A stretch of 64,000 nucleotides of DNA from an uncultured SAR86 cluster bacterium (GTDB lineage: Bacteria; Pseudomonadota; Gammaproteobacteria; Magnimaribacterales; D2472). Both the position numbers and the translations under genes were made by a program. The notes below the pieces were generated by a model. It was not told the origin of the DNA. It worked only from the letters and a program-made list of their open reading frames with translations, and did no database searches. The stretch covers positions 1,621 to 65,620 of the forward strand of contig CACKNK010000006.1 of NCBI GenBank assembly GCA_902601475.1, read 5' to 3'. Shown in pieces: positions 1 through 64,000 of this stretch; within the stretch, counting starts at the first letter, position 1; every line of letters starts with the position of its first letter.

Positions 1-99
1 TCAATTCTTTCTCATGCGGTGGAAAGACTTAGAGAGCTTTCACCGTTATGGGAAATGCACTTAGACGGAGTCGATCTAGATAAAGTTGAATGGAATTAA
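1..99 (+). CDS. iscS: cysteine desulfurase IscS, 3' end (partial, runs off the window edge)
   Basis: Open from nt 1 to TAA at 97-99. The translation ...[22 protein letters not shown] matches the conserved IscS C-terminus as I recall it. Lies directly upstream of iscU. Confidence 0.8.
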
Positions 100-113
100 T
101 TTAGGAGCAAGTA

Positions 114-518
114 ATGGCATATAGTAAAAAAGTTGTTGAAAAATTTGAGAACACGCTTAATGAACCTAAAAAGTTTAATGTAGGTAGATTTAATCCATCT
201 GATTTGGATGTAGGTACTGGAATGGTTGGAGCGCCAGCGTGTGGAGATGTTATGAAGCTTCAGATTAAATGTGAACCCAAAGGCAATTCTCACGTTATAA
301 AGGATGTAAAATTTAAAACTTATGGTTGTGGCTCTGCGATCGCATCATCAAGTGAGCTAGTTGAAATGCTGATTGGTAAAACACTTGAAGAGGCTAAAGA
401 GATTAAAAATAAAGATATAGCTAATGCCTTGGAACTGCCACCAATCAAGATTCATTGCTCTGTACTAGCTGAAGATTCAATCAAACAAGCCATTGATGAC
501 TATGAAGCAAAGCAGTGA
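114..518 (+). CDS. iscU: Fe-S cluster assembly scaffold IscU
   Basis: Motifs GAPACGDVMKLQI, TYGCGSAIASSS and IHCSVLAEDS; near-collinear with E. coli IscU. Confidence 0.95.
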   Translation: MAYSKKVVEKFENTLNEPKKFNVGRFNPSDLDVGTGMVGAPACGDVMKLQIKCEPKGNSHVIKDVKFKTYGCGSAIASSSELVEMLIGKTLEEAKEIKNKDIANALELPPIKIHCSVLAEDSIKQAIDDYEAKQ

Positions 519-867
519 AACTCTAAATAAGATTAACCCAAGCTCTCTTCAATTTTCTGAAAAAGCAATAAATCACTTTAAATCTCAATTGCTTGGGAAA
601 ACAGATGCTTCATTTATAAGAATTGGTGTAAGGGAGGCAGGTTGTTCTGGCTATGAATATTTTTTTGAATTCGAAGATATTTTGAGTGCTAAAGATACTG
701 AATTTGCATTCGATCATTGTAGGATTATTGTTGATGAAATAAGCCTTAATTTCATGAAAGGTAGCTTAGTAGAGTATTCAGAAGAGGGTTTAAATAAAGG
801 AATTACTTTTAAAAACCCAAATGCGAAGGCAGTTTGCGGATGCGGTGAAAGCTTCACTTTAGAATAA
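493..867 (+). CDS. iscA: iron-binding Fe-S carrier IscA (start could be the ATG at 502)
   Basis: GCSGYEY and C-terminal CGCGESF motifs of A-type carriers. Overlaps the iscU end. Confidence 0.85.
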   Translation: MMTMKQSSETLNKINPSSLQFSEKAINHFKSQLLGKTDASFIRIGVREAGCSGYEYFFEFEDILSAKDTEFAFDHCRIIVDEISLNFMKGSLVEYSEEGLNKGITFKNPNAKAVCGCGESFTLE

Positions 868-872
868 ATCTT

Positions 873-1211
873 ATGGCAAAAATTAAGCTGCTTCCTCATC
901 ATGAGATTTGTCCACGAGGAGCAACATTTGAAACACAAGAGGATGAATCAATCTGCGAAGCTGCCCTTAGAAATAATATTAAAATAGAGCATGCTTGCGA
1001 AATGTCTTGTGCATGTACAACGTGTCATATAATTATCAGAGAGGGTTTCGATCTTCTTAAGGAAGCTACAGACGAAGAGGAAGATTTATTAGATAAAGCA
1101 TGGGGCTTAGAACCTGACTCAAGATTAAGCTGTCAAACAATCCCTGAGGAAGGTGAATTTATAGTTGAACTTCCAAAATATACCATCAATCAAGTTTCAG
1201 AGGACCATTAA
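873..1211 (+). CDS. fdx: ISC-type [2Fe-2S] ferredoxin
   Basis: HACE.SCACTTCH...SRLSCQ cysteine pattern and LDKAWGLEP.SRLSCQ, as in E. coli Fdx. Confidence 0.95.
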   Translation: MAKIKLLPHHEICPRGATFETQEDESICEAALRNNIKIEHACEMSCACTTCHIIIREGFDLLKEATDEEEDLLDKAWGLEPDSRLSCQTIPEEGEFIVELPKYTINQVSEDH

Positions 1212-1213
1212 AA

Positions 1214-1414
1214 ATGCAATATGAATGGTCAAACATTAATGACATTGCAATCGAATTGTCTGAAAAATTTCCTGATATTGATCCTCAATGGATTAGTTTT
1301 CCAGACTTACATAAAAAAATTACTGAGTTAGATAATTTTATTGGAGATCCAAATAAGTCTAACGAAAAAATTTTAGAAGCAATTCAGCAAAGCTGGATAG
1401 ATGAATTTATCTAA
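1214..1414 (+). CDS. iscX: Fe-S assembly protein IscX
   Basis: 66 aa. YPDIDP-like and SNEKILEAI motifs match IscX (YfhJ). Position after fdx. Confidence 0.85.
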   Translation: MQYEWSNINDIAIELSEKFPDIDPQWISFPDLHKKITELDNFIGDPNKSNEKILEAIQQSWIDEFI

Positions 1415-1452
1415 GTCACATATAATACGTTTTCTTTAACGGAGATACTCTA

Positions 1453-1875
1453 ATGGCTATTGAGCGCACACTATCAATCATTAAACCTGATGCAACTTCT
1501 AGAAATATTATCGGAAAAATAATAAGCAGATTCGAAGACAATAACTTAAAAGTTGTTGCTGCTAAACTAATTCAGTTAGATCAAGCTAAAGCAGGTGGCT
1601 TTTATTCAGAGCATGATGGAAAACCATTTTTTCAGAACCTAATTGAATATATGACATCGGCTCCTGTTCTCGTTCAAGTTTTAGAGGGTGAATCAGCTAT
1701 AGCCAAAAATAGAGAGTTGATGGGAGCAACCAATCCACAAGATGCGGCTCCTGGAACAATTAGAGCAGATTTTGCAGAATCCATAGATGCTAATGCTGTG
1801 CATGGATCAGACTCTGAATCTAGTGCATTACGGGAGATAAATTATTTCTTCGAGCCCGAAGAAATTGTTAGTTGA
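1453..1875 (+). CDS. ndk: nucleoside diphosphate kinase
   Basis: [10 protein letters not shown], active-site [15 protein letters not shown] upstream. Confidence 0.95.
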
Positions 1876-2966
1876 ATACCTCTAAAAAAATAAATCTACT
1901 TGGACTAACTCAGAGAGAGTTGGAGGAATTCTTTATTGACATTGGAGAGCCTAAATATCGTGCTGTTCAAACTCTTAAGTGGATTCATAAACATGGGTGT
2001 TTAGACTTTGATCAAATGAGCGATCTAAGTGAGGCACTTAGAAAAAAACTTCACAATATTGCTTCCCTAAAGCCACCATTAATCCATCATCAAATGAAAT
2101 CAAAAGATGGAACAATAAAATATTTAATTCAAATTGAATCTGGCTCAATTGTTGAAATGGTTCGCATCCCTTCAGATAACCGACAAACCTTATGTATTTC
2201 CTCTCAGGCCGGATGTGCATTACAGTGCTCTTTTTGTGCAACTGGCGCCCAAGGTTTTGAGGTAAATTTAAGTGCTAGTGAAATCATAGGCCAGCTATGG
2301 CTAGCTAGTTTCCATGACGAAAAATTGCCACCAATTACGAATATAGTTTTTATGGGAATGGGTGAGCCCTTATTAAATATCAAACCTGTTTTAAATAGCG
2401 TTGATTTGATGCTTAATACCAACGCCTATTGCATTTCAAAACGCAAAATTACCTTAAGCACCTCCGGTATTGCTCCCGAGATAGAGTCACTGCCTGATAA
2501 AACTGATGTTTCTTTGGCCCTATCTTTGCACGCACCTAATAATAAACTTCGTGATGAACTAGTACCTATTAACAAAAAATACCCGCTTGAAATGCTGATG
2601 GAGTCATGTAAAAAATACCTTTCATATTTTGGAAAAAGAAAATCAATTACCATTGAGTACATCATGATCAATGATGTTAATGATAGTTACGATCATGCTG
2701 TTCAACTGTCTAATTTACTAAAACAACTAAAGTGCAAGATTAACTTAATTCCCTTTAATTCATTTGAAGGAAATTCATACCAACAATCAAGCTTAGAAAA
2801 TATTAATGTATTTAAGGATTATTTAATCAAGAATGGATTTGTCACAACTGTTAGAATAACAAGAGGAGATGAAGTAGATGGTGCATGTGGACAATTATCT
2901 GGTCAACTACTAAATGCTATAAAATCTAAGAAAAGCTCTAATATTGAATTAAAAAATATTACTTAA
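1872..2966 (+). CDS. rlmN: 23S rRNA/tRNA (adenine-C2)-methyltransferase RlmN, radical SAM; TTG start overlapping the ndk stop
   Basis: [11 protein letters not shown] radical-SAM CxxxCxxC motif, MGMGEPL, C-terminal GACGQL. Confidence 0.93.
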
Positions 2967-2968
2967 TT

Positions 2969-3817
2969 ATGAAAACAGCTTTAAGTGCAAAAATAGGCAA
3001 AAAAATTAAAGAGAAAAGGCTCGAACTTAAGCTAACAATTCATGAAGTATCAAATGAAATCAATTTAACTGAGAAATTTCTTAAGGCCATTGAAAATGGT
3101 GACTATAGTATCTTTCCGGCAAAAGCTTTTGCCAGAGGCTATTTTGTAAAATATACAACTCATCTAGGTTTGGATCTTGAATTTCCGGAACTTGCAAATG
3201 AGGTTTTTGAAGAAGATAAGCTTGCACAGTCCAATCAATCTGCAAAACGTGTAAAGGCTAAAAGCATAAATGATGTTATCGAATCTTATAAAAAACCCTT
3301 ATTAGTTGCAGGAATAATTTTATTTTTATTATTAATTGTTTCAGTTTTAGCAAGTAGCTCATCTGATGAAAACCAAATCAAGTCATCTTCTGATGAAGAA
3401 ACAATAGAAATTAATTCTATACCTTCATCCTCTCTAATAGATGATACACCTATAGATATTGAAGTTCCTGAAAGTTTAGATATGGAATCAAATGATAGTG
3501 AAATTTCTGTTGTTTCAACAAGCAGTAGAACCGATGAAATTAATCAACTTAAAAACATGCCCAAAAACCTTTTGAATTTAAATTTTAATGAAGAAAGTTG
3601 GGTAGAAATTTACTCTGCTGATCCGAGTGATTATTTCCAAGTGGTTTATAAGTTATTTTACGAAAATGAAACTTATCAACTTAAGGTTGAATCTCCACTT
3701 GTTGTAGTGGTTGGTAATGCATCAGGAGTTGTTGGCACATTCAATGATTTACCAATTGATTTTAGTGCTAATGCGAACAGACTTGATGTCAGCGTAATTA
3801 GGCTCTCAAATGGATAG
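2969..3817 (+). CDS. rodZ: cytoskeleton protein RodZ-like (HTH + TM + C-terminal domain)
   Basis: N-terminal XRE-type HTH ([25 protein letters not shown]), one TM segment ([18 protein letters not shown]), acidic/Ser linker. Conserved rlmN-rodZ-ispG order. Confidence 0.8.
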
Positions 3818-4913
3818 GGTTGTTGCGAACAGAAAAACAACAAAGCAGATAACTGTTGGGGATGTACATGTTGGAGGCAAGAGTCCTATCAGCATTCAAT
3901 CTATGACCAATACAAATACCGAAGATGTTGATGCCACTGTAAAGCAAATCAATGAGATTCATGCCGCAGGTGCTGATCTAGTGAGAGTTTCTGTGCCAAC
4001 ACTTGATGCAGCTAAAGCATTCAAAAAGATAAAAAGCGCTGTAGAAATTCCTCTAATCGCTGATATTCATTTCGATTATAAAATTGCTTTGGCAGTAGCA
4101 GATTCAGCAGATTGCCTTCGGATTAATCCAGGAAACATTGGTAAAGAAAATAAGATAAAAGAAGTTATTCAGGCTGCAAAGGATAATGAAATTCCAATTC
4201 GAATAGGAGTTAATGCCGGATCGTTGGAAAAAGAACTTCAAAGAAAATATGGTGAGCCTAACTCAGATGCACTAGTTGAATCTGCACTTAGGCATATCGA
4301 TATACTCAAAAAGTATAATTTTGATAATTTTAAATTAAGTCTAAAAGCTTCCAATATTGATATGACAGTAAACAGCTATCGCAAGATATCAAAATTAATT
4401 GATCAACCACTTCACTTGGGAATTACAGAATCAGGTACCCTGCGATCTGGAGCGGTAAAATCCTCGATTGGAATTGGAATGCTGCTAAGTGAAGGTATTG
4501 GCGATACGATTAGAATTTCACTTGCATCAAATCCTGTTGATGAAGTAAAGGTGGGCTGGGATATTTTAAAAAGTCTTAACTTGCGAAGTCGGGGCGTTAA
4601 AATCATTGCCTGCCCAAGTTGCTCAAGACAAAACTTTGATGTTATCAACGTAGTTAATGAGCTCGAATCAAGATTTGAAGACATTTCAGATGATATTGAA
4701 GTCGCTATAATCGGTTGCTATGTTAATGGTCCAGGGGAATCCAAAGCCGCTGATATAGGTCTTACTGGAGCCTCCCCAAAAAATCTTATGTATATCAATG
4801 GAGAACCAAGTGAAAAAGTTTCTAATGAGTCCCTTGTTGATAGAATTGAATTTGAAGTTCGTGAGCAGTTAAATAGAAATCAAAATGAATCTGATATTAT
4901 TGCTAAAGGTTAG
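3810..4913 (+). CDS. ispG: 4-hydroxy-3-methylbut-2-enyl diphosphate synthase (IspG/GcpE)
   Basis: [18 protein letters not shown] and ACPSCSR motifs. Confidence 0.95.
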
Positions 4914-4915
4914 AG

Positions 4916-6154
4916 ATGAAATTTAAATCACTAAGAGGGATGGATGATCTTTTTTCAATTGACCTGGCTAAATGGCAAACCCTAGAAACTGCGTTTAAAT
5001 CTGTATTCTTAAAATTTAATGCAGGTGAGGTAAGAAATCCCATGCTTGAATCTACAGATCTGTTTGCTCGTTCAGTAGGATCATCATCAGATATTGTTAA
5101 TAAAGAACTATATACATTTAATGATAGAAATGATGAGAGTATCTCACTCAGACCTGAAGGAACTGCTGGGTTGGTTAGGTCTTTAATAGAATCTAAGAAA
5201 GATAATGATACTGGAAAATATTGGTATCAGGGTCCAATGTTTAGATATGAGAGACCTCAGAAAGGCCGATTGAGACAATTTCATCAAGTCGGTGTCGAGT
5301 ATGTTGGATTTGAAGAGGGTCATGCAGAATTTGAAATAATGTCTCTAGTTATTGCTTTGATTAATTCAGTCAAAATCAAACATTACAACATTAAAATAAA
5401 TCATCTTGGTAACAGTAAAGTAAAACAAAAATTTACAAACGCTCTAGTTGAATATATGCAACAATTTGAAGGTGAACTATCTGATCTTGAGCTAACAAGG
5501 CTTGGCACTAACCCACTCAGAATTCTTGATTCAAAAGATCCAAAAACTCTTAAAATTCTTGAAAAATCTCCGTCTTATACTGATTATCTTGAACCCGATC
5601 ATCTATCTATATTAAATAACTTATTGGATGATTTTGATGAATCAAACATAACTATAGATCCAAAATTAGTAAGGGGTTTAGATTATTACACTGGATTCAT
5701 ATTTGAGGTAACTTCAAAAGAATTAGGATCTCAAGATTCGTTTATTGGAGGAGGAAGGTATGATAGTTTATTCTCATCTTTGGGGGGTAAAGACATTCCT
5801 GCAATAGGGTTTGCAATTGGCTTAGAGAGGATGATTGATATTATGCCAGAGTCTCCAAAAGCAAATAAGAAAGTATTTATTGTTAATTTAACTAGTAATA
5901 ATTCAAGATATCCATATAAAATAGCCCAAAATTTGCGTTCATTAGATACAAATATTGTTATTGAAGACCCATTATTAACTTCAAGCGCTAAGTCGCAATT
6001 AAGACGTGCAAATAAAGCTGGTGCTTCAGCAGCATTGATTATAGGGGACGATGAAGTTTCTAAAAACGAAGTTATTTGGAAAGATTTAGACGATAAAATC
6101 GAGCAACAATCTCTTTCATTGGATGAATTGATAAATAAGTTTAAAAAGTTATAG
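4916..6154 (+). CDS. hisS: histidine--tRNA ligase
   Basis: Class II motifs LRPEGTAG, FRYERPQKGRLRQFHQ, GGGRYD. Confidence 0.95.
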   Translation: MKFKSLRGMDDLFSIDLAKWQTLETAFKSVFLKFNAGEVRNPMLESTDLFARSVGSSSDIVNKELYTFNDRNDESISLRPEGTAGLVRSLIESKKDNDTGKYWYQGPMFRYERPQKGRLRQFHQVGVEYVGFEEGHAEFEIMSLVIALINSVKIKHYNIKINHLGNSKVKQKFTNALVEYMQQFEGELSDLELTRLGTNPLRILDSKDPKTLKILEKSPSYTDYLEPDHLSILNNLLDDFDESNITIDPKLVRGLDYYTGFIFEVTSKELGSQDSFIGGGRYDSLFSSLGGKDIPAIGFAIGLERMIDIMPESPKANKKVFIVNLTSNNSRYPYKIAQNLRSLDTNIVIEDPLLTSSAKSQLRRANKAGASAALIIGDDEVSKNEVIWKDLDDKIEQQSLSLDELINKFKKL

Positions 6155-6162
6155 GCTTAAAT

Positions 6163-6798
6163 ATGGTTGAATATAGAACTGACGAAGAAAGGCTTTCAGC
6201 AATAATTAATTTCTTTAATGATTATAAGAAATTTTTTGTGTGGGGCAGTGTTGGCCTTTTCCTAGTAGTATTAGTCTTTATTTCTGTATCTAATTTCCGT
6301 GCAAATCAAAATTCTATAGCTTACTCAGTCTATTCAAAGTGGTCAGAAATTGATTTTTCTGATGAAAGCAAAGCTATGGAGGCAGATGGCCTTTTTAATT
6401 TACTTCAAGATGATTACTCATCAACAGGGTTTTCAAACTTAGCCTTAGTAATTGAATCTTCAAGGCTTGCAGAAGAGAAAAACCTTGATGCTGCATTGGA
6501 TTTACTTTATAAGTTAAAAAATAAAACAAGCAGAGGTAACTTATTTAATTTAATTGCCAATTTAAATATTGGAAGAATAGAAATTGTGAATGGTAACTTC
6601 GATCTTGCTTTAAAAGCGCTTGATGCAATCTCTTTAGATAAGGAAAATGCCACAGTTGCATCTCTCAAAGGGGATGCCTTGCGCGGTCTTGGACGACTTG
6701 AATTAGCCGAAGCTCAATATACAAAAGCCATCGACCTTTCTCAGATAGCAGAGGAGCGAGCTGTTGCAGAATATAAACTAAAACTCCTTAGTCAATGA
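6163..6798 (+). CDS. yfgM: YfgM-like membrane-anchored TPR-type protein
   Basis: N-terminal TM anchor followed by a helical TPR-like region. Conserved hisS-yfgM-bamB-der position. Confidence 0.7.
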   Translation: MVEYRTDEERLSAIINFFNDYKKFFVWGSVGLFLVVLVFISVSNFRANQNSIAYSVYSKWSEIDFSDESKAMEADGLFNLLQDDYSSTGFSNLALVIESSRLAEEKNLDAALDLLYKLKNKTSRGNLFNLIANLNIGRIEIVNGNFDLALKALDAISLDKENATVASLKGDALRGLGRLELAEAQYTKAIDLSQIAEERAVAEYKLKLLSQ

Positions 6799-7934
6799 TA
6801 AAAATAATTCTTAATTTAGCTCTATTTTTATTTATATCCAGCTGCTCGATATTGAATTTTTGGGCAGATGATGAGGAGAACTTAGAGGAGCCTAGGCCTT
6901 TAGTTGATATTCAGCCATCAGTGGAATTAGATAGGTCATGGTCAAGAAATTTTAACTCTGATAATGAATTAGGTAATTACCGACCAGGTTTTAGTGGTGA
7001 AACCATTTTAATTACTACAGAAGAGGGTGAGCTTTTCAGAGTTGATGCCAATAGAGGAAATATTCTTCAAAAAGATAAATTAAATCATAGCGTTTCTGTT
7101 TCCAATGCTGTTGGCTTTGGAAAAATTGTATTTGCTGATTCAAAGGGTTCTGTTCATGCCTATTCGTTGGAAGATTCATCATTTTTATGGTCAAGCAATG
7201 TAGGCTCGGAGATACTAGCTTTACCTGCTATTGATGCGAAAGCAGTTATTGTTCATACATCTGGCGGTGAGTTGGTTGCCCTGAACCCTAGTTCAGGTGA
7301 AAAGATCTGGACATATCGATCTCAATTACCCTCCTTAACTGTTAGAGGTAACAGTATTCCCGTAGTTGCAGATAATTTAGTTTACGCAACATTTGATAAT
7401 GGAAGAATCGGAGTTTTTGATATTGGAAGTGGTTTTTCTATTTGGGACGGTCCAATCTCATACAAAGAGGGAACTTCAGAATTAGAAAATTTAATTGATG
7501 CAGATTCATCACCAGTTATTGAGGGAGGCTTAGTTTTTGCAACAAACTTTCAGGGAAACTTAACAGCATTTGATCCCTCTCAAAGAAGGGCTGTTTGGAG
7601 TACAGATGCATCATCTTTTCATTCTCCTTTGATCATTAAAGGATTAATTATTGTTATGAATAATAATGGATCAATTATTTCTTTCTCAGGTCAAACCCTA
7701 TCAGAGTCATGGACCAATGAAGAATATCTTAGACGAGGCCTTAGTAATGCTACTGAGCATGATGGAAATGTTGTGTTTGGTGACATTGAAGGATATCTTC
7801 ATGTAATAAACCCTCTAACCGGAAGAACAGTTGGCAGAGAAAAAATTTCAGGTAATCCAATTCGTTATGTTTCCAGCAGAGGAAATCAATTATTCGCATT
7901 AGATAGCGAATTAAGAATGTTTGCTTTAAATTAG
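6795..7934 (+). CDS. bamB: outer membrane protein assembly factor BamB (lipoprotein, beta-propeller)
   Basis: Lipobox FISSC. Repeated PQQ-like propeller blades. Synteny. Confidence 0.85.
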   Translation: MIKIILNLALFLFISSCSILNFWADDEENLEEPRPLVDIQPSVELDRSWSRNFNSDNELGNYRPGFSGETILITTEEGELFRVDANRGNILQKDKLNHSVSVSNAVGFGKIVFADSKGSVHAYSLEDSSFLWSSNVGSEILALPAIDAKAVIVHTSGGELVALNPSSGEKIWTYRSQLPSLTVRGNSIPVVADNLVYATFDNGRIGVFDIGSGFSIWDGPISYKEGTSELENLIDADSSPVIEGGLVFATNFQGNLTAFDPSQRRAVWSTDASSFHSPLIIKGLIIVMNNNGSIISFSGQTLSESWTNEEYLRRGLSNATEHDGNVVFGDIEGYLHVINPLTGRTVGREKISGNPIRYVSSRGNQLFALDSELRMFALN

Positions 7935-7948
7935 AATGAATTGTAATC

Positions 7949-9346
7949 ATGATTTCTTCGGTAGCAATAATTGGAAAGCCCAACGTAGGCAAATCTTCAA
8001 TATTTAACAAACTAACCGCCAGTAGGTCAGCAATTGTTTCAAATTTTTCTGGTGTTACTAAAGACCGAAACATTGGTTACCTAAAAACATCTACTAAAAA
8101 AAAATACCTCATTATCGACACCGGAGGAATTGGCGAAACGGAAGATGGTCTTCAAAACTCAATTTCTGCACAAGCTTGGTTTGCTGCAGAAGATAGTGAT
8201 CTTGTTCTTTTTGTTATTGATGGATCTATAGAGTTATCATCAGAAGATCTTGAAATTCTCTCCAAGCTAAGAAAGAGCAACATAGATTTTAAAGTTGTAA
8301 TCAATAAAGCAGATATAAAGAAACAATCTGCTGCAAAAAATGACTTAATTAAAAAAGGGATCAAAGAATTTATTCATGTGAGTGCAGAACACTCTATTGG
8401 TTTTAACGAGTTAATAAATACAATTAAATCTTCTATTAAACCAACGATTGACTCTTTTAGTGAAAGTGACAGCATTCAAGTTGCTGTAATTGGAAGACCT
8501 AATAGTGGTAAATCTACTTTTATAAATTCTGTAACCAAAGACAATAGAGTTATTGTTTCAAATACACCAGGAACTACCATTGACAGTATCGATGTTCCCT
8601 TCAAGCTAGATGATCAAACCTTTACCCTGATAGATACTGCAGGCATCCGAAAAAAGAATAAAAAAGGAAGCAACATTGAATTTTTCTCATACGTAAAAAC
8701 TATTGAGGCAATTTCTAGGTCTCGTATTGTTCTAGTATTCATTGATGCAGATCAAAATTTGGTTGATCAAGATTTTAAAATCTTAAATTTAGCTAAACTC
8801 GAGGGCAAGCCAATCATATTGGTAATAAATAAAATAGATTTAATTTCAAAATCTAATGAAAAAAAATTATTTGAGGATTTAAATTATAAAAATCCTATTT
8901 TAAAAAACATCCAGATAGTAAAAATATCTGCACTGCATTCAAAAGGACTTCATTATCTATTCAAGGTTATCAACGAAACCAATAATAGAGCTGAATCTTC
9001 ATTTACGACTTCAAGGCTAAATAAATTATTAGATGAAGCGATTTCAAAAATTAATCAACCTTCAAAGAGAGGTAAGTCTATAAAATTAAGATATATTAAT
9101 TTTGGAGGTAAATACCCAACCACATTCATAATCCACTCTAACTTTTCTAATTCACAAATACCCAATCATTTAAGAAGATACTTAATTAACTTCTTTTATG
9201 AAAAATTAGATCTTAAAGGCATTGAATTAAGTCTGCTCTTCAAAAAAGGCAATAACCCATTTGAGGGTAAAAAGAATAAGCTAACAGATAGGCAAATTAA
9301 GAAGAAAAAAAGACTTATGAAGTTTACGAAAAAGTCAAAAAAGTAG
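7949..9346 (+). CDS. der: ribosome-biogenesis GTPase Der (EngA)
   Basis: Two G-domains (GKPNVGKSS and GRPNSGKST, DTGG/DTAG, NKAD/NKID) plus a Lys-rich C-terminal tail. Confidence 0.95.
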   Translation: MISSVAIIGKPNVGKSSIFNKLTASRSAIVSNFSGVTKDRNIGYLKTSTKKKYLIIDTGGIGETEDGLQNSISAQAWFAAEDSDLVLFVIDGSIELSSEDLEILSKLRKSNIDFKVVINKADIKKQSAAKNDLIKKGIKEFIHVSAEHSIGFNELINTIKSSIKPTIDSFSESDSIQVAVIGRPNSGKSTFINSVTKDNRVIVSNTPGTTIDSIDVPFKLDDQTFTLIDTAGIRKKNKKGSNIEFFSYVKTIEAISRSRIVLVFIDADQNLVDQDFKILNLAKLEGKPIILVINKIDLISKSNEKKLFEDLNYKNPILKNIQIVKISALHSKGLHYLFKVINETNNRAESSFTTSRLNKLLDEAISKINQPSKRGKSIKLRYINFGGKYPTTFIIHSNFSNSQIPNHLRRYLINFFYEKLDLKGIELSLLFKKGNNPFEGKKNKLTDRQIKKKKRLMKFTKKSKK

Positions 9347-9404
9347 CGATTATTTTATAAATAAGACGTATAATTAGTTATAAGATCCTCTAATAAGTAA
9401 ACAA

Positions 9405-9794
9405 ATGTCCCAAAAAATTGTTGATAGACCTGTAAATATTAACTTATTTAAAATAAAGCTGCCCATGTCAGCCCTTATTTCTATTACTCATAGGCTTTCC
9501 GGAATTTATGTTTTTTTTGTTACTCTTCCATTAGCCATAATTCTATTCCAGAAAGCATTAACAGAATTATCATACGATTCCATGTCCTTATTAATTCAAA
9601 CAAGTGGTATTTTCTCAACATTTGTCTATTTTAGTTTTCTTATTTTTCTCTATCACATCTTGACTGGTTTTAGGCATTTACTGATGGATGTACACATAGG
9701 CGAAAATTTAAAAGCTTCAAATATGAGTGCTGTCTTTGTAATAAGTTTCTGGTTGGTTGTTTCAATTTTTGCTTTATTTGGATTTCAAATATGA
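9405..9794 (+). CDS. sdhC: succinate dehydrogenase cytochrome b556 subunit
   Basis: Small 3-TM protein with the HR.SG motif (ITHRLSG). First gene of the sdhCDAB set. Confidence 0.85.
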   Translation: MSQKIVDRPVNINLFKIKLPMSALISITHRLSGIYVFFVTLPLAIILFQKALTELSYDSMSLLIQTSGIFSTFVYFSFLIFLYHILTGFRHLLMDVHIGENLKASNMSAVFVISFWLVVSIFALFGFQI

Positions 9795-10150
9795 GTGGCG
9801 CTTCAATATGGTACCTTCAAAGATTTTCTGCTCTGTTAAATCTAATATATGCCTTGTGGCTTGGAAGTTTTTTTGTTTTCAACGAAATAACATTTGAGGT
9901 TTGGTCTGTTTTTTCTTCAGCATTGATGTTTAAGACCCTAACTACTTTGGTAATTGCCTCTATTATCATCCACTCTGTTATTGGTCTCTGGACAGTTGGA
10001 ACTGATTATCTAACACCAAGAACACTTGGATTTATTTCAAGTCGTCTTGGAGGTTATGCCAACCACTTCAGAGTAATGTATCAATTATTTTTCATTACTC
10101 TTTCAGTAACTCTAATGCTCATAACTTTATTTCTAATCTGGTGGTCATAA
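9791..10150 (+). CDS. sdhD: succinate dehydrogenase hydrophobic membrane anchor
   Basis: 119-aa 3-TM protein between sdhC and sdhA, with 4-nt overlap. Confidence 0.8.
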
Positions 10151-10151
10151 A

Positions 10152-11939
10152 ATGGTAGGTCATTTAAACAAAGATAATATTCAAACATTAGAATTTGATG
10201 CTTTAATTGTTGGGGGCGGTGGTTCTGGAATGCGCACTTCACTTGAGCTTGCTAAATCTGGACTTAAGACAGCTGTAGTATCAAAAGTTTTTCCAACAAG
10301 ATCTCATACAGTTTCTGCTCAGGGTGGAATTACATGTGCGATCCAAAGCGCTGATCCAAATGATGATTGGAGATGGCATATGTTTGATACTGTAAAAGGC
10401 TCAGACTACATCGGTGACCAAGATGCGATTGAATATATGTGTTCGGAAGGACCAAAGGCTGTTTTTGAGTTAGAACATATGGGCTTACCTTTCTCAAGGT
10501 TTGAAAATGGACGTATCTATCAAAGACCATTTGGAGGGCAGTCAAAGGATTTTGGAAATGGGGGACAGGCATCAAGAACCTGTGCTGCAGCAGATAGAAC
10601 AGGCCATGCTCTTCTTCATACTCTTTATCAAAACAATGTTAAGGAAGGCGCAAATTTTTTAAATGAATGGTTTGCTGTTGACTTGGTTAAAAACAAATTC
10701 AGTGAGGTAACGGGCGTAATTGCTTTTTCAATAGAGTCAGGTGAAGTTGCGTATCTTAAGTCTCGTGCAACTGTTCTTGCAACAGGTGGGGCTGGAAGGA
10801 TTTATGCTTCAACTACAAATGCTTTGATTAACACAGGTGATGGATTGGGAATGTCATTAAGAGCAGGTTTTCCAGCTCAAGATATGGAGATGTGGCAATT
10901 CCATCCAACAGGTATTCACGGTGCAGGCTCTCTCGTCACAGAGGGTTGCAGAGGAGAGGGTGGCTATCTAATAAATGCTGACGGAGAAAGATTCATGGAA
11001 AGATATGCTCCTAATGCAAAAGATCTAGCAGGTCGAGATGTTGTTGCTCGATCGATGGTGCTGGAAATACTTGAAGGCAGGGGATGCGGTCCCAATAAGG
11101 ATCATGTTTTGTTAAAACTGGATCATTTGGGTGAGGAGGTTTTAAATGCGAAGCTTCCAGGTATTTGTGAACTCTCAAAAACCTTTGCTGGAGTAGATCC
11201 TGTCTACAAACCCATTCCAGTTGTACCAACCTGTCACTACATGATGGGAGGAACTCCAACGAATATTCATGGTCAAGCATTTACATCTGAAAATGAAATT
11301 GATAATGAGGTTCCTGGTTTATTCTCAGTCGGCGAAGCTGCCTGTGTAAGCGTGCATGGTGCAAATAGACTGGGTGGTAACTCATTACTGGATCTTGTCG
11401 TTTTTGGAAGAGCTGCGGGACTTCATATTAACGAGGATTTAAAATCCGGTGGCGGCGTAGAAGAAGCGAATAGTGATGATATTGAATCAGCTCTTCACAG
11501 GCTTAATAAGCTTAATGAATCTAATTCTGGCTTTGAAGTAGCTGAAGTTAAAAGGGAACTTCAAGAAGTAATGCAGAATTACTTTGGAGTCTTCAGGCGC
11601 GGTGAGTTTATGGAAAAAGGAGTTCAGGCTCTTGAAGAAATAAGAAATAAGTGTGACAACTTACATCTTCATGACAAGAGCGAATCCTTTAATACAAACC
11701 GAGTAGAGGCATTAGAGCTGCAGAATTTACTTGAGGTTGCTGAAGCCACCGCAATCTCCTCCCTCAAGCGAAATGAGAGCCGTGGAGCACATGCCAGAGA
11801 TGATTTTCCTGAAAGAGATGATGAAAATTGGCTCTGTCATTCTCTTTATGATCCTATTAAGAAAGATTTAAAAAAGAGACAAGTTAATTTTGAACCTAAA
11901 ACAATGGAAGCATTCCCTCCGAAGGTTAGGGCCTATTAG
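10152..11939 (+). CDS. sdhA: succinate dehydrogenase flavoprotein subunit
   Basis: GGGGSGMR dinucleotide fold, [10 protein letters not shown] (covalent FAD His), [15 protein letters not shown]. Confidence 0.97.
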
Positions 11940-11954
11940 CACAGAGGATTAGAG

Positions 11955-12701
11955 ATGATTGAAGTAAATATTTATAGATACAATCCTGAGACTGATAAAT
12001 TCCCTTACATGCAGAAGTTTAACTTTGAGATGCCTGATCGAGACATCATGGTTCTTGAGTTATTAAACACTCTCAAAGAATCTGATCCCACTATTTCGTA
12101 CAGAAGATCCTGTCGAGAGGGTGTATGTGGCTCAGATGGCATGAGTATTAATGGCAAAAATGGACTAGCTTGTATTACACCAGTTTCAGAGGTTGCTAAA
12201 GGCAATAAGCTTGAGTTAAGACCTTTGCCAGGACTCCCTGTTGTTAGAGATCTGGTGGTTGATATGACAGAGTTTTACGCACAATACGAAAAGATAAAAC
12301 CCTTTTTACAGAATGATACACCTCCACCCAATCAAGAGCGTCTTCAATCTCCAAGTGATCGTGACAAGCTAGATGGTTTATATGAATGTATTTTATGTGC
12401 ATGTTGTTCAACCAGCTGTCCTTCATTTTGGTGGAATCCAGATAAGTTTGTTGGTCCTGCTGCATTGCTTCAAGCTTATCGATTTATAGCTGATACCCGA
12501 GATACTCGAACCGAAGAAAGATTAGAGTCATTATCTGATCCGTTTAGTGTTTATCGATGTCATGGAATTATGAACTGTGTAAGTGTCTGTCCAAAAGGCC
12601 TCAATCCCAACAAAGCTATTGGAGAAATTAAATCAATGCTTCTAACCAATAAACGTCATGAGGCTGAGATTATTGCATCCGATGGAGGTGGGAGAAGTTA
12701 G
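11955..12701 (+). CDS. sdhB: succinate dehydrogenase iron-sulfur subunit
   Basis: Three Cys clusters: CREGVCGSDGM, CILCACCSTSCP, CHGIMNCVSVCP. Confidence 0.97.
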   Translation: MIEVNIYRYNPETDKFPYMQKFNFEMPDRDIMVLELLNTLKESDPTISYRRSCREGVCGSDGMSINGKNGLACITPVSEVAKGNKLELRPLPGLPVVRDLVVDMTEFYAQYEKIKPFLQNDTPPPNQERLQSPSDRDKLDGLYECILCACCSTSCPSFWWNPDKFVGPAALLQAYRFIADTRDTRTEERLESLSDPFSVYRCHGIMNCVSVCPKGLNPNKAIGEIKSMLLTNKRHEAEIIASDGGGRS

Positions 12702-15514
12702 ATGAGCAGCATGGGGGAGTTTTGGTCAAGTTCTCATACTGCAGGAGGAAATGGCTCCTATTTAGAAGGCCTATTTGAATCTTACTTAGATGACCCAGCT
12801 AGCGTTCCAGAAGATTGGAAAAACTATTTTGATAGTCTTCCAAGCAATCCCTCAGGAACAGATACCTCACATGCAAAAGTCATTGAAAGGTTTAGAAACT
12901 ATAAAAGCAAAGTGTCTTCATCTGTAAAACCTATCAATGAAAAACAAATAAGAGTTCTTCAGTTAATACAGTCTTACAGGAATAGAGGCCATATGAAATC
13001 CTCTTTAGATCCTTTGAACCTCCAAGAGTATGCTCAATGTGATGACTTAACTCTTGAATATCATGGCCTTAATCAAGAAGATCTAGGAAGCATTTTTCAA
13101 ACAGACACCCTTAATATTGGAAAAGAAAGCACGTCTTTATCTGAAATAATTCAATCGCTCGAAAGAATTTACTGTAATACGTTAGGCATTGAATACAACT
13201 ACATTACCAGTGAAGTCGAGAGGAAGTGGTTTCAATCCAGATTAGAGCCAGGCGTTGGAAAAATTAAGCTCTCAAATGAAGAAAGAATTTATATTCTTAA
13301 ACGACTTGGAGCTGCTGACGGACTAGCAAAGTTTTTGGCATCAAGGTATCCAGGAATGAAAAGGTTTGGAATTGAGGGAGCAGAATCATTAATACCTCTC
13401 ATTGATAGCCTCGTTCAGAATACTGGAATTTTTGGTGCTCAACAAATATGTTTTGGGATGGCTCATAGAGGTAGACTTAACTTATTGGTCAACGTTTTAG
13501 GAAAATCACCTAAAGATCTATTCATTGAGTTTGAGGAAGGCTATGAGCTAACTGGAGATAATACTGGTGATGTAAAATATCACTTAGGTGTCTCATCCAA
13601 CATACTAACTCCTAATGGTGAGGTCCATGTTTCTCTGAACAATAATCCATCTCACTTAGAAATAGTGAATCCTGTAATACTTGGCTCAGTGAGGGCAAGA
13701 CAAGATCGCTTGGGGGATACTGAAAGAGAAAAAGTAATACCAATATTAATTCATGGAGATGCATCTTTTTCAGGTCAAGGCGTGGTAATGGAATCGCTGC
13801 AAATGTCTCAAACCAGAGCATATGGGGTCGGTGGAGCCATCCACGTAATTGTTAACAATCAGATCGGTTTCACCACTTCCAACAAAGAAGATGCAAGATC
13901 AACGCATTATTCAACTGACGTAGCTAAAATGATTGAGGCTCCAATTCTGCATGTTAATGCTGATGATCCTGAGATGGTTGTATTTGCAGCAAAACTCGCC
14001 TGTGAGTACAGACATACTTTTAAAAAGGATATTGTTATAGACATGGTCTGTTTCAGACGAAGAGGTCATAACGAAACCGATGATCCATCTCAGACTCAAC
14101 CACAAATGTATCAAGCTGTTGCGTCACATCCTGGAATTAAAAAGCTCTATCAAGATCAACTTATTGAGGATAACGTGATAAGTCTTGATGAATGTAAAAA
14201 TTTTGAAAAAAAATATAGAGAAACTATTGAGCAAGGAGAGTCTGTTGCACATAATCTTGCTACAAAGCCTAATGAATCAATGTGGTTTGATTGGAATCCC
14301 TACATGAATCAAGAATGGTGGGATTTTGCTGATACCACATTTAATCCTAAACAATTCGCTAAACTTGGCTCCATAATTTCATCAATTCCCGAAGGCTTTG
14401 AACTTCAAAAACCCGTAACAAAACTTTTTGAAGATAGGCAAAAAATGAATAACGGAGAAGCTAAGATTAACTGGGGTTTTGCTGAAATAATGGCGTATGC
14501 AACTCTACTCCATGAGGGCTATCCAGTAAGACTGACTGGTCAGGATGTTAGGAGGGGAACTTTTTCTCATCGTCATGCTGTTGTTCACAATAAAATAGAT
14601 GGAAATGCTGAGATGCCATTAATGCAAATTGCTGATCAGTCAAAAACAAATTTAGAAATCTACGATTCTTTATTATCTGAGGAAGCTGTTCTGGGGTTTG
14701 AGTATGGATATTCTGCAACGTGGCCATCAGGACTAGTGATTTGGGAAGCTCAATTTGGTGACTTTGCTAATGGAGCTCAAGTAGTTATAGATCAATTCAT
14801 AGTATCTGCTGAGCATAAATGGGAAAGACTATCTGGTTTGGTTATGCTTCTACCTCATGGATATGAGGGTCAAGGTCCTGAGCATAGCTCAGCTAGACTT
14901 GAGAGATTTCTTCAGCTTTGTGCCTTCAAGAATATACAAGTTTGTGTTCCAAGCACTCCGTCACAAATATTTCACCTACTAAGACAACAGGCAAAAAGAA
15001 ACTTGAGGAAACCTCTTATAATTTTTTCCCCCAAAAGCTTACTTCGAAATCCAGACGCTGTTTCTACCCTTGAGGATCTGACGAGTGGTACTTATGAGCT
15101 TGTTATTAATGATGGTGATGATGAGGAGTCGGAAATCAAAAAGGTGGTTATGTGCTCAGGAAAACTTTACTACGATTTAAAGACAAAGCAACGAGAACTT
15201 GAAGACAAAACTACTGCTCTCATAAGGATTGAACAGCTTTATCCATTTCCATACGATGAGCTTGAGGATGCTATAAAGAAATATCCTAATGTATCAGAGT
15301 TTATCTGGGCTCAAGAAGAGCCAGCCAATCAAGGAGCATGGTTTAGTCATCGCCATCGCATACAAAGAGTTCTAGATAGATTGAAGAAAAATTTTGTCAT
15401 TGATCTACGAAGCAGGCCAGCTGCTGCAGCACCTGCAGTAGGCTTAAATAAACTACATGTTAAGCAGCAACAAGAATTAGTAGATCAAGTATTTAGTGTT
15501 TTGGAGAAAATAAA

Positions 15515-15518
<4 letters not shown>
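12702..15518 (+). CDS. sucA: 2-oxoglutarate dehydrogenase E1 component
   Basis: 938 aa. Conserved [40 protein letters not shown]. Confidence 0.97.
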
Positions 15519-19366
<3,848 letters not shown>

Positions 19367-19370
<4 letters not shown>

Positions 19371-20236
19371 GTATTTTAGTAAATGATCAGACAAGGGTAT
19401 TAGTTCAAGGATTTACTGGCTCCCAGGCTACATTACACTCAGAGCAGTCCATTGAATATGGGACCAACATAGTAGGTGGGGTAACCCCTGGCAAAGGAGG
19501 AACGACCCATTTAAACAAGCCAGTATTCAACAGTGTTGCAGATGCAGCCAAAGCCGAGGAACCAAATGCAGCATTAATTTTTGTACCAGCTCCTTTTTGT
19601 AAGGATTCTATTTTAGAAGCAGCCGATTCAGGTATAGAGTTGATCATTTGCATTACTGAAGGTGTGCCAACACTTGATATGTTGATTGTGAAGAAAAAAA
19701 TTGATGAGCTTGGATTGCGATTAATTGGACCTAATTGCCCAGGTATCATTACTCCTGATGAGGCAAAGCTTGGAATTATGCCGGGTAGCATCCATAAAAA
19801 GGGTAAAGTTGGTATCATTTCAAGGTCTGGAACTTTAACCTACGAGGCTGTAAAACAAACAACAGACCTTGGTTTTGGACAAAGTTCATGTGTAGGGATC
19901 GGCGGTGACCCCATTCCAGGATCTTCCTTTATTGATATGTTGGAATTATTCAATGGGGACGATGAAACAGAAGCAATAGTCATGGTGGGTGAAATCGGAG
20001 GATCGGCTGAAGAGGATGCAGCAGATTATATTAAAGACAATGTTAGCAAACCGGTTATTTCATACATTGCTGGTCAGACAGCTCCTGCTGGAAAAAGGAT
20101 GGGGCATGCTGGCGCCATAATTGCAGGCGGCAAAGGAACAGCTGCAGATAAGATTTCTAAACTTCAAGAAAGTGGCATCCATATTGCTGAAAGTTTGCTG
20201 CACATAGGCGAGACTGTTAAAAAGGTAATCGGTTAA
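19367..20236 (+). CDS. sucD: succinate--CoA ligase alpha subunit
   Basis: [16 protein letters not shown], phospho-His loop GHAGAI. Confidence 0.97.
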
Positions 20237-21561
20237 GAAATTTTTCTTAGTCGATTAATCAATAAGACTGCTGCAATAGTTAAACCAACTATCATTCCTA
20301 TCCATACGCCTCCAGCTCCCATAGGCTCATTAATACCGTAATAAGTCAGATAGTACCCAATGGGTAAACCAAATATCCAATAAGCAACACCTAGAAATAT
20401 CATTGGGATAAAAGTATCTTTATATCCTCTCAAGCTTCCAAGTGCGCCCATCTGGATCCCATCAGGCAATTGAAATATGGCAGCAAATATTAATAGGTTA
20501 ACTGCTGCAGCAAATACTGCCTTTTCAGTAGTGAAAAGGTTTACCAAGACATCTGTAAATAACAAGATTAATGAAACATTTATTAAGGCACCAATCAAAC
20601 AAAGTCCTACAGAAAAGAATGAAGCAATTTTTGCTCCATTAAAATTACTAGCTCCAAGAAGGTTTCCAACCCTTGTCGCAGATGCTAATCCAATAGAAAG
20701 AGGCATCATAAAGAAAAAGCTTGCAATAGAGAGAGCTACAGCATGACTTGCAACCACAACATCACCTAAGGGACCAAGAATAATTGCAGCTCCAGAGAAC
20801 ATACTGAGTTCAACAAAAATTCCTATACCAATAGGAATACCAAGTGCCATCAGTTCTTTAAGTGTGGAAAGTTTAGGAAACTTCATTTCATTAAAAATTT
20901 TAATTTCTTTGAATGGATTACCTTTTTGAATCACGATGGTCATGCAAATCAACATCACAATGGAAACAAATGAAGTTGCTAACCCACATCCAACACCACC
21001 CAGTTTCGGCAAACCAAAATAGCCATTGACCAAAATAATATCTAATGGAATATTAACTAACATCCCAATGAAAGCCACCCAAAAAACCGGTCTCGTTTGT
21101 GTTATTCCCTCACTAAAACACCTAAGAGCAGTAAATAATACAATGGCTGTTGCCCCAATCGACAATGCACTTAAATATCCAAAAGTTACCTCAAGGATCT
21201 CCTTATCAATTGATGAGAATCTTAGTAATGACCCAGCCAGTGGGTAAGCAAGCGTAAGAATTAAGCCAACTCCCAATGCTATCCAAATCACCTCTTTCAT
21301 TTTTAACGAAATATCTTTTATTCGTTTGGCACCAAATAAATGCGCAACGATCGGCGTAATTGCAAACATTAATCCGCTAAGCGAAAAAAAAAGTGGATTT
21401 GCTACAGAAGATCCAATGGCTACACCAGATAACTCTACCGCACCTGCTCGCCCAGCGACAATGGTATCTGTGAGACCCATTGCAGCATAGGAAGCTTGGC
21501 TCCCATAAATTGGAATACCCAGTTTAAGAAATTGTTTTAATTCTTTTAGGTAATCTTTCAA
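20233..21561 (-). CDS. MATE family efflux transporter (NorM-like)
   Basis: 442 aa, about 12 TM segments, N-terminal [26 protein letters not shown] typical of MATE. Its stop shares a TTAA with the sucD stop. Confidence 0.85.
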
Positions 21562-21887
21562 ATCAGTTTGCTCATAAAAATATGAATTGTATGATACTCA
21601 TATGTTGGTAATGGGAGAAGTATATTAGACAAGATAATCGACCATATTGGATAAAAAAACTCGATAAAAGAATTAACAGATTTTATGTAAATCATTTCTT
21701 ATCTCCACAGTTTAAGAGTTTCGGTAAGGGCTCCGCAGTATTTAAGCCTAGATTTGTAAAAGTTTTTGGTGCAAATATTTCAATTGGAAATTTTCCAACC
21801 ATTATTGGCGAGCAGGATGCATTAATTCAGCTTACCTCTTGGGATGTAGGTGAATGGGAGGGCGAAATAGATATTGGAGACTATGCA

Positions 21888-22343
21888 TTGATATCACCAG
21901 GCGTAAGAATACTTGCTGCTAAAAGAGTTTCTATTGGAGATGCTTGTATGTTTGGACATGGGGCATACATCACTGATTCGGACTGGCATGGAATTTATGA
22001 TCGTACCGAAGTCGTTGGCTCACCTAAAGAAGTTGTTCTCGAAAAAAATGTTTGGATCGGAGACAGCGCGATAGTTTGTAAAGGAGTAACTATTGGTGAA
22101 AACAGTATTATTGGTGCAGGTTCGGTTGTAACAAAAGATGTACCAAAGAACTCAGTTTATGCAGGCAACCCAGCTAAGTTAGTAAAAGAATTAGATGAAG
22201 GTGAATTCGTCAGTAGAGAATCTTTCTTTTCAGATCCAAAAAAACTTGCAGATGACTTTGACATGCTTGATAGATATACGTTGGCAAAAAATTCTACATT
22301 TAGCTGGATCAAAAGCTTAATATTCAGAGATAAATCACATTAA
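21888..22343 (+). CDS. hexapeptide-repeat (LbH) acyl/acetyltransferase; the annotated TTG start is probably not the real N-terminus (see finding)
   Basis: Hexapeptide repeats (VWIGDSAIVCKGVTIGENSIIGAGSVV) and GNPAK. The frame stays open 92 codons upstream to 21612 with no ATG, GTG or TTG. Confidence 0.75.
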   Translation: MISPGVRILAAKRVSIGDACMFGHGAYITDSDWHGIYDRTEVVGSPKEVVLEKNVWIGDSAIVCKGVTIGENSIIGAGSVVTKDVPKNSVYAGNPAKLVKELDEGEFVSRESFFSDPKKLADDFDMLDRYTLAKNSTFSWIKSLIFRDKSH

Positions 22344-23464
22344 TGCATGTCCTCATAGATAACGAATTTTTTAAATATTCAAATTTAATCGAAGAAATTC
22401 TCCCCAAAAAATCTTTTGAAAAATCTTTTTTTGTTGGTACTGAGCTTACAAAAAGTGAAATAAAATCAGCTGACGCAATTCTTTGCAGATCAGTAACAAA
22501 ACTTAATCAAGAATTTCTTAAAGATTCTCAGATATCTGTAATTGCTTCTGCAACCTCTGGAACAGATCATATTTCTGATGATCTAATAAACTCAAAAAAT
22601 TACCAAACATTTTTTTCAACTGGTGCAAATGCATGGTCAGTTGTTCATTATGTTATGGCCGTCATTGAAACTTTGATTGCTAAGGAATTATTTAGTAGTC
22701 AAAAGTCTGTTGGGATTATAGGTCATGGGAATATAGGTAAAAGGCTTTGTAAAACTTTGAGTGCCTTTAATATTCCTTGGTATGCCAATGACCCATTTTT
22801 AGAAGATAAGAATTTAGTTGATCTTGAGACAATCTTCAATTGTGATTTGATTTCAATTCACACGCCTTTTACCAGAGAAGGAGAGCATCCAACTTATCAA
22901 CTAATAAATAAAAATAATATTAAATCTCTTACAAATAAAATTATTATTAATACATCTAGAGGCGGGGTTGTTGATGAGAATACTCTTCTACAAGGCGAAT
23001 CTATTCTTTACATTTCTGATGTTTGGGAAAATGAGCCAAAGGTCAATGAATTAACGCTTAAGCATGCATATATCTCAACCCCACACATTGCTGGTCATAG
23101 CCTTGATGGCAAGAAAGGCTCATTAATTGAAGCTTGTAAGTTTATTAGGACAGCAAAATTATTGGATAAGATTGAGTACTCTTATTCTCCTCTAGAGGTT
23201 TCAAAAATAATTACATTTGATACATTCCTAAATAATTTCCATGATCATGATTTTCCATTGGGTATGTTTACGAGTGAATTTCCTATTAATAAAATATCTG
23301 ATGAATTCAAACAGGCATGTGGAAAAAACTTTTTACAGTTAAGATCGAGTCATCCGCAAAGAAGGGATTTTATAAATTTTAACTTCAATGACTTCTTAAA
23401 TAGAGATGAAAGCTTAGACGAATTTATAAATAATTTAGTTAGATTAAGAGGAAGAAAGGGTTAA
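22343..23464 (+). CDS. pdxB: erythronate-4-phosphate dehydrogenase
   Basis: Collinear with E. coli PdxB: RSVTKLN, TSGTDHI, GIIGHGNIGKRL, SIHTPFT, NTSRGGVVD, DVWENEP, TPHIAGHSLDGK. Confidence 0.9.
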   Translation: MHVLIDNEFFKYSNLIEEILPKKSFEKSFFVGTELTKSEIKSADAILCRSVTKLNQEFLKDSQISVIASATSGTDHISDDLINSKNYQTFFSTGANAWSVVHYVMAVIETLIAKELFSSQKSVGIIGHGNIGKRLCKTLSAFNIPWYANDPFLEDKNLVDLETIFNCDLISIHTPFTREGEHPTYQLINKNNIKSLTNKIIINTSRGGVVDENTLLQGESILYISDVWENEPKVNELTLKHAYISTPHIAGHSLDGKKGSLIEACKFIRTAKLLDKIEYSYSPLEVSKIITFDTFLNNFHDHDFPLGMFTSEFPINKISDEFKQACGKNFLQLRSSHPQRRDFINFNFNDFLNRDESLDEFINNLVRLRGRKG

Positions 23465-23474
23465 AGACAAAGCA

Positions 23475-23530
23475 GTAAAATATCGATAACCCTTTCTGGG
23501 GTTTTATAAATTTATCGTAACATATTTTAC
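23475..23530. terminator. nested inverted repeat between convergent pdxB and selO (probable bidirectional terminator)
   Basis: Outer arms GTAAAATATCGATAA / TTATCG(TAAC)ATATTTTAC. Inner AACCC-TTTCT-GGGGTT followed by TTTTAT. Confidence 0.5.
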
Positions 23531-23545
23531 TCAAAGGTAAAATAA

Positions 23546-24949
23546 TTAGGATGAGCAGCTAGTACGAATGTTGGCCTCATTTTCATCAGGAACTTCATCA
23601 AAGACTTGTGTTTTTGAATTTTCTTCGAAAGGGTTCTTAAATGCATTACAGAAACTATAAAGCGCTTCATAGTTTCCCTTCTCTACGGCACCAATAACTT
23701 TCTGAATTTGAAAGTTTTTTGGAGTTATATGAGGATTATTTGATTTCATCATTTCTAATCTATCTCTTAAATTTGATTTTTCGAATTCATGCCTCTTAAG
23801 AAATCTTTTTTTCCATTTTTCCAGGCTTCCTGAGCCTTTAATTAAATCCTCTTCTTGAAGAATTTTTACAAGAGATCGAAAGCTTTGTGTGTAATCAAGG
23901 TTTTCATTTTTAATGAGGCTTAAATAATCTTGAATCAACTCGTCATCTCCAGGTTGATGCTCAGTCAAACCTAACTTATCTAGATAAATTTTTCTCAGGT
24001 TTGATGAGAATTCTTGCTCATAAGTTTTGAGTATTTCCTCAATTTTAGCTTCAGGGATTAAGGTTTTAAGTGCTTCTCCTAGTGCAGAGCAGTTCCATAA
24101 GCCAATATAAGGTTGATTAGAATATCTATACCTCCCTTCATAATCAGATGTGTTGCAAATAAATTCTGGATTTAACGATTCCATGAATGCATAGGGACCG
24201 TAATCAAAAGTTTCACCAAGGATGCTAAAGTTATCTGTGTTCATCACCCCATGACAAAAGCCAACCCCTTGCCATTTTGAGATCATTTGAGCTGTTTTTT
24301 GAACAATCATTTGGAAAAAATTAACGTAAGGCTCCTCGGCACTTTCATTAAATAAGGAATAGTTTTCAATAGCGTAATCTGCAAGCTTTTTTACTTGCTT
24401 ACTTTTATTTCTGTAATGAAAGAATTCAAAATGTCCAAACCTAATATGTGATTGGCTAGATCGAAGTAACACAGCGCTTGGCTCATAAGAATCTCTTAAA
24501 ACTTTTTCTTCGCTTATAAATAATGCCACTGCTCTGGTTGAAGGAATATTTAGATTATTCATAACTTCGGATGCAATGTATTCTCTTATGGATGAGCGGA
24601 GAACAGCTCTTCCATCACCAAATCTGGAATAAGGAGTTTTTCCAGCACCTTTGAGGTGTAGGTCATAATCATGGTTGGTTTGCCCTAAGAATATTCCTCT
24701 ACCATCTCCTAGTTGATTAACAAACTGACCAAATTGATGTCCAGCATAAACCATTGCAAAAGTATCAAAGTCATTAGTATTAGGATTAAGGCAATAAGAA
24801 TGTATTTTTTTTAAGTCTTCATCAGTGAGACCTATTTGCTCCCTTAATTCACGATTATCAATAATTAACGCAAGATCAGCTGGAGGATTAGCAGGTAGAG
24901 CAGAATAAAATTCTGCACCTATATCCAGAAAGGAATGATGTTTAATCAC
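23546..24949 (-). CDS. selO: protein adenylyltransferase SelO (YdiU family pseudokinase-fold AMPylase)
   Basis: YAGHQFGQF, LGDGRG, LKGAGKTPYSR.GDGRAVLRSSIREY, HGVMNTDN, DYGPYAFM. C-terminus ...RTSCSS. Confidence 0.92.
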   Translation of the reverse strand: MIKHHSFLDIGAEFYSALPANPPADLALIIDNRELREQIGLTDEDLKKIHSYCLNPNTNDFDTFAMVYAGHQFGQFVNQLGDGRGIFLGQTNHDYDLHLKGAGKTPYSRFGDGRAVLRSSIREYIASEVMNNLNIPSTRAVALFISEEKVLRDSYEPSAVLLRSSQSHIRFGHFEFFHYRNKSKQVKKLADYAIENYSLFNESAEEPYVNFFQMIVQKTAQMISKWQGVGFCHGVMNTDNFSILGETFDYGPYAFMESLNPEFICNTSDYEGRYRYSNQPYIGLWNCSALGEALKTLIPEAKIEEILKTYEQEFSSNLRKIYLDKLGLTEHQPGDDELIQDYLSLIKNENLDYTQSFRSLVKILQEEDLIKGSGSLEKWKKRFLKRHEFEKSNLRDRLEMMKSNNPHITPKNFQIQKVIGAVEKGNYEALYSFCNAFKNPFEENSKTQVFDEVPDENEANIRTSCSS

Positions 24950-24950
24950 T

Positions 24951-25970
24951 TTATGCTTTTACGATTTTAATTAGGTCATGCATGCGTTCATCTTGTGAGT
25001 GATCAGTTCCAAGGTGCTCAATTTCATTCCACATAGCCGCAGAACAGATTGGGGAAAGCTCATCTCTTAGATTGTTAGCTACTTCTTTGCCTGAACCGCA
25101 AAAACCTAAGGTTTCAACCATTTCATCATTGACGAGATCAAACATTTTTTGCCATTCTCCAGCTATAGATAATTCATGCAGCTGAGTATTAACATCTCCC
25201 CAACCATGAAAATCTAATGCTGGTTTATAAGTTCTTGTTGATGCATAAAAGCTTATTCTTGCAGCAATATCTCTTTTTGCTTTAGCTAATTCCTCTTCTG
25301 TTTCTCCAGTAGCAATAAATCCACCCCAAAGTAATTCACATTCTTTAGGATCACGATTTGCTTTAGCAGCTCCTTCTTTAACAGCAGGCAGGATAATTTC
25401 TTTGATGTATGGAAGGGAGCACATCGGATGAAGAAGCAATCCATCAGCAACCTCTCCAGCAATTCTTGCCATGCCGGGACCCAAACCGGAAACATAAATC
25501 GGAGGTAGATCGGCATCCATTGGGGGAGGGGTAAACATAGGTGTCATTAGAGTATGTGTATAGTGATCACCCTTAAAATCGAGTTTCTCTCCATTTTTCC
25601 AACAATTCCAAATAGCTTTGACTGCTTGAACGTATTCCCTCATTCTTGGTGCAGGCGGTGACCATGGAACACTGAATCGTCTTTCGTTGTGACCCTTAAC
25701 TTGTGTACCTAACCCTAGTTGAAACCTCCCATTAGAAAATGACTGTAGATCCCATCCCATGTTAGCAACAGTCATAGGACTTCTTGGAAAGGCTATGGCT
25801 AAACCAGTACGAACGATAAGGTTTGTGTGTTCTAAGCCAACCAATACGGGTAAAAAAGGTTCATTATTTAACTCACCTGATACCAAAGCATCGTAGCCAA
25901 GAGATTCAGCATGCTTAACTATATCCACCGTATTTTTCGATAGTCCTGGTATGTAAGTCTCAATTCTCAT
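24951..25970 (-). CDS. luciferase-like (LLM class) flavin/F420-dependent oxidoreductase
   Basis: 339 aa TIM-barrel LLM pattern (GYDALVSGE..., RFQLGLGTQVKGHNERRF, GEVADGLLLHP). Cofactor not determinable by eye. Confidence 0.7.
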   Translation of the reverse strand: MRIETYIPGLSKNTVDIVKHAESLGYDALVSGELNNEPFLPVLVGLEHTNLIVRTGLAIAFPRSPMTVANMGWDLQSFSNGRFQLGLGTQVKGHNERRFSVPWSPPAPRMREYVQAVKAIWNCWKNGEKLDFKGDHYTHTLMTPMFTPPPMDADLPPIYVSGLGPGMARIAGEVADGLLLHPMCSLPYIKEIILPAVKEGAAKANRDPKECELLWGGFIATGETEEELAKAKRDIAARISFYASTRTYKPALDFHGWGDVNTQLHELSIAGEWQKMFDLVNDEMVETLGFCGSGKEVANNLRDELSPICSAAMWNEIEHLGTDHSQDERMHDLIKIVKA

Positions 25971-25972
25971 AT

Positions 25973-27607
25973 TTATTTAATTTCTAATTTTAAATTTGCA
26001 AATTCTTGAGCCCATTGATAGTTTGGTTTTCCTGATGGAGCCCTTTCAATTAGTTCAGAAAAAACAATTTCTTTTGGCATTTTGTAGCTTGCTATATATT
26101 TTGATGCAACATCTTTTATATCATCCAGTGATATTTCATCATTCTCTCTTCTTTGAATCACGGCAACAACTTTTTGACCCCACCTATCATCTTTAACACC
26201 TACAACCAAGCAATCAAATATATTAGGATGTGCCTTGAGAGCCATTTCAACTTCTTCTGGAAATATCTTTTCACCACCTGAGTTAATTGAGACACTTCCT
26301 CTTCCTAGCAACGTCATTTGACCATCTTCCTCATATTTAGCCATGTCTCCAGGAATTGAATACCTTACACCTCCTACTTCAATAAAGGTTTTTTTTGATT
26401 TCTCCTCATCCTTGTAATAAGCAACGGGCACATGACCTTTTCTTGCCAAATATCCTATGGTTTCTGTATCACTAGGCGGAATAACCTCTTTAGTATCTAA
26501 ATTTAAGATCTCACTAAAATTAGGTTTTGTGAATTTTGGACCGCCACCTGAGTCTTTTAATTTACCATCTTTAGTATGAATATTAACTCCTGTTGCACCA
26601 GTTTCAGATGAGCCAACAGCATCGATTAGGAATAAATTAGGCAGATATTCCAAAATGGTATCTTTGATAGATGCGCTAAAAACCGAAGCCGTACTTGATA
26701 AAACAAACAATGAAGATAAATCCAATCCTTTTTCAATCGCCCTAGGAAGTGCATCGCATAAAGGTCGACCCATCGCGTCACCCATAATGGTAAGGTTCAT
26801 GACTTTTTCTTTAGCAACAACCTCCCAAACGTAGTCAGCATCAAAAGAGACTTGGTCGTTGATGATTAATTTCCAACCTGAAAAAAAAGAGTTAAATGAT
26901 TGCCACTGAGCTCCACCATGCATGAAGGGGGCTAATGCAAGGGCAATGGTTTGATCTTGCAAGCATTTATCTGCAAAGGCTTCAGGGGTTCGATATTTCT
27001 CCCCAGTCACTGCATCAATACCGCCACCAAGGGTCATGAGCACATCTTCCATGCGCCATACAACACCTTTTGGCATTCCTGTTGTCCCTCCGGTATAGAG
27101 AATATATTTATCATCTCCAGATCTATCAACATCCAATCTAGATTCATCCTCATTGGCAATAAGGTCTTCAAAATTAAAACTTTTATCAATTACATCATCT
27201 TCACCTGAATTGTCCTCAATGCAGATAAAATCCTTTAATAAAGGTAAATGACTTTTGATATTTTCAAGCTTGTTACTGAATTGTTTGTGATAGAAGATAG
27301 CTTGCATATCCGCATTATCAATCAGGTACTTAAGCTCTTCCTCCACATATCTATAATTTATATTGATTGGTATTGCGCTAAGCTTATAAGCGCCAAGCAT
27401 TATTTCTAGCCACTCCACACAATTAAAGGCATATATCCCAATATGACTTCCTTTTTTAATACCTAGTTTTTTTAAAGCATTTGCTGCTTTGTTGCTGCGC
27501 GCATCTAATTCTTTATAAGTTAAACGAGTTGATCCATAGACAATTGCCTCTCTATCAGGAACTCTATCTACAACTCCTTCAAAGATATCAGCGGCATTGA
27601 ATTCCAT
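25973..27607 (-). CDS. acyl-CoA synthetase / AMP-dependent ligase
   Basis: AMP-binding signature YTGGTTGMPKGV, plus GSSETG and C-terminal GKPNY-type lysine region. Confidence 0.88.
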   Translation of the reverse strand: MEFNAADIFEGVVDRVPDREAIVYGSTRLTYKELDARSNKAANALKKLGIKKGSHIGIYAFNCVEWLEIMLGAYKLSAIPININYRYVEEELKYLIDNADMQAIFYHKQFSNKLENIKSHLPLLKDFICIEDNSGEDDVIDKSFNFEDLIANEDESRLDVDRSGDDKYILYTGGTTGMPKGVVWRMEDVLMTLGGGIDAVTGEKYRTPEAFADKCLQDQTIALALAPFMHGGAQWQSFNSFFSGWKLIINDQVSFDADYVWEVVAKEKVMNLTIMGDAMGRPLCDALPRAIEKGLDLSSLFVLSSTASVFSASIKDTILEYLPNLFLIDAVGSSETGATGVNIHTKDGKLKDSGGGPKFTKPNFSEILNLDTKEVIPPSDTETIGYLARKGHVPVAYYKDEEKSKKTFIEVGGVRYSIPGDMAKYEEDGQMTLLGRGSVSINSGGEKIFPEEVEMALKAHPNIFDCLVVGVKDDRWGQKVVAVIQRRENDEISLDDIKDVASKYIASYKMPKEIVFSELIERAPSGKPNYQWAQEFANLKLEIK

Positions 27608-29181
27608 TAGACTTGCTTTGAATGTCCTTCCCAGTAAGGGTCTCTTAGTTTACGTTTAAATAATTTGCCATTCTCATCTCTTGGTAATTTTTCAATAATA
27701 TCGAGAGATCTTGGTAATTTCATTTTAGCAAGATTTTCAGAAGCAAATTCCATCAACTCTTTTGTAATCGTTTTTGAATTGAGAGAGTCATCATTAAGTT
27801 CAATCACAGCTTTAACTTCTTCACCCCATTCCTCATTTGGAATTCCAAAAACTGCAACGTCAGAAACTTTTGGATGCATTAGAAATACGCTTTCAATTTC
27901 AGCAGGATAGATGTTAGCACCGCCCGAAATGATCATGTCTATCTTTCTATCACATAAGAAAAGATATCCCTCTTCATTAAGATACCCAATATCACCAACA
28001 GTGAAATAGACTGAGCCATCAAGCTCCAGTCTTTCTTTTTGAGTTTTTGCTTTATCACCTTTATATTCAAACTTAGTTGCATCTCCTAGTCTCATATAAA
28101 CAGTGCCTTGCTCATTTACTGACGCTTCCTCTTGATTATCAAGAATAATTTTTATATCAGCACCTGGCCACGCTTTACCGACAGTCCCTGGAAAATTTGA
28201 CCAATCGTTTGCTCCAACCACAGTTCCACCACCTTCGGTAGCAGCATAGTACTCCCATATAGAATTTCCCCACCAAGCTATCATTTCCTGTTTAGTATGA
28301 ACTGGACATGGTGCAGCTGCATGAATCATCGCACGAGTTGATGAGCAGTCGTATTTGTCTTTCACTTCCTCAGGTAATTGAAGAAGTCTATGAAATTGGG
28401 TAGGGACCATATGTGAGGTTGTCACTTTGTATTTATCAATCAGATATAACATTTTTTCAGCATCAAATTTTTCCATCACCACAAGACTATGTCCGTAATG
28501 CAGGGCAGCGGTTGAATGAACAATGACAGCAGTATGATAAAGAGGTGAACCAACTATATGAACATTTTCTTCTTCAGGTTGAATCTCAAAAAAACTTAGA
28601 ATCATTGCAAACATGCTTAACACATCATCTGGATCACCTTCCACCAAACTTCTTTTGACTCCCTTAGGCTTGCCTGTTGTTCCTGAGGTGTAGTTCATAA
28701 CTTGACCTGCAGTTCTTTCCTCGGGATCAGCATCGGATTCACCTTCAATAAATTCATCTAAATGAATAAAACCCTCCAAGTCATCAATAGTGATGCATCG
28801 TTTTGAATCAAAATTTATAGAGGATACAGCCTTTAAGCATGCATCCCTCATATCTGGATGAGATCCTGAGGCAATGAAAGCTTTTGCTTCAGAATCTTCG
28901 AGAATGTAGGCAATCTCTGGACCCGCAAGATGCCAGTTAATAGGGACCATGTAAAAACCTACCTGTAAGCAGGCCATATAAGCAATGTAATACTCAATCG
29001 AATTTGGTAAGACTATTGCAACGGTATCTCCCTTATTGAGTCCTAATTTGCGTAAAGCATGGGATAATTGATTCGCTTTTTTTAATAAATCTCCTCGGGA
29101 AATAGCTTCCTCATTTGGCCCAATAATGGCTACCTCTGAGGGATCCTTTTTTGCAAATCTGTAAAAACCAAGTTCAGACAT
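27607..29181 (-). CDS. acyl-CoA synthetase / AMP-dependent ligase (paralog)
   Basis: YTSGTTGKPKGV, YYAATEGGG, GDIGYLNEEGYLFLCDRK, PRDENGKLFKRKLR. Confidence 0.88.
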   Translation of the reverse strand: MSELGFYRFAKKDPSEVAIIGPNEEAISRGDLLKKANQLSHALRKLGLNKGDTVAIVLPNSIEYYIAYMACLQVGFYMVPINWHLAGPEIAYILEDSEAKAFIASGSHPDMRDACLKAVSSINFDSKRCITIDDLEGFIHLDEFIEGESDADPEERTAGQVMNYTSGTTGKPKGVKRSLVEGDPDDVLSMFAMILSFFEIQPEEENVHIVGSPLYHTAVIVHSTAALHYGHSLVVMEKFDAEKMLYLIDKYKVTTSHMVPTQFHRLLQLPEEVKDKYDCSSTRAMIHAAAPCPVHTKQEMIAWWGNSIWEYYAATEGGGTVVGANDWSNFPGTVGKAWPGADIKIILDNQEEASVNEQGTVYMRLGDATKFEYKGDKAKTQKERLELDGSVYFTVGDIGYLNEEGYLFLCDRKIDMIISGGANIYPAEIESVFLMHPKVSDVAVFGIPNEEWGEEVKAVIELNDDSLNSKTITKELMEFASENLAKMKLPRSLDIIEKLPRDENGKLFKRKLRDPYWEGHSKQV

Positions 29182-29251
29182 TATATTTCTCCAATGTTTT
29201 GGGGTTTTATGATTTAATCACCACAATTAATTAATATTTAAGCTTAAAGTA

Positions 29252-29968
29252 ATGGATTTTTTTATCAACAATCAAGAACTACTTTGGTTTCTTGTAGTTT
29301 TCTACGATTTAACCCTCGTAATTTTGTTGTTTCGATTTTTTGGAAAGTATGGTCTATACGCAGCAGTAATTTTAGGAATCATTCTTGGCAATCTTCAAGG
29401 AGGAAAGATTTCTGAGTTACAAATTTTTGGAACCTCAATTAATGTAAGCATGGGCGCAATTTTGTACTCAGGTATCTATTTTGCTACTGATCTATTAAAT
29501 GAAAAGTTTGGAAAAAATGAAGCTAATCGAGCTGTTTATTTAGGATTTTTTGCAAATATTGCCGTGATGATAACCCTTTGGCTAAGTATTAATTTTCTCC
29601 CCTCCTCATTATCCGGTTCAGCCTTAGAGGTGCACTCTGCTATATCTACGTTGGCACAATACTCACCAATTTTTATTATCGGCTCGTTAATGGCTTATTT
29701 AGCCAGCCAAACATTTGATGTTTGGTTCTTTAATTATCTAAAAGAAAAAACAGACGGGAAAAAGCTCTGGCTTCGAAATAATCTTTCGACCATGACATCT
29801 CAATTAATAGATACACTCATTTACCAATTTACATGGGTTATCGCAACAGATTTAACATTTGCAGAGGCATTCGGGCTTGCAGTGGTAAAATACATATTTA
29901 AATTTATTATAGCTATAGTTGATACCGTATTTATTTACATTGTTAGAGGTTGGAAGGTACCAGAGTAG
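29252..29968 (+). CDS. yhhQ: queuosine precursor transporter (YhhQ/DUF165 family)
   Basis: 6-TM protein with FATDLLNEKFGKNEA and LWLRNNLSTMTSQLIDT motifs typical of YhhQ. Confidence 0.7.
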   Translation: MDFFINNQELLWFLVVFYDLTLVILLFRFFGKYGLYAAVILGIILGNLQGGKISELQIFGTSINVSMGAILYSGIYFATDLLNEKFGKNEANRAVYLGFFANIAVMITLWLSINFLPSSLSGSALEVHSAISTLAQYSPIFIIGSLMAYLASQTFDVWFFNYLKEKTDGKKLWLRNNLSTMTSQLIDTLIYQFTWVIATDLTFAEAFGLAVVKYIFKFIIAIVDTVFIYIVRGWKVPE

Positions 29969-29983
29969 GCATTAGGATTAATT

Positions 29984-30379
29984 GTGAACGATAAAATCAA
30001 TAAATCAGATCAAGAATGGAGAGATGCTCTTTCTAATGAATCTTATGAAGTAACACGCAAAGCAGGGACAGAGCGTCCCTTCACAGGAAAATACTGGGAT
30101 CATTTTGATGATGGGATTTATAAATGTATATGTTGTGGTGAGCCTCTTTTTAAGTCTGAAACAAAATATGACGCTGGCTGTGGCTGGCCTAGCTTTTATG
30201 AAGCTCAAGATAAAAATTCAATTGATGAGCTACCTGACTATTCATTATCTAGAGAACGAACAGAAATTCGATGCAGTAAATGCGATGCCCACCTAGGCCA
30301 TGTTTTTGATGATGGCCCTAATCCAACTGGTTTGAGGTATTGTGTTAACTCTGCAGCAATTGATTTTGAAAAAAAATAA
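29984..30379 (+). CDS. msrB: peptide-methionine (R)-S-oxide reductase; GTG start
   Basis: Two CxxC zinc motifs ([17 protein letters not shown]) and catalytic RYCVNS. Confidence 0.95.
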
Positions 30380-30401
30380 ACTGTTAATAATAGGTATTTA
30401 G

Positions 30402-31931
30402 TTGAGCTCTTTGTTTTCAACAATCAAAGTAGGAGGCTGGACATTCGCTTCAAGGATTTTGGGATTGTTGCGAGATATGGCAACCACCAACCTATTAGGC
30501 GCTTCAGTATTCCATGATGTTTTCGTTGTTGTACTCAAAATACCCAATGTCTTTAGAAGATTTTTTGCTGAAGGCGCATTCAGTCAGGCTTTTATACCGA
30601 TCTATAAATCATTAATCTCAAAAAATAAAGAAACTGAAGCCAGTGCATTTTTAAATTCTTTATTGGGTTTAATGATCACGGTATTGTTTTTCTTTACCAT
30701 TGCTGCATTAATCTTTGCACCGATCTTTATTTTCTTTTTTGCACCAGGATTTTATTTTGATTCTGAGACTAAATCCCTTGCGGTGGAGATGCTTAGAATT
30801 ATGTTTCCTTATCTTGCATTGATCTCATTGGTCTCATTTGCAGCTGGCATTCAAAATTCACATAACTCTTTTTCCATTCCTGCTGCAACGCCTCTGATCT
30901 TCAATTTAACTTTAATAATCTTTGCAGTATTTGCTTCAAAGTTTTTTGAAATCCCTGTGTTCTCACTGGCGTGGGGAGTTTTATTGGCTGGTTTTTTACA
31001 GCTACTTTTGCAAATGGTCCCTCTGACTCGCATTGGCATTATCCCAAAGATAGAATTTGATTTTAAAAATCAACACATAAGAAGGTTTGGCTTACTTATA
31101 TTGCCGGCAATTCTTGCTGGAGGTGTAGCACAGATTAACCTCTTAATCGATACAATTTTTGCTTCACTTCTATCACCCGGCAGTCCAACTTGGTTGTATG
31201 TTTCGGATCGGTTAATTCAATTTCCTTTGGGTGTTTTTGCAATTGCAATTGGTACCGTCCTACTTCCTAACTTAACTCAACATTATGCTAATGAAAATCT
31301 TTTAGAATTTAAGAGTACGTTAATGAAGGGCATCAAATTAGTGATATTTATTGGCATACCCTCATCATTGGGATTAGCAATTTTTGGATATCAAATCTTA
31401 GAGATGCTTTTCCAAAGAGGTGCCTTTACTGCTAATGATGTAATGATGGCAAATTTAGGATTACAAATGTTCACAATTGGGTTGCCATTTTTTATGCTGA
31501 TGAAAGTATTGGTTCCATGCTTTTTTGCTCAGCAAAATACCAAAACACCACTTTATGTCGCTATCTTGAGCTTGTTAATAAATATAATCTTAAATTACCT
31601 ATTTGCATTTTATTTAGGCTTTGGTCATTACGGCTTAGCTCTTGGATCATCATTAGCAGCTGTTGTGAGTGTGATGATTCTCTTAATGATCTTAAGTTTT
31701 GAAAAATTGATATTCATATCATTTGATTTTATTAAATTTATCTTCAAAATTTCTTTTGCAACATTGCTAATGGTTTTATATTTGCTGGCAGTTACTGACC
31801 TAGTTAATTTCTCTATCTTTAATGGAATGTTTTATGTCATAAGTATCCTTTTAGTTATTTGTGTTGCGGCTTTAATTTTTTTACTCGCTTCATATGTTTT
31901 AGGTATTCGACCTAAGGATTTGTATCAATAA
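30402..31931 (+). CDS. murJ: lipid II flippase MurJ; TTG start
   Basis: SRILGLLRD, FRRFFAEGAFSQAFIP, about 14 TM segments. Confidence 0.92.
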   Translation: MSSLFSTIKVGGWTFASRILGLLRDMATTNLLGASVFHDVFVVVLKIPNVFRRFFAEGAFSQAFIPIYKSLISKNKETEASAFLNSLLGLMITVLFFFTIAALIFAPIFIFFFAPGFYFDSETKSLAVEMLRIMFPYLALISLVSFAAGIQNSHNSFSIPAATPLIFNLTLIIFAVFASKFFEIPVFSLAWGVLLAGFLQLLLQMVPLTRIGIIPKIEFDFKNQHIRRFGLLILPAILAGGVAQINLLIDTIFASLLSPGSPTWLYVSDRLIQFPLGVFAIAIGTVLLPNLTQHYANENLLEFKSTLMKGIKLVIFIGIPSSLGLAIFGYQILEMLFQRGAFTANDVMMANLGLQMFTIGLPFFMLMKVLVPCFFAQQNTKTPLYVAILSLLINIILNYLFAFYLGFGHYGLALGSSLAAVVSVMILLMILSFEKLIFISFDFIKFIFKISFATLLMVLYLLAVTDLVNFSIFNGMFYVISILLVICVAALIFLLASYVLGIRPKDLYQ

Positions 31932-32879
31932 ATGTATTTAATTAGAGGATTACAAAACATTGAGTTGTTTAAAGCGCGCTTTGGTTATCTGAAGCTAAGT
32001 GCAACGATTGGTAATTTCGATGGTTTACACATTGGCCATCAACATATCTTAGATTCAGTTAAAGATCATGCTTCAGGCGAAGATTTTGCCTCTATGGTTT
32101 TTTTTACAGAGCCACATGCAAGTGAATATTTTGCGGAATTTTATGACGCAAAAAAAAGTCCACCCCGTATTTGTCCATGGCGAGAAAAAGTTACTTTATT
32201 AAAAGATTATGGCATTGATTTTGCTTTTTTCTTAAAGTTTAATCCTGCACTAAATCGCATGTCACCAGAAGAATTTATCAATCAAGTTTTAGATCAATTA
32301 AATCTCAAGTATTTAAGGGTGGGGGATGATTTTAGGTTTGGGAAGGATCGAGCTGGAGGTTTCAACATGCTAACCGATTGGGGGCAAAGTTCTAATGTTG
32401 AGGTTGTATCTACTAAAACGATTCTTTTTAAAGATAGAAGAGTAAGCTCAACATGGATCAGAGAGGTACTCCAAAAAGATGATTTTAAGTTAGCAAGTCA
32501 ATTGCTAGGTAGGCCATACTATTTTTCTGGCAAAGTAGTAAGAGGTCAGCAATTAGGTAGAACCATTGGCATACCAACGGCTAACCTTTGGATGCCTAAG
32601 CAACGTTTGCCAGTGAGCGGCGTATATGCAGTTTATTGTTCAATAGATGGTGCTCGTCTAGACGGCATTGCAAATATGGGAATCCGGCCTACAGTCGGCG
32701 GTAGTTCTCCAGTATTAGAAGTACACCTATTTAATTTTAATAAAAATATCTATGGCAAAAGAATTAAAGTTGAATTTAAAAATAAGATCCGTGAAGAGCA
32801 GAAGTTTGATAATATAGATGCCTTAAAAGATCAAATTCACAAAGATATAAACGTCGCAAAAAAACTACTGAATAATTAA
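31932..32879 (+). CDS. ribF: bifunctional riboflavin kinase / FAD synthetase
   Basis: GNFDGLHIGHQ, GIPTANL, LEVHLFNF, and the murJ-ribF-ileS-lspA-ispH order. Confidence 0.95.
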   Translation: MYLIRGLQNIELFKARFGYLKLSATIGNFDGLHIGHQHILDSVKDHASGEDFASMVFFTEPHASEYFAEFYDAKKSPPRICPWREKVTLLKDYGIDFAFFLKFNPALNRMSPEEFINQVLDQLNLKYLRVGDDFRFGKDRAGGFNMLTDWGQSSNVEVVSTKTILFKDRRVSSTWIREVLQKDDFKLASQLLGRPYYFSGKVVRGQQLGRTIGIPTANLWMPKQRLPVSGVYAVYCSIDGARLDGIANMGIRPTVGGSSPVLEVHLFNFNKNIYGKRIKVEFKNKIREEQKFDNIDALKDQIHKDINVAKKLLNN

Positions 32880-32883
32880 TTCT

Positions 32884-35643
32884 ATGGACTATAGAGATAC
32901 CATAAATCTTCCTTTTACAGAGCTTGCAATGAAAGCAGGGCTTGCTAAAAAAGAACCAGAAATTCTTAAATTCTGGAATGAAATAAATCTTTATGGTGAG
33001 ATTCGAAAACTTAGAAGTGGTAGCGAGCAATTTATTTTGCATGACGGACCTCCATATGCAAATGGAGATATTCATCTTGGTCATGCAGTCAACAAAGTCT
33101 TAAAAGACATCACCATTAAGTATCACTCATTGATAGGGAAAGATGCTCCTTACATTCCAGGATGGGATTGCCACGGTTTACCTATTGAGTTGAACATCGA
33201 AAAGAAACATGGAAAAAAGAGTGAAATAGTTCAAGACAAAAATAAATTTATTAAAGCGTGTAGAGATTATGCTGATACACAAGTTGAAAATCAGATGGAG
33301 GATTTTCAACGCTTAGGAGTTTTGGGTGATTGGAAGAATTCGTATAAGTCAATGGATCCAGCTTATGAGGCAGATATTGTCAGAGCACTGGGTCGAATTG
33401 TTGCAAACGGTCATCTGCAAAGAGGGGAAAAACCAGTTCATTGGTGCTATGACTGCGGTTCTGCACTAGCTGAGGCAGAAGTCGAGTATCAAGATAAAAT
33501 TTCTAAATCTATCTATGTAAATTTTCCTGTAAAGTCAGAATCATTGAAGTCACTAGGCGCCTACTTTGGTGAGACCATTCAAGAATGCGCCTTTATTATT
33601 TGGACCACTACACCATGGACAATTCCAGCTAATGTAGCAGTTTCTATTGGTCCAGAAATTGAATATTCTCTATGTGAGAGTTCTAAGAAATTTTTTGTTA
33701 TTGCATCTGATCTTATGAAAACATGTGAGGAGACATGGGATTCAGAAATCAAAGAAATTTCGAGAGTTAAAGGTAGCGAGCTAACAGATATAGTCTTAGA
33801 GCATCCTTACCTAAAGAGAGATTCTATCTTGATTCATGGTGACCATGTGACCATTGAAACGGGTACTGGCTGTGTCCATACTGCTCCAGCTCATGGAATC
33901 GACGATTATTTTGTATGTAAAAAATATAATTTAGATACCATTCACTCGCTTAATGCAAAAGCTTTTTTTAAAGATGAATTTTCTTCCATTGCTGGGTTGC
34001 CAGCTGTTAAAGCTGATGAGTTAGTTATTCAAGATATTGATGCAGCTAAAAATTTAATTCATACCGATGATTTTCATCACTCATATCCTCATTGTTGGCG
34101 TCACAAGAGCCCACTAATTTTTACCTCTACGCCCCAGTGGTTTATATCCATGGATCAGTCAGGACTTTTAGGTGGAGCCAAGGCCGCAGTCGATCAAGTT
34201 GACTGGCATCCTGAATGGGGAAAACAAAGAATTTTATCGATGCTTGAAGACCGTCCTGATTGGTGCATCTCAAGACAAAGGAGATGGGGTGTTCCGATTC
34301 CATTAATTGTTCATAAGGAGACAGGAGACATTCATCCAAAACAGAATACATTGTTTGCGGAAATTGCAGACTACATTGAAGCTAATGGGGTTGAGGTTTG
34401 GGACAAACTTGATTTAGATTCCCTAATTGATGACCCTGAGAGTTACGTCAAAACATATGACATATTGGATGTATGGTTTGATTCAGGCATCACGCATTTT
34501 GGTGTGCTAGATAAGCACTATGGCGCAGATCTAGTTGCAGACCTCTACTTGGAGGGCTCGGACCAGCATCGAGGCTGGTTCCAATCTTCTTTACTTACAG
34601 GCATTGCCATTAATGGAACACCTCCTTATAAATCTGTTTTAACCCATGGGTTTGTGGTTGATGAGCAGGGCAGAAAACAATCTAAGTCTTTAGGTAATGT
34701 AATCTCACCTCAAAAAATTTGGGATTCCCTTGGAGCAGATATTCTCAGACTCTGGATTGCGAATACAGATTTTAGAAGCGAAATGGTTGCCTCTGATGAA
34801 ATCTTTAAAAGAGTTTCTGATCAGTACAGAAGAATTAGAAATACTTTGAGATTCTTGCTGGCCAACGTTAATGACTTTGAAGTTGAGAACCAGATCCCAA
34901 ATAATAATTTGTTGGAACTTGATAAATGGATTCTAAATCAAGTCAATGATTTGCAAGAATCTGTAAAAGATTCTTATAAAAAATTTGAATATCATCTAGT
35001 GACCCAAAAGATTCACAATTTTTGTGTCAATGAGCTTGGAGGGATTTACTTAGACATTATAAAAGATAGACAGTACACCAATGGTCAAGATTCCATAGCT
35101 AGAAGATCTGCTCAAACTGCAATTCATCAAGTTATGAACATCCTTGTGAGGCTGATCAGCCCAATTTTGTCATTTACAGCCGAAGAGATTTGGCAAACGC
35201 ATCCGTATTTTAATTCCGTATCAAAATCTGTATTTCTTGCTGATGAGTTCTCAATTGATTTGCCCGAAGCTTCTTTTAGTGGGCTTGAATGGCAGAGAAT
35301 CTTTGAAGTTAAAGATCTGGTAAATCAAGCTATTGAAGAGGAAAGGAACAAAGGCAATATCAAAGGTTCGCTGGATACCATCTTGGAGTTAGAGTTGGAG
35401 GGAACTGACTTTGATTTGCTAGGCCGTTTTGGTGATGAGCTTCATTTCTTATTTATTACTTCAGAGTGCAACCTTAAAAAAGGCAAAAAGTTTAAGGCTA
35501 TAGTTTCTACCTCTTCTCATGAAAAATGTGTAAGGTGTTGGCATCGATGTTCTTCTGTTGGAAAGAACGAAAAGCATCCTGAAATATGTTCAAGATGTGA
35601 GCTCAATATAGAAGGCGGTGGCGAGGTAAGACAATTTGTCTAA
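32884..35643 (+). CDS. ileS: isoleucine--tRNA ligase
   Basis: HLGH (PYANGDIHLGHAVNK), KQSKSLGN (KMSKS), C-terminal Zn Cys cluster CVRCWHRC...CSRC. Confidence 0.97.
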   Translation: MDYRDTINLPFTELAMKAGLAKKEPEILKFWNEINLYGEIRKLRSGSEQFILHDGPPYANGDIHLGHAVNKVLKDITIKYHSLIGKDAPYIPGWDCHGLPIELNIEKKHGKKSEIVQDKNKFIKACRDYADTQVENQMEDFQRLGVLGDWKNSYKSMDPAYEADIVRALGRIVANGHLQRGEKPVHWCYDCGSALAEAEVEYQDKISKSIYVNFPVKSESLKSLGAYFGETIQECAFIIWTTTPWTIPANVAVSIGPEIEYSLCESSKKFFVIASDLMKTCEETWDSEIKEISRVKGSELTDIVLEHPYLKRDSILIHGDHVTIETGTGCVHTAPAHGIDDYFVCKKYNLDTIHSLNAKAFFKDEFSSIAGLPAVKADELVIQDIDAAKNLIHTDDFHHSYPHCWRHKSPLIFTSTPQWFISMDQSGLLGGAKAAVDQVDWHPEWGKQRILSMLEDRPDWCISRQRRWGVPIPLIVHKETGDIHPKQNTLFAEIADYIEANGVEVWDKLDLDSLIDDPESYVKTYDILDVWFDSGITHFGVLDKHYGADLVADLYLEGSDQHRGWFQSSLLTGIAINGTPPYKSVLTHGFVVDEQGRKQSKSLGNVISPQKIWDSLGADILRLWIANTDFRSEMVASDEIFKRVSDQYRRIRNTLRFLLANVNDFEVENQIPNNNLLELDKWILNQVNDLQESVKDSYKKFEYHLVTQKIHNFCVNELGGIYLDIIKDRQYTNGQDSIARRSAQTAIHQVMNILVRLISPILSFTAEEIWQTHPYFNSVSKSVFLADEFSIDLPEASFSGLEWQRIFEVKDLVNQAIEEERNKGNIKGSLDTILELELEGTDFDLLGRFGDELHFLFITSECNLKKGKKFKAIVSTSSHEKCVRCWHRCSSVGKNEKHPEICSRCELNIEGGGEVRQFV

Positions 35644-36115
35644 CATCAAGTTTTCTCTAGCAGCGGCTTCACTAATTTTGGTAGATCTTTTTAGCAAGGG
35701 CTATGTTGAGGACTTCTTTCAGCAAGGCGATGTAGTAAATATTTTGCCTTTTCTTGGCATTACGTTGGCTTTTAATTCAGGTATAGCTTTCAGTCTTTTG
35801 GATTTTAATAATTTTTTTACAGACTATGTTTTACTTTTTATAGGACTGATCATTACTGTCTTTTTAGTAAGGCTTTTTAAGCAAGAGGACAACATAACTT
35901 CAAAAGTAGGCTTGATACTGATTATTTCAGGAGCTTTAGGTAATATAATTGATCGAGCGATGGATGGAGTCGTTACTGATTTTTTACTCTTTTTTGTTGG
36001 TAATACACCATTTTTTATCTTTAATTTAGCAGATGCATATATTTCATGTGGAGCAGTTTTATATTTTGGAATAGAGCTATCAAACTACATCAGCAAAAAG
36101 GCTCAAAATGAATAG
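35636..36115 (+). CDS. lspA: lipoprotein signal peptidase II; TTG start overlapping the ileS end
   Basis: 4-TM protein with NSGIAFS and GALGNIIDR...VTDF motifs. Confidence 0.9.
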
Positions 36116-37046
36116 AAAAATACTACTTGCCAATCCCAGAGGTTTTTGCGCAGGCGTCGATAGAGCTATAGACATCGTTGAGAAAGCCATAGAAAAATTT
36201 GGCTCCCCGATTTATGTACGACATGAAGTGGTGCACAACAAAATTGTTGTTGAGGACCTCAAATCAAAGGGGGTTATTTTTGTAGATGAACTTGATGAAG
36301 TACCCGACGGCGAGAGGGTTATTTTCAGTGCCCATGGTGTTGCCAAATCAGTAGAGGATGAGGCTGAAGAGCGCCACCTTAATTATTTCGATGCAACATG
36401 CCCTTTAGTGACTAAAGTTCATAATGAAGTAATCAGACATAATCGTGCTAACAGAGACGTAGTTTTAATTGGTCATGCGGGACATCCTGAAGTTGAAGGT
36501 ACGATTGGGCGTCATGATCCTAGTTCATCCAAAAATATTTATTTGGTTGAAGATGTGAATGATGTTGAAAGACTTGAAGTATCTGATGAAAAGAACATTG
36601 CTTATGTGACTCAAACTACCCTTAGTTTGGATGATACTAAGGACATAGTCGATGCCCTTAATGTGAAGTTTCCATCACTGCATCAGCCTAGAAGTAGTGA
36701 TATTTGCTACGCAACTCAAAATAGGCAGGACGCAGTTAAACAACTGTCTTTGGAAGTTGAAATTGTGATTGTTGTTGGCTCGATAAACAGCTCTAATTCA
36801 AATCGACTTAAAGAGTTGGCCGAAAAATGTGGAGTTGAAGCAGTGCTAATTGATAGTGTGGCTGATATTAATTTATCTGATTTAGGGAATAAGACTTCAA
36901 TTGGAGTTACGGCTGGTGCCTCTGCACCTGAGAGTACCGTAAGAGAGCTGGTGAATGAGCTTGAAAAATACTTCAAAACAAAAGCTTCCGAATTAGGTAG
37001 AAATTCAGAAAGCATATACTTTAAGTTACCACCTGAATTAAGATAG
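36108..37046 (+). CDS. ispH: 4-hydroxy-3-methylbut-2-enyl diphosphate reductase
   Basis: [31 protein letters not shown]. Confidence 0.96.
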
Positions 37047-37055
37047 TTCATATTC

Positions 37056-37601
37056 ATGAACATTTCTGATCATATTATTGATGATGCCCGATATATAGCT
37101 TCACCAAATTATGATTCCAGACCTGAAAAAACATCCATCAACCTAATTATTATTCACGCAATTAGTATGCCTGTTGGAGAATATGTCACTGAAAATATTG
37201 TGAAACTTTTTACTAATGAGCTCAATCCTGATGATCATCCAGATTTTAAGGCAGTCTCAGATTTAAAAGTATCATCTCACCTTTTAATTACAAGATCTGG
37301 AGATGTCCTTCAATTTGTACCTTTTCACAAAAGAGCTTGGCATGCTGGTATTTCAGTTTTTGAAGAGCAAGAAAATTGTAATGATTTCTCAATTGGGATT
37401 GAGTTAGAGGGTTGCGATGATGATATTTTCGAAGAAATACAATACGAAGCATTAAATTCAATATTAAATTTACTAAAAAAAGAATACTTGATCCCTGATA
37501 AAAATATTGTTGGCCACCAGCATGTTGCACCAGAGAGAAAAACAGATCCTGGACCAAATTTTGATTGGAGTAAAATAAACGCAGGCCATTTAGATCGATG
37601 A
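37056..37601 (+). CDS. ampD: 1,6-anhydro-N-acetylmuramyl-L-alanine amidase AmpD
   Basis: IIIHAIS, AWHAG.S, NDFSIGIELEG, GHQHVAPERKTDPGP.FDW. Confidence 0.9.
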   Translation: MNISDHIIDDARYIASPNYDSRPEKTSINLIIIHAISMPVGEYVTENIVKLFTNELNPDDHPDFKAVSDLKVSSHLLITRSGDVLQFVPFHKRAWHAGISVFEEQENCNDFSIGIELEGCDDDIFEEIQYEALNSILNLLKKEYLIPDKNIVGHQHVAPERKTDPGPNFDWSKINAGHLDR

Positions 37602-38827
37602 AGAATATATTTGTTTTATCTGCGCTAGGATTCTCCTGCGGTCTTCCTTACATGTTGGTCTTTTCAACTCTATCTGCTTGGTTGCGAGATGCTGGAGCTG
37701 CTTTAACGGTAATTGGCTTTATTAGCTGGGCAGCCCTTACATATTCATTGAAATTTTTATGGTCCCCATTTGTGGATCGAATAAAAATGCCTCTAAACCA
37801 AGTTGTTGGTCAAAGACGATCCTGGATTCTCATGATGCAACTGCTGATCTTGATTTTAATCATGATGATGAGTCAATTTGATCCTATATCAAGTCTCAAT
37901 TTCATAGTAATAACTGCCGTTTTAATTGCATTTTTTGGATCATTGCAGGACATAGCAGTAGATGCTTACAGGATTGAATTGGTCAGTTTGGATGAGCAAG
38001 GTAATCTTGCAGCAAGTTATCAGTTTGGTTACCGATTATCAATATTGGTTGCAACCTCGCTTGCACTAATTTTTGCAGATTTCGTTTCTTGGCAAACAGT
38101 CTACTTAATGTTGTCATTCTTTATGCTGATCGGTGTCTTGGGAGTACTTATTGGAAACACACCTGAAACTTTAAAAGTTGATTACGGCTATGTTGAGAAC
38201 CTACTTTCATCTTTTAAAGATTTTTTTAAAAGGATTGGCTTAGTTTCTGCTTCAGTCCTTCTATTTATCATTGCTACCTATAGACTCACTGATATCATTA
38301 TGGGACCCATGGCAATGCCTTTTTACATTGATATGGGTTACAGCAAGACCGAAATCGGAGCCATTGTGAAAACAGTTGCCCTAGGGGCATCCATTTTGGG
38401 ATTTTTTGTAGGCGGACAATTTATTAAGCGCTTTAGTTTAAAGGCTTGTTTGTTATTTGGTGGAGTGCTTGTACTGATAACAAATTTATTATTCAGTCTT
38501 AGCGCACTTTCGGAATCTAATCTTACTCAGCTATCTATTATTGTGGGTATGGATAGTCTAGCAGCAGGTTTTGTAGGCACTGTTAACATAGCCTTTCTAA
38601 CCAGCCTGGTTTCTAAAAAATTTACTGCGACACAATACGCTTTGTTGACCTCATTTATGATGCTACCAGGAAAGGTGTTCAGTGGTTTCTCAGGTTACTT
38701 AGCAGATTCATTAATAGTGTTGACCTCTATGCAGGTAGGCTGGGCTCTATTTTTTGTAATCACATCTGCATTAACGCTACCGGCATTAATCACCATCATG
38801 ATTAGAAAAGATATATTAAGCAAATAA
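37598..38827 (+). CDS. ampG: muropeptide MFS permease AmpG
   Basis: LGFSCGLPYML, KFLWSPFVDR, MFS topology. Coupled to ampD with a 4-nt overlap. Confidence 0.88.
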   Translation: MKNIFVLSALGFSCGLPYMLVFSTLSAWLRDAGAALTVIGFISWAALTYSLKFLWSPFVDRIKMPLNQVVGQRRSWILMMQLLILILIMMMSQFDPISSLNFIVITAVLIAFFGSLQDIAVDAYRIELVSLDEQGNLAASYQFGYRLSILVATSLALIFADFVSWQTVYLMLSFFMLIGVLGVLIGNTPETLKVDYGYVENLLSSFKDFFKRIGLVSASVLLFIIATYRLTDIIMGPMAMPFYIDMGYSKTEIGAIVKTVALGASILGFFVGGQFIKRFSLKACLLFGGVLVLITNLLFSLSALSESNLTQLSIIVGMDSLAAGFVGTVNIAFLTSLVSKKFTATQYALLTSFMMLPGKVFSGFSGYLADSLIVLTSMQVGWALFFVITSALTLPALITIMIRKDILSK

Positions 38828-38828
38828 G

Positions 38829-39161
38829 TTGAAAGCTCAATTTTATATTTTATTTTTTATTTCAACATTTTTTGCCTTTGCAAACCTTGGAGACTCAGTG
38901 GAGTCTGTTGCCTTAAATGATAAGTTGCTGCATATGTTGGGTTTTATTTTTTTATCAATTTCAGCTTATTTGAGCCAAAACTTCACCCGTCAAAGGCAAA
39001 TATTTTTTTTCTTAGTTTCTTATGCACTTATTATTGAAATTATTCAATTTTTCTTACCCTACAGAAATTATTCAAATTTAGACCTAATTGCCGATTTGAT
39101 TGGTATAATCTCCGGCCTAATTTTGGTTAAAATCATGAATTTTTTAGTGAAAAACTATTGA
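38829..39161 (+). CDS. small VanZ-like membrane protein; TTG start
   Basis: 110 aa, 3-4 TM segments. DKLLHMLGF and EIIQFFLPYR...DLIADLIGIISG resemble the VanZ family motif. Confidence 0.55.
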   Translation: MKAQFYILFFISTFFAFANLGDSVESVALNDKLLHMLGFIFLSISAYLSQNFTRQRQIFFFLVSYALIIEIIQFFLPYRNYSNLDLIADLIGIISGLILVKIMNFLVKNY

Positions 39162-39186
39162 ATTCAATTATTTAATCCATAGATAT
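39158..39186 (+). promoter_or_regulatory. putative groESL promoter (sigma32-like TTGAAT ... CCATAGAT, or weak sigma70)
   Basis: TTGAAT at 39158-39163 and CCATAGAT at 39177-39184, about 50 nt upstream of the groES ATG. Spacing is shorter than the E. coli groE sigma32 promoter, so the call is tentative. Confidence 0.35.
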
Positions 39187-39236
39187 CAATTAACTGCCAA
39201 AATGGCATTAATTCATTTATTAGTGGGAGACTAAAT

Positions 39237-39524
39237 ATGAAACTTAGACCTTTACACGACAAAGTGTTAGTTAAGAGAACTGAAGAAGAAGAAACAACAG
39301 CTGGTGGTATTGTATTGCCGGGTTCAGCTGCTGAAAAACCTTCTCAGGGCGAAGTTATTGCTGTCGGTCCAGGCAAAAGACAGGACAATGGAGAATTAAT
39401 TGCTCCCGACGTAAAAGCTGGAGATTTAGTAATCTTCGGTCAATACGGCGGTAATGAAGTAAAAATCGACGGAGAAGAGTACCTCATTCTTAGTGAAGGG
39501 GATATCTTCGGAGTCATTAGTTAA
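39237..39524 (+). CDS. groES: co-chaperonin GroES
   Basis: [14 protein letters not shown]...[19 protein letters not shown]. Confidence 0.97.
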
Positions 39525-39533
39525 GTTTTATAG

Positions 39534-41192
<1,659 letters not shown>

Positions 41193-41210
41193 AAAACATC
41201 GTAACTTATA

Positions 41211-41241
41211 AAAAAAACGGGGATTTTCCCCGTTTTTTTTT
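41211..41241 (+). terminator. rho-independent terminator after groEL
   Basis: ACGGGGA-TTT-TCCCCGT hairpin (41217-41233) followed by a 9-T run, 19 nt after the stop. Confidence 0.85.
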
Positions 41242-41278
41242 GGAAGTTATATAATCTTGTTATTACTAGGGAGGTAAT

Positions 41279-41914
41279 ATGGAAGCATATCTAGGTACTG
41301 TTTTAATGAGGACACTGCATATTCTTTTTGGAATATTGTGGATTGGCCTACTTTATTATTTTAACTTTGTTCAGACTGAATACTTTAAAGAGTCTGAAGC
41401 TGATGCTAAATCTGATGTTGTAAAAAAACTTGTTCCAAATGCTCTTTGGTACTTCAGATGGGCTGCAGCATTTACTTTTTTCACTGGGGTGTATTTATTG
41501 TATTGGAAAGGCATTGCAACCAATGTCGGTATTACTTTAGGTGCAATCATGGCTACCATTATGGCGGCTAACGTTTGGTTTGTAATTTGGCCTAATCAAA
41601 AGAAAGTTATTGCTGGTGCGCCGGATGCAGCTGAGGCTGGAGCTAAAGCCGGACTTGCATCCAGAACCAACACTTTATTTTCTATTCCCATGCTTTATTT
41701 AATGGTTTATTCCGCCCATGCAGGCTCTTTGCCAAATCAATTACTGATTGGCAATCAGTTGACTGGACTTTGGGTGGGATTAGCAATTATTGCTGTGATA
41801 GAGCTCAATGCCTTATTTGGAAAAATGAATCCCATGATTACATCGGTTAAGGCTGTAGTGCACTCGGGATTAGCGCTTGGAGTAGTATTTGCTTTGATTG
41901 TTAACTATTTGTAA
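41279..41914 (+). CDS. conserved integral membrane protein, function unknown (resembles the membrane domain of PuuD-type proteins)
   Basis: About 5 TM segments. HILFGILWIGLLYYFNFVQ is a motif I associate with the PuuD N-terminal domain, from memory only. Confidence 0.5.
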   Translation: MEAYLGTVLMRTLHILFGILWIGLLYYFNFVQTEYFKESEADAKSDVVKKLVPNALWYFRWAAAFTFFTGVYLLYWKGIATNVGITLGAIMATIMAANVWFVIWPNQKKVIAGAPDAAEAGAKAGLASRTNTLFSIPMLYLMVYSAHAGSLPNQLLIGNQLTGLWVGLAIIAVIELNALFGKMNPMITSVKAVVHSGLALGVVFALIVNYL

Positions 41915-41935
41915 TAGTTTTTTTCCTTGAAAATT

Positions 41936-41960
41936 AAAGGGAGCTTAAGCTCCCTTTTTT
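41936..41960. terminator. bidirectional terminator-like palindrome between convergent genes
   Basis: Perfect palindrome GGGAGCTTAAGCTCCC (41939-41954) flanked by AAA and TTTTTT. Overlaps the stop of the minus-strand gene. Confidence 0.6.
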
Positions 41961-43186
41961 AGTTTCACTTTATCGATAGAATTCTCAACTATATTTAAAA
42001 TTTCAAGCTGATAACCATTAATTTCCATGCAAAGGTTAGTGCTAGGAATGTATTCTAAATAATCCACAATCATTCCATTGATTGTTTTTGATCCATCCTC
42101 AGGCAGCTCCCATTCAAGTTGCTTGTTTAAGTCTCTAATTTTGTAATTACCCTCAACAATGATTGAGCCATCAGATCTTACATTTAAGGCATCAGGTTTT
42201 TGCAGGTTTTGTTGATTGAATTTACCCACTATTTCTGAAAATAGATCTTCAATCGAAATTAAACCTTCAATTTCTCCATACTCATCCACGACCAAGCCTA
42301 TGTTTTTATCTAGGTTTTGAAACTCCCTCAGTTGATGGGTAAGTTTCGTGCTTTGAGAAACAAAATAAGTTTCAGACAAAAAAGGATCAACTGATTGGTT
42401 ATTCTCGATACACTCAATAAACTCATGTGAATCTTTTAAATGCAGGACCCCAATCATATTATCAAAGGATCCTCTAAAAACCGGGAGCCTGGAGTAAAAC
42501 GATGACTTGATGATGGATTCAGCTTCATCAGGATTATTAAGATCGATACCTACCATTTCAGCGGCTGGAATCATAATGTCTTCAACAGTGAGATCTTCTA
42601 AATCCAAGATCGAGGAGAGCATGGTTCTTGATTGATCCGGTATTAGGTCTCCATGCTCGCTTAATAATGTTCTTAACTCTCCAGAGTTAAGGTTATCATT
42701 TTCAGCAGAATCAGCTGGATCAACGTTTAAAAGCTTTAATAACCTTGAGCTGATGAAGTTAGTTAAAGCAATAATTGGCTTAAATAAAAAAATTAAGCCC
42801 TTTAGGATCCAGGATGATTTTTCAGCAAATTTTTCTGGATATACCGTGGCAATGGTTTTGGGTGTAATTTCGGAAAAAATTAAAATTACAATGGTAAGGA
42901 TCACCGAACCTACCAATACGTTACCACCAAAATAATCAATAAATATTATGGTGACCACTGATGAAGCAAGAATATTAGCAAAGTTATTACCAACCAGAAT
43001 TGCAGACAACAAAATATCAGGACGTGCCAGCAATCTTAGCGCTCTTCTAGCCCCTCTGCTTTTCTTTGAATTATGACGTAGCTTGACCTTGTTTGAGGCC
43101 ATCATGCCAGTTTCAGATCCTGAAGAAAATCCAGAAAAAATTAGTAATGCAACCAATAACAGAAGCAAATATATTAATGAGTCCAC
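41945..43186 (-). CDS. CNNM/HlyC/CorC-family transporter (DUF21 + CBS pair + CorC_HlyC), YfjD-like
   Basis: N-terminal 4-TM DUF21 (SGSETGMMA), CBS pair (VEDIMIP...), C-terminal transporter-associated domain. Next to a ypjD-like gene, as in E. coli. Confidence 0.85.
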   Translation of the reverse strand: MDSLIYLLLLLVALLIFSGFSSGSETGMMASNKVKLRHNSKKSRGARRALRLLARPDILLSAILVGNNFANILASSVVTIIFIDYFGGNVLVGSVILTIVILIFSEITPKTIATVYPEKFAEKSSWILKGLIFLFKPIIALTNFISSRLLKLLNVDPADSAENDNLNSGELRTLLSEHGDLIPDQSRTMLSSILDLEDLTVEDIMIPAAEMVGIDLNNPDEAESIIKSSFYSRLPVFRGSFDNMIGVLHLKDSHEFIECIENNQSVDPFLSETYFVSQSTKLTHQLREFQNLDKNIGLVVDEYGEIEGLISIEDLFSEIVGKFNQQNLQKPDALNVRSDGSIIVEGNYKIRDLNKQLEWELPEDGSKTINGMIVDYLEYIPSTNLCMEINGYQLEILNIVENSIDKVKLKKGA

Positions 43187-43189
43187 TGC

Positions 43190-43822
43190 TTAGTTATACC
43201 TGTCGATGATTTGAATATTTAGGAAATAGGTAATTATTATCAATAAAAATGTTATCAAAAGAAATCTAAGAGCATATTTTGCACTCAGTTTAGAGTATTT
43301 CATTGCTATGTAAACACTTATATAGATGGCAAGAGCAAGGCAGGATAACAATATCTTTATTCGTGATTCAATATCTGGATCGCTGTATATTAAAAATCCT
43401 GTTGCCAGCGCAAAAATTAATACAATTAATCCGACTCCAAGAACTTTCAGTAGAAACTTAAATTGGCTCTCAATTGGGGTACGAAGGCTTGATTCTGATA
43501 AACCCTTTTTAAGATTAATAGAGTGCCTCTCCAATAATAATGCTTCAAAAATAGTAATAATTAAGATTGTGATACTCAAAATCGTTGCCAATACGTGAAG
43601 ATCATATAAAAAATCAGTATTTGCAAAGATTAATGCATACGAAGCACTGAAGGCAGCAGATACCAAACCTAATGAAACGGCATTACTAAAGAATCTTTTA
43701 AGCAAGACATAGATCGGAAGGCTTGAAAGGGTAAAAATTAGGAAAGGAGTGGCCATTAAATAAATTGTTAATCTTTTATATATTAACACTATCAAATTTA
43801 TCAAGCTTACCCTAAAATACAC
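43190..43822 (-). CDS. YpjD/CcsA-like inner membrane protein (cytochrome c assembly family); start may be the internal Met at 43756
   Basis: Polytopic membrane protein in the yfjD-ypjD arrangement. Starting at 43822 leaves only 24 nt to rpsP. Met23 (MATPFLIF) would leave 90 nt. Confidence 0.5.
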
Positions 43823-43846
43823 ACCTTTTTAGGATTAACAAAATTT

Positions 43847-44719
43847 ATGGTAGTAATTAGACTTGCAAAGAGTGGGGCAAAGAAAAACCCATATTTCTTT
43901 ATCACAGTAGCTGACTCTAGAATGCCTAGAGACGGTAGATTCATAGAAAGACTAGGTTTTTACAACCCATCTGCAAGAGGTTCTGAGGAAAGACTTCGTT
44001 TTAATACTGAGCGCTTTGATCATTGGGTCGGCCAAGGTGCACAAGTTTCAGATCGTGTGAAGGTTTTGCATCAAGAGGCTGAAATGTCTCCTGAAGATCT
44101 GGCTGCTAAATTCGAAAAAAGGGATTCTAAACGTCAAGCAAAAAAAGAAGCTAAAGCAGCAAAACTTGCAGAAGAAATGGCTGCATCTGAAGAGGCTGCA
44201 CCGGCAGAAGAGACTCCAGTAGAAGAAGCTCCAGCCGAAGAAGCCGCACCAGCAGAAGAAGCTCCAGCTGAGGAAGAAGCTCCAGCCGAAGAAGCTGCAC
44301 CAGCAGAAGAGGCTCCAGCTGAAGAAGCTGCACCTGCAGAAGAGGCTCCAGCTGAAGATGCTGCACCCGCAGAAGAGGCTCCAGTAGAAGAAGCTCCAGC
44401 TGAAGAAGAAGCTCCAGCTGAAGAAGCTGCACCAGCAGAAGAGGCTCCAGCTGAAGAAGCTGCACCTGCAGAAGAGGCTCCAGCTGAAGAAGCTGCACCA
44501 GCAGAAGAGGCTCCAGTAGAAGAAGCTCCAGCTGAAGAAGAAGCTCCAGCTGAAGAAGCTGCACCAGCAGAAGAGGCTCCAGCTGAAGAAGCTGCACCTG
44601 CAGAAGAGGCTCCAGCTGAAGAAGCTGCACCAGCAGAAGAGGCTCCAGTAGAAGAAGCTCCAGCTGAAGAAGAAGCTCCAGCTGAAGAAGATTCTCCATC
44701 AGATGACGAAAAGAAGTAA
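43847..44719 (+). CDS. rpsP: 30S ribosomal protein S16 with an approx. 210-aa acidic Glu/Ala/Pro-rich C-terminal extension
   Basis: First ~80 aa are canonical S16 ([35 protein letters not shown]). The same frame continues through ([11 protein letters not shown])n to TAA at 44717-44719. Confidence 0.9.
44216..44690 (+). repeat. coding tandem repeat in the rpsP tail: 132-bp unit (4 x 33-bp sub-units)
   Basis: 44381-44512 and 44513-44644 are identical base for base (checked by hand). 44645-44690 is a 46-nt partial third copy. 44216-44380 is a diverged 165-bp copy. Confidence 0.95.
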
Positions 44720-45227
44720 TTCTTTAGACGATAGCCACATATTAATTGGACGAATAGGTAGACCAAGAGGTCTCAAAGGTGAGTTTTTCATAAACTCATT
44801 TTCTGAATCATCAGAAGCTTTTTTAAAATATAAAAACTTTTTTCTTTATTCTGAATCAGAACTCGTTCCTGTTGATTTTGACTATTTAAAGAAACAGAAC
44901 CAGAAAATTATTGGAAAAATATCAGATATCAATACACCTGAAGATGCAGAAAGAATTAAAAATTCAGACCTTTTTTTGGATAAAAATGACCTTCCTGAAT
45001 TAGAAGACGGTTATTACTGGCATGAATTGTTAGGCATGAAGGTAATTAATTTAGATGGTGACGCTCTTGGAGAAGTGATTGCTATTAATAATTATGGATC
45101 AAACGACATGCTCGAAGTGAAGACCAAGAAGAAAAAACTACTTATTCCTTTTGTTAAAAACAGAATAATTTTTGATATCGATAAAGAAAAGAAAGTTATT
45201 AACGTTGATTGGTATGATTCCTACTGA
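44703..45227 (+). CDS. rimM: 16S rRNA processing protein RimM
   Basis: [15 protein letters not shown]-terminus. Position in rpsP-rimM-trmD-rplS. Confidence 0.9.
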
Positions 45228-45964
45228 TGGATATTAAATTTAATCTTATTACCTTATTTCCTGAAATCTATGATGCTTTGGATCATGGATTAATCGGTAA
45301 GGCCATTCAAAATAATGTAATCGAGTTAAATAAGATTCAATTACGAGATTTCGCAATTAATCAACATGGTCAGATAGATGGAAAACCGTTCGGAGGAGAA
45401 AAGGGCATGATTATGATGGTGGAGCCACTTGAAAATGCTTTGAAATCAATATCGCCCAAGAATAAACATATCGTTATAAATTTTTCACCTCAAGGAAAGC
45501 AATTAGGTCAAAACCTAGCTAAAAAAATGCTTGATTATGATGAAATTACTATTGTGAACGGAAGATATGAAGGTATTGATGAAAGGTTTATTGATAAATA
45601 TGTTGATTTAGAAGTTTCCTTGGGTGATTACGTTTTCAGCAATGGAGATTTGGCCAGCTTAGTTTTTATTGATGTTCTTGCAAGAATGATTCCTTCTGTC
45701 ATCGGAAAAGAGGAGTCTGTAACAGAAGACTCCTTCTTTAATGGACTGCTTAAAGGCCCCACATATACTCGACCTGAAGTCTATGATGGAATGAGTGTCC
45801 CAGAGATCCTGCTATCAGGAAATCATGAAGAAATAAAAGCTTGGCGAGAATATCAATCGATCAAGACCACACTTGAGAAAAGGCCTGAAATATTTGATAA
45901 AATAAAACTTACAAAAAAACAAAAAAAACTCTTGGAAGAATTAGATTCTAAGCGTATCCTATAG
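45227..45964 (+). CDS. trmD: tRNA (guanine37-N1)-methyltransferase
   Basis: ITLFPE, GRYEGIDERF, LSGNHEEI..WR. Confidence 0.95.
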   Translation: MDIKFNLITLFPEIYDALDHGLIGKAIQNNVIELNKIQLRDFAINQHGQIDGKPFGGEKGMIMMVEPLENALKSISPKNKHIVINFSPQGKQLGQNLAKKMLDYDEITIVNGRYEGIDERFIDKYVDLEVSLGDYVFSNGDLASLVFIDVLARMIPSVIGKEESVTEDSFFNGLLKGPTYTRPEVYDGMSVPEILLSGNHEEIKAWREYQSIKTTLEKRPEIFDKIKLTKKQKKLLEELDSKRIL

Positions 45965-45983
45965 CACATTTTAGGCCGTAGAC

Positions 45984-46592
45984 ATGTCAGATAAAGAAAT
46001 TGAAAACAACGCTTCTAACGAAGAAGCATCGGAAACAGTAGAAACTCCAGAATCAGTGGATTCTACTCCCGAAACAGCTGAAACTGTTGTTGAAGCTGAG
46101 GAAGCTTCAGCGCCTGAAGAATCTGTCCCTGAAGCACCCGCTGAGACTCCCGAACCTGAAGCAGATGTTCCTGCAGAAGAAGCTAGTGCTGCTGTGGAAG
46201 AGCCAGCTGAAGCTGTTTCAACAGCTAAGCTAGAAGAATTGTCGCCGGCGCAAATAGTTCAAAATTTCGAAAAATCTCAGTTAAAAGATGATGTACCTCC
46301 TTTTAGACCAGGAGATACTGTTGTTGTTTCAGTAAAAGTTAAAGAAGGTGAAAGAACTAGACTTCAAGCTTTTGAAGGCGTTGTTATGCACATCAAAAAT
46401 GCTGGTTTAAACTCATCATTCATCGTTAGAAAAATATCCAGCGGTATTGGTGTAGAAAGAACATTTCAAGTTCACAGCCCCATAATTGATTCCATCAAAG
46501 TTAAGCGTAAGGGCGACGTTAGAAAAGCTAAACTCTATTATTTAAGAGAGAGATCTGGAAGATCTGCTAGGATCAAAGAAAGACTCGAATAA
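45984..46592 (+). CDS. rplS: 50S ribosomal protein L19 with an approx. 85-aa acidic N-terminal extension (alternative in-frame TTG at 46239 would give a canonical-length protein)
   Basis: C-terminal 117 aa collinear with E. coli L19 ([29 protein letters not shown]). Upstream 85 codons are stop-free and E/A/P/T/S/V-rich. Confidence 0.85.
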
Positions 46593-46594
46593 TT

Positions 46595-47494
46595 ATGACT
46601 ATGGATACAAAAGAGAGTCATCTTATTGATTCTTTTTTGAGATTTTTACAGTTAGAAAAAGCTCTATCTAAAAATACCATAAGCTCTTATAAAACTGACA
46701 TTGGCGGTTTTAATCAGTGGTGCTCTGATCAAGCAATAAAATTTTCGGAAGTTAATTTGAGGCATGCTGAAAATTTCATTGTTAGTTTAAGAAAAAAAGA
46801 ACTTGCTCCTGCATCGATTTCAAGAAAAATTTCATCATTAAAATCCCTATTTGTTTACTTAAAAAAACAGCAACATATTAAAACTAATCCTTTTCAAGAC
46901 TTGGTCTTACCAAAAATTCCAAAATCTCTTCCTAAATCCATGTCGATGGCAGAGGTAAACACCCTGTTGGATGCACCGGATACTTCAACCTTTATAGGGT
47001 TACGGGATAAAACCATGTTGGAATTAATGTACGCAACAGGCTTGAGGGTTTCTGAGCTTGTAAACTTAAAGTATTCAAGTTTTGACTTTGAAAGAAGCGT
47101 TATTAAAGTTCTGGGCAAAGGATCGAAAGAGAGAATTATCCCCTTTGGCGACAGTGCACTTTCGTGGTTAAAACAATACATAGATTTTCGTAGGCAAAAC
47201 AATTTAAGCATGAACAGTAAATATTTTTTTATTAGTCAAAAGCTATCCCAAGTGACACGTCAGTCATTTTGGCAGCGCGTAGAACATTATCAAAAGATTG
47301 CATCCATTCCTTACAAGATATCACCGCATACACTTCGTCATGCTTTTGCGACTCACTTACTTAATAATGGAGCTGATCTTAGATCCGTACAAATGTTGCT
47401 TGGACATAGTGACCTTTCTACCACGCAAATATATACTCACATTGCAAAACAAAGACTTAGTGAGATGATTAAAAAACATCATCCGCGAGGGTAA
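46595..47494 (+). CDS. xerD: site-specific tyrosine recombinase XerD
   Basis: R..H..R..Y catalytic pattern (ATGLRVSEL, HTLRHAFATHLL, LLGHSDLSTTQIYTH). Conserved xerD-dsbC context. Confidence 0.9.
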   Translation: MTMDTKESHLIDSFLRFLQLEKALSKNTISSYKTDIGGFNQWCSDQAIKFSEVNLRHAENFIVSLRKKELAPASISRKISSLKSLFVYLKKQQHIKTNPFQDLVLPKIPKSLPKSMSMAEVNTLLDAPDTSTFIGLRDKTMLELMYATGLRVSELVNLKYSSFDFERSVIKVLGKGSKERIIPFGDSALSWLKQYIDFRRQNNLSMNSKYFFISQKLSQVTRQSFWQRVEHYQKIASIPYKISPHTLRHAFATHLLNNGADLRSVQMLLGHSDLSTTQIYTHIAKQRLSEMIKKHHPRG

Positions 47495-47496
47495 TC

Positions 47497-48216
47497 ATGG
47501 TTAAAAAATTAAATATCTTCATTAGTTTAATTTTAGTAATTACAGTCAAAGGTGAAGATGTCGAAACAGCTGTAAATAAGATCTTACCGCCAGGCATGCA
47601 GGTACAAGCTATTGCGGATTCAAACATTGACGGCATCAAGGTTGTAGATATCGGAGAACTGCAGCCAATTTATGTGACCGAGGACGGTAAATATTTCTTT
47701 TTTGGTGAGCTTTATTCAATCAATGAATCCAACATTAATAATCTTACCGATCAAGCAAAGCGGGATAAAAGGGCAAATTTGATTGCTTCAAACCTCTCTT
47801 CCGCAGATTACATTACCTTTCCAGCGAAACGAGCCAAACATGAAATTACAGTCTTCACTGACGTGGATTGTGGGTATTGCCGAAAGTTTCACAGTGAAAT
47901 TGAGGACTACAATGAAATAGGCATCACTGTGAATTATGTTGCTTTTCCAAGATCCGGACCTGATTCCTCTTCGTATAATAAAATTGTTGGCGCATGGTGC
48001 TCTGCTGATCCTAAAAAAATTCTAACAGAGCAAAAAAAAGGAGAAGAGCCGAAAACTTCTCTTTGTGAGGACAATCCAGTGATGGAGCATTTCATGCTGG
48101 GTCAAAAAATTGGCATTACAGGCACTCCAGCTATTATCAGTAAGTCTGGAGCTCTATTTCCTGGTTATTTACCGGCCAGCGATTTATTTTCGAGGTTAGA
48201 AGCAAGTGAATCCTAA
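47497..48216 (+). CDS. dsbC: thiol:disulfide interchange protein DsbC
   Basis: Signal peptide, N-terminal dimerisation domain, thioredoxin fold with DVDCGYCRKFH. Confidence 0.88.
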   Translation: MVKKLNIFISLILVITVKGEDVETAVNKILPPGMQVQAIADSNIDGIKVVDIGELQPIYVTEDGKYFFFGELYSINESNINNLTDQAKRDKRANLIASNLSSADYITFPAKRAKHEITVFTDVDCGYCRKFHSEIEDYNEIGITVNYVAFPRSGPDSSSYNKIVGAWCSADPKKILTEQKKGEEPKTSLCEDNPVMEHFMLGQKIGITGTPAIISKSGALFPGYLPASDLFSRLEASES

Positions 48217-49456
48217 GTTAAGAGTTGGCATTTGCGGCTGGGGGAATGTTGCGACCGGTTTATTTGAGCAACTCACCAAATCATCTAATGAGCAGGCTTT
48301 CGAGCTTGTTTGTATTGGCGCACGACGGGACAACCCTAACTGCGATTCTGGCGATGTAACAATCCATCGAGATATCTTTGCGGTCATCGATCAAGACATT
48401 GATGTATTAATTGAGTTGATTGGTGGCACCGATACTGCCAGAGATTTAATTTCAAAAGCACTGAATGCAGGCAAGCATGTCGTTACCGCTAACAAAGCAG
48501 TCATGTATGAGCATGGCAATGAACTCATTAACCTTGCAATTAAAAAAAACGTACATTTGATGTTTGAAGCAGCCGTGTGTGCTGGAACGCCAATCATTAA
48601 GATGCTTTCCAATGATTTGGGTGCAAACCAGGTCACTAAAATCTCCGGCATGTTAAACGGAACCACCAATTACATTTTAAGCAACATGGAGCAGGGCATT
48701 GCTTATGAGGTTGCTCTTGAGGAAGCCAAGGAAAAAGGGTACGCCGAACCTGATCCGAGTCTAGATGTAAACGGAACCGATGCTGCTCATAAAATTGGAA
48801 TCTTAGCCTCACTTGCTCTTAACAGCGATCTTCCTGCAGGTAATTTTCATATTGAGGGCATTGAAAATATAACAGCAGAAGATTTTAACTATGCCGATGA
48901 ATTTAATTTAACCATCAAACATCTTGCAGTTACCAAGCAAGCCGGTGATGCAATCGAACTTAGAAGCCATCCAGTTTTAATTGATAAAAACTCCAGCCTT
49001 GGAGGGCTATCTGGTGTCAGAAACGGTATTCAGATCGATACTGATTTGTTGGGTGAGTTTCTAATTGCAGGCTCAGGCGCGGGCAGAGAGTCCACAGCAT
49101 CGGGGTTGATCTCTGATCTGATAGCGCTATCTAAACACGCCTTAAGCACACCAATGCATTATCCCTATTTTAAGGATATGCCTAAGATAAAGTCGTTTGA
49201 AAGCTTAGATTTTTCTTATTATGTTTACCTAGAAGTTCAAGATCAGGCAGGGGTGCTTGCCTTGGTAAGCCAGATTTTTTCAGATAACGAAATCAGTATT
49301 GATAAGATCGTACAAAAAGATCATTTGCCCGATGGCAAAGTTCCAGTTGTTGTCTTTACGGACTTAATTAAAGAGTCACAAATGCAAAAAGCCTTGGAGA
49401 ATTTTTCTGCACAATCAGAAATTCATTCTGCAAAAATTATTAGAATCGAAGCTTAG
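48206..49456 (+). CDS. hom: homoserine dehydrogenase (with C-terminal ACT domain); GTG start overlapping the dsbC end
   Basis: VGICGWGNVATG, VVTANK, GMLNGTTNYIL, GYAEPDPSLDVNG.DAAHK. Confidence 0.93.
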   Translation: MNPKLRVGICGWGNVATGLFEQLTKSSNEQAFELVCIGARRDNPNCDSGDVTIHRDIFAVIDQDIDVLIELIGGTDTARDLISKALNAGKHVVTANKAVMYEHGNELINLAIKKNVHLMFEAAVCAGTPIIKMLSNDLGANQVTKISGMLNGTTNYILSNMEQGIAYEVALEEAKEKGYAEPDPSLDVNGTDAAHKIGILASLALNSDLPAGNFHIEGIENITAEDFNYADEFNLTIKHLAVTKQAGDAIELRSHPVLIDKNSSLGGLSGVRNGIQIDTDLLGEFLIAGSGAGRESTASGLISDLIALSKHALSTPMHYPYFKDMPKIKSFESLDFSYYVYLEVQDQAGVLALVSQIFSDNEISIDKIVQKDHLPDGKVPVVVFTDLIKESQMQKALENFSAQSEIHSAKIIRIEA

Positions 49457-49458
49457 CA

Positions 49459-50835
49459 ATGTTATTTCATTCAACCAGAGGTGGGGATAAGGATAAGGAT
49501 TTTGCTTCCATTCTCATGCAAGGTCTTGCTGATGATGGAGGGCTCTTTATGCCCGACCAATGGCCCCAGGTGGACCTAGAAAAAATTAAAGGACTGCAAT
49601 CTTTTGTTGAGGTAGCAAAAGAGATCGTGCCGCTTTTTACTGCATCTTCGTTCACTCAAGAAGAAACCATCAAGATTGTTGAAAATACTTGGCATGATTT
49701 TGAACATCAAGATTTAGTTGGGATTCAAACCATTGAAAATATATCTGTGTTGGAGTTATTTCATGGACCGACCGCAGCCTTTAAAGATTTTGGTTTACAA
49801 CTTGCTGCAGCGTTTTTTAATGAAGTCCTTGAGAAAGAAGATAAGACCGCCATTGTTTTAGGGGCTACTTCAGGGGATACCGGTTCGGCTGCCATCGATG
49901 CTTGCCGCTCTTATGCACGCATCAAAAGTTTTATCATGCTGCCTAATGGCAACATGTCCGAGGTGCAAAGAAGGCAGATGAGTACCATTGAGGCAGATAA
50001 TGTCTTTGCCTTAAGAATTAACGGTACTTTTGATGATTGTCAGGATCTCGTTAAACAGGCATTCATTCAAAGAGATTTCTTAAAACCTGATCAGTATTTA
50101 CTGGCGGTTAATTCGATCAATTGGACCCGAATTGTAGGCCAAATTTGTTATTACTTTTTTGCCTATAATCGCCTTGCCAACCATGAAAATCTGAACTTCT
50201 CTATTCCTACCGGTAATTTTGGTAACGTCTTTGCCTGTTACTCAGCCTTTAAAATTGGACTACCTATCAAGACCATCTCAGTTGCGGTCAATGATAACGA
50301 TATTTTGCATCGATTTTTTGCCAGCAATGATTATTCAAAAAAGCAGGTGCATGAAACCATTTCACCCAGCATGGACATAAGTGTGGCCAGTAATTTTGAA
50401 CGTTTGGTTTATGATTTTTTCTTAGATCGCAGCACCGCAAAATGTGCTGAGTTGTTTAACAACTTTCCCAATCAAGGCATTGAATTAGATGAGACAACAT
50501 GGAATAAAAAAAATGCATTATTTAGCTCCAGCAGCGTTGATGATGCAGTAACCCAAGCCATCATTCAGTCAATTAATAATGAGCATCATTACTTATTAGA
50601 TCCGCATACTGCCGTAGCGATGCAAGAGGCAATTGAAGTCTCCTCAAGTGCAGACCATTATGTAGTCCTAGCAACGGCACATCCTGCAAAGTTTCCTGAC
50701 ATCTATAAAAAGCTCGCCATCGATTTATCCGAGACACCCAAGGCACTTAAAGGCTTGTACGATAAAACAGAATATTTACATCATTTTGATGCTAATTATG
50801 ATCAAATAACCTCTTTTATTAATTCAAGGAACTAG
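49459..50835 (+). CDS. thrC: threonine synthase
   Basis: STRG N-terminus, PLP lysine motif HGPTAAFKDFG, GATSGDTG. Confidence 0.93.
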   Translation: MLFHSTRGGDKDKDFASILMQGLADDGGLFMPDQWPQVDLEKIKGLQSFVEVAKEIVPLFTASSFTQEETIKIVENTWHDFEHQDLVGIQTIENISVLELFHGPTAAFKDFGLQLAAAFFNEVLEKEDKTAIVLGATSGDTGSAAIDACRSYARIKSFIMLPNGNMSEVQRRQMSTIEADNVFALRINGTFDDCQDLVKQAFIQRDFLKPDQYLLAVNSINWTRIVGQICYYFFAYNRLANHENLNFSIPTGNFGNVFACYSAFKIGLPIKTISVAVNDNDILHRFFASNDYSKKQVHETISPSMDISVASNFERLVYDFFLDRSTAKCAELFNNFPNQGIELDETTWNKKNALFSSSSVDDAVTQAIIQSINNEHHYLLDPHTAVAMQEAIEVSSSADHYVVLATAHPAKFPDIYKKLAIDLSETPKALKGLYDKTEYLHHFDANYDQITSFINSRN

Positions 50836-50837
50836 AT

Positions 50838-51419
50838 ATGGATTCTCCAACTATTATTCGCGCAGCAGAAACTAATAAAGAACAAGTAAAAGGCGTTATT
50901 AAATTAGGGTTTGCTAACGATGCATTACTGCGCTGGGTTTTTCCTGATGCTAAGGCTTATTTGGAAAGTTTTGATCATTGGATGGAAGAGTATTCAAAAA
51001 TTTCATTCAAACATGATATTTGTTTTGCAGAAGCTTCCTTTGCTGGAGCCTCCATTTGGCATCCGCCTGGAGTAGCATTTGATGAATCTCTTTTGGAGCC
51101 TACCTTTGGTAATATTCCAGAAGCAAATTTAGGTGCGGTGGCCCATTTTTTTGAGCAGTTTGAAACCTATCACCCAGAAGATGCATGGTACTTAGCCTTT
51201 ATTGCTGTTGATCCTGCAAAACAAGGCCAAGGAATAGGCTCTTTCTTGCTTAAAGAAGCATTAAAGATGATTGATGAAAAAGGGGATCGGGCTTACTTAG
51301 AAGCCTCAAATGAAAGAAATAAAGCGTTATATGAGCGTTACGGCTTTGAAATGATTGGCAAGGTGCAAACAGAGGACTCGCCTCCAGCTTTTCCAATGAT
51401 TCGTGAGGCTAGAAAATAA
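50838..51419 (+). CDS. GNAT family N-acetyltransferase
   Basis: Acetyl-CoA motif A: AVDPAKQGQGIGSFLLKEAL. C-terminal YERYGFE. Confidence 0.8.
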   Translation: MDSPTIIRAAETNKEQVKGVIKLGFANDALLRWVFPDAKAYLESFDHWMEEYSKISFKHDICFAEASFAGASIWHPPGVAFDESLLEPTFGNIPEANLGAVAHFFEQFETYHPEDAWYLAFIAVDPAKQGQGIGSFLLKEALKMIDEKGDRAYLEASNERNKALYERYGFEMIGKVQTEDSPPAFPMIREARK

Positions 51420-51452
51420 GCCTATTTTGTATAGAATTTATAAATAATTCAT

Positions 51453-51480
51453 AAAAAAGTGACAAAATGTCACTTTTTAT
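51453..51480 (+). terminator. rho-independent terminator after the GNAT gene
   Basis: AAAAAGTGAC-AAAAT-GTCACTTTTT: perfect 10-bp stem including the A/T runs, 34 nt after the stop. Confidence 0.8.
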
Positions 51481-51542
51481 ATAGAATACATTGAATTATT
51501 GATAACTTAACCCTAAATAACTGATTAGGGAGAGAATAAAAA

Positions 51543-54500
51543 TTGCAGAGAATTTATTCAAAACTACTTTTATTAACACTATTTAGCACCTCCATTGTTG
51601 CTCAAGAGCAAATTGGTGTGGCTGCTGCAGTCAACCGTAATACTACTGACCTAACGCTGGAACAAGAAAGAAAACTCGTTGAAGCGGGTTATCAAATCAT
51701 TCAAAACCATACCATTGAAACCGATGAAATCGGTAAAGCTCAGATGCTCTTACTCGATGGAACCGCTTTCTCAGTTGGACCTAATTCAAGCGTGGTGCTT
51801 GATCGTTTTATTTATAATCCGGAAACAGCGGAAGGTTCCTTAGAAGTAACCGCACGAGGTCTTTTAAGAATTGTTGGTGGAAAGGTCACCAAAAAACAAC
51901 CCGCGCTGATAAGAACTAATTCAGCAACTGTGGGGATCAGAGGCGGAATCGGAATTGTCCAAACCGATGGCTCGCAAGTCAATGCGACCTTCTTGTACGG
52001 TGAGGAAATGACAGTGACCCCAAATTGTGTGGATCTTGATACGTTTGGCGATCAATGCGGTAGCGATTTTATTACCACCATCACCGAACCAGGTTTTTCA
52101 GTGACGGTTGAGTCAGCTGACTCTGAACCTTCAGAACCTGAGCCGGTAACTGAAGAAAGCTTAGAAGCCGTTCAAGATGAATTAGAGGCCAGTGAAGATG
52201 AGCCAGCCGAAGAAGAATCTTCAAGTGATGAATCTTCTTCAGAAGAAAGCTCTGATGAATCAAGTTCTGAAGAGTCCTCAAGCGAAGAGAGTTCAGATGA
52301 GTCTAGCTCAGAGGAATCTTCAAGCGAAGAGAGTTCTGATGAATCCTCTAGTGAAGAAAGCTCAGATGATTCAAGTTCTGACGAATCATCTAGTGATGAG
52401 TCCTCCTCAGATGAGTCTTCCAGCGATGAATCTTCTGCTGATGATTCAGTTGCCAGCGATAGCTCATCCGATGATGCATCTTCAGATTCATCAAGTGATG
52501 AACCTACTAATGAAGTTGCTCAAGAAACAGAATCAGATACTGAAGTTACGACTGAAGTTGCTGATGCTGGTGGTGATGGTGGAACAACTGAAGTTGAAGT
52601 TGATGAGGGACTTTTAGATAGCTCTGGAGTCTCTGATGTTTCTTCTGATGTGGCCCCTGATGAACTGGGTACCGCCGATGCGTTTGAAGTTGAAACCGAA
52701 GTTGATTTAGTTGATGTGGATGAGAGTCCAGCCGAAGAAGTCACCGAAGAAGTTGCGCAAACCACCCAAGAAACCACTGCAGAGGTCGCACCCATTTTTG
52801 AAGTGGAAACTACTGAAGTGGTTGAAAGTGTCGATGAAAATACGACTGAGATCAGCTTGGCATCTTTTGCTGTAGTCAATCCAGGCGATCAAAACTTTAC
52901 TGTGTCTGTCGAAGGTGAGGGCAGTGAGGCCTTTACTTATAACGAAGCAACCAACTCCTTAGAAATTACTGAAGCTTTGGATCATGAAAGCCAAGAAGCG
53001 GTTGAACTGACCGTGACCTTTACCAGCGAAAATGGTGATGTTCAAGAAGTTGCCTTAGCTTTAAATGTTGCTGATGTGGATGAAGCCGTTGAACTTGCTG
53101 TTGAACCGGTCAACACCATTAGTGAAGCTGCTATTAGTGCTGAACTCGTTGCCAATCAGGTCAATGTATCTGAAACGGTACCCGCTGGAACTGTGGTGGC
53201 TACTTTTAGTGCCACTGATCCTGAGGGCAATGCCTTAACTTATTCATTAACTGGAGCCGGTAGTGAACTGATGAGCGTTTCTGAAACCGGAGAAGTGACC
53301 CTTACTGGTAATCTAGATTTTGAAACGAATTCAACCCTAGTCATGACATTGGAAGTCTCTGATGGGACTAATACCACCACCGAAGAAATTACTATTAACG
53401 TTATTAACGATGATGAGCCTGCCACCATTGCAGCGACTTTAAGTGCTACCTCATTTGCAGAAAACTCTGCTGTGGGAGCTGCCATTGCATCGGTGAATGC
53501 CACCGATCCTGAAGGCAGTGCGGTGACTTACACATTATCAGGCACAGGCAGCGATAACTTTAGTATTGATACCAGCGGTAACATTACTCTTGCCAGCACC
53601 TTGGATTATGAAACGACAACCTCATATGAACTAACCGTCGTTGTCGATGATGGCACTTATGCTTCTACTGAAGTCATCACCGTGAGTGTTGCCGACGTCA
53701 ATGAAGCCCCAACATTAAGCGCAACGGTAGCCTTCAACGCTTTCCAAGAAAATACTGCTACCGGTACCACGATTGCTACGAGTTCAGTCACCGATCCGGA
53801 GGCAGGAGCCATTACGTACAGTCTTTCTGGCACCGGCAGTGAGAACTTTTCAGTCAGTTCTGATGGTACGGTGAGTTTAGCGAGCACCCTGGATTATGAA
53901 ACTGCCACTGGATATGAAATTACCCTAACAGCCTCCGATGGCGATAATACCGTTTCTGAAATCCTCACTATCAATGTGGGCGATATTAATGAAGCGCCAA
54001 CCGTTACCACAACTCTAGCAACCTCAAGTGTTGCAGAAGATGCAGCCACCGGAACTACCGTTGCGACCAGCACAGCAAGCGATCCAGAGTCCAGCACCAT
54101 CACTTATTCACTCAGCGGAACCGGTAGTGATAACTTTAGCGTTGATGCCAACGGTAATGTCACTGTGGCTAGTAGCTTAGATTATGAAACGACCACCTCT
54201 TATACCATTACTTTAACCGCTAGCGACGGGTCCAATTCAACCCAAGAAACCATCACCATTAATGTCAGTGACGTGGATGAATTTACTCTGGCACTTTCAA
54301 GTACGTCACCTGCTATTAACGAAGGCGTCAGCACTGGAACTCAAGTCGCTACTTCAACCTTAACCCAGCAAGACAGTGCTTCAGTAACTTATTCTTTATC
54401 AGGTACTGGCAGCGATAAGTTTGCCATTTCCAGCAGTGGGGTGATTACCACCGCAGCAGCGATGGATTTTGAAACCACCTCATCCTATTCACTCACTGTA

Positions 54501-57500
54501 ACTGTCACTGATGGGACTAATACTGATACTGAAACCATTAATATTAGTATTAATAATGTTTCTCTTAATACTCTAGCAACCACTTTAGCCAACAGCGGGG
54601 CAGCGCTGGCTGAATCATCCAGCTCAGGCACAGCTGTTGCTAGCTCCAGCATCAACAACCCCGACAGTGAAACGATTACCTATACGCTAAGCGGTACCGG
54701 TAGCAACAAATTCTCTGTTGATTCATCAGGAAATGTGACCACTAACGGAACGCTGGATTTTGAAACGGCTAAAAGCTATGCGCTAACTCTAACCGCCACT
54801 GCAGGCAGCACGTCAGTGACCGACACCTTTACAGTTAATGTCGGTAACGTAGCTGAGCTTAATGCAGCGGTGCTTCGCTATTCAGCAGCTTACAACTCAG
54901 TTTCACGCACTGGCTTTAGTGCCACTGCAACGCGAGGAGCTTCAGGATCGAGCTTACCAGCCTACTACTTAGAGCAAGTTGGTACGACTGCCACAACAAA
55001 TTTCAATGATGTTTTTGATCATGACGGTGATGTTCGAAACAACCATAGCCCTACAGTTAGAGTGGAAATTGGTGGTGGAACCCAACTTAACTTTGAGTAT
55101 ATTTTTCCAATAACCTCTCTTGGGGGCGCTGCAGGGGTTTATGCTCCAAGTATGTACGGCAGTTATGGTGTTGTGAATACAACTGTTCTCGGTAATAATG
55201 CTGCATATAGAGGGATTCTGACCAACCAAATATTAGCGGCTGCTGACGTGGTTGGTACTACCGGAAATTCACCTACCATAACTGATAATGAGATTGTAAG
55301 TGCCGGTGCATTCATGCAATATTCGGGATCAGGAAACGGCGTAAACGCATCAACAGGCGGCGATTTCGCCTTTATGACAACAAATTTAGCTGGTGCGTCT
55401 CTAAGCTACCAATCCTCAAGTGGACAACGCACGTATGGAGTCATTGTTGGTGATACTTCAACAAGTTACGGTAGCGGTTACACTGGAGTGGGCAGCTATT
55501 GGCAAAATGCGATTACCGGAGCTGGCTACACATTTCAAAATTGTGTGGCTGCCAACGTTAAGACTTGTCTTAATAATGCAGGCATTGATCTTGATGATGT
55601 AGGAATTATCGTAAATAACAGCCCTGGTACCGTTACATTTGGTTATAGCTACAGTGAACTTGCCGATTGGATTGATGGTGGAGGAAATTATGCTGCCACC
55701 ATGTGGGAACATTCGGGTTGGAGCACAAGAGGTATGAATGGCGACCAACATGAAGATATTTTTGCAGGCCTTGGGTGGAGTGGTTTTAGTGGTAATACCG
55801 TTGGTGGCCACGTAAGTCCTAGTACTTCAATTTCACAATCAACTGTTGATGCAATCACTAATGGCGGAGGTACTTTAAATTATTCAGCCCTTGTAGGTAG
55901 AACTCACTCCTTCAATGCGGCCGGGATTATGAACATCCCATCAGTTTGTAACTCTTTGGTAAATGGGACAATTAGTGGTGCCAGCGGCGCTTCAACTTTC
56001 ATCTGTGATCCAGGACGAACCGGTTCAAACGGTGCTGTTTTAGGGGTAGCAGATTACAATGCGTATACGTCTTCAGGTAGTGGTAATTCATTCATCATGA
56101 ATTGGTTTGCGGGTTTGAATATTGGCTCTGCAGTCACTTCCACCTACAACCTCTTTGAAGATCAAACAACTTTAGCAGGTCAAATTTATACCGATGCCAT
56201 GTGGGACACATTTGTTGGTTGTACTTCTGGTGATTGCTCTGATAAGTTTTCAGGAAATATACTTTATTTTGCTGTATTGCCTATTGAGTATCTAGGCACC
56301 AGTCTTAACTTAGATTCTGATAACTGGTTTTATCCTAACTTTATGCCCATGACCAATTCAAACATTTGGACCTATGGAGACGTGGGGTTACGTTATTGCT
56401 CTCCAGGAGCCAATGCTGGTTCTGAATGTTCCAGCCATACCTATGATGATGCTTATGCATGGCAATCGCTAGCCTTAAATCCTGTGTCCTCCTCAAGCCT
56501 CCACACAAATTCAAGAGAATATGATGTGGGGGGGAATGATATTCCTGAGGGCTCAAGCTTCTTTAAGCAAATGGTTAAATATGATGGAGTGGGTGTCGGG
56601 ATGTGGGCACAAATTTCCTTCGCTGACTCATATGCCGACGATAGTGATGCCAGTAATACTAGAGATGATCAACAAAGCTTACTCAATGTAGTAATCACAA
56701 ACATGAATCGACGCAGCAACATGACCTCGATGTACTCAGCCGGAGACAGCGGTTTTGGGATGGATGGTTATCATTATTGGTCCTATCAAGGGGCGACCAA
56801 TGCCAATGATAATGGTCTCGGAGTTGTTTACGGTACGTCACCGGTAGAATGCGCTACTTCCAATGAAACTGCTTGTTTCTGGGCACCGGATGCTAAAGAG
56901 TCAGCCGGCGGTACCGGCAATCCTTCAGACACTGCAGCTCCAAGTGCAATGTTCTTAACGTCTTCAGATCCATATGCATCAGGAAATATGGGATTAGGTG
57001 TTTCTTATAACGCTAACACCGATGCTTTTTTAACCGGTTCTTTTAATCAGGCTTTAATCAGACAAAATGTAAAAAATGGCAATGGTAATTGGCGGTCTTA
57101 CACCGATACCAGTACTTATCGAAAAACTAATTTAGGTCAGAACTCTTTCCCATCAAGCGGCTCGAGCACTTCAGGCACTTTAGATTGGAGTGGGTACTTT
57201 AATGGTATTTTGGAGTTTGATGTAAGCGGTGCCAGCAACAATCAATTCGCTTCCATTGGAACAGGCAGTACCCGAGCAAGCTTTACTTTTAATTATGGCA
57301 CTAACTTTGCTGAGGTCGTGGCGCCAATGGATATTACTGCATTTGCTTCAAATAATTACACAGCAAATTGGACCACTGTTGATACTGGCTCGATGACCTT
57401 AAAATTTGGAGACCTTGACAATACCGATGCAAAATCTGCATTTTTAGCCAATAAAGTTTTTGCTGCTGAAATTCAAGATGATGGCACACAGATTGATAGT

Positions 57501-58241
57501 ACTTCTGGTGGTTCCAACAATCTCGCTGGCGTTATGGTTACTTGGCAGAGCCTTGATAATCCTGATTCAACTTTGTACAACGGAATGTCGAATGTAGGTA
57601 ATGGCGATGCATTTAGTGATACTCAAGGGAATGCTAACTACGCATCATGGGGTTTTTGGGCTATGAGTTCTGCTGATATTGCTGTAGCTACCGGCGATCA
57701 AAACGCCTCGGTGCATTTAGGTACCTGGGTTGGCGGAGAACTCATCGATCAAAGTTTAATTCCAACCTCAGGATCGGCAAATATGAATGGAGGGGCAGTG
57801 TTTAATGTGGCTTATCGACATAATGCAAGCGGCACTGATTACGACGTGCATAAATACACCAGCACCGCAGATGTTAGCGCAACTTTTAATTGGGGTACAA
57901 GCGGATATTCAGGATCTATAACTTTTGAAAACTTTGATGATAAGAATCCAATTGTAGCGAATGCCGGCTTCTTTGATATCAATGGTTTCTTTACAGTGCC
58001 AATTGTTGGCACCGATCAACATTACAGCGGGAGCCTAACACCAAGCATGCAAAATGGCTGGTCGGGCACTGCATCAGTCAAGGGAAGTCTTTACGGCGGT
58101 CAATATACTGCGTATGGGGTTACACATACAGTGAGAGAAAGCGGAGGAAGCTTTGACGTAAATATTTACAAGACTGGCGATACTTCAACTGCTGGAGCTA
58201 ATGATTTTTATACGGCAGAAGGTATTTATTTAATCTATTAA
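51543..58241 (+). CDS. giant secreted surface/adhesin-like protein (2,232 aa): signal peptide, FecR-like domain, poly-Ser/Asp/Glu tract, cadherin-like repeats, large unassigned C-terminal region
   Basis: Uninterrupted 6.7-kb ORF. TTG start with GGGAG about 10 nt upstream. Signal peptide MQRIYSKLLLLTLFSTSIVA. Repeats visible by eye in the translation. Confidence 0.9.
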   Translation: MQRIYSKLLLLTLFSTSIVAQEQIGVAAAVNRNTTDLTLEQERKLVEAGYQIIQNHTIETDEIGKAQMLLLDGTAFSVGPNSSVVLDRFIYNPETAEGSLEVTARGLLRIVGGKVTKKQPALIRTNSATVGIRGGIGIVQTDGSQVNATFLYGEEMTVTPNCVDLDTFGDQCGSDFITTITEPGFSVTVESADSEPSEPEPVTEESLEAVQDELEASEDEPAEEESSSDESSSEESSDESSSEESSSEESSDESSSEESSSEESSDESSSEESSDDSSSDESSSDESSSDESSSDESSADDSVASDSSSDDASSDSSSDEPTNEVAQETESDTEVTTEVADAGGDGGTTEVEVDEGLLDSSGVSDVSSDVAPDELGTADAFEVETEVDLVDVDESPAEEVTEEVAQTTQETTAEVAPIFEVETTEVVESVDENTTEISLASFAVVNPGDQNFTVSVEGEGSEAFTYNEATNSLEITEALDHESQEAVELTVTFTSENGDVQEVALALNVADVDEAVELAVEPVNTISEAAISAELVANQVNVSETVPAGTVVATFSATDPEGNALTYSLTGAGSELMSVSETGEVTLTGNLDFETNSTLVMTLEVSDGTNTTTEEITINVINDDEPATIAATLSATSFAENSAVGAAIASVNATDPEGSAVTYTLSGTGSDNFSIDTSGNITLASTLDYETTTSYELTVVVDDGTYASTEVITVSVADVNEAPTLSATVAFNAFQENTATGTTIATSSVTDPEAGAITYSLSGTGSENFSVSSDGTVSLASTLDYETATGYEITLTASDGDNTVSEILTINVGDINEAPTVTTTLATSSVAEDAATGTTVATSTASDPESSTITYSLSGTGSDNFSVDANGNVTVASSLDYETTTSYTITLTASDGSNSTQETITINVSDVDEFTLALSSTSPAINEGVSTGTQVATSTLTQQDSASVTYSLSGTGSDKFAISSSGVITTAAAMDFETTSSYSLTVTVTDGTNTDTETINISINNVSLNTLATTLANSGAALAESSSSGTAVASSSINNPDSETITYTLSGTGSNKFSVDSSGNVTTNGTLDFETAKSYALTLTATAGSTSVTDTFTVNVGNVAELNAAVLRYSAAYNSVSRTGFSATATRGASGSSLPAYYLEQVGTTATTNFNDVFDHDGDVRNNHSPTVRVEIGGGTQLNFEYIFPITSLGGAAGVYAPSMYGSYGVVNTTVLGNNAAYRGILTNQILAAADVVGTTGNSPTITDNEIVSAGAFMQYSGSGNGVNASTGGDFAFMTTNLAGASLSYQSSSGQRTYGVIVGDTSTSYGSGYTGVGSYWQNAITGAGYTFQNCVAANVKTCLNNAGIDLDDVGIIVNNSPGTVTFGYSYSELADWIDGGGNYAATMWEHSGWSTRGMNGDQHEDIFAGLGWSGFSGNTVGGHVSPSTSISQSTVDAITNGGGTLNYSALVGRTHSFNAAGIMNIPSVCNSLVNGTISGASGASTFICDPGRTGSNGAVLGVADYNAYTSSGSGNSFIMNWFAGLNIGSAVTSTYNLFEDQTTLAGQIYTDAMWDTFVGCTSGDCSDKFSGNILYFAVLPIEYLGTSLNLDSDNWFYPNFMPMTNSNIWTYGDVGLRYCSPGANAGSECSSHTYDDAYAWQSLALNPVSSSSLHTNSREYDVGGNDIPEGSSFFKQMVKYDGVGVGMWAQISFADSYADDSDASNTRDDQQSLLNVVITNMNRRSNMTSMYSAGDSGFGMDGYHYWSYQGATNANDNGLGVVYGTSPVECATSNETACFWAPDAKESAGGTGNPSDTAAPSAMFLTSSDPYASGNMGLGVSYNANTDAFLTGSFNQALIRQNVKNGNGNWRSYTDTSTYRKTNLGQNSFPSSGSSTSGTLDWSGYFNGILEFDVSGASNNQFASIGTGSTRASFTFNYGTNFAEVVAPMDITAFASNNYTANWTTVDTGSMTLKFGDLDNTDAKSAFLANKVFAAEIQDDGTQIDSTSGGSNNLAGVMVTWQSLDNPDSTLYNGMSNVGNGDAFSDTQGNANYASWGFWAMSSADIAVATGDQNASVHLGTWVGGELIDQSLIPTSGSANMNGGAVFNVAYRHNASGTDYDVHKYTSTADVSATFNWGTSGYSGSITFENFDDKNPIVANAGFFDINGFFTVPIVGTDQHYSGSLTPSMQNGWSGTASVKGSLYGGQYTAYGVTHTVRESGGSFDVNIYKTGDTSTAGANDFYTAEGIYLIY
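51690..52020 (+). other. FecR-like beta-sandwich domain of the giant protein (approximate bounds)
   Basis: GKAQMLLLDGTAFSVGPNSSVVLDRFIYNP...LEVTARGLLRIVGGKV...ATVGIRGG resembles FecR/LipL45-type domains (pattern recognition only). Confidence 0.5.
52190..52505 (+). repeat. poly-Ser/Asp/Glu low-complexity coding tract: (SSSEE-SSDE-SSSEE)x3 then (SSSDE)x4
   Basis: About 105 aa, nearly all S, D or E. Peptide repeats are exact but encoded with different Ser/Glu/Asp codons in each unit. Confidence 0.95.
52855..54860 (+). repeat. tandem array of cadherin-like domains (1 degenerate + 6 clear, ~97 aa each)
   Basis: Recurring V.E...GT.VAT..ATDPE....TYSLSGTGS..F.....G.VT....LDYET..SY.LT..A.DG......I.INV.DVNEAP. 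Approximate unit boundaries: 53160, 53441, 53723, 54013, 54294, 54583. Confidence 0.8.
57640..58238 (+). other. C-terminal beta-barrel-like module of the giant protein (TbpB-type or OM-anchor-type; speculative)
   Basis: Alternating-residue strands separated by Gly/Asn/Ser turns (GSANMNGGAVFNV, VSATFNWGTSGYSGSITF, ASVKGSLYGG, YTAEGIYLIY) with a terminal aromatic residue. Confidence 0.35.
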
Positions 58242-58753
58242 ACAGTGCAATCTTGATCCAGTCCCAACACATGGGCCACTCGACCCATCCCCATCCAGCC
58301 GGCAATGCAATAGGTTAGATCAGTAATTTCTTGATCGCTGAAGTGCTCTTTAAGTTCCTCCCAAAAGGCTTCATCTTTAGCTAACTGTTTGGGCTCACTG
58401 CCCATGGCTTTAGCATATTTAACTGCTAACAATTCTTGTTGGTTGAGGTGCGATAGATCATCTTGCAAGAGATGAGTATAAAAGCTTTCATCAGGTGCTT
58501 CACCGTTGAGGGTAACCCCACCTTCAATACCCATTTGCTTAATGTCACGATTGGTTTGCCAATTCATACAGATCTGACACCCGTTAATTTGTGCGGTTGC
58601 AATTCTGGCTGCCTCAAAAACTCTTAAAGGTAATTTACTGTGTTCGTAAATGGCATAAGCAAAGGCATTACCTGCAGCAGAGATTTCTTTAGCATGCACT
58701 TCTCCCGGTCCCAGCATGGACGATGCAGCGTTTTCTTTTAATTTAATTCTCAT
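58238..58753 (-). CDS. carboxymuconolactone decarboxylase / AhpD-like family protein
   Basis: 171 aa, all-helical feel, with a CxxC motif (INGCQICMNW) as in AhpD/CMD proteins. Its stop shares a TTAA with the giant gene's stop. Confidence 0.6.
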   Translation of the reverse strand: MRIKLKENAASSMLGPGEVHAKEISAAGNAFAYAIYEHSKLPLRVFEAARIATAQINGCQICMNWQTNRDIKQMGIEGGVTLNGEAPDESFYTHLLQDDLSHLNQQELLAVKYAKAMGSEPKQLAKDEAFWEELKEHFSDQEITDLTYCIAGWMGMGRVAHVLGLDQDCTV

Positions 58754-58800
58754 GTGTTTAAATTAAAACATATCAACTATTTTTTCTAGAGGAGAAAAAA

Positions 58801-59223
58801 ATGAAAAAATCTTTAATTGTATTTTTAGGGCTAACGTTCTCATTGAGTTCTTTAGCATTAACCATTACAGACAAGCCTTATGAATTTACCGGCAACGTCA
58901 CCACCATCTCGTTGACCGATTCCGGTGGGGTGATCAATGTGGTGGGTAAAACTAGTCAGTACGGTAAAGTTTGGCTAACTTACAATCTTAAACTTGATAA
59001 CCCAGCATCACCTAATCAAGGCTCGTTCTCAGGCAGAGCGGTTGCTATTGATGATAACGGTAACCGCAACGGCGCTAGCCGACAAGGTGTTTGGGAGCGT
59101 AAAGGTTCTACGATGCACTTTAGATCATTGGATGATGTTAGTGATGGGAATCAATATCTTTGCATTACCAGTGTGAACTTACTGGATGACTCCTTGGAGA
59201 TGAAGTTTTACTCCGTAAAATAA
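58801..59223 (+). CDS. small secreted protein of unknown function
   Basis: Strong GGAGAAAAAAATG RBS. Signal peptide MKKSLIVFLGLTFSLSSLALT. The mature ~120 aa looks beta-rich. No family recognised. Confidence 0.7.
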   Translation: MKKSLIVFLGLTFSLSSLALTITDKPYEFTGNVTTISLTDSGGVINVVGKTSQYGKVWLTYNLKLDNPASPNQGSFSGRAVAIDDNGNRNGASRQGVWERKGSTMHFRSLDDVSDGNQYLCITSVNLLDDSLEMKFYSVK

Positions 59224-59279
59224 ATCTTTAAAAAAATAATGGTTTCATAGGCCTGCTAAAGATATTAAAATGCGGGTCT

Positions 59280-60375
59280 ATGGAGCTAGGTGAATTAAAA
59301 ACAGGACTTTTAAGCCTTCAAGATCGAATTGCTGATCTTAGGGGGTACCTTTGACGTTGCTGAAAAAGAGCAATCGCTAGCTTCCATTACCCAACAACTT
59401 TCTGAGGAATCGACCTGGTCGGACTTAGAGCTTTCACAATCGCTAAATAAGCAAAAATCAGAGATCGAAAAATTTCTTAATCACTTTTTAGATACCGAAT
59501 CTCAATTGGCTGATAATCTTGAGATTTTAGAAATGGCTGTTGAGGAAAACGATGCATCGGCCATTGAGGAAATTCAAAACGACTATCCTCAACTTGAAGC
59601 AAGCGTTGAAGAGCTGGAGTTCAATCGGATGTTTAGCAAAAAGGCAGATCCGAATTCAGCCTTCATTGATATTCAATCAGGCTCCGGTGGCACCGAAGCA
59701 CAGGATTGGGCTGAAATGCTGCAACGTATGTACATGCGCTGGGCTGAATCACGAGAATTTGGTGTCGAAGTGATTGAACTCTCACCCGGAGAAGTTGCTG
59801 GCATCAAATCAGTTTCACTGCATATTAAGGGCTCGTATGCTTACGGTTGGCTAAGAACTGAAACCGGAGTGCATCGATTGGTAAGAAAATCACCTTTTGA
59901 TAGTGGTAATCGAAGGCATACCTCATTTGCTTCGGTGTTTGTTTCACCCGAAATTGATGAATCAATTGAAGTGGATCTGAATCCTGCAGATGTACGCATC
60001 GATACTTATCGAGCATCAGGTGCAGGCGGTCAACACGTTAATAAAACTGACTCGGCTGTGCGTTTAACGCACGAGCCCACCGGAACGGTGGTGCAATGTC
60101 AAAGCGATCGTTCGCAACATAAAAATAAAGATAATGCGTTCAAACAACTCAAATCTAAGTTGTATGAGCTAGAATTACAAAAACAAAAGGAAGAGCAGCA
60201 ATTATTAGAGGAAAGTAAGTCTGATATTGGTTGGGGAAGCCAAATACGCTCCTACGTGTTAGATCAATCAAGAATAAAAGATCTAAGAACCAATGTAGAA
60301 ACAGGCAATACTCAAAATGTGCTGGATGGGGATTTGGATATGTTTATCAAAGCAAGTTTAACGCAGGGTATTTAG
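59280..60375 (+). CDS. prfB: peptide chain release factor 2, translated via programmed +1 frameshift (frame 0: 59280-59351; frame +1: 59353-60375)
   Basis: ATG 59280 gives [24 protein letters not shown], then in-frame TGA at 59352-59354. The +1 frame continues DVAEKEQ... with SPF (RKSPFDS) and GGQ ([10 protein letters not shown]) motifs. Confidence 0.93.
59340..59355 (+). promoter_or_regulatory. RF2 autoregulatory +1 frameshift site
   Basis: AGG GGG TAC CTT TGA C: internal SD-like AGGGGG, 3-nt spacer, slippery CTT followed by the poor-context stop UGA-C. Same layout as E. coli prfB. Confidence 0.9.
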
Positions 60376-60379
60376 AGTT

Positions 60380-61873
60380 ATGACAGAAGAAAATTTAGGC
60401 GGTGAAGCTGGTCTGATTGAGGAGCGTAAGAAGAAACTTAAACTTCTGCGTGAGAGCAATAAAGCTTACGTCAACGATTTTGACAGGACGCACCGTGCTG
60501 AGTCGATCATTGCTGACTATCATGAGTTTTCAAAGGCTGAACTGGAAGAAAAAAACATTGACGGCATTAAGCTTGCCGGTCGCATTGTGCTCAAGCGAGT
60601 GATGGGCAATGCAAGCTTTATCACCATTCGCGATGAGCTATCTGATTTACAGGCGTATGTTAGTAAAAACGACATTGGTGAAGACGATTACGCTGATTTT
60701 AAAACGTGGGATATTGGCGATATTGTTGGTCTATCTGGCAAGCTTTTTAGAACCAAGACGGATGAACTTACCTTGCATTGTTCAGCGGTGACTATGATCA
60801 CCAAATCATTAAAACCCATGCCGGAAAAACATAAAGGGCTATCCGATATCGAGATCCGCTACCGTCAAAGGTACTTAGATCTCATGAGTAATAATGAGAC
60901 CAAGGAGCTTTTTTTAAGTCGATCAAAAATTTTGGATAGTGTGCGAACCACGATGAAAGCGGCAGAATTCATGGAAGTTGAAACCCCCATGATGCACTCT
61001 CTGCCAGGCGGTGCCGTGGCTAGACCCTTTATCACCAAACACAATGCATTGAACCGTGATTTATATTTAAGGATTGCGCCTGAATTACATTTAAAAAGAT
61101 TACTGGTTGGTGGGTTTGATAAGGTTTTTGAGATTAATCGAAGTTTTAGAAACGAAGGTCTTTCGACCAAACACAATCCTGAATTTACCATGCTTGAATT
61201 TTATGCAGCGCATGAGAAATTTGACCACACTCTTAACTTTGTCGCCGACATTATTAAAAACGCCACTGATTGCGTGGGACTGGATTTGGCAAAAGTGGAA
61301 TGGGATGGCGACAGCATTGATCTTAATAAGTTTGCTACCAAAACCATGCGTGAGTTGGTGCTTGAAAACAATAGCGAGCTTGCCGAGGGTGATCTTAAAG
61401 ATCTAGTAAAATTAACGGAAGTTGCTGAAGCCAAAGGCATTAAGGTTGAAGAGGGTTATGGCTGGGGTAAGGTTTTACTTGAGTTATTTGAGAAAACCGT
61501 TGAAGCAAAGCTCATTCAACCAACCTTTGTGACGGAATATCCTGTTGAAGTTTCACCGCTTTCAAGGCGCTCTAATGAAGATCCTGATTTTGCCGATCGT
61601 TTTGAACTTTTTATTGGCGGTAAAGAATTAGCCAATGGCTTTTGTGAGCTGAATGATCCTGAAGATCAGGCTTCACGTTTTCAAGATCAAGTCGAAGCAG
61701 GACGAGCAGGGGATAAAGAAGCGATGTCGTTTGATCAAGACTACATTACTGCTCTAGAGCATGGCATGCCTCCGGCAGTTGGGGTTGGTATTGGGATCGA
61801 TCGGGTGGTGATGATGATCACCAATAGTTCATCCATCAAGGATGTGATCTTATTCCCTCAAATGAAAGACTGA
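60380..61873 (+). CDS. lysS: lysine--tRNA ligase (class II)
   Basis: OB-fold N-domain and class II motifs (FRNEG, ELNDP, GIGIDR). prfB-lysS order as in E. coli. Confidence 0.96.
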   Translation: MTEENLGGEAGLIEERKKKLKLLRESNKAYVNDFDRTHRAESIIADYHEFSKAELEEKNIDGIKLAGRIVLKRVMGNASFITIRDELSDLQAYVSKNDIGEDDYADFKTWDIGDIVGLSGKLFRTKTDELTLHCSAVTMITKSLKPMPEKHKGLSDIEIRYRQRYLDLMSNNETKELFLSRSKILDSVRTTMKAAEFMEVETPMMHSLPGGAVARPFITKHNALNRDLYLRIAPELHLKRLLVGGFDKVFEINRSFRNEGLSTKHNPEFTMLEFYAAHEKFDHTLNFVADIIKNATDCVGLDLAKVEWDGDSIDLNKFATKTMRELVLENNSELAEGDLKDLVKLTEVAEAKGIKVEEGYGWGKVLLELFEKTVEAKLIQPTFVTEYPVEVSPLSRRSNEDPDFADRFELFIGGKELANGFCELNDPEDQASRFQDQVEAGRAGDKEAMSFDQDYITALEHGMPPAVGVGIGIDRVVMMITNSSSIKDVILFPQMKD

Positions 61874-62311
61874 TTACCAGCGGTACTTGTCGAAATTATC
61901 TGGATTGGCCCAGCCTTCAGGACTGTTCCAGTTTCTTTTTTTGTTGTATGAATCGAGATTGTAGCTGTAGAAGTTTTCTGCGCCTTTAAGCTCAAGTTTC
62001 AAAAAACCTAGTTCGCTTAACTCTTCAGGTTTTAAGTTTTTGGATTGAATGATGATGCGCTGTGCCAGTACGTTTTTGAGTTTGCCGACTTCAACTTTAG
62101 ATAACGTCATATCCGGCATCACCAAACAGAGGTCGTTTGTTGGAAATATCTCTTCAACTATTTCAGGAACAATACTGATTTTTGCAAAAATTTTCTCCAG
62201 TTCGCCGATCCAGCCACCCACTGATTTGGCGGTGACAATCGTTAATGATTGCAAAGAAAGGTTTTGAAAGAGTGCAATCAGGTCGGTTAAGGTTTTTGAG
62301 TTCTTTTTCAA
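61874..62311 (-). CDS. hypothetical protein, translationally coupled to mdh
   Basis: 145 aa. ATGA overlap with the mdh stop. Trp-rich C-terminus NWNSPEGWANPDNFDKYRW. No family confidently recognised. Confidence 0.6.
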   Translation of the reverse strand: MKKNSKTLTDLIALFQNLSLQSLTIVTAKSVGGWIGELEKIFAKISIVPEIVEEIFPTNDLCLVMPDMTLSKVEVGKLKNVLAQRIIIQSKNLKPEELSELGFLKLELKGAENFYSYNLDSYNKKRNWNSPEGWANPDNFDKYRW

Positions 62312-63309
62312 TCGTTTAATAAATCTTGCACAGCCTCACGCTCAGCCAGTAATTCATCCACAGAAATCTGAATTTTTGCTTTAGCAAAATCGGATAAGGT
62401 GAAATCTCTCACGATCTCAACATCTCCGCTGGAGGTGGTCATTAAAGGCAGCCCACACATAATCCCTTCAGGAATATCGTAACTACCGTCGCTATAAACT
62501 GCTGCACTAAAAACATCACCGGATGCTGTAGGGTTCTCACATGCTTTCACCGTATCCAAGGCTGCTTTGGCAGCTGAAGTTGCACTGGAGGCACCTCGTG
62601 CATCGATTACAGCTTTACCACGCTGTTGTACGGTTGGTAAGAAACTATCCTCAATCCAGGCTGCATCATCAATCAGTTCTGCACCGCGTTGGCCATTCAC
62701 AACCACATTCTCATAATCAGGATACATAGTAGGGCTATGATTACCCCAAATGGTCATGCGCTGAACATCACCCACACCCACACCTAATTTTTTTGCCAGT
62801 ACGGATTTAGCTCTGCTTGAATCAAGCATGGTCATTGCCATCCATAGTTGCCCAGCATTATGAGCTGCATGTCGGCCAATTAATGCATTGGTATTAGCCG
62901 GATTGCCAACTACTAAAATCTTTGCATCATCCGCACCTTTCTCACCCACAGCTTTACCTTGGTCAACAAAGATACCACCGTTGATGTTGAGGAGATCAGA
63001 TCGCTCTTCAATCTTTTTACCGTTGTAAACAATGCCACGTGGGATACTGCCCACCAGTAAAAACCAGTCAGCACCGTCTGCAGCTTTTGAAAAATCATCG
63101 GTGTAATTCACCGAACCCATGGTTGGAAAATATGAATCCTCTAACTCCATCACCAGACCTTCGAGCTTATCCACTACTTGTGGTATTTCTACCAGCTCAA
63201 GATCCACCGTTTTATTGCCGAAAGTAACGCCATCTAAAAGTCTGGGCACCAATGAGTATCCTATTTGTCCGGCTGCTCCTGTGACCACAACTTTAACTTT
63301 TTCTGACAT
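62308..63309 (-). CDS. mdh: malate dehydrogenase (long, LDH-like type 2 family)
   Basis: VVVTGAAGQIGYSL, VGNPANTN, catalytic IWGNHS. Confidence 0.94.
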   Translation of the reverse strand: MSEKVKVVVTGAAGQIGYSLVPRLLDGVTFGNKTVDLELVEIPQVVDKLEGLVMELEDSYFPTMGSVNYTDDFSKAADGADWFLLVGSIPRGIVYNGKKIEERSDLLNINGGIFVDQGKAVGEKGADDAKILVVGNPANTNALIGRHAAHNAGQLWMAMTMLDSSRAKSVLAKKLGVGVGDVQRMTIWGNHSPTMYPDYENVVVNGQRGAELIDDAAWIEDSFLPTVQQRGKAVIDARGASSATSAAKAALDTVKACENPTASGDVFSAAVYSDGSYDIPEGIMCGLPLMTTSSGDVEIVRDFTLSDFAKAKIQISVDELLAEREAVQDLLND

Positions 63310-63325
63310 GTAATTACTCCGATTT

Positions 63326-63913
63326 TTACTGCGTTATTATATTCCTAAAAGTGAAGTTAATCCTTGGTTCTGAAATCTTTTTTGATTTTCTTATACCGTG
63401 TTTCCATGCGCTCTGAGTTGCACCTTGCATAAGCATTAATGATCCGTGCGGTTGATTGAATGTTTTGGTTTCAGTTTTATCCTTATTTTGAAAAACAAGT
63501 GGTCTCTCTGCGCCTAAGGAAAGAGATGCAATAACCGGATTATTGCCCAGCTCTTGCTCGTCATCAGCATGAAATCCCATTGAATCATTCCCATCACGAT
63601 AAAGATTGGCAAGCACGGAATTAAAATAAATACCCAATTGGTTTTGAATAAGCGAACGTATTTCAATTAAGGGTTCAAAAAAATCGTATCTTTGCAGGCT
63701 CTTACCTGAATACGCATACTCACATCCTGGATCACCAATCCAGCATTGCAGGCGAGGAATGAACACTTCTTTGCCATACATTTTGATGGTCGATGATTCC
63801 CACGGTATTTCATTTAAGGCTGAAGAAAATATGCGATCTGCATCTGAGGAATTGATAAATTTCTCATAAGAAATTATTTCTAGACCCTTATAGTTTATGG
63901 CGACTTCCTTCAT
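63326..63913 (-). CDS. Fe(II)/2-oxoglutarate-dependent dioxygenase, AlkB-like
   Basis: HxD...H triad context (GFHADDE ... WKHGI) and C-terminal RINFTFR, typical of AlkB/ALKBH repair dioxygenases. Confidence 0.8.
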   Translation of the reverse strand: MKEVAINYKGLEIISYEKFINSSDADRIFSSALNEIPWESSTIKMYGKEVFIPRLQCWIGDPGCEYAYSGKSLQRYDFFEPLIEIRSLIQNQLGIYFNSVLANLYRDGNDSMGFHADDEQELGNNPVIASLSLGAERPLVFQNKDKTETKTFNQPHGSLMLMQGATQSAWKHGIRKSKKISEPRINFTFRNIITQ

Positions 63914-63931
63914 GTAAAATATTACGTTCTC

Positions 63932-64000
63932 ATGAGTTTACAAGTAAAAATCATTGGATCAAGTCATGCTGGGGCTAATGTTGCATACAACTTAAGACGT
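63932..64000 (+). CDS. 5' end of an FAD/NAD(P)-binding oxidoreductase (partial, runs off the window)
   Basis: MSLQVKIIGSSHAGANVAYNLRR looks like a Rossmann dinucleotide-binding N-terminus. Only 23 codons are visible. Confidence 0.4.
   Translation, partial: MSLQVKIIGSSHAGANVAYNLRR

Follow-up and report, generated by a model that had tools for sequence, protein, structure and literature searches.

A minisatellite-encoded acidic tail of variable length on ribosomal protein bS16 of a SAR86 cluster bacterium

The ribosomal protein S16 of Escherichia coli is 82 aa long, whereas an S16-like open reading frame (ORF) in the window (the whole 64,000-nucleotide stretch of DNA analyzed here, from an uncultured SAR86 cluster bacterium) runs for 290 codons and continues beyond the canonical domain into a strongly acidic Glu/Ala/Pro tail of 210 residues. 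Such a gene raises the questions of whether the tail is a genuine part of the protein, how it has been generated, and what, if anything, it contributes to the ribosome. The gene, its core, and the genes that follow it are located in the window as follows.

43847..44719, + strand: rpsP, the coding sequence for bS16 (290 aa plus stop), assigned from the ORF list, Pfam PF00886, bS16 matches in the PDB, and the core fold in AF2
43847..44083, + strand: canonical S16 core (aa 1-79), a beta/alpha core with pLDDT of 80-94 that aligns over residues 1-79 to gammaproteobacterial bS16 chains of 79-83 aa
44703..45227, + strand: rimM (Pfam RimM and PRC_RimM), whose ATG lies within the codons for the terminal DDEKK of S16
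45227..45964, + strand: trmD, the third gene of the operon (Pfam tRNA_m1G_MT, 172 bits)
45984..46592, + strand: rplS (bL19), 202 aa, with Pfam L19 on aa 91-200

The 290-aa ORF encodes a bona fide bS16, as the Pfam, PDB, and fold matches and the rpsP-rimM-trmD-rplS operon all identify the gene as that of S16. Residues 9-68 match PF00886 (Ribosomal_S16) with 80 bits (cut-off, 27), the top PDB matches are bS16 chains (including the 82-aa E. coli chain), and the core of the AF2 model, the only part matched by Foldseek, superimposes on solved bS16 with target TM values of 0.86-0.92 and an rmsd of 1.8 Å. The order of the operon was established by Pfam searches with the three downstream ORFs, and the same synteny is seen in relatives. 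The ORF list, Pfam, and the PDB agree with the initial annotation on the length and the Glu/Ala/Pro tail of this S16, and the peptides quoted there (a Lys-rich stretch and 11-aa blocks) match the translation. The whole protein has a pI of 4.06 and a mass of 30.6 kDa, and the core has a pI of about 10. The overlap between rpsP and rimM, 17 nt in the window and kept at 14-17 nt in relatives, suggests translational coupling of the two genes. An Rfam scan of the whole 64-kb window gave zero matches, so that no known leader or other RNA was detected, and a promoter and terminator scan of positions 43500-46800 gave + strand predictions not above the shuffled expectation. The "terminators" predicted within the repeat were rejected as antisense artefacts of CAGCTG-containing units.

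The tail is encoded by a nested tandem repeat with the following parts.

44179..44690, + strand: in-frame tandem array with nested periods of 33 and 132 nt that encodes the Ala/Glu/Pro tail (TRF; unit map of 15 x 33 nt; pLDDT 40-50; charge -66)
44249..44380, + strand: older, diverged 132-nt copy, with 5 mismatches to the next copy
44381..44644, + strand: two nucleotide-identical 132-nt copies, 44381-44512 and 44513-44644, the same at 132/132 bases
44645..44690, + strand: 46-nt partial copy, matching the start of the unit at every base

For the array at 44179-44690, TRF reports 15.5 copies with a period of 33 (84% matches) and 3.9 copies with a period of 132 (95% matches, score 891). Perfect periodicity at a lag of 132 nt extends over 322 nt (44369-44690), equivalent to 2.44 copies. 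All parts of this structure that had been described before, namely the perfect identity of the two 132-base copies, the diverged copy in front of them, the 46-nt partial copy behind them, and the 33-bp sub-periodicity, were recovered. The array is far beyond chance, as the rest of the 64-kb window has neither a recurring exact 40-mer nor another large tandem array. Its G+C content is 56%, as compared with 38% in the window, owing to its GCN, CCN, and GAR codons. Two unit types, X and Y, each of 11 aa (33 nt), make up the 15 units, which in the window follow the order ...Y Y Y' X YYY X YYY X and are succeeded by a 13-aa end. The copies lie head to tail, and the periods of 33 and 132, both multiples of 3, are free of indels. 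Comparison of the 33-nt units gave 123 synonymous and 260 nonsynonymous differences, but X and Y are shifted in register relative to each other, and this count was therefore set aside.

To see how the tail fares outside the window, DNA of relatives was obtained by three routes, the MAG TMED104 (L001), ENA contigs, and 80 metagenome loci reached through RimM, which together yielded 59 complete genes. TMED104 is the closest genome, at 97% identity. When residues 1-122 were used as the protein query, near-identical proteins (98-100%) and hundreds of relatives at ~70% identity were found; nearly all of the relatives are 135-210 aa long, carry Glu/Ala/Pro-rich tails, and end in ...SSDDEK(K/Q). The 59 complete genes encode proteins of 157-306 aa (median 201), and in each of them the tail is in frame and the S16 frame is free of stops. 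The survey of rpsP lengths in relatives that the initial annotation had proposed therefore turned up no gene without the tail or with a non-coding one. Within the rpsP/rimM overlap, pairwise comparisons of seven lineages, which are not phylogenetically independent, gave a ratio of synonymous to nonsynonymous differences of 62 to 16 in the S16 frame and of 0 to 62 in the RimM frame, a contrast whose direction leaves no doubt. Selection acts on the S16 frame as far as its last codons, and the tail is therefore translated; the terminal peptide, likewise, is under purifying selection. The proposal that S16 stops near codon 85-115, with the repeat being non-coding or part of an antisense gene, could draw on the long minus-strand ORFs 44134..44766 and 44151..44699, but these ORFs look like stop-free by-products of the GAA/GCT/CCA repeat. 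With no stop in the S16 frame of any of the 59 relatives and a terminal motif that is conserved in that frame, this proposal may be considered already refuted by the comparative data and has practically no chance of being correct.

Two further segments, on either side of the repeat, complete the protein.

44084..44194, + strand: conserved linker (aa 80-116), a (L/M)SPE(E/D)L cap followed by a Lys-rich helix, which aligns with the Coxiella bS16 extension
44690..44716, + strand: conserved C-terminal peptide DSPSDDEKK (lineage consensus SEEESSDDEKK)

The protein consists, accordingly, of four modules: the core, a capped basic helix, a variable acidic spacer, and a conserved terminal peptide. The cap is present in 56 of the 59 relatives, and residues S81, L85, K100, and E110 of the linker are invariant in an alignment of 39 sequences. 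With this alignment as input, AF2 predicts a single long helix for residues 82-116 (pLDDT ~85) and assigns values of 40-50 and no DSSP elements to residues 117-290, so the tail is predicted to be intrinsically disordered. Residues 111-281 include 68 Ala, 65 Glu, and 30 Pro among 171 and carry a net charge of -66; with Ala and Glu contributing 133 of the 171 (78%), the segment exceeds the 70% Ala+Glu threshold that has been applied to the LCRs of S16. Across the 59 genes, the spacer varies from 30 to 179 aa, with acidic fractions of 0.35-0.52, Ala fractions of 0.18-0.49, Pro fractions of 0.01-0.20, and basic fractions of at most 0.06. In the terminal peptide, Ser at position -6 and Glu at -3 are invariant (59/59), and Lys at -2 is found in 55 of 59. 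Trypsin would release most of the tail as one peptide of about 180 residues, from K106 to K289, which routine proteomics would miss. Judging from these comparisons, the presence of the tail, its acidity, the anchor helix, and the tip are conserved, while the length and the sequence of the spacer drift. Searches of PDB sequences with the tail alone or the tip alone returned compositional matches only (cytochrome c subunit tails, eL14, and histone H2B). Repeats of the (EEAPA)n type also serve as linkers in unrelated proteins.

Comparison of close genomes indicates that the repeat is a coding minisatellite (VNTR) whose copy number differs between them, as the initial annotation had anticipated. 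The S16 of TMED104 has 7 units (...Y X Y X) and 202 aa, exactly eight 33-nt units (264 nt) fewer than the 15 units in the window. Contigs in which the 5' part of rpsP and rimM are 92-98% identical to the window at the DNA level encode proteins of 147, 157, 163, 168, 178, and 186 aa, and another contig with flanks in the same identity range encodes one of about 237 aa with a 63-nt period. In a 464-kb "_pilon" contig from a close strain, the distance from the rpsP start to the rimM start is 690 nt versus 856 nt in the window; with one frameshift in this gene, its product would be ~235 aa. At least two nucleotide-perfect tandem copies are found in 47 of the 59 genes, in a scan for periods divisible by 3; the periods range from 12 to 132 nt and vary with the lineage, and in the more distant relatives the spacer consists of other units (periods of 12-90 nt). 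The period in the window (132) is longer than any other among the 59, and its perfect stretch (322 nt) is second only to that in L114 (326 nt). In one sub-clade, the Glu/Ala/Pro units have been swapped for DAVDAAKDVVEDVVEAAE-type units and the terminal SEGESSDNEKK has been kept. In another species, an identical 201-aa S16 occurs in 62 blocks of the collection, and the rate of repeat change is therefore not uniform. Generation of the array by slippage or unequal recombination is well supported. Long tailed S16 proteins of 306 aa (contig AACY020283401, by its accession prefix a Global Ocean Sampling contig and so presumably assembled from long Sanger reads), 267, 264, and 244 aa are also found in relatives, and the longest S16-type proteins among the best 150 matches from 1.84 billion representative proteins have 279, 249, 241, and 240 aa. 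By these comparisons, 290 aa appears to be near the global maximum, exceeded only by the 306-aa relative. A phase-variable contingency locus was considered and rejected: every unit found is a multiple of 3, in a scan that took in such periods only, and the frameshifted database versions come from assemblies with other signs of error.

The assembled length of such an array calls for caution, and the trouble with short-read assembly that the initial annotation had foreseen is apparent in the public data. Contig ends lie within 1600 nt upstream of rimM in 54 of the 80 RimM-anchored loci, and 27 of these 54 ends fall within 316 nt upstream of rimM, in the acidic repeat, where 20% would be expected (binomial P=6e-7). 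Several database versions of S16 are truncated or frameshifted; in P0004, P0011, P0012, P0016, and P0017, the frameshift lies in the repeat or at the A-run 44113-44119. Two apparent S16-L19 fusions, P0134 (341 aa) and P0343 (257 aa), were rejected: a true fusion would have lost rimM and trmD, so that these records are probably chimeras assembled across the similar acidic regions of S16 and L19. An exact-sequence look-up found no other record of the 290-aa protein. These observations, together with a perfectly periodic stretch of 322 nt that exceeds common short-read lengths, are what would be expected if the tail were real and the assembler had miscounted the repeat cycles, so that the number of identical 132-nt copies in the window is wrong. 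Against such a miscount, the diverged third copy with its 5 mismatches gives the 132-nt structure an evolutionary history, comparable tails (the 306-, 267-, 264-, and 244-aa proteins) arise independently, L114 has a perfect array of similar size, and the close-strain "_pilon" contig also encodes a long tail. A miscount is on this evidence unlikely, and the copy number of the 132-nt unit in the window is plausible as assembled.

Extended S16 proteins had been noted for other lineages, mycobacteria in particular, and do occur there, in Mycobacterium (156-162 aa), C. acnes (147 aa), Flavobacterium (188 aa), Porphyromonas (192 aa), and Coxiella (137 aa). The best PDB match to the window protein (E 1e-32) is the 137-aa bS16 in entries 9t0z, 9t61, and 9tze, which belongs to Coxiella burnetii (PMC13392368). 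Similarly to the protein in the window, it aligns past the core and has a KSPEE-capped basic segment that leads into a short Ala/Glu/Pro acidic end; unlike it, the Coxiella protein extends only ~55 aa past the core, and its aligned chain lacks a terminal motif of the DDEKK type. The bL19 of Coxiella (115 aa) has no extension, unlike that of the window, and bS16 is not discussed in the Coxiella ribosome paper (PMC13392368). In actinobacteria, bS16 has a lineage-specific extension whose proximal part is ordered on the 30S subunit of C. acnes at uS4/h17 and whose distal end is unseen (PMC10085706). These proteins are shorter than the one in the window, and their distal tails align to it through low-complexity sequence alone; in M. 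tuberculosis, 85-113 of the 162 residues are modelled in solved ribosomes. The bS16 proteins of the Bacteroidota F. johnsoniae (188 aa, 85 modelled) and P. gingivalis (192 aa, 97-118 modelled) presumably have disordered distal tails, since only 85-118 residues are modelled; the F. johnsoniae ribosome paper does not discuss the bS16 tail. In the S16 proteins of Rhodobacterales and other alphaproteobacteria (111-198 aa), a basic segment leads into an acidic Ala/Glu/Pro tail whose net charge reaches -21. In contrast to the window, their linker is of the ...ERNNPKKG.PGKKA... type, the SDDEKK end is absent, and they mostly extend 35-60 aa past the core. No literature on the alphaproteobacterial bS16 extensions was found. 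The S16 proteins of neighboring Oceanospirillales and Burkholderiales are 80-93 aa long.

Flexible Ala/Pro/Glu-rich hinges that end in a conserved acidic tip are also found in the P-stalk proteins of archaea and eukaryotes and in SSB. These tails are not homologous to that of S16, which lacks their partner-binding hydrophobic tip. A P-stalk-like tail, which would recruit translation GTPases through a hydrophobic tip, was rejected as a candidate, given the terminus DDEKK with no hydrophobic residue and PDB searches with the tail and the tip that gave no P-stalk protein or SSB. Mammalian eL14 (RPL14), one of the compositional matches, has a repeat-encoded Ala/Pro-rich C-terminal tail, and human RPL14 carries a polymorphic trinucleotide repeat; unlike the S16 tail, that of eL14 is basic (Lys-rich), eukaryotic, and unrelated in sequence.

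Ala/Glu-rich extensions of S16 have been documented before. In the survey of Ntountoumi et al. (NAR 2019), S16 is among the bacterial proteins richest in LCRs (186), more than 70% Ala+Glu is found in 157 of 187 S16 LCRs and in 24 of 32 L19 LCRs, and the function of these Ala/Glu-rich regions is called an open question (PMC6821194). The window resembles those cases in having an Ala/Glu-rich S16 tail (here 78%) together with an acidic region in bL19; tandem repeats, copy-number polymorphism, a conserved terminal peptide, and the present marine lineage do not figure in the searched passages of that survey (PMC6821194). The description of the tail as unusual stands as regards its degree, 290 aa being near the top, and not as regards its kind, which is the rule in the marine lineage and in Rhodobacterales and has been catalogued (PMC6821194). 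The window is an extreme, repeat-driven, and length-polymorphic example of a known extension, and two details of it, the anchor helix and the terminal peptide, both conserved, appear to be new.

The acidic region of bL19 is encoded in the same operon.

45984-46247, + strand: acidic N-terminal extension of bL19 (first ~88 aa, charge -25), a second lineage-specific acidic extension

This extension is present in all relatives examined, and the length of bL19 hardly varies (194-207 aa in most of the best 120 matches). It is not repeat-encoded, as a TRF scan of the whole window found no array there, and no solved bacterial bL19 carries an acidic N-terminal extension.

The following scheme is the best account of these features. 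The array grows and shrinks by slippage or unequal recombination in units (15/18 nt nested in 33, then in 66 or 132) whose lengths are all divisible by 3, so that neither the frame nor the rimM start is lost. Its most recent expansion produced the two identical 132-nt copies. The basic helix, by analogy with the extension of C. acnes bS16, which binds uS4 and h17 and has an invisible distal end (PMC10085706), may sit on the body of the 30S subunit, on rRNA and/or uS4, and anchor a tail with a charge of about -66. Disorder and overall charge may then let the tail serve as an entropic and electrostatic bristle where the small subunit faces the solvent, and such reliance on bulk properties would explain why acidity is conserved even as sequence and length drift. 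The charged terminal peptide could be a cap, providing protection from proteases or a termination/re-initiation context for rimM, or a short binding motif. Taken as a whole, a translated four-module bS16 with a minisatellite-encoded, hypervariable, polyanionic spacer that forms an anchored bristle is given a probability of about 0.7, most of which rests on the gene, tail, and repeat features described above; the bristle function itself, argued by analogy, is a tentative suggestion that could well be wrong. The role of a charge shield alone is not compelling, because the ~90 added charges (-66 from S16 and -25 from bL19) are few in comparison with the thousands of rRNA phosphates per ribosome.

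Two other views of the tail compete with the bristle. The tail could be a neutral, tolerated low-complexity expansion with no function, which persists because the C-terminus of S16 is exposed and slippage keeps regenerating the repeat. The two-fold range of lengths among near-identical strains would also be expected of such a neutral repeat, its sequence turns over, and no solved ribosome with a tail of this kind shows it. Neutrality is harder to reconcile with the retention of the tail in all 59 complete relatives (none of them below 157 aa), with acidity that is kept at 35-52% as the sequence changes, with the purifying selection apparent on the terminal peptide, and with the nearly fixed length of the acidic bL19 extension; moreover, the tail adds an estimated 3% or so to ribosomal-protein mass through a highly expressed gene. 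A functionless tail is therefore viewed as rather unlikely. The spacer could, alternatively, be a leash and the SEEESSDDEKK end a short linear motif that binds a partner, such as a protein factor, a basic ribosomal surface, or the basic helix of S16 itself, with the invariant Ser in an acidophilic S-D-D-E context that may be regulated. Consistent with this, the terminal peptide is common to lineages with unrelated spacers (most clearly in its invariant Ser -6 and Glu -3), the pairwise differences at the tip are mostly synonymous in the S16 frame, and a leash with a tip is the architecture of SSB and P-stalk tails. The tip, though, has no hydrophobic anchor, the tail and tip searches gave compositional matches and no P-stalk protein, AF2 shows no confident contact, and the conservation could instead reflect a C-terminal cap or a termination context; a tethered ligand is considered unlikely. 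Its most elaborate form is more speculative still: a length-tunable leash would present the S-D-D-E-K-K tip to a specific partner (for example, a factor for ribosome assembly or hibernation, a basic patch of the ribosome close to where mRNA enters, or the basic helix of S16 as an autoinhibitory switch) and, together with the bL19 extension, form a lineage-specific regulatory layer on the ribosome, tuned between strains by the VNTR. Should this improbable version be true, the ribosomes of an abundant marine gammaproteobacterial clade would carry a VNTR-tuned regulatory layer.

Whichever role the tail may have, this lineage offers a clean natural experiment, in which the sequence and length of the spacer vary and its acidity, the basic anchor helix, and the terminal peptide stay constant, and these constant and varying features tell the experimenter which of them to mutate. 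The repeat also matters for metagenomics: short-read assemblies break in it, and gene calls across it come out frameshifted or chimeric. Because genome-based taxonomy counts S16 (TIGR00002) among its bacterial markers, S16 calls and tail lengths taken from MAGs of this clade are to be trusted only with long reads. The same repeat provides a strain-level length marker within an essential single-copy gene.

The end of rpsP contains the start of rimM, and the last gene in the rpsP-rimM-trmD-rplS order encodes a ribosomal protein, bL19, that carries an acidic extension:

44703-44719: 17-nt overlap of rpsP and rimM, with the rimM ATG inside the S16 codons for DDEKK
45984-46247: acidic N-terminal extension of bL19 (within rplS, 45984-46592), ~88 aa, charge -25, non-repetitive

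There is no obvious Shine-Dalgarno sequence for rimM at the overlap. The overlap itself is kept in relatives, which suggests that rimM is coupled by termination-reinitiation to ribosomes that have read the S16 tail through to its end. The bL19 extension is conserved and nearly constant in size, giving total lengths of 194 to 207 aa in most of the lineage, whereas the S16 tail of the same lineage is hypervariable; a comparable N-terminal extension is absent from solved bacterial bL19 structures. In one relative (L085, ENA ERZ17174936), the bL19 gene at positions 4846-5619 codes for a 257-aa product whose N-terminus, MAEEKKKGFFSRLFSRSKEE, resembles the N-terminal membrane-targeting motif of E. 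coli FtsY and whose residues 32 to 67 give a sub-threshold Rho_N/HeH-like Pfam match (E=0.11).

The S16 tail is not built from Glu/Ala/Pro units in all relatives. In a sub-clade of metagenome loci (L147, L151, L153-L155, L157, and L158), repeats of the DAVDAAKDVVEDVVEAAE type, which are nearly Pro-free and possibly helical, take the place of these units, and their period is 54 nt in L153 and L154; the terminal SEGESS(D/E)(N/D)EKK is retained. The 201-aa S16 of another relative (L086; P0183) is shared, without any sequence change, by 62 blocks of the collection; tail length is thus stable in some species, in contrast to its hypervariability in the species represented by the window.

Certain database records of S16 are probably faulty. 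P0134 (341 aa) and P0343 (257 aa), in which the S16 N-terminus is fused to the L19 core, are probably chimeric assemblies that jump between the two similar acidic regions, skipping rimM and trmD. Several public S16 calls of the window's species (P0004, P0011, P0012, P0016, P0017, and P0107) are frameshifted at the A-run (44113-44119) or inside the repeat and end in spurious KKLQ- or RRSS-type tails; these frameshifts look like sequencing or polishing errors. The opposite strand of the repeat also carries long reading frames:

44134-44766, minus strand: antisense ORF, 210 aa
44151-44699, minus strand: antisense ORF, 182 aa

Their SSAGASS- and LLQLE-type sequences are stop-free by-products of the S16 repeat, and we rejected both ORFs as genes, although a gene caller could misannotate them.

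Elsewhere in the window, no Rfam family reached the gathering threshold (positions 1-64000), hence no tRNA, rRNA, or riboswitch in these 64 kb. The remaining genes are ordinary housekeeping ones (sdhA, sucA, ileS, murJ, lysS, thrC, groEL, xerD, dsbC, and selO), and the sole gene with repeats besides rpsP is the following:

51543-58241: 2232-aa protein with multiple cadherin domains and its own acidic Ser/Glu-rich tandem repeats at 52161-52369 (periods 21, 27, and 42)

What the first reader, a model, noticed from the sequence alone, without database searches (positions are those of the whole stretch)
45984..46241. L19, in the same operon, has a matching ~85-aa acidic N-terminal extension, or else an unusual 258-nt stop-free leader
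The canonical L19 sequence begins at about codon 86, and an in-frame TTG at 46239-46241 would give a 117-aa protein (E. coli L19 is 115 aa). The ORF nevertheless stays open back to an ATG at 45984, 19 nt after trmD. Those 85 codons encode [78 protein letters not shown]. This is the same E/A/P-dominated composition as the S16 tail, and the DNA is much more GC-rich than true intergenic spacers here. A random 258-nt stop-free stretch is unlikely in an AT-rich genome, so I favour a real extension. Two ribosomal proteins of different subunits, co-transcribed and both acquiring polyacidic disordered arms, suggests a shared and undescribed function. Possibilities include surface charge, cation buffering, ribosome spacing or hibernation, or tethering.
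Basis: partly seen in the sequence, partly recalled or inferred. Interest (0 to 1): 0.55.

Follow-up and report, generated by a model that had tools for sequence, protein, structure and literature searches.

The report
Acidic disordered N-terminal arm on L19
In this SAR86 marine bacterium, ribosomal protein L19 is almost certainly made with an extra 85-residue, strongly negatively charged, floppy N-terminal arm; the arm is kept throughout the SAR86 clade, and its function is unknown.

Summary
The rplS ORF runs from ATG 45984, 19 nt after the trmD stop, to 46592 (202 aa). The Pfam L19 domain covers only residues 91-200.

The 85 upstream codons are coding, not a leader:
- GC by codon position is 0.73/0.48/0.19.
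- dN/dS is 0.22-0.65, against 0.02-0.09 in the core, with equal dS.
- In 89 of 92 complete SAR86-clade loci, an ATG 18-22 nt after trmD opens an unbroken frame into the L19 core (extensions of 47-249 aa). The three exceptions are frameshifts inside repeats of MAG assemblies.
- The spacer motif TTTTAGGC-N6-8-ATG is conserved.
- The alternative TTG 46239 occurs only in the closest relatives. Most relatives have AAA, AGA or GCC there and no nearby start codon.

The arm has net charge -26, no aromatic residues, and is predicted to be disordered. Across the clade its sequence is not conserved, but its charge and composition are.

Many SAR86 lineages carry a longer form: a KKKGFFSRLFG amphipathic helix, a SAP/Rho-N-like helix-loop-helix, and an acidic linker. 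The window's lineage has lost the first two modules.

Ala/Glu-rich tails on bacterial S16 and on the C-terminus of L19 are already catalogued. An N-terminal one on L19 is a new variant. Its function remains inferred.

The parts
43847..44719 (+). rpsP (bS16), 290 aa. The S16 domain is at the N-terminus. From about 44102 there is a 205-aa tail (net charge -64) built of 15/18-nt EAP repeats and ending in DSPSDDEKK.
44703..45227 (+). rimM. The predicted start overlaps the rpsP 3' end by 17 nt.
45227..45964 (+). trmD. The stop TAG is at 45962-45964.
45965..45983 (+). The 19-nt trmD-rplS spacer, carrying the clade-conserved motif TTTTAGGC (45969-45976). Its AGG (45973-45975) lies 8 nt before the ATG and is the likely ribosome-binding site.
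   Evidence: the motif T-T-T-[TC]-A-G-G-[CT] is present 7-10 nt upstream of the ATG in all 35 aligned SAR86 loci.
45984..45986 (+). ATG, the inferred true start codon of rplS.
45984..46238 (+). The 85-codon N-terminal extension of bL19. It has 28 Asp/Glu and 2 Lys/Arg (net charge -26), pI about 4.05, no aromatic residues, and is predicted disordered.
46239..46241 (+). TTG, read here as Leu86 and not as a conserved start. L001 and L085 have TTA; most relatives have AAA, AAG, AGA, GAT or GCC.
46239..46592 (+). The canonical bL19 core (117 codons plus stop). The Pfam domain covers residues 91-200 of the 202-aa protein.

Best explanation
rplS is translated from ATG 45984, using the conserved AGG-containing spacer just after trmD. 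The product is a 202-aa (about 22.1 kDa) bL19 whose first 85 or so residues form an intrinsically disordered polyanionic arm with net charge -26.

In chloroplast ribosome structures, the bL19 N-terminus lies on the 50S surface beside the 3'-terminal part of the large-subunit rRNA (H100/H101, the 4.5S/4.8S-rRNA equivalent) and uL3. A chain this acidic cannot pack on rRNA, so the arm must project into solvent as a flexible, negatively charged brush or tether. That step is inferred.

The arm is a clade-wide SAR86 trait. It is selected for bulk properties (length of at least about 47 aa, 33-41% Asp/Glu, almost no Lys/Arg, no aromatics) rather than for sequence.

The ancestral arm was probably the linker of a three-part extension: an N-terminal basic amphipathic helix (KKKGFFSRLFG), a small SAP/Rho-N-like helix-loop-helix domain, and the acidic linker. 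The window's lineage has lost the two terminal modules and kept only the polyanionic linker.

The most likely present role is electrostatic or entropic. The arm would add surface charge to the ribosome and/or shield the basic (+11) L19 core before assembly, working alongside the -64 tail of bS16 on the 30S subunit.

Translation of the arm and the selection acting on it are shown. Its position on the ribosome and its physical role are inferred. The confidence of 0.6 is for the whole statement, including a selected function for the polyanion; translation of the arm on its own I put at about 0.9.
For: Coding signature:
- GC at codon positions 1/2/3 is 0.73/0.48/0.19, so the high GC comes from Glu/Ala/Pro/Val codons while the third position stays AT-rich, as in the core.
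- Nei-Gojobori dN/dS among five close genomes is 0.22-0.65 in the extension and 0.02-0.09 in the core. dS is the same in both, 0.14-0.28 against 0.12-0.29.

Frame conservation:
- In 35 of 38 complete SAR86-clade genome loci, an ATG 18-22 nt after the trmD stop opens a frame that runs unbroken into the core. Extensions are 54-249 aa and every length difference is in frame.
- The same holds in 54 of 54 complete metagenome loci, with extensions of 47-234 aa.
- Non-SAR86 gammaproteobacteria have nothing comparable: 0-11 residues upstream of the aligned core start, apart from one 56-aa basic, non-acidic upstream ORF (TTG start, overlapping trmD) in the GC-rich L076.

No alternative start:
- The junction codon is TTG in only 5 of 48 sequences (4 genome loci plus the window). 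The nearest relative, L001, has TTA. L085, whose core is 100% identical, also has TTA.
- 31 of 45 sequences (44 genome loci plus the window) and 50 of 80 metagenome loci have no in-frame ATG, GTG or TTG from -25 to +12 codons around the core start.

Initiation region: the spacer motif TTTTAGGC-N6-8-ATG is conserved in all 35 aligned loci, and the N-terminus M-[STAN]-[DE]..K..EN is conserved.

Disorder and composition: AlphaFold2 gives pLDDT below 50 and no secondary structure for residues 7-83, and the first helix starts at residue 88. In short-form lineages with almost no sequence identity, net charge stays between -19 and -40, Asp+Glu is 0.33-0.41, Lys+Arg is at most 5, and there are no aromatics.

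Evolution: the extension-bearing loci form one clade. Long modular forms sit at three positions in it, including L006, the sister of the window's group. This implies repeated loss of the module with retention of the arm.

Position of the L19 N-terminus: PMC5071890 and PMC5694952.
Against: - There is no direct protein or start-site evidence. Trypsin would release residues 5-82 as a single 78-residue peptide (Lys only at positions 4 and 82), so standard proteomics would probably miss the arm.
- dN/dS reaches 0.65 and length is very variable. This fits weak constraint and repeat slippage as well as it fits function.
- Three MAG loci (L012, L036, L040) have frameshifts inside the repeat region. 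In L036 and L040 the S16 tail is frameshifted too, which points to assembly error, but real pseudo-frames cannot be formally excluded.
- The SD-like motif is only an AGG, and other genes in the operon show weak or no SD, so its role is inferred.
- The physical role of the arm (brush, chaperone or tether remnant) is not tested by anything here.
Confidence: 0.6

Rival explanations
1. The arm is translated but has no function of its own. It would be a tolerated low-complexity expansion, produced by replication slippage or gene conversion from the nearby S16 repeat array, sitting on a solvent-exposed terminus and drifting in length and sequence.
For: - Length ranges from 47 to 249 aa, and relatives carry tandem repeats.
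- In several genomes the L19 arm and the S16 tail share 26-35 nt of exact DNA, more than the between-genome medians. Assemblers even produce S16/L19 chimeras through these repeats (P0242, P0184).
- dN/dS is up to 0.65.
- Sequence identity between clades is very low.
Against: - None of the 89 intact SAR86-clade loci has an arm shorter than 47 aa, although in-frame deletions are frequent within species. These are small, AT-rich genomes (this window is about 27-43% GC outside the acidic repeats; the one complete chromosome among the hits is 1.30 Mb) and this is a highly expressed protein.
- The arm persisted after two or three independent losses of the terminal module.
- dN/dS is below 1 in all ten genome pairs.
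- Charge and composition are held constant across clades.
- In the window, the arm is no longer a copy of the S16 repeat.
Confidence: 0.25
2. The arm is a pro-sequence. It would be translated, perhaps to keep the basic core soluble or to guide assembly, and then cleaved off near the conserved junction, so that the mature ribosome carries a normal-length bL19. This would be analogous to the N-terminal extension of bL27 that the Prp protease removes in Firmicutes (from my own knowledge).
For: - The junction motif ([VI]-S-L-[ED]-E in most lineages, AKLEE in the window's group) just before [KRL]-[ST]-P-[AS]-Q-I is the best-conserved part of the extension outside the first residues.
- The -26 arm against the +11 core would make a good intramolecular charge shield.
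Against: - No candidate protease is known or seen in the operon.
- Sister lineages carry a confidently folded domain and a membrane-type amphipathic helix on the same arm, which is unusual for a disposable pro-peptide.
- The conserved junction may simply be the N-cap of the first L19 helix, which starts at residue 88.
Confidence: 0.07
3. There is dual initiation in the window's own species group: ATG 45984 gives the long form and TTG 46239 gives a canonical 117-aa form.
For: TTG is present at the junction in the window and in most of its closest relatives (L002-L005, L081-L084, L086-L089).
Against: - Two close relatives, L001 and L085 (whose core is 100% identical to the window's), have TTA there.
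- There is no SD-like sequence upstream (AAGCTAGAAGAA).
- TTG is also simply a Leu codon.
- Outside this group the position is Lys, Arg, Asp or Ala.
Confidence: 0.05
4. Positions 45984-46238 are an untranslated, stop-free mRNA leader, and L19 starts at TTG 46239.
For: - The region folds somewhat better than shuffles (z = -2.74).
- Stop-free frames arise easily in GAA/GCT-rich DNA; frame -1 is also open.
Against: - The frame is maintained through dozens of in-frame indels in 89 of 92 loci.
- Most relatives have no start codon near the core.
- Codon-position GC periodicity and dN/dS below 1.
- The ATG and its upstream motif are conserved.
- No Rfam leader family matches.
- The long-range pairing in the predicted fold uses TCGCCGGCG, which is specific to this window; relatives have TCACCAGCG.
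Confidence: 0.03

Closest known systems
Ala/Glu-rich low-complexity terminal extensions of bacterial ribosomal proteins (Ntountoumi et al. 2019, NAR, PMC6821194): S16 tails in many genera, L19 tails mostly in Alphaproteobacteria
   Same: Both are acidic, Ala/Glu(/Pro)-rich, low-complexity additions to an otherwise canonical and essential r-protein. The survey's authors argue that their prevalence in such abundant proteins implies an important function still to be investigated, and none has been demonstrated. S16 and L19 are both among the affected proteins.
   Different: All the catalogued L19 regions shown in the part of the supplementary table that I read begin at residue 120 or later, so they are C-terminal, and they are Ala/Glu/Lys-rich. 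The SAR86 arm is N-terminal, on a different face of the protein. In this window it is only 48% Ala+Glu, with much Ser/Thr/Pro/Val and almost no Lys.
Chloroplast bL19c N-terminal extension (spinach chlororibosome; PMC5071890, PMC5694952)
   Same: It is an extension at the same terminus of bL19. It shows where an L19 N-terminal addition emerges: next to the H100/H101-equivalent 4.5S/4.8S rRNA loop and uL3.
   Different: It has an independent, plastid-specific origin. It is ordered enough to contact rRNA, so it is not a polyanion repelled by RNA, and it is shorter. L19's N- and C-terminal extensions together total 46 residues; the mature protein starts at residue 78 and the model at residue 118.
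FtsY A domain of proteobacteria (N-terminal lipid-binding helix followed by a long acidic, flexible region; PMC4602035)
   Same: The long-form SAR86 L19 arms have the same layout: a basic amphipathic N-terminal helix (KKKGFFSRLFG) followed by a long acidic disordered region. The motif resembles the E. coli FtsY N-terminus and the MinD C-terminal membrane-targeting sequence. That resemblance is from my own memory and was not verified here.
   Different: The window's arm lacks the helix entirely: it reads [14 protein letters not shown], with no hydrophobic residues. There is no homology to FtsY, and the window holds no ORF with FtsY's GTPase motif (G-x-G-K-T-T) or its GFF[SA][RKW]L / GFL[KR]RLF-type helix (motif scan). 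Membrane binding is untested.
Acidic stalk proteins (bL12; archaeal and eukaryotic P1/P2)
   Same: They are acidic, flexible ribosomal protein segments that project from the ribosome surface (my own knowledge).
   Different: Stalk proteins have a defined, conserved C-terminal factor-binding element and sit at the GTPase-associated centre. The L19 arm has no conserved terminal motif in this window and emerges elsewhere on the 50S.

Membership tests
bL19 (Pfam PF01245 Ribosomal_L19) | Match to the family profile above the curated threshold | tested here: met
   160.5 bits against a cutoff of 22; residues 91-200 cover profile positions 2-111 of 111.
bL19 (Pfam PF01245 Ribosomal_L19) | Position in the conserved rpsP-rimM-trmD-rplS operon | tested here: met
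   All four genes are adjacent on the + strand.
bL19 (Pfam PF01245 Ribosomal_L19) | Canonical length of about 115-120 aa with the start just before the first helix | tested here: not met
   The protein is 202 aa, with an 85-aa addition before the core. It is a member of the family with an atypical architecture.
Ala/Glu-rich low-complexity extensions of bacterial r-proteins (PMC6821194) | Low-complexity, terminally located acidic segment on an r-protein | tested here: met
   Shannon entropy is 2.97 bits, against 3.92 for the core. The segment has 28 Asp/Glu and 2 Lys/Arg and is N-terminal. The survey's own LCR caller was not run.
Ala/Glu-rich low-complexity extensions of bacterial r-proteins (PMC6821194) | More than 70% Ala+Glu content (the subclass that dominates the S16 and L19 entries) | tested here: not met
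   The L19 arm is 48% Ala+Glu. The S16 tail in the same operon is 74%.
Ala/Glu-rich low-complexity extensions of bacterial r-proteins (PMC6821194) | Same location as the catalogued L19 regions (C-terminal, residue 120 or later) | tested here: not met
   The arm is N-terminal. All the catalogued L19 entries I read are C-terminal.
SAR86 long-form L19 extension (amphipathic helix + SAP-like domain + acidic linker) | N-terminal K-K-K-G-F-F-S-R-L-F-G amphipathic motif | tested here: not met
   It is absent from the window and from L001-L004, and present in L006, L011, L013-L014, L016-L020 and others.
SAR86 long-form L19 extension (amphipathic helix + SAP-like domain + acidic linker) | Helix-loop-helix domain ..LNKMKKADIV..AK.NGL.LDI.LTK..LLEAW.. 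| tested here: not met
   It is absent from the window's arm. In relatives it is predicted with pLDDT above 90. Fold matches to Rho-N and SAP domains are weak (E 0.6-2, rmsd 1.5-2 Å over about 43 residues).
SAR86 long-form L19 extension (amphipathic helix + SAP-like domain + acidic linker) | Same start context, conserved first residues, acidic linker and conserved junction into the core | tested here: met
   The same spacer motif and ATG, M-S-D-K start, acidic stretch and ..LEE-[LKR]-[ST]-P-A-Q-I junction are all present. The window's group is sister to the long-form L006.
r-protein mRNA leader or attenuator RNA | Match to a curated leader family, or a conserved structure | tested here: not met
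   No relevant Rfam hit at E up to 1. The predicted long-range pairing is not conserved in relatives.
Cleaved N-terminal pro-sequence (bL27/Prp type) | Dedicated protease and a cleavage event | not testable with these tools
   No protease gene is in the operon. Cleavage can only be shown by protein analysis.

The most novel reading that the evidence does not exclude
SAR86 ribosomes carry built-in polyanionic tethers. The bL19 N-terminal arm was ancestrally tipped by a membrane-binding amphipathic helix and a SAP-like nucleic-acid-binding domain, and still is in most SAR86 lineages. Together with the bS16 tail, it would position or space ribosomes relative to the membrane or nucleoid in these very small cells. 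The window's lineage lost the anchor but keeps the arm, which would mean the polyanion itself has a selected role, such as ribosome surface charge, anti-aggregation, cation handling, or self-chaperoning of the basic core.
Probability: 0.2. Interest if true: 0.75.

Novelty: new variant of a known kind. Interest (0 to 1): 0.45.

Why it matters
SAR86 is described as one of the most abundant uncultivated bacterial lineages in the surface ocean (PMC3358033 abstract), and its genomes are small: the one complete chromosome among the hits is 1.30 Mb. Even so, it spends 85-250 extra codons on L19, and 40-215 on S16, in two of its most highly expressed proteins.

If the arms are functional, they are an unstudied way of modifying the bacterial ribosome surface. 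In the long forms they may link ribosomes to membrane or nucleic acid without any extra factor.

There are also practical consequences:
- rplS start sites in SAR86 should be annotated at the upstream ATG.
- The repeats shared between rpsP and rplS cause frameshifts and chimeric contigs in assemblies.
- The arm is nearly invisible to trypsin-based metaproteomics.

Tried and rejected
- **Pfam on the long-form N-terminal module:** only sub-threshold noise.
- **Sequence search of the module against PDB:** only a non-significant Ku70 SAP-domain match and a short GFFSRLFGG match in a BamC.
- **Foldseek against PDB:** the top local hits are consistently SAP or Rho-N-like, but E is 0.6 or higher, so I treat the fold assignment as a lead only.
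- **Module search in the 5.8-billion-protein set:** 117 hits, and every one I inspected (the 11 sequences and the 30 aligned) begins with the SAR86 L19-type N-terminal module. Many are truncated or joined to the S16 C-terminal end. No other protein family shares the module at this sensitivity.
- **Rfam scan of the operon:** only chance isrG hits on the antisense strand of the S16 repeats.
- **RNA-leader idea:** z = -2.74, but the pairing is not conserved.
- **Exact-sequence look-up of the window's L19:** not on record.
- **Literature searches for SAR86 r-protein extensions, bL19 N-terminal extensions, or proteomic evidence:** nothing specific.
- **N-extended L19 representatives outside SAR86:** most are over-called ORFs in GC-rich genomes or chimeras. 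Real acidic N-terminal arms were seen only in a Chloroflexota MAG lineage (P0354/P0387) and one unplaced protein (P0323).
- **Looking for FtsY or GFFSRL-type motifs in the window:** none.
Full report
**1. What is in the sequence**

The window carries the classical operon rpsP (43847-44719), rimM (44703-45227), trmD (45227-45964) and rplS.

The rplS ORF opens at ATG 45984, 19 nt after the trmD stop codon, and ends at 46592 (202 aa). Pfam's L19 profile matches only residues 91-200. An in-frame TTG at 46239 would give a 117-aa protein.

The 85 upstream codons encode a peptide with 28 Asp/Glu and 2 Lys/Arg. Its net charge is -26 and its pI about 4.05, and it has no aromatic residues. The core has net charge +11. 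GC rises to 0.47-0.53 over this stretch, against 0.27-0.38 around it.

By composition alone, an 88-codon open stretch has probability 0.002-0.007. One reverse frame of the same stretch is also open, so openness by itself is not decisive.

**2. Organism and relatives**

A scan of one genome per species returned 80 loci. The closest hits (88-96% identity) are SAR86-cluster single-cell genomes and MAGs. The window is therefore from a SAR86 gammaproteobacterium.

**3. Is the stretch translated?**

Five independent lines say yes.

(a) *Codon-position composition.* GC1/GC2/GC3 is 0.73/0.48/0.19. The raised GC comes entirely from first and second positions (Glu, Ala, Pro and Val codons). The third position is as AT-rich as in the core (0.25).

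(b) *Substitution pattern.* Among the window and four close genomes, dS is the same in extension and core (0.14-0.28 against 0.12-0.29). dN/dS is 0.22-0.65 in the extension and 0.02-0.09 in the core. The arm is therefore under purifying selection, though much weaker than the core.

(c) *Frame conservation.*
- In the genome set, every complete locus with a SAR86-type core (at least 80% identity) has an ATG 18-22 nt after the trmD stop. In 35 of 38 of these loci the frame runs unbroken into the core. Extensions are 54 to 249 aa, and every length difference is a multiple of three.
- The three exceptions (L012, L036, L040) begin with the same N-terminus and then shift frame inside the tandem repeats. 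In L036 and L040 the S16 tail is frameshifted too. This points to indel errors in those assemblies.
- In a second, independent sample of 80 marine metagenome contigs, all 54 loci that hold both the trmD end and the L19 core are intact (extensions of 47-234 aa). The other 26 are cut by contig ends.
- Gammaproteobacteria outside the clade have nothing comparable: 0-11 residues upstream of the aligned core start, except for L076, where a 56-aa basic, non-acidic upstream ORF with a TTG start overlaps trmD.

(d) *No alternative start.*
- The junction codon is TTG in only 5 of 48 sequences (4 genome loci plus the window).
- L001, the nearest genome, has TTA. So does metagenome locus L085, whose core is 100% identical to the window's.
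- Elsewhere the codon is AAA, AAG, AGA, CAA, CTT, GAT or GCC.
- 31 of 45 sequences (44 genome loci plus the window) and 50 of 80 metagenome loci have no in-frame ATG, GTG or TTG anywhere from 25 codons before to 12 codons after the core start.
- In those organisms an essential protein can only be made from the upstream ATG.

(e) *Initiation region.* The trmD-rplS spacer is conserved across the clade as TAG-C[AC]C[AT]TTT[TC]AGG[CT]-N6-8-ATG. The first residues, M-[STAN]-[DE]..K..E-N, are conserved as well. I read the AGG, which lies 7-10 nt upstream, as a weak Shine-Dalgarno element. This is an inference, because other genes in the operon show little SD.

The leader alternative finds no support. 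No Rfam family matches. The modest folding z-score of -2.74 rests partly on a pairing with TCGCCGGCG, which only this window has.

**4. What kind of polypeptide it is**

AlphaFold2, run with an alignment of 18 homologues, gives pLDDT below 50 and no secondary structure for residues 7-83. The first helix of L19 starts at residue 88.

Short-form arms from different SAR86 subclades share almost no sequence, but they keep four properties:
- 33-41% Asp+Glu;
- net charge between -19 and -40;
- at most 5 Lys/Arg;
- no aromatic residues.

Selection therefore acts on bulk physical properties, as is typical of functional disordered regions. Weak constraint is the other possible reading.

**5.

Many SAR86 lineages have a longer arm of up to 249 aa with three parts:
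- an invariant basic amphipathic motif, K-K-(K)-G-F-F-S-R-L-F-G, at residues 8-18;
- a domain of about 42 residues, ..ALNKMKKADIV..AK.NGL.LDI.LTK..LLEAW..HF;
- acidic EAP/EEV repeats that lead into the conserved junction.

The middle domain is predicted with pLDDT above 90 as a helix-loop-helix. Its best structural matches are the Rho N-terminal subdomain and SAP domains (FAN1, 3'hExo, MKL1, DEK), with rmsd of 1.5-2 Å over about 43 residues. The E-values are not significant. A weak sequence match to the Ku70 SAP domain points the same way. Pfam does not recognise the domain.

In the 5.8-billion-protein collection, every module hit I inspected begins with this SAR86 L19-type N-terminal module.

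A TrmD+L19-core neighbour-joining tree places all arm-bearing loci in one clade. Long forms sit at three positions, one of them (L006) sister to the window's group. The simplest history is a long ancestral arm, followed by two or three losses of the terminal modules. The window has the reduced form: the start, the acidic linker and the junction are retained, and the helix and the domain are gone.

No lineage has lost the acidic part.

**6. Relation to the S16 tail**

An acidic S16 tail is present in every SAR86-clade locus that holds rpsP (total protein length 126-299 aa), usually ending in DSS[DE]DEKK. Shorter tails also occur in outgroups that have no L19 arm.

In several genomes (L010, L022, L030, L027, L029, L031) the L19 arm and the S16 tail share 28-35 nt of exact DNA, more than the between-genome medians. 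Assemblies contain chimeras that join the two through these repeats: P0184 and others end in the S16 C-terminal motif, and P0242 is an S16-L19 fusion. Sequence exchange between the two arrays therefore seems to occur in the clade.

In this window, however, the longest shared word is 12 nt, which is the background level. The L19 arm is non-repetitive apart from a few degenerate 21-nt units, and it has a different composition (48% against 74% Ala+Glu). The 'match' here is compositional only.

**7. How it most likely works**

*Shown:* the arm is translated and maintained by selection.

*Inferred:* in chloroplast ribosome structures the N-terminal extension of bL19 lies at the 50S surface, next to the loop equivalent to H100/H101 of the 23S 3' region and to uL3 (PMC5071890, PMC5694952). 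A -26 polyanion cannot dock on rRNA, so the SAR86 arm should project into solvent from that point.

I favour an electrostatic or entropic role. The arm would act as a charged brush on the ribosome surface and/or as an intramolecular shield for the +11 core before assembly, in parallel with the -64 tail of bS16. I also read the arm as the surviving linker of an ancestral tether. [quoted passage not shown] The sequence likeness to the E. coli FtsY and MinD motifs is from my own memory and was not verified here.

My confidence values are:
- translation of the arm: about 0.9;
- a selected function for the polyanion, the headline explanation: about 0.6;
- tolerated repeat expansion with no function: 0.25;
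- cleaved pro-sequence: 0.07;
- dual initiation: 0.05;
- untranslated leader: 0.03.

**8. Comparison with what is known**

Ntountoumi et al. 2019 (PMC6821194) catalogued low-complexity regions in prokaryotic proteomes. They report that S16 (157 of 187 regions) and L19 (24 of 32) are among the r-proteins with mostly Ala/Glu-rich regions, and they conclude that this prevalence implies an important functional role still to be investigated. The L19 entries in the part of their supplementary table that I read all start at residue 120 or later, and most are from Alphaproteobacteria.

An N-terminal acidic arm on bacterial L19 is therefore not in that catalogue, and my literature searches found no description of it.

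It is not unique to SAR86. A Chloroflexota MAG lineage (P0354/P0387) and one unplaced protein (P0323) have similar arms. Most other 'N-extended' L19 predictions are over-called ORFs.

I therefore file this as a new variant of a known kind, namely acidic low-complexity r-protein extensions. It has one unexpected twist: the modular long form in sister lineages.

**9. Verdict**

Interest is 0.45. The finding would be a modest surprise to a ribosome specialist. It is made more interesting by the strict retention of the arm across these small AT-rich genomes and by the membrane-helix/SAP-like modules in relatives. It lacks any functional or protein-level evidence.

Noticed in passing
Relatives: L006, L011, L013, L014, L016-L020, L022, L026-L035, L038, L041 (upstream of the L19 core); proteins P0121-P0237, P0250: Many SAR86 lineages have a long-form L19 N-terminal extension with three parts: an invariant KKKGFFSRLFG amphipathic motif, a confidently predicted helix-loop-helix domain of about 42 aa (SAP/Rho-N-like by weak fold matches), and acidic repeats. 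Every hit I inspected begins with this SAR86 L19-type N-terminal module. This suggests a ribosome-borne membrane or nucleic-acid tether.
   Followed up: partly
window 44102-44716 (rpsP tail) and the rpsP genes of L001-L049: The bS16 acidic tail is present in every SAR86-clade locus that holds rpsP and usually ends in a conserved DSS[DE]DEKK-type motif (DSPSDDEKK here). Shorter acidic tails occur in outgroups (L066, L072, L075, L077, L078) that lack the L19 arm.
   Followed up: partly
L010, L022, L027, L029, L030, L031; proteins P0184, P0138, P0141, P0144, P0168, P0188, P0242: In several SAR86 genomes the L19 arm and the S16 tail share 28-35 nt of identical repeat DNA. Public assemblies contain chimeric ORFs that jump between the two arrays (the L19 N-module joined to the S16 C-terminal motif; an S16-L19 fusion lacking rimM and trmD). 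This indicates sequence exchange or concerted evolution, and it is an assembly and annotation hazard.
   Followed up: partly
L012 (about 3760-4010), L036 (about 3600-4010), L040 (about 3230-4010): Three MAG loci have frameshifts inside the L19 repeat region. L036 and L040 also have frameshifted S16 tails. These are probably indel errors in repeats rather than pseudogenes.
   Followed up: partly
window 44134-44766 and 44151-44699 (- strand); window 45984-46238, reverse frame: There are long antisense ORFs (210 and 182 aa) across the S16 repeats and a stop-free reverse frame across the L19 arm. These are compositional artefacts of GAA/GCT-rich repeats. The weak Rfam isrG hits at 44229-44651 (-) are chance matches in the same repeats.
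   Followed up: yes
window 45965-46260: The RNA of the arm region folds better than shuffled controls (z = -2.74). The long-range stem is not conserved in relatives, but the local hairpins (palindromic GAAGCTTC/CAGCTG-type words) were not examined for conservation.
   Followed up: partly
window 51543-58241 (+): A giant 2232-aa ORF with at least seven cadherin-type domains and a very acidic Ser/Glu/Asp-rich segment near residue 200. It is probably a large surface or adhesion protein.
   Followed up: no
window 44703-44719 and 45224-45227: The predicted rimM start overlaps the rpsP 3' end by 17 nt, and the trmD ATG (45227) overlaps the last base of the rimM stop codon. This is consistent with translational coupling along the operon. 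rplS, by contrast, has its own conserved 19-nt spacer.
   Followed up: no
proteins P0354/P0387 (Chloroflexota MAG L19, 176 aa) and P0323 (205 aa): Independent acidic N-terminal extensions of L19 exist outside SAR86, at least one of them in a Chloroflexota MAG lineage. Their distribution and start sites were not examined.
   Followed up: no

Follow-up and report, generated by a model that had tools for sequence, protein, structure and literature searches.

A compositionally constrained acidic linker, built from old DNA repeats, in a giant protein family of SAR86

The serine- and acid-rich tract described here is a real but ordinary disordered acidic linker that is constrained in composition, and the differing codons that spell its identical peptides are old DNA repeats after neutral synonymous drift. 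It lies in a 64,000-nt stretch (hereafter the window) from an uncultured SAR86 cluster bacterium, within a gene that is open throughout its 6.7 kb and whose product appears to be a giant secreted or surface protein, belonging as far as sequence comparison can tell to a SAR86-specific, SAR86-wide family. We consider it fairly probable that the tract is the Ser-rich part of a ∼235-residue polyanionic disordered tether under selection for composition. Such a tether would join an extremely conserved N-terminal FecR-like module to a variable body of cadherin repeats and a TbpB-like domain. The features of the host gene are as follows.

51543..58241, + strand: host gene (ORF call; 2232-aa product)
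51543..51605, + strand: predicted Sec signal peptide, MQRIYSKLLLLTLFSTSIVAQ (read from the sequence; cleavage site inferred)
51711..52001, + strand: FecR domain, aa 57-153 (Pfam PF04773)
52188..52892, + strand: whole acidic disordered region, aa 216-450 (composition; AlphaFold2)
53100..55140, + strand: approximately seven cadherin-like repeats, limits approximate (Pfam Cadherin; LD[FY]E motifs)
57177..58238, + strand: C-terminal beta-rich domain, predicted TbpB/HpuA/LbpB-like fold of handle plus beta-barrel (AlphaFold2, Foldseek)

The protein thus runs from a signal peptide through the FecR domain, the acidic disordered linker and the cadherin array to a middle region without assignment and the TbpB-like domain, and ends in ...GIYLIY. 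No cysteine was found in its first 30 residues; the signal peptide is therefore not that of a lipoprotein, and it lacks the lipobox that is typical, though not universal, among Slam/T11SS cargo. The FecR profile match lies above the gathering score (27.8 bits, cutoff 24), and homologues of the N-terminal module (aa 1-215) in the database carry PF04773 too. This module is extremely conserved, with dN/dS of 0.01-0.05 at dS ∼1 and 94-99% protein identity between paralogues, compared with 44-84% in the rest of those proteins. The Pfam Cadherin profile (PF00028) matched with E = 1.9e-72 (240 bits) in six stretches, the best at aa 829-908, and LD[FY]E motifs recur ∼96 aa apart along the array; the family architecture comprises at least six cadherin repeats. 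The mature protein is highly acidic overall (net charge -249). SAR86 single-cell genomes carry orthologues and paralogues as intact ORFs that span 2038-2663 aa. No duplicate of gene or tract was found in the 64-kb window, where hom, thrC, a GNAT acetyltransferase gene, a CMD-family gene, prfB and lysS lie near the host gene. A literature search for SAR86 with cadherin or FecR returned nothing, and neither did the paper on the first SAR86 isolate.

The acidic region as a whole carries a net charge of -83 and contains no Lys, Arg or His; AlphaFold2 gave it a pLDDT < 50 and no secondary structure. Its repeated parts, and one conserved motif, map as follows.

52218..52502, + strand: Ser/Asp/Glu tract, aa 226-320 (20 blocks, mostly S2-3[DE]2)
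52233-52274, 52275-52316 and 52317-52358, + strand: three 42-nt units, each encoding the peptide SSSEESSDESSSEE (DNA 67-74% identical)
52371..52430, + strand: four 15-nt units for SSSDE, aa 277-296 (pairwise DNA identity 53-73%)
52593..52679, + strand: conserved motif VEVDEGLLDSSGVSDVSSDVAPDELGTAD in the disordered region (sequence comparison)

The strict tract is 95 aa long and consists of 53 Ser, 17 Asp and 21 Glu (91/95), again without K, R or H; the other residues are A299, V303, A304 and A312. The earlier note had put the S/D/E segment at ∼105 residues, a figure that also counts the EASEDEPAEEE just before the strict tract. The peptide order it gave (the 14-aa unit three times, SSDD, SSSDE four times, SSADD) is exact and in the frame of the ORF, and the codons it quoted are right; in full, the tract reads SSSDE, (SSSEE-SSDE-SSSEE) x3 at aa 231-272, SSDD, (SSSDE) x4, SSADD and onwards. 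The 14-aa periodicity exceeds chance both against shuffles of the S2-3[DE]2 block order (P = 0.0005-0.0015) and against independently drawn blocks (P = 0.012), and was reached in none of 5000 residue shuffles. The motif VEVDEGLLDSSGVSDVSSDVAPDELGTAD is the sole part of the linker that is kept across most SAR86 clades.

The chance that misassembly produced the tract, or the single long ORF that contains it, is in our view negligible. Database homologues of the N-terminal module, 168 in all, do not exceed 393 aa, many of them being frameshifted inside the acidic tract, and paralogues with near-identical N-termini exist, which could favour such an error. However, those truncated homologues that were examined belong to long-read '_pilon' assemblies, which are error-prone and break up the whole gene, whereas the ORF in the window is open for its entire length. 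An independent metagenome contig, L079, has the same synteny and an ungapped tract of 99.4% nt identity, and a further protein, P0005, shares the order of the three 14-aa blocks; these two contradict the artefact that had been named earlier as a ground for dismissing the tract. In addition, locus L001 keeps the gene order from the acetyltransferase through prfB, and protein P0121 matches the C-terminal 446 aa at 100%. Frameshifting or phase variation in the tract, as suggested by the short, frame-switching homologues, was likewise rejected: the repeat units are all multiples of 3 nt, both contigs fetched were '_pilon' assemblies with a fragmented gene (one fragments trmD too), and the single-cell genomes hold intact ORFs.

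As had been claimed from the sequence, each unit spells the same peptide with different codons. The three 42-nt units, each composed of one 15-nt and one 27-nt block, show 14, 12 and 11 differences over their 42 nt, all of them synonymous, and share 2, 6 and 7 of their 14 codons. Their mean DNA identity (0.706) is that expected of random synonymous draws (0.66 ± 0.05 with the codon usage of the tract, 0.63 ± 0.05 with that of the gene), and the codons are therefore not scrambled beyond chance. Serine codon families, by contrast with this randomness, are ordered: the 16 AGY codons sit in 16 different blocks of the 20, at most one in each (P = 0.0015), and AGY opens all four of the two-Ser blocks (P = 0.006). 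This periodicity of TCN and AGY codons is what survives of ancestral DNA repeats with units 12, 15 and 27 nt long, and the tract arose from such tandem units, with the consensus TCN TCN AGY GAR GAR / AGY TCN GAY GAR. Drift has saturated the third codon positions of these old units; the TCN and AGY families still mark the original units because a single synonymous step cannot interconvert them. That the repeats are old, as the earlier note held, is borne out by unit-specific codon signatures common to genes that are only ∼84-89% identical in DNA. A similar pattern is found in the staphylococcal SD repeat, an 18-bp unit, GAYTCNGAYTCNGAYAGY, in which AGY is periodic among TCN codons, resembling the one AGY per block of the SAR86 tract.

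It was also suggested that the codon differences between identical units have been selected, against replication slippage or recombination; widened to include the avoidance of mRNA structure, the idea is in our judgement highly unlikely. Pairs of adjacent identical codons fall slightly short of expectation (9 versus 12.8 ± 2.6, P = 0.095), exact direct repeats in the tract never exceed 17 nt, and the rpsP tail repeat in the same window is 95% identical in DNA, so that homogenisation is possible in this genome. Yet the 17 nt of the longest direct repeat compare with 15.1 ± 2.8 expected, and unit identity and codon sharing, like repeat length, fall inside the random synonymous range. The minimum free energy of the tract mRNA (-91.2 kcal/mol) is within 1 SD of synonymous permutations (-96.6 ± 5.5 kcal/mol), and z = -1.3 against dinucleotide shuffles; on these grounds selection on mRNA structure was rejected. 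The UCU/UCA codons of Ser and the GAA codon of Glu complement one another. Slippage, moreover, is evidently tolerated, given that the intact gene of the closest relative, L003, holds six near-identical copies of the 27-nt unit (6.0 copies, 88% match), and relatives often differ by indels of unit size. Selection against recombination is further disfavoured by the location of the tract within a recently exchanged segment:

51850..52500, + strand: recombination patch (99-100% identical to metagenome contig L079, flanks 82-98%)

By its identity profile, this is a recent recombination patch with one end at the 3′ edge of the tract. The +1 frame is also open (52192..52617, 141 aa), but an overlapping gene there was rejected; the lack of stops is a by-product of codon composition, and the frame is unconstrained because the nucleotide changes between relatives are silent in the main frame.

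Within the clade of the window, DNA identity of the tract (81-89%) matches that of its flanks (80-90%), so the tract is inherited sequence and no hypermutable patch. The differences comprise in-frame indels of unit size, all gaps being multiples of 3 nt, and amino-acid changes that are nearly all D↔E or S↔T/N/G/A; relatives vary the order and number of SSSEE, SSDE, SSEE and SSSDE blocks. From a codon-aware nucleotide alignment we obtained dN/dS of 0.02-0.12 at dS of 0.5-1.0 for the tract, a ratio that in low-complexity sequence depends on the alignment: protein-based MAFFT misaligned the blocks and overstated non-synonymous change. As read from these substitutions, selection purges basic, hydrophobic and otherwise foreign replacements and permits Asp/Glu swaps and the in-frame gain or loss of units. 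In distant clades, the place of the tract is taken by (EEES)n, (EEEES)n or EETPAEETQ-type sequence, with Ser down to 4-8%. Across the 36 family members in which it could be measured, the linker is 23-203 aa long and carries -0.35 to -0.56 charges per residue, with 0-2% K+R, ≤ 9% hydrophobic residues and 4-45% Ser; its sequence is freely replaced while its acidity stays constant. The proposal that the repeats are held by selection on the peptide thus stands for composition, which is under purifying selection, and fails for the exact 14-aa peptide, which is not conserved. Likewise, comparison of orthologues, which had been proposed as a check, revealed variation in length and units, and the free replacement of the tract in distant clades, an outcome that the note had set down as refuting, argues against a sequence-specific role.

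Free replacement between clades and the wide range of lengths would fit a neutral, functionless low-complexity filler made by slippage. We consider this reading very unlikely, given the low dN/dS of the tract at near-saturated dS: the pattern of substitutions already contradicts it, as do the near absence of K+R from the family linkers and the presence of a linker in every SAR86 locus that was read through that position. The idea of a polyanionic spacer fits the data, with a strongly acidic linker here in every family member and disorder predicted. In the acidic tether that we favour, charge repulsion and the scarcity of hydrophobic residues would keep the segment extended, hydrated and non-sticky, while the lack of Lys and Arg would leave few sites for trypsin-like proteases. 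In sea water, Ca2+ and Mg2+ may be loosely held as counter-ions. We infer that the segment serves as an adjustable-length spacer between a conserved docking module and a Ca2+-dependent cadherin stalk.

One observation is not needed in a pure charge-spacer model. Only 1-4 Ser replacements were found among 53 Ser codons within the window's clade at dS ∼0.7, and this conservation could reflect a serine-specific role such as modification. The Ser clusters might then be phosphorylated or O-glycosylated, forming a module that binds Ca2+, Fe3+ or mineral or shields against proteases. The context would suit this, 36 of the 53 serines standing in S-x-[DE] and SSSEE, the calcium-sensitive motif of casein (PMC10004547), occurring six times. 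Furthermore, the serines of staphylococcal SD repeats are glycosylated, which protects against proteolysis (PMC3794999). On the other side, Ser in the equivalent family linkers ranges widely while acidity does not, the genes conserved next to the family include neither a kinase nor a glycosyltransferase, and a free-living planktonic cell would have no evident use for mineral binding. Gram-negative bacteria are not known to have an ATP-dependent kinase system in the periplasm or on their exterior. Phosphorylation, glycosylation and mineral binding are thus not favoured, and we rate the modified module as improbable.

Casein and phosphophoryn are eukaryotic secretory-pathway proteins that are phosphorylated by Golgi kinases. 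With these the tract shares the literal SSSEE and a density of Ser beside acidic residues that recalls (DSS)n, a likeness of motif and not of homology. Casein SSSEE binds calcium via its phosphoserines (PMC10004547); in contrast, no kinase was found here and Ser is dispensable in other clades of the SAR86 family. The repeats of the serine-rich repeat proteins (SRRPs) combine S with A/V/T/E in dipeptide-type units over hundreds to thousands of residues, and SRRPs are exported by accessory SecA2/Y2, with linked glycosyltransferases and an LPXTG anchor. Long Ser-rich repeats also form the adhesin stalk in these proteins of Gram-positive cocci (Fap1, GspB, SraP; SRRPs are mentioned in PMC7846122), but neither an accessory SecA2/SecY2 locus nor a linked glycosyltransferase is present beside the host gene or among the other neighbours at the paralogue loci, and the LPXTG anchor is likewise missing. 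Surface adhesins of staphylococci, ClfA/ClfB/Sdr, likewise have a long low-complexity segment of Ser and acidic residues, the SD region. It lies between a functional domain and the remaining protein and has been proposed to be a spacer or stalk (PMC3794999), and its repeat number differs between strains. It has no sequence homology with the SAR86 tract, and is made of strict SD dipeptides rather than S2-3[DE]2 blocks in which Glu outnumbers Asp. Unlike the gammaproteobacterial protein with its ...GIYLIY terminus, SD proteins are Gram-positive and wall-anchored by LPXTG, and their dedicated SdgA/SdgB glycosyltransferases have no counterpart near the SAR86 family genes.

The other end of the protein may resemble a different group. 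An AlphaFold2 model of the C-terminal domain (39 sequences) had a mean pLDDT of 72 and a pTM of 0.77, with pLDDT > 80 over most of the last 170 residues. In Foldseek searches of the PDB, the best 22 matches were all TbpB, HpuA or LbpB (E = 4e-6 to 1e-4, probability 0.90-1.0), yet with TM-scores of only 0.16-0.26; no sequence match was found in Pfam or the PDB. The predicted fold may thus resemble that of LbpB/TbpB/HpuA. Genes conserved around the family members encode a TetR regulator, DUF481, a CHASE2 cyclase, a Slam-like outer-membrane protein and an ion channel. The Slam-like protein (360-460 aa) is encoded upstream of the giant gene in 21 loci, on the same strand in 19 of them, and might point to a Slam/T11SS system; the 64-kb window contains no Slam-like gene. 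TPR matches were obtained in nearly all of the ten members scanned, the C-terminal beta-barrel being presumed from sequence; one passed the SlipAM cutoff (24.6 versus 22 bits) and three had weak TPR_Slam matches (E ∼0.007).

In LapA-type adhesins, an N-terminal retention module acts as a plug. The LapA retention-module model matched the host N-terminus below threshold (E = 0.014; 15.6 bits, cutoff 50). Together with the TbpB-like fold, the Slam-like neighbours of the paralogues and the very low dN/dS of the FecR module, this hints that the giant protein might be a new, very large cargo of Slam/T11SS type, its tract passing, as a tether, through an outer-membrane translocon or staying immediately outside it. 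The C-terminal domain would be exported first, the conserved FecR-like module would fold in the periplasm as a retention plug, as in LapA-type adhesins, and the polyanionic linker, unable to fold, would serve as the tether, its length tuned by gain and loss of units. We regard this as a distinctly unlikely, speculative extension. Long disordered N-terminal regions are frequent in predicted T11SS cargo, but the survey makes no mention of the FecR and cadherin modules present in the SAR86 protein (PMC12282271). Known T11SS cargo is also only a few hundred residues long and often lipidated, unlike the 2232-aa protein with its lack of a lipobox. LbpB has flexible anionic regions for which a protective role against cationic peptides has been proposed (PMC7857515); these are loops of the C-lobe, whereas the SAR86 linker follows an N-terminal domain.

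The tract, then, is a clean worked example of how an acidic low-complexity linker evolves, with selection on composition and charge and not on sequence, and age suffices to explain identical peptides with different codons. All database homologues found are fragments because the gene holds the tract and cadherin repeats, and those read from long-read '_pilon' assemblies are frameshifted; as a result, an abundant protein family goes effectively unannotated in a bacterium that ranks among the commonest in the ocean. The host family is of greater interest as a lead, since it may show how SAR86 displays very large surface proteins. Its members unite a FecR module with an acidic tether, cadherin repeats in an array and a TbpB-like domain, and their genes often adjoin those for a CHASE2 cyclase and a Slam-like outer-membrane protein.

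The Ser/Asp/Glu tract is encoded within a single long ORF, in which three 14-aa units follow one another directly:

51543..58241, + strand: host gene, a single ORF of 2232 codons with the tract in frame
52218-52502 (aa 226-320), + strand: Ser/Asp/Glu tract
52233-52274, 52275-52316 and 52317-52358, + strand: three 14-aa units, identical as peptides

The tract reads SSSDE, (SSSEE-SSDE-SSSEE) x3, SSDD, (SSSDE) x4, SSADD, SVASD, SSSDD, ASSD, SSSDE, and comprises 53 Ser, 17 Asp, 21 Glu and 4 residues of other kinds; Lys, Arg and His are all absent. In the frame of the host ORF, the peptide and its repeats are as the earlier note had described them, and the codons quoted there for the three units match the sequence exactly. 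Pairwise comparison of the three 42-nt units revealed synonymous differences exclusively (14/42, 12/42 and 11/42). Tandem Repeats Finder detected the array weakly (period 42, 2.5 copies, 80% match), along with a second period of 27 (2.4 copies at 76%). Because Ser and Glu codons are mutually complementary, two further frames are open across the tract, i.e. a Lys-rich +1 frame on the + strand (52192-52617; 141 aa) and a reverse frame on the - strand (52172-52504), which is Ser/Asp/Glu/Leu-rich as well.

The 14-aa periodicity of the peptide is real and exceeds chance. When the tract was modelled as a string of S2-3[DE]2 blocks, the exact 3 x 14-aa repeat was reached in 0.05-0.15% of block-order shuffles, and in 1.2% of trials with independently drawn blocks. 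To evaluate the codon pattern, synonymous codons were redrawn at random on the fixed peptide, with tract or whole-gene codon usage. Mean unit DNA identity was 0.706 (expected: 0.66 ± 0.05 with tract usage, 0.63 ± 0.05 with gene usage), the longest exact direct repeat was 17 nt (expected: 15.1 ± 2.8), and the number of codons shared between units was ordinary; the folding energy of the tract mRNA (-91.2 kcal/mol) lay <1 SD from that of synonymous permutations. With these properties close to random, third positions are simply saturated, and the special codon scrambling proposed for the units dissolves into random synonymous expectation. The sole low statistic was the number of adjacent identical codons, 9, slightly below the expected 12.8 ± 2.6 (P = 0.095).

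Nor are the codons completely scrambled; the placement of AGY and TCN serine codons is periodic. The 16 AGY codons are found one each in 16/20 blocks and never two per block (P = 0.0015), and all 2-Ser blocks open with AGY (4/4, P = 0.006). TCN and AGY serine codons are not interconverted by any single-step synonymous change, so this periodicity is the fossil trace of repeated units in the DNA. Their consensus sequences, TCN TCN AGY GAR GAR (15 nt) and AGY TCN GAY GAR (12 nt), together span 27 nt, and the 42-nt unit equals 27+15, consistent with alternating 15/27-nt start-to-start spacings.

Within the window's clade (homologous loci L003-L007 and L014), the tract shows 81-89% DNA identity, comparable to the FecR-coding DNA (80-86%) and the downstream 450 nt (81-90%), and every alignment gap is a multiple of 3 nt (e.g. 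3, 12, 15, 27, 57). Unit-specific codon choices (TCA AGT TCT; TCT AGC TCA) are common to different genes of the clade even at this level of tract identity, so the units predate the clade lineages, in agreement with the earlier note's view that the repeats are old. A codon-aware alignment of the tract gave dS of 0.5-1.0, dN of 0.02-0.09 and dN/dS of 0.02-0.12, nearly all amino-acid changes being D<->E and S<->T/N/G/A. Age and purifying selection account for the codon pattern. The exact 14-aa repeat is not retained in these relatives, which carry the same blocks in other orders and numbers; among database proteins, P0005 has the block order of the window tract, and P0009 and P0011 have one SSDE-SSSEE block pair fewer. 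The closest relative, as judged by the identity of the N-terminal protein (99%), is L003, which contains a 27-nt unit in 6.0 copies (88% match), four of them near-identical; this array has expanded recently by slippage, and the gene is open apart from that. The opposite of the old S/D/E tract is seen in rpsP (ribosomal protein S16; window 43847-44719), whose acidic C-terminal tail of ~190 aa (repeat at 44179-44690) consists of an 11-residue unit in 15.5 copies of a 33-nt repeat, with a higher-order 132-nt unit (3.9 copies, 95% identity), and is young and homogenised.

The metagenome contig L079 shares the window's gene order (hom, thrC, acetyltransferase, host gene) at 91.6% overall identity, and this independent confirmation of the arrangement disposes of an assembly artefact. 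Window 51850-52500 (~650 nt) is 99-100% identical to L079 versus 82-98% in the flanks, with two differences in the 351 nt including the tract; the segment takes in the last part of the FecR module together with the complete tract, at whose 3' edge it stops. From its identity profile, it looks like a recent homologous-recombination patch, and such an exchange argues against a tract built to resist recombination. Together with codons at random expectation and the slippage expansion in L003, this speaks against the suggested selection against slippage or recombination.

Across the SAR86 family, a linker between the FecR domain and a downstream motif (VDE.LLDSSGVSD.SSD) is always present, with a length of 23-203 aa, a charge of -0.35 to -0.56 per residue, 0-2% Lys+Arg and ≤ 9% hydrophobic residues. 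Serine content ranges from 4 to 45%, and the sequence takes (EEES)n, (EEEES)n, EETPAEETQ-type and other forms. Since acidity is constant while serine and sequence vary, selection acts on charge and composition, in a form that differs from lineage to lineage, and not on the peptide described in the earlier note. Of the peptide-level selection originally proposed, the constraint on charge and composition therefore holds (dN/dS 0.02-0.12), but the exact 14-aa peptide is not kept in relatives.

The host protein begins with what looks like a cysteine-free Sec signal peptide, followed by a FecR domain at aa 57-153, which scores 27.8 bits in Pfam against a cutoff of 24. Pfam also identifies cadherin repeats (E = 1.9e-72), at least six in number. 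The N-terminal FecR-like module (window 51543-52187), also present in L003-L066, is conserved far beyond the remainder of the protein: paralogues are 94-99% identical here and 44-84% elsewhere, and its dN/dS is 0.01-0.05 at dS ~1. It gave a sub-threshold match to the NCBIfam LapA retention-module model (E = 0.014). In an AlphaFold2 model (24 sequences), aa 216-450, the entire acidic region with a net charge of -83, had pLDDT <50 and no secondary structure. The motif VEVDEGLLDSSGVSDVSSDVAPDELGTAD (window 52593-52679) is the sole part of the disordered region retained in most SAR86 clades. In the model of the C-terminus, the last ~350 residues form a beta-rich domain (pLDDT averaging 72 across 446 aa; >80 for most of the final 170 residues), for which the best Foldseek matches in the PDB were TbpB, HpuA and LbpB (E 4e-6 to 1e-4, probability 0.90-1.0). 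Because the TM-scores of these matches are low (0.16-0.26), the TbpB-like assignment is a lead, not proof.

A scan of species-representative genomes yielded 74 loci, chiefly in SAR86 cluster single-cell genomes. Intact genes at the SAR86 loci encode 2038-2663 aa with the architecture of the window protein, and genomes often carry at least two paralogues, some in tandem, as at L011 (10037-16429 and 16601 onward) and L053 (1826-9685, upstream of the match). The L014 and L061 contigs bear a SAR86-type gene and are filed as 'Marinovum sp. MED682' and 'Methanobacteriota archaeon NP83'; both are probably mis-binned metagenome-assembled genomes. All protein-database homologues of the N-terminal module (168/168) are ≤ 393 aa, and many switch frame within the acidic tract. 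Many entries (among P0001-P0120, L001 and L002) derive from Pilon-polished long-read assemblies with repeated frameshifts in the gene; the two contigs examined were long-read '_pilon' assemblies with the entire gene fragmented, and in one trmD too. On the evidence of these two contigs, frameshifting biology in the tract was rejected, the broken homologues being assembly noise. With all homologues fragments and the gene frameshifted in assemblies, the family is effectively absent in full-length form from protein databases.

At 21 loci, a protein of 360-460 aa is encoded upstream of the giant gene, on the same strand in 19/21. Nearly all of ten such proteins scanned contain Pfam TPR repeats, and their C-terminal half, judged by eye, is a presumed outer-membrane beta-barrel. 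One passed the Pfam cutoff for SlipAM (Slam/DUF560), and three gave weak TPR_Slam matches. Also nearby are genes for a TetR regulator and a DUF481 outer-membrane protein, as well as a CHASE2-guanylate cyclase gene that is transcribed divergently. A C-terminal beta-barrel is common to the known and predicted cargo of Slam/type 11 systems, and the N-terminal regions of such cargo are often disordered (PMC12282271). The neighbouring TPR proteins and the TbpB-like C-terminal fold suggest that the host family is exported by a Slam/type 11-like translocon.

The upstream set (TetR, DUF481, CHASE2-guanylate cyclase, TPR protein) is found at most paralogues (L005-L019, L023-L028, L057; e.g. L007:8524-9915, L005:5635-7824). 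The window copy resides at a different locus, with a GNAT acetyltransferase on one side and a CMD-family gene, then prfB and lysS, on the other; none of the TetR, DUF481, CHASE2-cyclase or Slam-like TPR partner genes occurs within the 64-kb window. Its upstream synteny (xerD, dsbC, hom, thrC, GNAT) is of the L003/L004/L020/L045 class. The downstream synteny (CMD-family gene, prfB, lysS) recurs in MAG TMED104 (comparison L005), where it follows a paralogue that belongs to the other class and is preceded by the Slam-like and CHASE2 genes. By gene order, deletion or recombination between two paralogues may have given rise to the window lineage.

The best-supported reading is that the tract forms part of a disordered, polyanionic tether whose length can be adjusted. 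This segment lies between the FecR domain and the cadherin repeats, is acidic and predicted to be disordered, arose from repeats, has gained and lost units, and is under purifying selection on composition. The tether would connect the highly conserved N-terminal docking module to the variable Ca2+-dependent cadherin stalk and TbpB-like end domain, acting as a spacer between domains. Charge repulsion would keep it extended, divalent counter-ions would be loosely bound, and, as Lys and Arg are absent, it would resist trypsin-like proteases.

Its nearest functional analogue is the staphylococcal SD-repeat region, a Ser-plus-acid adhesin spacer glycosylated by SdgA/SdgB (PMC3794999); the SAR86 tract is not a member of that group, having no SD-dipeptide repeats, LPXTG anchor or Sdg genes. 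Among TbpB-fold proteins, the nearest analogue is LbpB, whose anionic unstructured regions are thought to repel cationic peptides (PMC7857515). The SSSEE blocks have the same letters as the calcium-sensitive motif of caseins (PMC10004547), but this resemblance is compositional only. Modification of the serines, as in the possibly phosphorylated or glycosylated, Ca2+- or mineral-binding spacer of the earlier note, is possible in the window's clade, where serine is well conserved. Across the family, serine content varies, and modifying enzymes are not linked to the loci, with no glycosyltransferase or kinase found among the conserved neighbour genes; both points speak against such modification. 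As an acidic low-complexity linker, the tract is real but ordinary, a further example of an already known kind; the more interesting by-product is the family to which the host protein belongs, which may be exported in a Slam-like manner.
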